From: Macrostomum lignano
Lineage: Eukaryota
Length of the DNA: 48,421 nt
Direction of reading: 5' to 3'
Assembly (NCBI GenBank): GCA_002269645.1
Contig: NIVC01003677.1
Coordinates: 1-48,421, forward strand
This document shows, piece after piece, positions 1 through 48,421 of the stretch. The notes under the pieces are model-generated. The model saw nothing but the letters and a program-made list of their open reading frames with translations, ran no database searches and was not told where the DNA came from. A program made the translations under genes and the position numbers. Numbering within the stretch: the first letter of the stretch is position 1; the number at the start of each line of letters is the position of its first letter.

Positions 1-3000
1 TTGATGAGCCGTGTTGCTGACAGCTGGCCCTGTGCCAGCTTCACATACTCCGCTACGTCGCAGGTTACTGCAGAAGTTCCCGAGCACCAGAAGCACTCGC
101 TCAGTCCCGACTCCGGATCCTCGACTCCGAATCGAACGGACAGCTCGCGCGCATTTTCCTGCAGATCGGTGTGGCCAGCGCTTGAGCTTCCGTCATGCAC
201 AAAGTCAAAGGCCGGCGGAGTCAAGTCGATCAGGTCGGGTTGCGAGTGGAAGAGTCGCGGAATTCCGGCACCGTTGATAGCCAGCACCGACACGTAGACA
301 TTGATTCCGTGAGTGAGCCTCACATCCGCCTTTGCCTCGTTGGCCGGTCCGAGCTGAGTAAACGGCAGAAGCTGCGTCCCACCACGAACTGTTCGATGGC
401 CCATAGAACTTCGCTGATGCCACTCTCGGAATCAGAGACGTCCCAACTGGCGTGCACAGTGCCGCTGTCTCTGACGCTCACCGAGTCCACATGAACGGGT
501 GCAGCCGTTGAGTTGTAGTCAGCAATTCCCACGTTGAGCACGGATACTGAGACCATGTCGATGGCTGACGATTGATATTAAACTCTTTGTAAAGGGGCAA
601 AAACTAAAGCATAAGCAAAACAAATGAAACAAATGACTAACGGAGAGGAAACTCACCCAGACCGGTGTGAGGTGACAGAGACTCAATGGAAACGGTTGAT
701 TCCGCTGACTCGGCAGTAAAGTAGAATATCTGCTTGTGCCACTCTACACCGGAGCTCACTCCGCCTAGATCGGTGAACAACCGGAACGTCTGCAGCATTC
801 CCGGACCCGAGACGAGACCGCCGACCGTAACTGATAGCGGGTCAGAGACGGGAAGATGAGACGCAAACAGTTGCATCCGATATCGACGTCCAGCTTCGGT
901 TGTCAAAGTCTGCGATACCCGACCGAACAGCAGCAGCACAGATTCTCCGTCCACGGCCATGGAATGTCCAATGCGGACTGCGATCGCTCGACCATCTTGC
1001 AAAGTCCAGCGTGGCGAAACAGACTCGAGTCCAGCTAGAACTATGTGGCTGAGTGGCGCTGAGCTCGGAGGTCGGAGCGCTCCTTCTTCGAAGCTCGGGT
1101 TACCGACATTAATCGGCCGGTGTCCAATGCGGTTGGCCGCAATAGCCGGTGTCGTGTCGATAGTCACTCCGGAGAAGTGATTGACTCTGAGCTGCGATTT
1201 GCCGCGTCGACCGCCTTTGCACGGCAGAAATAGGTGCTTCCATGATGCCAAGGTCCTTTCCAAGTAGCTCTCTGCTCGAACTTAACATTCTTCCAGTCGG
1301 CGATGTCGCATTTGCTGGCATCATTGCTGGAAGTAATGCAAGCAGAGTACGACTTGATGTAGGATTCTCGATCAAAGAAGCTGTGCCAACTGCATGACAG
1401 AGTCGTTTGGTCGCTGGAGTACTTTGAGTTGCTGTGACCTGTGAGAAATTGTTTATCTTGATTGAACTTGTTTAGGATATACTATAAATAGTTAGATAAA
1501 TAATTTGGGTTGACATAGGCAACTTACCAATACTATTGAACACCAATCCTGTAGACGGATTATCCAAGTCCAGTATGAACCCATCAGATGATACCGAAAC
1601 AGAGAGTCCGTTCTCATCGAGAGCGGTCACGGTAGAAAAGTACCGTTGACCTGGCTCAAGTTGCAGCCCATTGAATGTATAGGTGATGTTTCCAGGTGGT
1701 ATGACGACGTTTGCAACATCGTCCATTCCGATCTCACTGCCAATAGACACGCGGAATGTCAGCGGCGGTGCTTCGTTTAGACTCGTGAACTTATTTCGCC
1801 ACCCTACAGTCAGACTGTCATTACTGGTTATGAAATCGGTATCCCGTCGACTATCTGGTGACAACAGGTCCTTGACGCCGACACCGTAGTGTCGATTCAC
1901 TCGCGGAAAGGTCGGGTTGACCAGTACACCGTCCGAGCTGAACACGACGTACGTGTTGTGATCAAACCAAGCCCGAACAAACACCTTGTATGATCTAAAT
2001 ACATTGAGGCGACGCCCAGCTGTGATATTCAATGCCAAGAACGTCCTTAGACCGACGTCATGCCATACACGCTCGTGAACAGCGTCGTAGATACCCTTCG
2101 GCTCACTGTACTCAGCCAGACCTGCACTCACTTCATAACGAACAGGTGGTCGTCCCATTGCTCGACGGACTCGCCAAGTCGCTGCCAACAGAGACCTAGT
2201 CGGAGTTGTTTCTGCATCAGTTTGAGATTCTCCTCGAGGACCGAAGGCGGACACATCTAGAACCTCTACTTCGTTGTCGACGTTATCCACTACATCGACG
2301 GCTCGACACTCAGTTCCTCGGCAGGTCTGATGCTGCGGAGCGCACGAGCAGTGCCCGTAGCAAGTAGCTGCGCCAGCACACCGACGAAGGAGCCACAAGT
2401 GACCACTTTCCAGCACGGACAATGCCGCTTGAACTGGTTGACTGTGGAGACCGGCCTGAATCAGTAAATTACACACTTTCAAGTTTAAATAGTAGCTTCA
2501 CAGTAAATATCCAACTGACTATTACCTTGTTGACTGCAACAATGTGCACAATCAAGGACGTGCCCTCAGTTAGACTTCTCTTCAGTTCAAAGCTGGCCAT
2601 CTGAATTGGACCTTCGTGAGGATTCAGCGGTAGACCAACTCCTTCGTCACTGTGCGGAACCTCTGTGACCTAAATAACAAAAACAGGCAATGCAGTTTTG
2701 TGATAACTATTTCGCGGTAACTTTAAAATTCTTTGTGGTTCACAACCTACCGACAAAAGCTCCGATCCGAACCATGTTGTGCCCATCTGAATGGTGTAGC
2801 GATTGATTCCCGAGTGAGGATCGTGGAATCCCACCCAGCTGATGTTGACTTCGTTTCCGTCCCAAGTGAGGCCATCCTCGATGTGTCTGCCCAGCTGCAC
2901 GGCCGACTCTGTCTCGGCGGCTACGTGTCCTGTGATCGGAGGCGAAGTGTCCACAGCCACTGAGGCCGTCTGACGAGTGCATGCGTCCGCCAGGTTGCAC

Positions 3001-6000
3001 GACACGAGGTGAACAGTGTAGTTGGCTCCGTCTTTCAGATCGAGATCGCCGAATGTAAAGTTGCTCAGCAGACCAGGAATCTGCGATGTCAACAAGAGGT
3101 GCGCAGCATTAGTTTACGTCTAAAATTGAATAAATCAGCTGCAAAACTAGGTCAGATACCTTTACGGGCTCGAACGTCACTCGTCCGTTATCATGGTTAG
3201 ACAGAGAGATCCAGTGTTCTTTGATGCCGCTCTCCTTGTCAAAGACGCTCCACTCTACCACCATGATGTCGTCCAGGACGAGCCAGTTCGGCTCAATCTG
3301 ACCGAAAGTCTCGCTTGCTGAGAGAGCAGTCTCGATCTCGGGAGGTGTGTCGTCAATCAGAAACTTGCTCGACTCAGTCAATGTCGTAAGACCTAAATGG
3401 TTGTAAAAATGTTGTTCAAATATTCAGCAAAGTTTAGCACGATCGACGCTATGATTACGTCATGCCCGCCGCTCACCTGCTTTATTCACAGTTTCCACAA
3501 ACACCTTTAGACGTATGCCCGTTGGCAAGCTTCCAGAGTGTCGCACAAACTTCCTTTCGAAAGTTTTGATCCAGGCTATAACATCCGGCGAGTCAGACTC
3601 TTCGCGACCGACTCCCCAACGGTGATATGCAATGTCGGACTCTGGATCGTTGAAACCGTATAGCGAAAACTCTAGCGATGAGCTACACATGCAAAAGTAC
3701 AGCATGCATGTTTAGGCTATGAGTGGCTTTCAGCGTATCAAGTCATTATGATAAAATTGTTACTAAAAACACATTTACTCACCTTGATCGCAGGTACTGT
3801 TGGTTTGCGTCGCTTGAACCAATCAAGATGATTCCGTTCAACGGAGGTGTGGAATCCAAAATGACACCATCGGAAGACGCCACAGAACAGAGATCCCCCG
3901 CGTTGCAGCCTTTGACATTGACAAAGTACCTCTGTCCAGGTTGCAAACGCAGGTGGTCAATCTTTATACCTGAAGTAAGCAAAGTACGTCTGTATTCTTT
4001 GTTTAGAGTTAGTAATGAGCATAATTAGCTTCGTTTGACTTACTGTGTCGAACACCGACGTGAAGATACGGCATCACGTCTTGGCAACCTGGACATGATC
4101 CGATCGCCACCGAATAGTCCCTCACGTGACTGTGAGGATCATGGAAGTCGGTCCATTTTGCTGAGATGCCGTCCATATTGAACCGAAAGTTGCAATCGGT
4201 GCTGTTTGATACGGTCGGGTCGATATCGATCACCGATCCAGCTACTGGTGGACTTCTGTCTACGAGCACTGGCTTCGAGTGGTCGCTCGATATAAGTCCG
4301 GCAAAGTTCTCAGCTCTCAGCAGCACCCAGTAGTGCTGTCCGTCTCTGGAGTATGACAGCTGCTTGGTTGTCCACCAAACACACTCGCCATCTGATTCAG
4401 TGTACGGAATGACATCAGGACGACCGGGCGAAGATCCGAGACCGACCCAGTAGCGACGAATGCCCGCGACGGGGTCAGAGAATCTACCGTTCCAGCACAC
4501 TTCTTGGCCATTGCTGTTCGAGATTACATGCCGCAGACCCACAGAGATAGCTGCTGAGTGATTGGACTTAGGACCGTGCAGCACCACTCGGATCGACCGG
4601 GGCTTTGACCGACTCTCGCGACCGATGAAGTCGACAGCTGGAGCATAAGGCACAAGTCAATAGAAGCTCAGTAGTTTATTTGCGAAATTCAATTCTTCAC
4701 TTACCTCTCACCGAGACAAAGTAGACGTGACCTTCCTGAAGGACTCCCTTGAGCTGAGTAACAATCACACTGCGAGCACCGCCGACGTTTTTCCAATCGA
4801 TTAGGTCACAACCGGAGGCGAATGATCCAATGCAGTATTCGTAGTACTTTATGTCAGTCACGTGCGGCATGTCCGTAGACGTTCCAGACTCGAATCCTGA
4901 CCACTCGAGAAGAAACTCAGTCACAGATGACTGCAAACAATGAATGAATTCATTAAAACATCTACTTTGTAAAACTTACTGCAAAATCGACATTCAACTT
5001 ACCAGCATCTGATTGGCAAATCGTCCATTCACTGCGATCCTGCCTTCGGTTGCTACATCTCCAAGCACAGTGACGCCATCGCTGCACTCGCTCAACTCAG
5101 GCAACAGCTGAGTGAACTTCTCAAATTGCAGCAAAGTTTCGTTAGCGTGAATGCACACGTGATACCGAGTCCCTGGTTGAAGCTGAACTCCGGGAACGTT
5201 CACGAACTCATCCCGAGTAAAGCCGCCTGCGATCGCATTCGCGTGACTCGTCGGCCGTTTTGGCGGCTCAAGCAGAATTCGGTCATAGTAACCGGAGCCT
5301 CCGGTCCCACTGGCTGCTAGAACAGCCCATTCGTAGTTCTGTAAGGATTATATCCTATTTTGGTAACCATGCATGTATGCCTTTTAAAGCTTGTTTCGAA
5401 TGGAATCCCGTTCTCTCACCAAATATCTCAGCTGGGGCCACACCGCTGCAAGTCGAGCGCTCGAGTTTGAGTAGTCCACGTCATCGACCATCCATTGGTC
5501 ATTCTTCTCAAGCTTCACTGGCCCGATCGCGTCCATCACGTTCGGATTACTTATCAGCTTCGGGTCGTACGCGCTGCAGTCTCTCAGCTCTCTACTGTCT
5601 ACAGTCGACAGGCCTGCCTTGTTGAAGCAGCGAATCGCAAAACGGATGCATTTCGTCGATTTCAGAGGCCACGGTAGAGATACAGATTTAGTCTAAAGTA
5701 TAATAGTCAAATTAGGAGGTAGCTACATACCACCATTGTTTCATTGTTTCAAGTGAAGCAGCCACCTACCGAGTTACTCGAATCGAGTTTCAATTCCGTC
5801 CATTGTACGATGTTGGCACCATCGTGTTGCAATGACCACTGGTATCCGCTGATAACACTGCTTCCTGCTGATCCTAGCTGCTTGAACTCGTCCATCTGCA
5901 CTGTGATCTGAAAACAAAAGAAAATATTCTTGTTTAGACGCAATAAATGCATTTGTGACAGAGTATGTTGTTCAGCATACTGTCTGGTTGTCAGCTCAAG

Positions 6001-9000
6001 ATTGACACTCCACGCTCCAGCCACTGGGGACGTGTGCAGGACCACAAAGTCTGGAGCAGTCTCGACCTCTGAGCAAACTTCACCATGACAGAGCTTCATT
6101 CTCGATCGGTAAGTGGCCCCATCGATGAGGTGCAAATTCGTGACGAGGACCGTCTCGCCCGAGTGCGAGACGCGTCTAAACTCTTCCACTGTGATCCAAT
6201 CTAAAGCGAGTGGGTCAACACGGGAAGCAACTCAGTCTACTTGCAGATAAACAAGGAGAAATGATTTTTCTACCGTACCGTCTCCTCGCTTCAACTCGAG
6301 ACCCCAACTGACGTCGTGAAACAGCAGATCGAGGGGTGATTTCGGCTTTGTCCACTTCAAACCAACCGTGGACAAAGAGCTTTGGAAATTATCCGTCAGC
6401 GACCCATCATTGTCGGGTCTCCAGTTCACAGGTTTCAACTCGAGGAGGGGCTCTCGAGACTCGACAGTAACACCGCTTGACTCTGCAGAGACGCTTCCGA
6501 CCACATTCGATGCTGTTACTCGAGTAAAGTAGGTCTGAAGCGTAATCAAACAGAAGAGACATAATTTGAATGAATGAAACCATTTCGAGTCTGAATCGAA
6601 CGACTGTGTATAAGCTTGCCTTGAATACATCCAACTTGAGTCCGTCAAACTGATGTCGAGTTGCATTTGAAGGGAGGGTCACAGATGCGAGCTCCTTGTG
6701 CTGAGAATCCACAACCGAAACATGGAACTCGTTTGCGAATTTGAATCCGGTCCATCGCGACCTTAGCGAGTCCGATCGCAGCTGATACTGAATGTCGTGT
6801 GGTGTCTAAAATTGAGCATGTCAGTGTTTTCTTCGTGTACTCAAATTCACGCTAAAATACACAACTGGTATCTTTTAGGCTATCAAAGTACCACTTTACC
6901 CCGAGCATTGAGTCCGAGTCGATACTCGGATCCTCGTCAGTAACGAAACCGACACTGGGAAGTCGGTTGTTATGTACAATTGGCTCAGCGAATGCAACAG
7001 TTCTTAGCTGAGCTTCATTGGTGCATCGAATGGACACGTAGTATGTGTGATCGCCGATTAAACTCCAGTCAAGCTGGCTCAGCTCCAGAGATGCGCAAGT
7101 CACTGGCGTGTGACTGTGACTGCACTCAGGTCCTTGCTTGACCCTCTCGAAATGAACAATGTCTGTAGAGTGCTCCTTGCTGCCTATAAAATTAAACCAT
7201 GAGAACTAAGCGATGCATTGCCTTAATCTCCAGTATGAGATAACAGATTGACAGACACTAACCGACTCCGATCTCAAACTCGAGCGACTCGGACTCCGGA
7301 TCTACGAAGTCGCCCGCATCCCAACGGACTAACAAGTGCTCATTGTTGGTACTGACGGACAATGAGCCCGAGAAGCTCGGTGGACTGGTGTCTACAGTCA
7401 GTGGTCCGACACTCTAAAATGATACGAACAAACATTCACCGTTTCATAGCAAGCAGTCTAGATAAGTTGCAGTGTAAATCTCACCATGTTTGACGACAGT
7501 CCCGCTCTGTTTACTGCCGCTATTGTCAAGTAGATCTGCTGACCATCTTTCAAATCAATGTGGTCGAGAATTTCGCTAGAGTGTGTCGTGACTACGCGAT
7601 TGGCAAGATCAGAAACAGAGTCCTCGTTGCTCACTACTGACAGGATGGAGTGCCTCAGTCCGGAAACACTGTCGGAGGCAATCCAGCTTAGTTTCAGCTG
7701 AAATGCAGTGCCTGCTCTCTGATAAGAAGCTTCTTCTCAAAAATACTCAGCAATACACGCGCCTTACCCTGTCGTCCTTGGTGAGATAGAACTCAGTTCC
7801 AGCTGGTCCGATTTGCTCACAGAACTCTCCTTCGTGAGTGAGCACTACAGTGCGATTGAACTTGCTGAGATCAAGTGCCAGAACTCCACTGTCCGCCATC
7901 ACGGTTGCTCGAGCTCTGAAAAAGAGACGCTTTCCATTATTAAAGACCTCTGATCACAGGAGCTAATTAGCAGACTGTTGGCTCTACCTGCACGTCTCAT
8001 TATCGTTTAGAAGTTTCTGTCTGCGACCAAGGTCGGTCAGGTACCAGAGCTCCTGCGAGCTGGCGTCCAGGATGAGTCCTGGACGGACTCGAAGACTCTC
8101 GATGCTCAACTCGCTCACTTCTGGCCTTTGATCCGTGATCAGGACTCCGTCAGAGCACACAGCGGCAGATGGCTCCATCGCGTTGTTGAAAGCGACTACC
8201 GTGACGAAGTACCGACCAGGACCAGGAGCCTCCCAGCTCGCCTCAAGACCCGTCGTCTCTTGATGAGTTGCGACTCTGACTGACAGGATACTCCGAAGCC
8301 GTATCTGTACATTCGTACTCCGCTCTCGGGATCAAAGAAGCCGCTCCAGTGCGCCGTTAGGTGTCGCCCGTTCTGGAAGTCGACCTCTTCATCGCCAGGC
8401 GCGCCGTCGAACACGTGGCCAGGATGAGGAGCAGACAAATCGATGCTAATCTTCATCACGCTGCTCGCGACCAACTCCGCTCCGTTTGTAACTGTGAGTC
8501 GAATGTGCAAATCGTGGTTGTGCTCCGTTGTGGCATTTGTGTTTGGCGATGCCGCAAAGAATGAGTTGTAGCAGCCAGTAGCTTGAGTGCAGTAGCAGTT
8601 GTCTGGTCTCTCGGAATCTCTTTGGCACAGCTGGAAGCAATCCGGCACTTACAAATCATTTGCCTGTTTCTACAGTCATTTTTTAATAAGCTTTCTTACC
8701 GAAGACTGTCGAAATGTCTCCGTCCTTCCATGTTGGAGTACATCTGCACAATCTCGTCAGTGTGGTTGTCGAAGATCTCCCAGAGCACAGTGTGCAAGCC
8801 GCTGTGCAAGTCGGACGCGGTCCAGTGAGCTCTACAAACGGGGCAAAAATGTCATGGCACTCGAGTCCATATCAGCAGTTTTTGCATTCAAACGGACTCA
8901 CCTCAAACTGTGTAGGTCTCTGCTGTGGTGCACAACGAGCCCATCGACGCCTCTGTTAGTCAGACTGAGCGTCCCTAACTCGGCAGGTGAGGAGTCGATG

Positions 9001-12000
9001 TGCATGAGGAAGCTGTTCACACGGCTGTTGCCCATCACATCCTCGCCAATCACCCAGAACTTTGCTGACTCGCCGTCTCGTCTATCGAAGCGAAAGCTCT
9101 GCATCTGGGCGTGAATGTCGGTGGTGGTGAGCCACCGGCTTTGATCCGGCTGTTGCAGACTGCGACCACCGACCGCGTCCACTCCGAACTGGGACGCGAA
9201 GCGCACAACTCCGTGCACGTTGTCGATCGGGTGGATGCTCCGAGGTCCGGAAGTCTGATCGTAGCCGTCACCGTAGAACTCCGGCACATGCTCGATCGGT
9301 AGCAGAAAGCCTTGACCTGTGTGCACCTCGTTGATCAGGTTGTCCGTCCATCGGAACGCGACGTTCCGTCAAGCCGTCGAAGCCACCACAATCCTCTATT
9401 GTTGACGGTATCGTCTACACCGAGAGGATAGCGCTCGTCCCTGCTTTCCACGCTCGACGAGTTATCAAAGATAAAGAAGCGTCTGCTGCGTCTCACATTC
9501 TTGATCGAGTTCCTGACCGCATCGCGCACCGTCACCACAACAGTGTAGACCGACGGCTCGTCGGGAGGCAAGTCAAAGTGAACACTGAACTCTCGGTTTC
9601 CGCCATTTCGTCTCTCTTCCTCGCCCTCGCCATTCAAATCAATGATTTTGTGCTCAGAGCCCGCCATCTCGTTCTCCTTCAGCACCTCTCCGACTTTGTG
9701 CATGAGCTTGAGCTCAATGTCGTACTGCAGCACTCCAGCGTGATCGTCTCTCCAGCCTCCGAATTTACCGTTGATTTGATTCTATAAAAGTACGTTAGCG
9801 CATTCTTAGATATGTTTCAACGATCAAAACATGTCATTTCAAGCCTCATACCTGCTTGGTGAAGGCTTCGCTAAGCTCAAGCATTCGCTGGTCGAATGGC
9901 TGAGTGCAGGGTCGAGCTCCGTGTCCCGCCACTGTGCAGTGGTACGGCAGGCTGTAGTCAAACACGAATGTTCCAGCCTGAGTAAACGACTCTCCGGTGA
10001 GAAATCTCGGATGCGTGGCTCCTCTGGCGTCGAGGTCAGCGACAGTGACGAAGCCGCCGTTGTACACCGAGTACGTGTACTTGAGCGAGTGTCCGGACTG
10101 CAGCTGCCAGCCGGCCGGAGGCAGCTGGTTCAGCTGTCCGGTAAAGGCGCGTTCTGCGAGCTTCGGGTTAGACGGACTGATCCCAGTCTCTTCCAGAGGA
10201 CCGATCGAGTTGTCGGGAAAATTCTCTGCAATGAAGATGCGGCACTAAGCTTACCTAGCCGAAAGTATAGCTAGGTACTGTATGTCCACGTGTGTGAAAC
10301 TCACGGTTTCCGGACAGCACGAAAACGAAATTTTCTCGCACAAGGCCGATCTTGTAACCGGACGGTGGGATGAAGTGTTCGCGAGGACCCGGACTGGATA
10401 TTGTGGGCTTGAAGCGGCTTGTTGCTGTCCACTCAAGCTGGATTTTCCTGTTTGGAGCTGACAAGGTGAATATTTCAGTGAAAAATAACTGCATTAGCGT
10501 ATGGCTATCAGATGGCTATTGTTTTGGATCACTTACCTGGTTTAGTATTAATATAGTTCACCGAGTTTGGTGATTTATGGAAGTCAATTGTAACATCGTC
10601 CTTCGGTGCTGAAAAAATCGTTAGGAAATTTTATATCTTAAAAAAACTATGAATTTCTAAGGCTCCAGGCATCTACCTACTGGTTCCATCCGGAGGAATT
10701 CTCACTGTCATTGTCGCAGTCAGTACCGTTGGCTTCGTGACAACTGAAAGTCAATACGGTATGCTAGTATATCCAAGATGAATCTTTTTTATGTTTCAAT
10801 TCTGCAAATCCAGGTTGTCTTATTGTGGTTTGTTTACTTTTTAGACAGTCCCTCGCTCCAGGTGTCGATGTGAAGCCGGCATCGCACTGGCACTCCGTGT
10901 GATACCCGTTGCACACGCCTGGAAAGCACAGGTTGTGCTCTCGCCTCCACGAGCAGGTTTCTGCAGTTTAATTCGAATCTATGACGACTTTATTTTAACC
11001 CTCAAATGTTTGTCTTAGGCTTTGGTAAACTATTACCTATAGGTGGGAACTCCATACGGAACTTATCCGAGCCCAAAGAGTCAGACCGAACTAGAGGGTC
11101 TCTTCTCAGGAGGGGGCAGAGTAGCTCAGGTGTTAAGACGTGACTTTCGCTTTTTTCCATACAAGGATCACGAGGCGAAACCTCAAGGCACAGACAGTGT
11201 TCACGACAGAGAAAGTCTTGGCAGTTGTAACAGCCTGTATGAGCACGTGCCACTATAGGTATGTCTCATATGTGTGCTCAGAAGTCAGCGCAATCAAAGT
11301 ATTGTATCAGATACTTGCTGTCTCACTCTTTGGCAGCTCTCCAAAGGTCCCCTCAATGTTCAGTTTGTTACAACAAGCTCATGGTTGAGCCGTGAAAGTG
11401 AGGCCTAATTTTAACTCACCAATGCAAGCCTTCCGATCGCTACTCAGCTTGTACGCCTGACCCTTTGGTCCGTGATCGAACATGCAAATCTGGCAGGTCA
11501 TCGTCTCTATCGCGCTCGGCAAATGCGTGCAGTAAGTCAGCGCGCAGAACGGAACTTGTGGACACACTGAAATTGGGTTTACGTACGGATCGTCTGTCTC
11601 TGCATGCACGTTTCTGTGACTTTTAAATGAAGCTTTACACAAGCTATGAGCCACCACTCACAGTCGCAGCGGGGACTGTAGTGAGTCGGATTGCAGTTGG
11701 AGCAGAAGTCCGGACTGTTGCAAGAGCCGCCATTGGGGCAGTACTGCAGGCGGCCGAAGCAGATTGCTGGAATAGATAAGGAAGTTTCGATTAGAGACAT
11801 TGACTACTGGGCACAGTAGTGCGTTATGTACTTTCAGTATCTTTCGATTTAGAATATAAAACTATTTATTACCTAATATGGATGGAACTTGTACAAGTTC
11901 ACGAACAATGACCAATGTTTTATTATTACTATTTTGGTTACTTAAAAATGTATCAACGGCAATAATTAGTAAGGCTTGACTCTAATGACCTGCATACTGC

Positions 12001-12989
12001 ATCCAGGTAAAACAATTCTTCGTTAATCCCAATTTGGCTTTACATATAGCTGAAAAACTTGAATAAACCTTGAGCTTTTCAAATAGACAAGATATTTGCT
12101 TGTTTGCTTGACTATCTGTTCACTGCTTTGGAAAACGTTTGCTTCCAACAATAGAAGAAAGGGGCAGCAAAATCTAGAACACCAGTTTACCCTAAAATTA
12201 CCCGGCTAGTACAGAAATCTAGAAATCTGTAGGTCAAGTTTCGTTTGCTACAGAAGGAAAAAAAGTCTTCTGACCGAAACCCAGACGTGAATATTCTACT
12301 CGTAAATGCACTCACCGCGTAGACAGGACGGCTCTCCAGTATAGCGACTCCAACCGGGACAGCAGTCCTGATAATTGACTATAACCGTTCGAGAGTTCTG
12401 CCGTCTTCGCCACCAGCTGCCCCGTCTGTTTTTTGTAATTTCAACAAATGCATAATTAGTAAAAGTTCAAGGTGTCTAGACAAATAAGCAACAGCAAAAA
12501 CAACGCGGCAATCGTTCGTACGATCGATAGTATTGCGTCTTGCTTCTCTGATAGGTGCACAGGTTAGATCGAGTAGACCGCTTGGTTACTCGAGTCGTAT
12601 TGTACAGCTCCTCGAGGATGTCGGTCTCGGCGTACTGGAAATTGTCGCGCATTGACGTTGGCGAATCGACAAACTTCAGATCGTCTCCGCCGATGTCAAA
12701 CAAACTGTCTGTCTCATTGAAGCCGAGACAGCCGCTGTGGGAAGGATTTTAGGATTTGCGGTGCTGTGGTACCCATGGAACTAGCTAACTAGCTAACTAA
12801 CAAACCAACCAACTAACTAACTAAGTAACTAAATATTCTAAAACGAAATGTTTCTTTAGGTATATATTAGTCTATAATGATAATATTGATTAGTTTTAGC
12901 GTATTTTGAAGCCAAAATCGTAAGTACAAAGTATTTGTCAACCCTCACCCGATCAGAACGGCCAGTAAAATCAGTCGATTCGTCAGCAT
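1..12989 (-). CDS. Giant secreted multidomain protein (signal peptide, EMI-like, EGF-like, many FN3/Ig-like repeats, DUF642-like module); ~33 exons, >3,100 aa, 3' end outside the window
   Basis: Manual splicing with phase-consistent junctions. First exons: 12989-12949, 12734-12522, 12425-12316, 11766-11662, 11566-11420, 10960-10838, 10743-10681, 10608-10537, 10457-10305, 10225-9852, 9781-8902, 8831-8700, then ~21 more down to position 1 (most introns ~60-100 nt). The N-terminus reads MLTNRLILLAVLIGGCLG-FNETD (signal peptide). Recurrent motifs: W.GF.DPESGI..Y, V.A.N.AGL, S.SDG(V/F).LD.TPP. Needs correction of six 1-nt deletions (see findings). Confidence 0.9.
545..1115 (-). other. DUF642-like / galactose-binding-fold module inside the giant protein
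   Basis: VGNPSFEEG...W...AVDGESVLLLFGRVSQTLTTEAGRRYRMQLF...EWHKQIFYFTAESAESTVSIES...AIDMVSV follows the N.SFE / A.DG / Q...T..G..Y / F.A / ID.V pattern. Confidence 0.6.
10838..11766 (-). other. Three Cys-rich/EGF-like modules (exons 4-6 of the giant gene)
   Basis: ICFGRLQYCPNGGSCNSPDFCSNCNPTHYSPRCD; CPQVPFCALTYC...CQIC...KACI; ETCSWRREHNLCFPGVCNGYHTECQCDAGFTSTPGARDCL. Confidence 0.7.
12316..12560 (-). other. EMI-like domain coding segment (exons 2-3 of the giant gene)
   Basis: Spliced translation LCTYQRSKTQYYRSRGSWWRRRQNSRTVIVNYQDCCPGWSRYTGEPSCLR, matching the C...CCPGW...C pattern of EMI domains. Confidence 0.7.
12780..12832. repeat. Short (CTAA)n-type microsatellite in intron 1 of the giant gene
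   Basis: ctaactaacaaaccaaccaactaactaactaagtaactaa seen directly. Confidence 0.7.
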
Positions 12990-13498
12990 GACATTAAGCA
13001 GTCGGTAATTCTGACAACGAAACCGACACGAGAAGTTAATGTCGTTCAAATAGCCGAATTTGTACAGTCAAATTTTCAGTTATAACTTTCTGGCCTTCTT
13101 TGAGAGCTTTATCTCTAACTGCTAAGAAATTTTGGCTCTCGCTTTTGATATTAGCCTTTGGCTTGGTCAAACAGATAACATTATCAGTTGAAATTGATTC
13201 GCCGAAGAAAAAAACTAACAACAGAGCCTCTGTGTACTCCTCTGTGCCTGGTCTATCACTACAGAAACTTTCTATTTGGACAAGTTATATTCCAAGCCAA
13301 TTATTTCGGAGCATGCTTGGTTCAGTATTATAGAGTAGTCGATGAGAAAAGTTCACTGCACAGGTGCTAAAAATGGGTGATTGGAAAGTGTTTATACATT
13401 GTAGCTGCCTAAATATTAATTGGCGTGTTAACATTGGTTATACCGGTGCCAATATTGATGTGTATGGAAATAAAATTGACGCAAACTGTTCTACGATT

Positions 13499-15755
13499 GT
13501 TGTAAAAAGCAGTAATATTGATGTAAAAAGCAGCAATATTGATGTAAAAAGCAGTAATATTGATGTAAAAAGCAACAATATTGATGTAAAAAGCAGCAAT
13601 ATTGATGTAAAAAGCAGCAATATTGATGTAAAAAGCAGTAATATTGATGTAAAAAGCAGCAATATTGATGTAAAAAGCAGTAATATTGATGTAAAAAGCA
13701 GCAATATTGATGTAAAAAGCCACAAGATTGATGTAAAAAGCAGCAATATTGATGTAAAAAGCCACAAGATTGATGTAAAAAGCAGTAATATTGATGTAAA
13801 AAGCAGCAATATTGATGTAAAAAGCAGTAATATTGATGTAAAAAGCAGTAATATTGATGTAAAAAGCAACAATATTGATGTAAAAAGCCACAAGATTGAT
13901 GTAAAAGCAACAATATTGATGTAAAAAGCAGCAATATTGATGTAAAAAGCAGCAAGATTGATGTAAAAAGCAACAATATTGATGTAAAAAGCAACAAGAT
14001 TGACGTAAAAAGCAACAATATTGATGTAAAAGCAACAATATTGATGTAAAAAGCAACAATATTGATGTAAAAGCAACAATATTGATGTAAAAAGCAACAA
14101 GATTGATGTAAAAAGCAGCAATATTGATGTAAAAATCAGCAATATTGATGTAAAAACAACAATATTGAAGTAAAAGCAACAATATTGATGTAAAAAGCAA
14201 CAATATTGATGTAAAAATCAGTAATATTGATGTAAAAAGCAACAATATTGAAGTAAAAATCAGCAAGATTGATGTAAAAAGCAACAATATTGATGTAAAA
14301 AGCAACAAGATTGACGTAAAAAGCAACAATATTGATGTAAAAGCAACAATATTGATGTAAAAAGCAACAATATTGATGTAAAAGCAACAATATTGATGTA
14401 AAAAGCAACAAGATTGATGTAAAAAGCAGCAATATTGATGTAAAAAGCAGCAATATTGATGTAAAAAGCAGTAATATTGATGTAAAAATCAGCAATATTG
14501 ATGTAAAAAACAACAATATTGAAGTAAAAAGCAACAATATTGATGTAAAAAGCAACAATATTGATGTAAAAATCAGTAATATTGATGTAAAAAGCAACAA
14601 TATTGATGTAAAAATCAGTAATATTGATGTAAAAAGCAACAATATTGATGTAAAACGCAACAAGATTGATGTAAAAAGCAGCAATATTGATGTAAAAAGC
14701 AGCAATATTGATGTAAAAATCAGTAATATTGATGTAAAAAGCAGCAATATTGATGTAAAAAGCAACAAGATTGATGTAAAAAGCAACAATATTGATGTAA
14801 AAAGCAACAATATTGATGTAAAAAGCAACAATATTGATGTAAAAATCAGCAATATTGATGTAAAAAACAACAATATTGATGTAAAAATCAGTAATATTGA
14901 TGTAAAAATCAGCAATAATGAAGTAAAAAGCAACAATATTGATGTAAAACGCAACAAGATTGATGTAAAAAGCAGCAATATTGATGTAAAAAGCAACAAG
15001 ATTGATGTAAAAAGCAACAATATTGATGTAAAAAGCAACAATATTGATGTAAAAAGCAACAATATTGATGTAAAAATCAGCAATATTGATGTAAAAAACA
15101 ACAATATTGAAGTAAAAAGCAACAATATTGATGTAAAAAGCAACAATATTGATGTAAAAATCAGTAATATTGATGTAAAAAGCAACAATATTGAAGTAAA
15201 AATCAGCAAGATTGATGTAAAAAGCAACAATATTGATGTAAAAAGCAACAAGATTGACGTAAAAAGCAACAATATTGAAGTAAAAATCAGCAAGATTGAT
15301 GTAAAAGCAACAATATTGATGTAAAAAGCAACAATATTGATGTAAAAGCAACAATATTGATGTAAAAAGCAACAAGATTGATGTAAAAAGCAGCAATATT
15401 GATGTAAAAAGCAGCAATATTGATGTAAAAAGCAGTAATATTGATGTAAAAATCAGCAATATTGATGTAAAAAACAACAATATTGAAGTAAAAAGCAACA
15501 ATATTGATGTAAAAAGCAACAATATTGATGTAAAAATCAGTAATATTGATGTAAAAAGCAACAATATTGAAGTAAAAATCAGCAAGATTGATGTAAAAAG
15601 CAACAATATTGATGTAAAAAGCAACAAGATTGACGTAAAAAGCAACAATATTGATGTAAAAGCAACAATATTGATGTAAAAAGCAACAATATTGATGTAA
15701 AAGCAACAATATTGATGTAAAAAGCAACAAGATTGATGTAAAAAGCAGCAATATT
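13499..15755. repeat. 21-bp minisatellite, consensus AATATTGATGTAAAAAGCAAC, roughly 105 units, runs into the assembly gap
   Basis: Direct tandem units with AGC/AGT/AAC/CAC variants and some 20-bp units. Confidence 0.97.
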
Positions 15756-16753
15756 NNNNNNNNNNNNNNNNNNNNNNNNNNNNNNNNNNNNNNNNNNNNN
15801 NNNNNNNNNNNNNNNNNNNNNNNNNNNNNNNNNNNNNNNNNNNNNNNNNNNNNNNNNNNNNNNNNNNNNNNNNNNNNNNNNNNNNNNNNNNNNNNNNNNN
15901 NNNNNNNNNNNNNNNNNNNNNNNNNNNNNNNNNNNNNNNNNNNNNNNNNNNNNNNNNNNNNNNNNNNNNNNNNNNNNNNNNNNNNNNNNNNNNNNNNNNN
16001 NNNNNNNNNNNNNNNNNNNNNNNNNNNNNNNNNNNNNNNNNNNNNNNNNNNNNNNNNNNNNNNNNNNNNNNNNNNNNNNNNNNNNNNNNNNNNNNNNNNN
16101 NNNNNNNNNNNNNNNNNNNNNNNNNNNNNNNNNNNNNNNNNNNNNNNNNNNNNNNNNNNNNNNNNNNNNNNNNNNNNNNNNNNNNNNNNNNNNNNNNNNN
16201 NNNNNNNNNNNNNNNNNNNNNNNNNNNNNNNNNNNNNNNNNNNNNNNNNNNNNNNNNNNNNNNNNNNNNNNNNNNNNNNNNNNNNNNNNNNNNNNNNNNN
16301 NNNNNNNNNNNNNNNNNNNNNNNNNNNNNNNNNNNNNNNNNNNNNNNNNNNNNNNNNNNNNNNNNNNNNNNNNNNNNNNNNNNNNNNNNNNNNNNNNNNN
16401 NNNNNNNNNNNNNNNNNNNNNNNNNNNNNNNNNNNNNNNNNNNNNNNNNNNNNNNNNNNNNNNNNNNNNNNNNNNNNNNNNNNNNNNNNNNNNNNNNNNN
16501 NNNNNNNNNNNNNNNNNNNNNNNNNNNNNNNNNNNNNNNNNNNNNNNNNNNNNNNNNNNNNNNNNNNNNNNNNNNNNNNNNNNNNNNNNNNNNNNNNNNN
16601 NNNNNNNNNNNNNNNNNNNNNNNNNNNNNNNNNNNNNNNNNNNNNNNNNNNNNNNNNNNNNNNNNNNNNNNNNNNNNNNNNNNNNNNNNNNNNNNNNNNN
16701 NNNNNNNNNNNNNNNNNNNNNNNNNNNNNNNNNNNNNNNNNNNNNNNNNNNNN
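15756..16753. other. Assembly gap (~1 kb of N)
   Basis: Run of N. Confidence 0.99.
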
Positions 16754-18330
16754 TCAGTATCAGCAGTCTGTGCAGTGTTCGCTAACTGCGTATCGGCTGG
16801 TACCAGTTCGGAATCAGAGCCGACCGTAGTCACACGCTGGGCTCCATCGGGTGACTCTGTAGCAGCGATTTTAGTCCCTCCGATGGAACTGATTGTTGTC
16901 GACAGTGCAACCATCTCCCCATCGCGCTTTCTGCTGTGCCGAATGTACCTTTCCACTGAGCTCTCGCTTTTGTGTCCGTAACTGCGCTGATATCCCACAG
17001 GGAGACTCCGGCCGTATTCAACTCGGTTGCCAATGTAACTCGAAGACAATGCCCAGTATAGGCTTTGCTTAGTTTGGCCGCTTCTGAGATGACACACATC
17101 AAGTTTCCGAGTGTGTTGACGCCGATGCTTTGGTTTGCATGGGTGCTTGCGCCTGTGCAAACCGGCTTTAGTGATCAGCCCGCCCCCTTTGCTGTCTCTG
17201 TGCATCTGTGTGGGGTGGGGGCTGGCCCCCCCCCCTCCGCCTGCTAGCCTTTTTAGGTGAGCCTCTCACCGCGTTTTCTGACTCAATTTGCGCGCAGCTC
17301 TCCGCTTGAGTTTTTTTTTTTCAATTTCTGCTTTTATCTCAATTTTTTTGCTTGTAACTCGTTATACTCGTAAAATACATAGCTTGGAGGTCGCTTTTTC
17401 GCTGTGCGCCTCCCGCGCGTTGCTCGCCTTGCTCGCCAATTGTCTCTGTGTCTCTTTGTGTCGGGCTGGTCACTAAGTACCTGCTTAGCGAAATACCAGG
17501 AGTCGGCTAGCCCTCGCAATCTAGGACGTAGGAACAGCAAAGAGCTTGGCACCCTTCTCTGCTCTTTGCTTCTTCGATCTTCTTCAGGTAGAGATCCACG
17601 CACTCATAGGGACATCTGCTTCTGGCTTTAAAGACTTTCAAAACCCACTTTTGACCATAGATATTTCAAGCGCTTGCTCTCTGACACTCTCTGACAAGAA
17701 ACGTATTATTTTTAATGTCGTTGCTCCAATCATTGCTGCACGCTTCAAATGTCTATGGCCAAACCACACTGAGCAAAATACTTCAGCAAAAATCAAAGCG
17801 AGCCAGAATCTCAACTCAGTCAATAGGCCTGCGAACAAAAGTGGATAGCAAGCGCGTAGTACACCTCCCGTTGAAGAATGGATCATTTCGGTCCATTCGG
17901 TTCATTTCGGTCCAGAAGGGATCACTTCAAAGTAGCGGCGTTGCTTTTCCAAATCCTCTGTCTCCAAAGCACAGAACGGTTTCACGGAGCCACCTAACTT
18001 GATGAACATTGGCGGCGGTGGCTTTGGTTTGAAGATTGGCCGTTCCGAAACGTTGATCCTCGATGATATACTGATTCCACAGACACGAAGTAGATAGCGG
18101 AATAGACCAGACTGGATGTTGAATATCGACTGTCGCTGGATCGCAGGGGTAGCTCTTGCTTGACAGAACCTCTCGCTAAACTTACGAAGCACCAATTTTC
18201 TTGCACTAGAACAGACCGGCGTAATTGTCCAATTGCATAAGATCCATTTCATTGATCTCAGCTGAGGAGCTTCAACTTCATCGGCGTCCAATTGAATGAG
18301 ATCGTCAAGCATGCATTGCATTGCGGTTGT
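16754..18330 (-). mobile_element. Degenerate Crypton-type (DUF3504) tyrosine-recombinase transposon
   Basis: Colinear motifs across several frames: LRKF...SIFNIQSGLFRYL; LETEDLEKQRRYF; GLLTELRFWLALIF...GHRHLK; RCPYECVDLYLKKI; LFLRPR...DSWY; GVNTLGNLMCVISEAAKLSKAYTGHCLRVTLATELNTAGVSLWDISAVT / GHKSESSVERYIR (HxxR, second His and catalytic Tyr of tyrosine recombinases). Confidence 0.8.
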
Positions 18331-18539
18331 TAAACAAGCAATCGGATTTTATATGAAATTTCTACAGGTGATTACAGGATAGACGTAAAAATGATGAAAA
18401 ATAGAATTGAGTTAGTAGAATTCTATATATCTTCTGAGCTTACACGCCTAAATGTGACTCTCAATTGAATTTTTGTTAAACAACACATCGTGGTCAAGTC
18501 ATACGAGATATTTCGTAGATATATCGATAGACATAAATT

Positions 18540-18960
18540 GGTACTGATGTAACCACGCTCCGGTCCCGGGATCTGGTGAGGGAAATTTCTCCGAATCTCC
18601 CAGATCGCCTTTGACCTACCGGACCGAGCTGTAGAGACTGGGCCGGGTCCCTGACTAGGCCAACTGACTCCCGCTCTGTTGCATCCCCCTGCTGTCTCGG
18701 TTCCGTCTCCCACTCAGCCACACATGCCTTTGCTGAGCCCCTTTTCTCGTGCACCTCGTCTGCCTCCCCCATTTTTCACGCGCTCCACCCCTTGTATCAT
18801 GTACTTCTCGCATTCCTCGTCTTTCTCACCATGTTTTAGCCCGTTTTTCTGGCGCTGTCCCCTCCACATCCCGTGCTTACTTACAGTATTGCTTGTGCTC
18901 ACCGTCGCCCCATCTCCTTTTAGAATCCCAAACGGCACGTGATGCAAGGCCTCTGACTGA
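18540..18960 (-). mobile_element. Possible very degenerate 3' fragment of an RTE-like LINE
   Basis: KHGEKDEECEKYMIQG...GRRG and ...LTRSRDR loosely recall RTE C-termini (GH..RK....K..IQG..EG.R.RGR ... RSR.RL). Weak. Confidence 0.3.
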
Positions 18961-21614
18961 TCCTCAAACCGCTATAATAATCCCAGCAAATCCCTTCTTT
19001 GCTACTAACGGCCGTCGAATAAGAAGTAGTTTTCTTTTTTTGCAATCATGAACCATAAAATAGGAAGATTTAGCATTATTTCTTAAGAAATGCTGGGCAC
19101 ATTTTACATGCACATTAAGGTTTACAGAGGTCCAAATAGAAGAAACAGGGAGATATGAGCAAGGAAAAGTTTGAGCTGAGTGCTCAATCGACCTCTAGAA
19201 GTGGGAGAATGACAGGCGTGGAGGGAACTTAAGTGCCCTCCGAATTGTTTAGAGATATGCTCTCATAAAATGTTGGATTCTCTTGGTTGTCAATCAACAT
19301 GGAAGAATTGTCGATCTGCCTCCGCCTCCTGACAAGCCGCTTCTTGGGCAAGGAGTTCACTTTTGAAAGATACAATGCGTTTATTATCCAGAAGAGCTTA
19401 CAGTCCGAATGATTTTCTCTTGCAAGAAGTTTTAGATTACGGCGAGAATTGGTGACAAAGCAGCCAACAGGTGATTATAAAAGAGAGTAAAGAGAAGCAT
19501 TCAGCAATTAAGTTATGCATGAAAGATACACCGAATACTTGTTCCTATTTGTATATTTCATCGCCATGAAAGGTAAGTACTTCTGTTGCTATGCTGATTG
19601 CAAGCTGCAACATTCGTTGCCCAAGCAATACCGACCCACCCTGCAATGCAAGGTAGGCTGTAACTGCAGGAACACACGCGCATTTTTCATAATTTATTGC
19701 GCAAGAGACTGCAGAAGGAAAAGTTGGGCAAAGGCAAAGTATGGAATGTTTCAACAGCTAATTCATGCACAAATTGCTTTCAACAGCCGCTGATAATCAG
19801 CGCTTCGCACCTGACATTCCTAGCTGCTTTTAGAAGTCTTAATGATATGAACTGCGCTTTACAATCTGTATTTTCCTTTCGCCTTGTTTTGCCTTTTTTG
19901 CCTGCTTCAAAACTTTGAATATACTGTATGTGTATTTGTGTCTGAATATCGGCAACTCTCATCCCGATCTTTACTCCCTCCACCGACATGTGCATATGTG
20001 CATGTACAGTACATCGCTATAATTGTCACTTCTCCAGCTGTCTACAGGCAGCACCGGCTGTGGGCACGGCGATAGAGTGTCGTGTCCTATATCCTTCTCT
20101 GCCTCTCTCCACGAGCCCTTCTACTAGGTACGATCTACCGACCACTATTGTTTCAATTCTATTTCGTTCTAGCTTTCATAAATCGATTTATTGTACTTTT
20201 CTTTAGCTTCATCTTTCACTCTATCTCATACAAGCGTACAGCTATCCAACGTCATGCTACAAAAAACAAAAAATCAGTAAATCGTGCGATAAAACAAAAG
20301 AAAGAAAAATAATAGTTAAATTCCAACCTCAACTTAACTACCTAAAGTTCTTCGAGGCCTTTCGATTTTTCTTCTGTAATTGTACCGCCAAGACCATTCC
20401 ATCACACAGCTACCGGGGCTTCTGTCTGCCTTCATTGCATTTCCTTTGCACGCGCAACAGATTCGTCTTCATTGCAGTTGCAACACACTGCAGTGGCTTT
20501 GCTTTCAGCCACTGTCCTCTCTCCATGGTCTCTGGTCACGCATCCTGACTGCTTGCCCCCCCGCCCAGACTCTCTCTCTGACTCTCCTTTCACTCCCCGG
20601 TCCCCGTCTTTTCTCCTTATCTCTTTTCTTCTGCCCTATTTCGCCACGCTCCGTGTGTGTGCGTGTGTGCTTGTGTCGTTTCAAGCAGAAGTCAAGAAAG
20701 AACACAAGACTTTTTGCGCGTAGATTGGGCACAACTTGGGCCCAACCGATGGTCTTTTTCGCCATTAGACAATTCGACCATGCGCCTCCAGTGCAATAGT
20801 CGCAATATAGTCGCCTATAGTCGCATTAGGACGAAACAGTCAATCCTTCGATCCCAATTATTGGCTGCGAGCGAGACTTGAAAAGCCAATGCAGCCACAG
20901 CTTCGTTGCAGGACGTCCACGCCTATATGAGCGTAGCAACATAGATCTTCCAATTCCTTGCCACACTCTGGCTCTTGATTCGGATCCGCGGTCGCATTCA
21001 GAAACTGTGCCACGAGCTTAGTCCCGTATCGCCCGAAACCAATGAGGGATCATTGGCTGAGCCTGTGGCAGATCGGGACAGACCGACATCATTGGCTCTG
21101 ACATTGCAACGACCAACCCATCGCCACCTGAATCTGTGGTATAGCATTTTTAGCTCACTAGATAGCAGATAAGTCAAACCGCAACTTCATACTCGTAGCA
21201 ACAACAATCTTGCCAACGTATCAGCTTCTAGCATCGGTTTGCACCCGCGACTCATACAAGAGGGCTCCGACGTTCTCTTTGGTAAGCTGCTGCTAATTAC
21301 CGATCCGAAATTATTTGATTGAATGAATGCCCCCTGTTCCGGTTGTCAGAAAGCGACGTTTCTCCCAACTAATAAAATAGCAAATAATCAAATCAAATTA
21401 ACATATCCAAGTCTGAGCCGCTTATTATTTGTTCTTTTGAAACTTCGTCTGCTGATCTCAATTGAAATTGCGATATACAAGTCGATGAACTCTTGGATAA
21501 AAGAACGCCATTTTTACTGCGATTGAGCCTAGCTTATTAAATCCCATATACTAAAATTATTACTATTAATTTTTAGGATTTAGCTATTACAACGGTTTCA
21601 CCTGATCCGCTTTG

Positions 21615-21945
21615 TCCAAATCTCATCTCCCCTCGCTCACTTTTCCTCTCTACCAGCTACCCTCTCTGAACTTTTTATTCTCTCGTTCTTACTTTCTCCT
21701 CAAATACCTATCTCCCTCTTTGCCTCTCAATCTTTCTCCTCCTCTATCTCTCTCATTCGCTCCCTTTCATCTCTGTCCCACTATATTCTACCTCTCTCCC
21801 ATTTGTCTCTCTACCTCCTCCGCCTCTATATCTCTACCTCTCCCCTTCTATCTCTCTACCTCCACCTTCCTTTCAATCTGTCTTGTCCTCTCCTTCTATT
21901 ACCCAATTGTATCTTCTTCCTAACCCTTCTCTTCTCTTTCATATT
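21615..21945. repeat. CT-rich low-complexity tract
   Basis: Pyrimidine-rich degenerate (CT)n/(CCTCT)n sequence. Confidence 0.8.
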
Positions 21946-22817
21946 CTTAACGATCCGCTTAGCAGGTCCTATAATTATTTTCCTATCATCTTTCACTTTA
22001 TCTCGTCCCTATCTGCCCATCAGCAGTTATAGTCTAGGATTCTTGAGAAATCTCATTCGGTCTCCTTCTGAATCAGATAATCCTACCGGAGCCAAAGACA
22101 AGCAATCGTTCTTTCGAGAAGTTCTTTTTCTCTCGCCTATATAGATGATAGGAGCTAGGCCATCGGTTAAAAATAGGAGAAACAAGACGGTGCCAAAGAG
22201 AGAAGAGAGAAATAAGAAAGACACACAGCGGTGCAGGGAGGTAAACAGACCATTGATCCTCTTCTCATCCGCCTCTCTCCGACCCGCATTAAGGACAGAA
22301 TTAGGCCGAATCCTCAAACTGCCCCCCGCTTCCCTACCGGTCTTGAATTACCCCCGACCCTTGCCTGAAGTTTCCAGCGAGCTCAAGGCCGCTAACAGTA
22401 ATTGCACCCAGAAGGCCATCCTCGTGTATTATAATCTGCCTTTTTGTCCTTCTTATCTTCACTGATAGAATTTTCTGGATCAGTATTAGATGCCCTTGAT
22501 CGGCCGGGCGTGGTCCTCAGAGCCCCTGTAGTTCCGCACAGGGTGCAACTGGACACCCGCCGTGTCGTTTACTATGCTCTGGTGGACAAATTTGATTGAA
22601 AGAAAAGCTTTAAGAGATATTCAATCTTTGTCTTTAGTAGCCACTAAGTCTTTGAGTAATATTGCACAATCGGTTAGATTTACTTTGTTTTCCTGTTTCC
22701 TTTGCATGCATGCGCGATAATCCTGTGTTATTTCTTAAGACAATCAACTTGTTAAATTAATATTTATTAAAGCGAACAACGTATTTCATATTCCATGACG
22801 CATGGAGCTGTATTACA

Positions 22818-23035
22818 ATCTCTGAGTCATGGAGGGAAAAGCGGATTCCGATCTGAGTCATGGAGGGAAAAGCGGATTCCGAACTCTGAGTCACTGAGGG
22901 AAAAGCGGATTCCGATCTCTGAGTCATGGAGGGAAAAGCGGATTCCGAACTATGAGTCACTGAGGGAAAAGCGGATTCCGATCTCTGAGTATTGGAGGGT
23001 AAGGCGGATTGCGACCTCTGAGTCACGGAAAAAGC
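22818..23035. repeat. 33-35-bp minisatellite, ~6 units (TCTGAGTCATGGAGGGAAAAGCGGATTCCGATC)
   Basis: Direct tandem units visible. Confidence 0.9.
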
Positions 23036-24794
23036 GGTAAATACTTTAAATTCATAAAGTCAAGGAACACATCTTTGATAGCCAATGCTTTAAAGCCCTC
23101 TAGCTAAGCGTATATTTCTTGCATAGTAATTTTTTCTTGCGTTGACAGCAGCTCAGAAACTGCCTAAGGAATAAATTTTGAGCGGCGGCGGTGGCAAGTG
23201 GACAGGCGTCGGGTTGAATATTTAGGGAGACTGGGGGAGGAGAGAGGGAATATGGTGCGAAGAAGGGGTCGTGGCTCGGGCAGAGCTGGATCAATTGAAG
23301 CGATAAATCAATGGTCCCCAAGTTCTCCAGCCATTGCCTGAAACGCACCGTGCGGGCGGTTCCTTACCAAAAAAGCCCGACCGAGCCTTATAAAGTTCAT
23401 CTTTCGGTCAGCCCAAGCCTACGCTTTGACTGGGGCTTTTCGCTTGCTCCTCAGATATGATATCGAAGAGACTATAGTCAGGGATGGGGAACAGCTCAGC
23501 TCTGCGATAAATGCCGTTGTCATGCCACGAACCCTTGGTTGTTGGTTTGGTTCCTTGGTTCGTGGGCCAACCTTCAAGGCACTGAGAGTGTACATGTTTG
23601 ACGCTGAAGTCACTGAAGGCCTTACATCAGGCCGCTCAGAACATTCTAGACAATATTTATTTTATTATATTGAAGATATTGAAGAAAAGTTAATGAAAGT
23701 AAAATGGGAGCTGGTGCAAAGAATTCCACAGATGCATTTGCACTGATTATCCAACATAACTTGCGGCCGCTTACTATAGTCAGCCTGATGCTTCTGAACT
23801 TACTGAAAAAATCATTCAGCACTGCAGGTGCACGAATACTATCTTTGATCAATTTTGGCATGCTTGGCAGAATGGAAGGTATAGAAGATAGATGGCCTCG
23901 AATCCATCTATCATGATGCGAATTGGTTCTATAGAATGCATGCGATTGCAAAGCATGCTACAGAAATCAAATTGGCTACTTTTAATTGCTATGAAAGTAC
24001 AAACAGACACGTAAGTCAGTTTGTTAAACTACCAACACTGGTTATCAACATTGGCGCCAGAGTCAGCCAGCAGGCAGTCGACGAAATATCGTGTGCGTTG
24101 TCTGTGGGCAGCACGGCAGTATGTGGATAGAAGTTGATGATCAGCGTCCAGATCTACGAGGGCTTTTCGTGAGATTCAGGCGGCCGATTAGAAGCAGGCA
24201 TCGGTACGCATTCCTGGTGACGATGAGCAGCTAAAACTCATAGGAGCATTTTTTCGGCGGGCAGTTCCCGTGTTCTCGATTTCACGGGCGCGATGAGACC
24301 CATGGCATTGCTTGTGGGGTCTAAACTGATATATTGGCACCATGCGGCTTTGTAATAACACTTTACAAAGGCATTAAAAAGTAACTGATTCTATGATCTC
24401 AGTCGATGAGATATTGGGTTAAAGTTTCTTAACAAAGAATCAATATTATTTACCGATGCAACTACAAGGCAACCCAGAGTGCAGAGTCGAGCAGTTTATC
24501 CACTTCTGACATGCATATTGAGCTCGCTCCACTTAGGAATTTTTGAGTCTTCCAAGCCACTCCAACGTCCTCTTCATTCCCTTGCTGTTCTCATTCACCT
24601 ACTCGCATGCATTTCAAGACGAGCCCGGCTAAAGGCTTTCTCAAATCTTCTCAGAGTCCTCAGACGGAGAGCTGAGCAAAGTTGATTATCTGTGCTCACA
24701 GCTTGAGCACCACTGTCATTTGCAGGGGAAACCACCGGCTTGACTCGATCAGTGCCACTTTATCTGTAGCGACTTACGTCTGTTCGCAACTTTC

Positions 24795-24985
24795 CTATCC
24801 TTTCCTCTCCTCTCCTCTCCTCTCCTCTCGTCTGCTCTCCTCTGCTCTCCTCTGCTCTCCTCTGCTCTCCTCTCCTCTCCTCTCCTCTCCTCTCCTCTCC
24901 TTTCCTCTCCTCTCCTCTCCTCTCCTCTCGTCTGCTCTCCTCTGCTCTCCTCTGCTCTCCTCTCCTCTCCTCTCCTCTCCTCCTC
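24795..24985. repeat. (CTCTC/CTCTG)n pentanucleotide microsatellite
   Basis: Seen directly. Confidence 0.95.
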
Positions 24986-25374
24986 ACCTTTCTATTATAA
25001 TTTCACAGTCTGATTTACTTCAAAATTACGAGTTAATTTCGAGCTCAATGCTACAAGTACAATCCCATATTTTAAAACCATACTACAATCAAAGGTGTTT
25101 TAATCTTTTTGAGTGCTTTCATTAATGAGTTAGCTGTCATTCGATTAATTAGCTTAAATTCAGAGCTCTTAGAATTTCCATAAAAACTCTGATTTCCTGT
25201 CTCAAATGTTAAGGGAAAAATCCAAACAGTATAAAAAAATTAACCATCCAAGCACTGCATGTTTGCTACGGCAAAAGTGTTCGGGCGTATAAACTCTCAG
25301 TTTAAATGGTTTACCATTTTCTTCTTATGCTCGATTTTCTGTTGCTTTTTTGATGAAGCTGTCGAAAATTTCAA

Positions 25375-25468
25375 TTGTGTCTAACAGCTGCGCCCTTGTG
25401 TCTAACATTTGTCGTCTCGTGTCTAACATTTGTCTTCTCGTGTCTAACATTTGTCTTCTCGTGTCTAA
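25375..25468. repeat. 21-bp tandem repeat, ~4 units (GTGTCTAACATTTGTCTTCTC)
   Basis: Seen directly. Confidence 0.85.
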
Positions 25469-25506
25469 CGGTTCACAATTTTTTAGTTAGAGCCAGCAGT
25501 CAGGCC

Positions 25507-25798
25507 ATGTGCACTTAAAGCAACGTTGTCACACAACTGCCGAGAGGCATTACTGCTCATTCCGCCGACTTCCCTGAGCAGGCACACACTCACAGCAATG
25601 TACAGCGGCCCTAACTTTATTTATCGTTAGGCATGTACACTTCACTGTGCCGTGGGGGTTGGTCCTCAAGGTCATTAATTGCACGAGCAGACCCAAGCCG
25701 AGATTCCAATTTAGCCCCAAATTAATTTGACTGCACTTGGAATCGAGCCTGGGCCGCTGGCACATCAGAGCGCCGTACTACACCACTAGGCTACGGCT
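25507..25798 (-). mobile_element. tRNA-derived SINE, copy 1 (head intact)
   Basis: Minus-strand 5' end GCCGTAGCCTAGTGGTGTAG...CCAGGCTCGATTCC carries A-box and B-box-like motifs; the body is shared with the copies at 28170 and 48050. Confidence 0.75.
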
Positions 25799-26844
25799 CC
25801 CTCAACACTATCCTCATGTGTAGCAGTTGTTCGTTTATGTTCTTCAACAAGTCTACAGTCATGCTTAACATAAGTTTTCTAATGCCTAACGACTGTTCTT
25901 TTGAGTTTAAAAAACCCCACAAACGAGCCAAATAAAACGCTAGAAACTGATTAGCACGAGCCGAACAAGTTTATTCATTTAAGATATCCGCTAGTTCAGC
26001 CAATCTATCAGCCGTCTCAGTCAATTTGTCACGAACCGAAAATTCTTGCTTCTGCCAACTTTAAAGACGGCTGATTAGGTGCCCCGTTTGGTGTGCGCGC
26101 AACTGCAAAATTTGTTGATTAGCTGAAGAATCGCTACTTATAATACTACTAACTGTTTCATAGTCAGTAATATCTTGCAAACATTGTCCATGCTTTTTTA
26201 AAGTTACCAAGTTGAGCAAAAGTTCAATCTTGACAAGGTTTGAGAGCTGGGTGCATGAGACAGCTCTGGGCACTCAGTAAAAAAGGATTTTTTAAGTCAC
26301 CGTCATGCAGTTTGAGAACCCAACCAGCCAACTGAAATTTGGGGCTTTCGTGACTTCAATTTCAAGTGTAGTTAAAAGATTGGTCGGCAGCTCGAACCTC
26401 AGGGGGAGGGGTCCAGGCTCAGGAGTCGACCTACCGCTTGAGGTGTGAGCAGGAATTGAGCAAAGGGAGGAAATGAGCCTCCGTTAGAAAGGCCTGGAGA
26501 AATCTCAACCCTGCTCAAGGCTTGAAGAGTTCTTCAAAGTTTTTTACCTAGCTATACCGCTTTAAGCGAAGTTTAAAGTACGTTTTGCAAGGTGGGGGCA
26601 TGGAAGACAAAGTGGTATACTGTTGGAGACACCGGGAAAGTTGTCAAGCTAAGCTTGAGAATAAATTAAGCCCTGGTAAAGAATTCTAGTATTAAACTAG
26701 CTAAACTAAACTTAATAAAAAATTAATAACCTACATGTTGGCTTTAATCTTGTGCAGTCAATATTGTTAATCTCAAAAAAGATACTCAGCCTAATATATC
26801 AGATCCCTTATGAGCTTTGGGAAATGAACGATCCCTATGAGCAG

Positions 26845-27237
26845 TATCCCATGAGCCACAGCATTTCAGCCATTCCCCCATGAGCCACAGCATTTCAGCA
26901 ATACCCCATGAGCCACAGCATTTCGGCCATACCCCATGAGCCACAGCATTGCGGCCATACCCCATGAGCCACAGCATTGCGGCCATACCCCCATGAGCCA
27001 CAGCATTGCGGCCATACCCCATGAGCCACAGCATTGCGGCCATACCCCCATGAGCCACAGCATTTCAGCAATTCCCCTATGAGCCACAGCATTTCAGCAA
27101 TACCCCCATGAGCCACAGCATTTCAGCAATCCCCCCATGAGCCACAGCATTTCAGCAATACCCCCATGAGCCACAGCATTTCAGCAATACCCCCATGAGC
27201 CACAGCATTTCAGCAATACCCCCATGAGCCACAACAT
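26845..27237. repeat. ~30-bp minisatellite, ~13 units (CCCCATGAGCCACAGCATTTCAGCAATAC)
   Basis: Seen directly. Confidence 0.95.
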
Positions 27238-28169
27238 TGACAAAAGCCTTCTTGACGCCTTGACACCTCATCATTATCCCAGAAATTTTAGGAACTTTGT
27301 GTAGCGTTTGTCTGCTTCAGTTATCCATGGTGACGGTGCAAAAAGTTCTTGAACCTTGCTTTTGCCTCTCAACAGCAGCAGCAGCAGCAGCTGGAAGCCC
27401 GCGACCGGTTCACGACTGTGCAACTCGAGGGCTCAACAGAGAAACTGAAATGTCCAACTGCTCAACCGAGTTGCTCAGCTTCCTTCATCATGGCCAGATG
27501 GGAAGTTATGATGAATTCGCTGTTCAGTCAGGCGCGTCAGGTAAGCTGCTGGATGCTGGATAATTACAGAACCTTGCACTTTTTTGCTGCCCCATAAATT
27601 CTGACAGATTCTGTATTGAAGTTCGATCTCTTCGACAAATTTTCACAGCAGTAGCATCATGGGTGCATGTTTTCAGTTATAAAAGTACTAGTGAGTGTAC
27701 TATTGTAATATTCCCGCATACGATATTGAGATAGCAAAATCTGAAAGTAAATAAAATTTGATAGCTTATTTAACTTCCATTTAATGAGAGAGAGAACAGA
27801 TACCGGAGAAGACACGGGAATCTAATCAATAATTAGAGCCGTGTATATTTTCAGGATAAAATATTGAAGTGTTTCTGTGAGGAGCGTTTCAGGGGGTGGG
27901 AGGGGTTTGACAGCAAGCGTTTGTTCAAGCGTTCTTCCTTCCTTTCACAAGTAAGGAAGAACTCAATCATAATTTTTTTAATGGTAAACTGGAAATTTTA
28001 CCTAGCAAATCTGCAAATCATGAACAATATAACAGCTTCAGTTTCAACTTTATCAGCCCAGCGGCTCTTACATGCATCAGTGATGTCTTACATAAAACTC
28101 CAAACGTCCGAGATGAAAAGTTATGATTTTAGTCTATGGTCTGCAAACTTTGAAGTTTAAGACTTTGTA

Positions 28170-28445
28170 TTAGAGGCAGGGGGCCTGTGTGCACCCTGGC
28201 GCACCTTAAGCGACAATGTCACACAACCGGCGAGAGGCCCATTCCAAAGACGAAACTGCCCATTCCGCCGACTCCGATGAGCAGGCACACAAGCGCGCGG
28301 ATACGTACGCAGTCATGCACACACTCACACAGGAGTGTACGCGACCCTAACTTTATATTAATCGTTAGGCATGTGCACTTCACTGTGCCTGTAAACCAAG
28401 CCGAGATTTCACACTAGGAATCGAGTCTGGACCGCTAGCACATAA
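28170..28445 (-). mobile_element. tRNA-derived SINE, copy 2 (5'-truncated, B-box remnant)
   Basis: Shares cattccgccgact...gagcaggcacac, ccctaacttta...tcgttaggcatgt.cacttcactgtgcc, ccaagccgagatt and ggaatcgag.ctgg.ccgct.gcaca with copy 1. Confidence 0.75.
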
Positions 28446-29691
28446 GAACAGACAAAGGGATTTTGTTGTGTAAATAGGAGCTAATATGATTTTTTAACGC
28501 TCAATAGTCTCTCTTAAAAGCGCTTTTTGATCTTCAACTAATTAGCCAGAATTCATTAGCTGAAGAAACCATTAATTAATTAATTAATTAATTAGTTTCA
28601 TAGACAAAATGTAAACTCATCTCAAGGTCTGATATTTTAATGAGAGATATCACTGATTCATGACAGGCTGATGAAATTGGAACTGAATCTATAAGCCTGT
28701 CTTTCACATTTGTGATTTGTAAGGCTGTCTACAATGGTTTGATTCGTACATGATTCGTACATTCGTACATTCGTAAAATGATTCACTTTGCCAACTGTAT
28801 AAAATGGAACGTACGACCTGTATTTGAATGTTTGCAATCTTGCAAACATCAATTCGTTTTCACACAAAGTTTCAGAGAAACCGCTGGATCCTGATGAATA
28901 TACATTTTCAACAGCAATTGTTCCCTTGCACTTCTGTATTGACAAAGAAGCACCACTAGTAAGTCAAATAGATCAGGAGAAATTTCCATATATGGAGGCC
29001 CAAAACTGGCACGATCAGAGAACAAACTCTCTTCCACGTGTTGAATTTGACTTGACGAAAAGTCCTATTGGCCAAGAAACGCATCCTCAGTCATTCTATA
29101 GGCCAAGTAAACATTTATGAAGAGTTTGTTTAATCTTCTATTTATAACTCTCAAGTTGCAGCAGAAATGAAGATTGCGCTAGCATCCAACGATGAATTAT
29201 TGAGAAGCAGAAATAACTCGGTAGGTTGGTAAGCTAGTGGACTGACAAATACTATAAATATGTGAAATGAAAATTTCTTGTATATACTAAAAAAGTTCGT
29301 CAAGTTAGAAAAACTTAATTGTCTGAAGATTGCCGTTTGCAGTCTCAGCTTGCTCCCATTGACTACAAGCTTCAGCCAATCAGAACTTAGCTAGATCTGT
29401 TCCCTGTTTTATCTTAAGTTTAGAACTGTCTTAAATCGCAGCCCATAGCGCAACCCATAGCCAGCGTCCCATAGATCGAACAGGTGAAAATCTATCCCAT
29501 AGCATGAATTTGAGAAACCTAAAAAACCGACTGATACGTCATAAACGCCATTAGCGCCCTGTCGAATCCAGTCAACTAGATAATAAATCCAAGTAAAGTC
29601 CCAAAACGTGACGCTCGAACATAAAACATCAGAGGCTAGTGCGAGACGATCTTTCGAAGGCGACGGCGGCTTCGGTGGCCGCGCCAGAGGC

Positions 29692-46347
<16,656 letters not shown>

Positions 46348-46629
46348 TTGTCTTCATATTTTAGTTTACAATGAGTCAACAAAGGCACATAGGTTCTAAA
46401 CTAGTTGGCCTTACCGCCAAACAGTGTTGGGCATTTTCCATTAGCTAACGTTAACGTACTGTCGTTAAGTTTTTTAACTAACTGATTAACTAATTCCCAT
46501 AAAGTTTCGCTCTTATTGATAAAACGAGTGACATGATAGGAGCGTAATGCTTCAGAGAGTGCAAACACTCTCTAATTGATAACAACTATCAATTGATAAT
46601 TGATAACAACTATCGTGAAATTCTAAAAA

Positions 46630-46815
46630 TTGGAAATAAATAAGTTATGGAATAGGGGCCTCTTTTTAGTGTCGCCATTCCCAATGGGCGCCATCAAGGG
46701 GGCGGCTAGGCAGAGTGACCTGCTGAGTCCTTTTTTGTATGCGCAAAAGGTACAGCAAAAAGGGGCACGATATGTTTTTTTCATTCCCATACGGCAAAAG
46801 CTATATTTTCTTTGA
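46630..46815 (+). mobile_element. Possible tiny LINE reverse-transcriptase relic
   Basis: KGAARQSDLLSPFLY resembles the RT motif GVRQGDPLSPxLF; no other RT motif was found. Confidence 0.25.
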
Positions 46816-48049
46816 TAGTTAAGAAAATATGGTCAAATTAGTTCACTTCTTTGATAGTGAAAGTATAATGAATAAAAAATGAGCCAACAAGGGTATGTTC
46901 TTGGATCTAGTAAGATCGTCTACAAGAACAAAATCGAAAAATCCGGACTTTTTTAACGTCAACGATAACGGATTTATGTCTATAAATGATTTTGTTAAGA
47001 TCTTCTGTTTTTGAGTGAGTGACACTTGTCACTAAAAGAACCTAAACGTTAGAACCTAAATTATTCACTACCAGTACCCGACGCTGGCGCAGTAAAGATT
47101 AAAAGATTTTTAGTCTCTTTTTAGTAGAAAGCTGTAAACTTTCAAAATAATTTTTTGAAACTTGAATTGTTGGACATTACGACTAAAAACTTGAACTCAA
47201 ATGTATTACTAGTAGCAGTAACCTAAGTATTAAATAATAAAAATTGCATGATACCAGTGTAAAGCATTTATATAATATATTGTATCCTCTATTGCAGTTA
47301 TTGTTGTTAAATGCACTCTATAAAATGAAGCCCGTTATTGTATTGCTTTAATGCTCAGATAAATAAGCCACAAATATTTACATTATGCAGCCATGTAATC
47401 CACTGTCACTAATTGTGTAATTGTGTAAATGTTGTACATTCATGCGTTGCTAGCTATAGTCTCTTATTTTATTTATTGTCGTTGACAGCCTCGAATTTGT
47501 AGAAACAGATTGTAATCAATTGCAAAAATGTTTTCAATAGTTTTCCAGTTTTCAGCAAATTATATTTGTGATAATCTGAAACTAGGAGAAACAACCGCGA
47601 TTTGACTTAAAATTTTCTAAAATATGTTTTTTTCTATCTGTGCTGCCCAAGTGTCAATGAAGCGCATTGCCTACGAAGATATTCGATACACGATGCAACT
47701 TGAGCACATTCTAACGTTTTTAGCACATTGACATGCTATGATTTCGAAAAATGATGGCTTACATTCAAATAAAAATTACTGAAGTACGCGTTACTTATCT
47801 ACTAATTTGACTTTCATAATTAAAAAAACTAATATTTTTGTTTTAAAGGTTAGACTGCGCATACTATTAGAATTTGTGCGCTAGACAAAGCGCTTTAAGG
47901 TATCATGTCAACGAATTCGAAAAGCAGCTCATCATCTGCAATTATGATGGTGTAACGAAGTGACTTCGTAGTGGTATTTCAGCCATATGTTACCGAATTA
48001 TCCTCCTAACTCACCTCTGTTCATGGCAGTCACCAACCTAACCATCACT

Positions 48050-48296
48050 GTTCGTAAAAATTAACGCCCTTGAGGGCCAACCCACGAAGCACGTTGAGGT
48101 GTACACTCCGAACGTTGAATAGCTTCGTAAAATTAGGGTCCTGTGAATGTGTTTTTCCAGTGCGTATGACTGCGTACGTATCCGCGCGTTTGTGTGCCTG
48201 CTCAGGGGAGTCGGTGGAATGGGCAGCAATGCCTCTCGCTGGTTGTTTGAATGACGCTCAAAGTGCACACAGCCCCCTGCCTCTAACTGAAAGCTA
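48050..48296 (+). mobile_element. tRNA-derived SINE, copy 3 (body and 3' end; head not recognisable)
   Basis: Reverse complement shares ttagaggcagggg.ctgtgtgcac, gcgagaggc, gagcaggcacacaa.cgcgcggatacgtacgcagtcat with copy 2, and ccttgagg.ccaaccc with copy 1. Confidence 0.75.
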
Positions 48297-48421
48297 AGCA
48301 TCCCCTGCCTCTGTGTTTATGACATTTAAAACGACGAACAAAAATATCGTGTTGTTTCTCAACGTGACGATGTAATCGCATCGCCCAATGCTCGCCGAAA
48401 TGCCGCAAAGAACATTCTCTT

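Follow-up and report, generated by a model that had tools for sequence, protein, structure and literature searches.

A giant gene of Macrostomum lignano encoding a predicted secreted FN3-type array protein of an unnamed animal family

The gene and its six single-base deletions

The window analysed here is the whole of contig NIVC01003677.1 of Macrostomum lignano (assembly GCA_002269645.1; 48,421 nt). Guide-based splice mapping confirmed a giant-protein gene on the minus strand at window positions 1–12989, where a sequence-only reading had placed it. The coding region (1..12989) starts with an ATG at 12989 and is divided into 32 exons by 31 introns, all of which are GT–AG (31/31); most introns are 67–100 nt long and the longer ones measure 148, 214, 229, 459 and 549 nt. 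The bridged window product is 98.97% identical to the paralog model P0012 (3,349 aa) and is without stop codons. Residues 1–3111 of a predicted secreted protein of ~3,350 aa are encoded within the window, representing the 5′ 93% of the gene. The frame is open at base 1 and the remaining C-terminal ~238 aa lie beyond the window edge, so the earlier description of more than 3,100 aa still open at the edge was correct (3,111 aa).

The window copy also contains six 1-nt deletions relative to intact paralogs, which that description did not mention and which must all be bridged for the frame to be continuous. These are at 9365/9364, 8702/8701, 8262/8261, 5995/5994, 1171/1170 and 394/393 (minus strand), at least four of the six in homopolymers of 2–3 nt. 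The GenBank model of the locus, PAA50296.1 (P0009), is a 1,285-aa fragment, 100% identical to residues 1469–2752, and is truncated at two of the deletion sites: its start is the first Met past the frameshift at residue 1460 and its end is a frameshift-induced TGA (ITSPE*).

If the deletions were real, the window copy would be a young pseudogene, a decaying duplicate whose function is carried by intact paralogs such as P0012. Six frameshifts within a 9.3 kb CDS and the cutting of the GenBank model at two of them are in keeping with this, as are the many near-identical copies in the M. lignano cluster, a redundancy which would permit the loss of one. The indel:substitution ratio of ~1:10 is equally what neutral decay predicts. 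However, each of the six events removes a single nucleotide, mostly within a short homopolymer, and comparison with the paralogs found no insertions, longer indels, nonsense codons or broken splice sites in the window gene: there are zero nonsense substitutions, 31/31 splice sites are undamaged and the gene is 99% identical to intact copies. A uniform 1-nt error type is typical of long-read consensus errors in PacBio-era assemblies, and a 998-N scaffold gap is present in the same window. We regard decay as unlikely. The six deletions most likely stem from uncorrected errors in the long-read assembly of a duplicated genome, and on that reading the gene is functional. The locus is an example of a giant gene broken up in public annotation by leftover single-base errors of assembly, with 1,285 of ~3,350 aa annotated here.

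Domains of the encoded protein

All features described below are on the minus strand. The protein begins with a signal peptide (aa 1–18, MLTNRLILLAVLIGGCLG; 12722..12989) which is split by intron 1 (12948–12735). This is the sole hydrophobic segment of the protein, and its ATG is the first after in-frame stops. It is followed by a cluster of Cys residues spanning residues 73–244, in agreement with the signal peptide and Cys-rich N-terminus which had been seen previously.

Within this cluster an EMI-like stretch can be recognised by pattern at aa 70–121 (C73 ... CCPGW106-110 ... C119; 12317..12568). The pattern C..C..C..YR..CC.G[WY]..C is kept in orthologs, and the flatworm protein, which is without two of these Cys, retains four. 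EMI domains are ~75 aa long, contain 6–7 conserved Cys including CC.G[WY] and are detectable by HMM. The Pfam EMI model (PF07546) matched neither the flatworm N-terminus at E ≤ 5 nor 11 orthologous N-termini at E ≤ 1. EMI domain membership is not supported by these searches, and the name proposed by the sequence-only reading had only the CC.GW pattern behind it. In EMILINs, multimerins and MEGF10/Draper, as in the flatworm protein, an N-terminal CC.G[WY] lies right after the signal peptide and is accompanied by Cys-rich/EGF-like modules with phase-1 borders; however, the flatworm protein has only 4 of the usual 6–7 Cys and no EMI HMM match, and downstream it is without gC1q, coiled coil, EGF array and TM segment. 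An oyster N-terminal fragment has been named ‘draper-like’ by NCBI.

The next part of the N-terminus (aa 122–246; 10839..12316) comprises Cys-rich modules bounded by phase-1 introns, the last of these modules being an EGF-like unit (aa 204–245; CSWR..C.PG.C...C.C..GF...C). Alignment of the Cys-rich modules has 19 invariant columns, including 15 Cys. EGF domains are defined by six Cys, with C-x-C-x2-G-[FY]-x-G-x2-C C-terminally, plus an HMM or profile match. At aa 204–245 this pattern was observed and is invariant. The profile of the unit matched the EGF domains of TGF-alpha and epiregulin at E 0.006–0.05, and its matches to Pfam EGF families (E 0.003–0.09) were sub-threshold. These matches weakly support a single EGF-like unit in the N-terminus, to which the EGF modules proposed earlier are reduced.

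Two family-specific regions separate the Cys cluster from the main array. The first, ntA-N, is a domain of ~160 aa (aa 246–404; 9978..10841) conserved in ~60 representative orthologs; it matched nothing in the PDB or Pfam, reached 9.6% in hhalign against the FN3 module and gave an unreliable AF2 model. The second, ntB (aa 405–844; 8451..9977), is an N-terminal beta-sandwich block and the most conserved hallmark region. It is composed of divergent FN3-type modules at 405–545 and 700–844 around a beta region of ~150 aa, with a CYC..C cluster in 700–844. Although no PDB match was found for ntB by sequence, hhalign matched its two FN3-type modules to the module profile at 97.5% and 95.2%.

Most of the protein is built from modules in which the motifs W.GF.DPESGI..Y, V.A.N.AGL and D.TPP recur periodically with a spacing of ~105–110 aa. 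An HMM built from six modules found 17 copies in the window protein, and profile–profile comparison gave 5 further module matches, 2 of these missed by the HMM. The total is ~20 modules, or ~2,100–2,500 aa, in the window protein and ~22 in the full protein. Twelve modules form a central array at aa 845–2360 (2435..8450; HMM i-Evalues 1e-11 to 1e-34, and hhalign): 845–941, 1032–1119, 1124–1233, 1234–1330, 1331–1436, 1437–1542, 1694–1799, 1804–1907, 1912–2017, 2022–2123, 2128–2232 and 2236–2360. This array is broken by two divergent segments, aa 942–1031 and 1543–1693. Three further modules at aa 2411–2529, 2530–2641 and 2646–2748 (1182..2284) were modelled by AF2 with pLDDT 63–86, and a Foldseek search returned three-domain FN3 tandems (contactin FN1-3, neogenin and fibronectin) at E ~1e-10 over ~330 columns. 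Two more modules (aa 2926–3027 and 3035–3111; 3..559) were identified by the module HMM, the latter being cut by the window edge. In paralogs another two FN3 modules are present downstream, including the only Pfam-significant fn3 match (P0001 residues 2948–3020).

The FN3 fold is a seven-strand beta-sandwich of ~90–100 aa with a Trp in strand B and Tyr/Leu-x-Val-x-Ala-x-Asn in strand F. A profile of 38 modules compared to the PDB matched FN3 domains of titin (4e-22), Dscam (3e-11), contactins and fibronectin, with the W and Y.V.V.A.N..G aligned. Together with AF2, in which modules reached pLDDT 70–86, and Foldseek this supports the modules being FN3-fold beta-sandwiches, and the tandem beta-sandwich modules and repeat motifs described from the sequence are borne out. 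In Pfam fn3 (PF00041; gathering threshold 25 bits) no in-window module was individually significant and only the cumulative whole-protein score passed; single modules matched in 13/38 cases, the best at E 2.5e-4. Because single modules miss Pfam significance we consider them a divergent FN3 subtype and not typical PF00041 members. Pfam has no dedicated model for this subtype, in animals or bacteria.

Two smaller domains are inserted among the modules. A six-Cys knot (aa 2362–2410, RRC..C.G.C.CAP...C....C; 2285..2431), in which all six Cys, clustered at residues 2379–2403, are invariant in four phyla, had no hhalign match to the FN3 module profile; together with the N-terminal cluster it accounts for the small Cys clusters noted earlier. 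The other is a lectin-like domain of choice-of-anchor-C/DUF642 type (aa 2755–2925; 560..1164), the HMM matches of which are below curated cut-offs: E 1.3e-9 and 38.5 bits against TIGR04362 (cut-off 120; model positions 5–157 of 157), and E 4.8e-4 and 20.4 bits against Pfam DUF642 (PF04862; cut-off 27). TIGR04362 was also matched by 12 of 15 orthologous modules. Sequence search found no PDB relative, and as the AF2 model from four input sequences was unreliable (pLDDT 24–56), the fold, expected to be a jelly-roll (galactose-binding-like) in this class, was deduced from sequence homology. The domain is likely homologous to choice-of-anchor-C/DUF642 domains; this fits the sugar-binding-like module proposed from the sequence, with actual glycan binding putative here as for choice-of-anchor-C domains in general. 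The plant DUF642 protein is a two-domain secreted wall protein of ~40 kDa, whereas the flatworm has a single embedded domain. Cellulose and pectin methylesterase are ligands of the plant proteins in vitro (PMC6651502). A bacterial choice-of-anchor-C protein carries a sorting signal, while the flatworm domain sits inside an animal protein of 3,350 aa.

An ancient family and its proposed role

Collinear orthologs of 3,000–3,500 aa were found in Sycon, Acanthaster, Amphiura, Saccoglossus, Branchiostoma, Owenia, Lineus, oysters, clam, scallops and abalone. These animals comprise a sponge, echinoderms, a hemichordate, amphioxus, an annelid, a nemertean and molluscs, and all of the orthologs carry the name “uncharacterized”. 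A score of E ≤ 1e-30 is reached by 138 representatives, the ntB hallmark is present in 61 representatives besides the window protein, and 15 M. lignano proteins fall in the cluster; several paralogs each are present in oysters, amphioxus and Macrostomum. The hallmark HMMs match in one common order in more than 40 long representatives: Cys-rich N-terminus, ntA, ntB, FN3-type array, six-Cys knot, optional CBM-like (lectin-like) domain and terminal FN3 modules. Conservation across phyla is 21–52%, uniform over the whole mature protein, and each module has a positional ortholog. The window protein aligns collinearly over its full length, has the hallmarks in this order and shares intron positions with the clam, in which 19 of the 31 flatworm introns are found in the same alignment column and phase (chance expectation ~0.2). 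Of 13 scallop introns, 11 are common to scallop and clam.

Pfam and NCBIfam have no family for this architecture or module subtype, and identifier searches of the searchable literature found no paper mentioning any family member, consistent with the earlier view that no named family has this architecture. The resemblance to uncharacterised giant FN3-like proteins of marine invertebrates which had been proposed is borne out by the collinear orthologs. By these comparisons the protein belongs to an unnamed, unstudied ancient animal family with a fixed domain order from sponge to amphioxus.

No TM helix or GPI signal was found in the flatworm, amphioxus, oyster or scallop proteins, in which the signal peptide is the only hydrophobic segment, and homologs end a few residues past the last FN3 module. 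The TM/GPI end which had been suggested as a possibility is therefore not seen, and the protein is predicted to be fully secreted without a membrane anchor. A membrane-anchored FN3 receptor such as usherin, PTPRQ, contactins or Dscam was rejected, as the protein has no TM segment or GPI signal and no Ig, LamG or phosphatase domains by Pfam.

Long tandem arrays of ~100-aa FN3 domains are shared with fibronectin, tenascins, usherin, the contactin/Dscam ectodomains and titin. The flatworm module profile aligns with those FN3 domains and the predicted structure superposes on FN3 tandems; in tenascin, as here, a Cys-rich/EGF-like N-terminus precedes the array. Unlike those domains, the flatworm modules have an extra conserved D-x-T-P-P-x-x-G start and the W.GF.D.ESGI..Y signature. 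The protein also differs from these FN3-array proteins in being without fibrinogen globe, LamG/laminin, Ig domains and TM segment, and in adding the choice-of-anchor-C/DUF642 domain and a family-specific beta-rich N-terminal region of ~600 aa.

With the deletions taken as assembly errors, we think it reasonably probable that the window holds the 5′ part of a functional gene for a secreted scaffold of this undescribed ancient animal family, with a putative glycan-binding module and a function read from domain logic alone. The protein would form an elongated, rod-like scaffold outside the cell, with a length of the order of 100 nm assuming extended modules. Its Cys-rich N-terminus would serve to form multimers or to attach the protein to further matrix components, though EMI-type multimerisation is speculative because EMI has no HMM support. 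Position-specific FN3 modules would provide length, elasticity and partner-binding surfaces, and the CBM-like domain, located four modules before the C-terminus, would attach to a polysaccharide or glycoconjugate. The protein would probably reside in the apical or interstitial matrix or the glycocalyx of soft-bodied marine animals. It should be noted that the CBM-like domain was not detected in a second subfamily of paralogs, to which the sole sponge sequence belongs, indicating that it is inessential to the core role of the family.

M. lignano secretes very large adhesive proteins, Mlig-ap1 and Mlig-ap2, and a giant secreted protein with protein- and carbohydrate-interaction modules might similarly be a component of glue, mucus or cuticle, for example of the duo-gland adhesive or the epidermal mucus. 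However, the composition of the window protein is ordinary (S 10%, T 6.5%, P 4.9%, K 2.7%), with no low-complexity, Ser/Thr/Pro-rich, Lys/Arg-rich or rapidly varying repeats. From sponge to amphioxus, one-to-one orthologs are present in animals that have no duo-gland adhesion, and this speaks for a general role and not a lineage-specific secretion. The mucin-like/bioadhesive class, characterised by low-complexity, biased and rapidly evolving repeats, was rejected given the uniform conservation of 21–52%. We consider this reading very improbable, and a scaffold is preferred to a glue or mucin because of the uniform conservation, the absence of low complexity and compositional bias, and the positional orthology of modules.

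A soluble innate-defence molecule is another candidate, in which the CBM-like domain would recognise polysaccharides of microbes or algae, and the long FN3 rod, together with multimerisation at the N-terminus, would serve to cross-link microbes or to present them. The protein is secreted by prediction, its CBM-like domain belongs to a type known elsewhere from bacteria and plants, the family occurs in marine, microbe-exposed invertebrates, and there are several paralogs in each of the three lineages named above. Against this, the family has kept its length, its module order and even its intron positions from phylum to phylum, whereas families of immune recognition proteins usually expand within lineages, reshuffle their domains and evolve fast; furthermore, there is only one glycan-binding-like domain in 3,350 aa, and one subfamily is without it. 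A defence role is accordingly judged doubtful.

If the family is what these comparisons suggest, a giant matrix or surface protein has been retained from sponges to amphioxus with every module, and most introns, in place, and inventories of the ancestral animal extracellular matrix would miss a large old component. RNAi, in situ hybridisation and transgenesis can all be applied to M. lignano, making the function directly testable.

Relatives in marine bacteria

The possible bacterial link of the repeat module which the sequence-only reading had raised was well founded: beyond animals, the same FN3 subtype is found in giant surface proteins of marine bacteria at 15–30 copies per protein (e.g. 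Acidimicrobiia MAG MFN8035841.1, Marinimicrobia MBC8402241.1 and the T9SS-sorted P0042). The bacterial modules score 85–105 bits each against an HMM from flatworm, amphioxus, oyster and scallop proteins, and identity to animal modules reaches 48–51%, equal to that between orthologous animal modules. The bacterial proteins are without the animal hallmarks (Cys-rich N-terminus, ntA, ntB, Cys knot and CBM-like domain) and in them the module stands next to Kelch/PQQ propellers, PKD domains or T9SS sorting domains. Repeats within a bacterial protein are homogenised (median identity 54%), whereas the animal modules are positionally individualised (median 30%).

Two observations bear on a bacterial origin. 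The FN3 subtype and the choice-of-anchor-C/DUF642 domain are both bacterial-type, and phase-1 border introns are present in the N-terminal Cys-rich modules and absent from the FN3 array, where introns lie inside modules in mixed phases. Exon-shuffled animal FN3 arrays have phase-1 introns at domain borders. One scenario, which we put forward as a long shot, has an adhesin-like block without introns passing from a marine bacterium into the animal stem lineage, or into an early animal, and becoming the core of the gene. This block would then have been fused to shuffled EMI/EGF-type exons, gained introns and persisted as an ancient, unrecognised ECM component, with loss in some lineages. Alternatively, the distribution may reflect transfer from animals to bacteria or plain vertical descent of an old FN3 subtype. 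With a defined subtype in both groups, the family is a clean case for how FN3 came to be common to animals and bacteria, and the same protein additionally carries a second domain of bacterial/plant type.

Gene structure and interruptions of the reading frame

On the minus strand, the leftmost 13 kb of the window contain numerous stop-free segments across all three frames, as is typical of a eukaryotic gene with many exons, and the motifs quoted in the sequence-only reading recur in these segments. A homolog search with the crudely concatenated segments returned a cluster of M. lignano proteins and ~3,100–3,400-aa "uncharacterized" proteins from amphioxus, oyster and scallop. We mapped exons as exact-match blocks guided by P0012, a full-length M. 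lignano paralog model of 3,349 aa, and required junctions to be GT..AG with an exact frame fit. This gave 32 exons and 31 canonical introns, with the ATG at 12989 and introns mostly of 67–100 nt (longer ones 148–549 nt). The 3,111 codons in the window contain no stops and share 98.97% identity with P0012; at window base 1 the frame remains open, with ~238 residues falling outside the window. A giant gene occupying window 1–12989 and still open at the window edge, as had been proposed, was therefore borne out, and we are highly confident of the identity and architecture of the encoded protein (~3,350 aa in full).

It should be noted that a continuous frame requires the bridging of six single-base deletions in the window copy, found on the minus strand between bases 9365/9364, 8702/8701, 8262/8261, 5995/5994, 1171/1170 and 394/393. 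These could be real decay in a young pseudogene, which we consider unlikely. All six are of 1 nt, at least four of them lie within 2–3-nt homopolymers, the mapped window gene is free of insertions, of longer indels and of nonsense codons, 31 of 31 splice sites are intact and a 998-N scaffold gap is also present in the window. For these reasons we read the deletions as assembly error, most likely residual errors of the long-read consensus. GenBank PAA50296.1 (P0009, 1,285 aa, "hypothetical protein BOX15_Mlig000537g7"), which is 100% identical to aa 1469–2752 (window 657–5980), starts at the first Met past one frameshift and ends with "ITSPE" and a TGA made by another. As it is bounded by two of the six deletions, these are present in the deposited assembly and fragment the public annotation. 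Other members of the M. lignano cluster are similar fragments (694–2,160 aa).

We also mapped introns in two mollusc orthologs, from scallop (n = 13) and clam (n = 52). The same alignment column and phase as a clam intron was found for 19 of the 31 flatworm introns (~0.2 by chance), and these shared positions support both the orthology and the gene model. Of the 13 scallop introns, 11 also occur in the clam, a pattern which suggests that introns were lost on a massive scale on the line to the scallop. Between the Argopecten locus (L001, gene 1001–17408) and the Mercenaria locus (L002, gene 1001–75795), intron number differs four-fold (13 vs 52) and gene length nearly five-fold (16 vs 75 kb). 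Introns 3–8 of the flatworm gene, which flank the N-terminal Cys-rich modules, are all of phase 1, a classical exon-shuffling signature. Within the FN3 array, introns are intra-module and of mixed phases, module borders mostly lack introns and one exon spans around three modules. Because most array introns are common to the clam, this pattern is ancient, at least spiralian. It fits an array which predates its introns, and is compatible with both an inherited and an acquired array.

Domain composition of the protein

The signal peptide (aa 1–18) is the sole hydrophobic segment of the protein, and the Cys pattern of aa ~70–246 is kept across phyla. The first N-terminal Cys-rich stretch holds a CC.G[WY] motif, from which an EMI domain had been suggested; this did not hold, as no EMI HMM match was found in the flatworm or ten other orthologs and the flatworm keeps only four Cys. 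The suggestion of EGF is weakly supported for a single unit: the last Cys-rich unit of the N-terminus (aa 204–245) is EGF-like, with a profile match to TGF-alpha (E = 0.006), while a Pfam search of the N-terminus for EMI and EGF gave nothing significant, the EGF families remaining below threshold.

Starting from six clear repeats, we built an HMM which found 17 modules of ~104 aa. Profile-profile comparison added aa 405–545, 700–845, 1233–1330, 1327–1440 and 2405–2532, three of which overlap HMM matches, for a total of ~20 modules in the window and ~22 in the full protein. A 38-module profile matches the FN3 domains of titin (4e−22), Dscam (3e−11), contactins and fibronectin, and aligns the previously quoted "W.GF.D.ESGI..Y" with titin "W..P..DGGS.I..Y". 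In an AF2 model of aa 2362–2925, pLDDT was 63–86 over three consecutive modules, and Foldseek matched these to three-domain FN3 tandems (E ~ 1e−10). The repeated modules, described before as beta-sandwich-type, are thus divergent FN3 domains as judged by profile comparison and predicted structure. Single modules do not reach the Pfam fn3 threshold. With Pfam applied to single exons and full-length proteins, the fn3 signal was weak and cumulative only and no family was found for the architecture; Pfam has no dedicated model of this FN3 subtype. An integrin-binding role for the RGD at residue 1388 was rejected, as the motif is not conserved in orthologs.

The segments which were not FN3-like by the tests applied are aa 246–404 (no PDB or Pfam match), aa 942–1031 and 1543–1693, an invariant six-Cys knot (aa 2362–2410) and the sugar-binding-like module (aa 2755–2925). 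Profile searches against PDB gave no match for ntA, the family-specific region containing aa 246–404; a spurious best E of 0.04 for ntB, the family-specific beta-sandwich block at aa 405–844; and a non-significant best E of 0.9 (Vip3 CBM-like domain) for the sugar-binding-like module. AF2 with four-sequence alignments reached a mean pLDDT of 43.7 for ntA plus ntB and a pLDDT of 24–56 for the sugar-binding-like module, values too low for either model to be used. This module, which had been noticed from the sequence, was recovered through its end-to-end alignment with the bacterial TIGR04362 "choice-of-anchor C" (E = 1.3e−9) and its match to Pfam DUF642 (E = 4.8e−4), both below the curated cut-offs; 12 of 15 orthologous modules match TIGR04362. 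Plant DUF642 proteins are wall proteins which bound cellulose and pectin methylesterase in vitro (PMC6651502). By sequence, the nearest relatives of the two most distinctive parts of the flatworm protein are bacterial and plant domains.

Animal orthologs and bacterial proteins

We scanned 1.84 billion representatives exhaustively with HMMER, using the distinctive 1,127-aa N-terminal portion as query, and obtained 1,090 matches (138 at E ≤ 1e−30) in two classes, collinear animal orthologs and bacterial proteins. In a word-indexed homolog search with the profile of ntB, two metagenome fragments of 140 aa were the only matches.

The animal orthologs are 3,000–3,500 aa long and share the order of Cys-rich N-terminus, ntA, ntB, FN3 array and Cys knot. 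The 20 whose records we consulted belong to Sycon (a calcareous sponge), a sea star, a brittle star, an acorn worm, amphioxus, an annelid (Owenia), a nemertean (Lineus), oysters, clam, scallops, abalone and Macrostomum, the last with a second paralog of 65% identity. There were no vertebrate, arthropod or nematode names among these 20, and all 20 are "uncharacterized" or auto-named. No paper on family members was found with any of 30 identifiers (LOC numbers, gene ids of the Mlig series, BRAFLDRAFT tags and accessions in UniProt). The proposed resemblance to uncharacterised giant FN3-like proteins of marine invertebrates, and the lack of a named family, were both confirmed: the sequences are already deposited as predictions and the family itself is unnamed and unstudied.

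Fragments of the 65%-identical paralog (P0044 / P0208) carry the UniProt auto-names "Alpha-L-rhamnosidase" and "Alpha-glucosidase". These names are probably an artefact of weak Ig_Rha78A_N hits by the FN3-type modules; no catalytic domain was seen among the proteins scanned, and we did not accept the names as evidence of enzymatic function. The P0073–P0091 group (including Sycon P0075, Saccostrea P0081 and Haliotis P0084) has all hallmarks, with the choice-of-anchor-C/DUF642-like module undetected, and is a second orthologous or paralogous subfamily. Possible explanations are a late gain of the module or its repeated loss. A TM or GPI end had been envisaged to the left of the window; no homolog examined has either, all of them terminating just past the final FN3 module. 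A membrane-anchored receptor was rejected due to the absence of these signals.

The second class consists of giant bacterial proteins from Acidimicrobiia and Marinimicrobia MAGs and T9SS-sorted proteins (2,300–6,100 aa; P0040, P0042, P0064, P0067, P0106 and ~30 other representatives from the HMMER scan), with 15–30 homogenised copies of the same FN3 subtype and the other family hallmarks absent. The range of the module, for which bacteria had been suggested, does therefore include them. Its consensus in these proteins is V.VD.TPP..G.V.DG...D.D.Q.S...L.A.W.GF.D.ESGI..Y.W.IGT.PGG.D...W..VG......L.L..G..YY..V.A.N.AGL. With an HMM built on four animal proteins, the bacterial modules reach 85–105 bits; no single canonical FN3 domain of animals exceeds ~16 bits with the related 38-module profile. 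The best bacterial-animal module pairs share 48–51% identity, equal to that of orthologous modules between animal phyla (46–50%), and modules within the flatworm protein share at most 32%, far below these pairs. We consider it unlikely that the FN3-subtype/CBM-like core arose by ancient horizontal transfer, whether from bacteria to early animals or the reverse. In one ENA metagenome protein (P0041, 5,560 aa), a C-type lectin domain occurs together with 11 divergent copies of this module subtype.

Functional reading and other features of the window

The protein is secreted and unanchored, with ~22 FN3-type modules, a Cys-rich N-terminus and a CBM-like domain. Conservation is uniform (21–52% identity), the modules are positionally conserved and there is no low complexity. 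Our tentative reading is that of a glycan-binding extracellular scaffold. The protein would form a rod outside the cell, of the order of 100 nm when extended, which the Cys-rich N-terminus could multimerise or tether; the FN3 modules may present partner-specific surfaces, the CBM-like domain near the C-terminus would be a putative glycan binder, and the whole could be deposited into the interstitial or apical matrix, or the glycocalyx. A microbe-binding innate-defence molecule is an improbable alternative. A component of glue or mucus is less probable still, given the ordinary composition of the protein and the existence of orthologs in animals without such secretions. As a proposed scaffold, the flatworm protein is nearest in working principle to the FN3-array matrix proteins tenascin, fibronectin and usherin, but differs from them in module subtype, intron organisation and accessory domains. 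It lacks their defining domains and is not a member of these families.

Upstream of the gene, a 21-bp AT-rich minisatellite, ATTGATGTAAAAAGCAACAAT (window 13496–15755, ~108 copies, 90% match), begins ~500 bp from the ATG and directly abuts the 998-N scaffold gap (window 15756–16753). The intergenic DNA at window 22820–43528 is unusually dense in long micro- and minisatellites, including (AGAT)141 at 32525–33090, 744 bp of (TGTC)n at 37424–38167 and 38 copies of a 15-mer at 42954–43528 which reads as a KDHGT-repeat ORF, as well as 14-, 20-, 29- and 33-mer repeats. An ORF or exon at window 43644–44102 on the plus strand encodes a CUB domain (Pfam PF00431, E = 1.4e−10, above the gathering score), and probably belongs to another plus-strand gene for a secreted or membrane protein.
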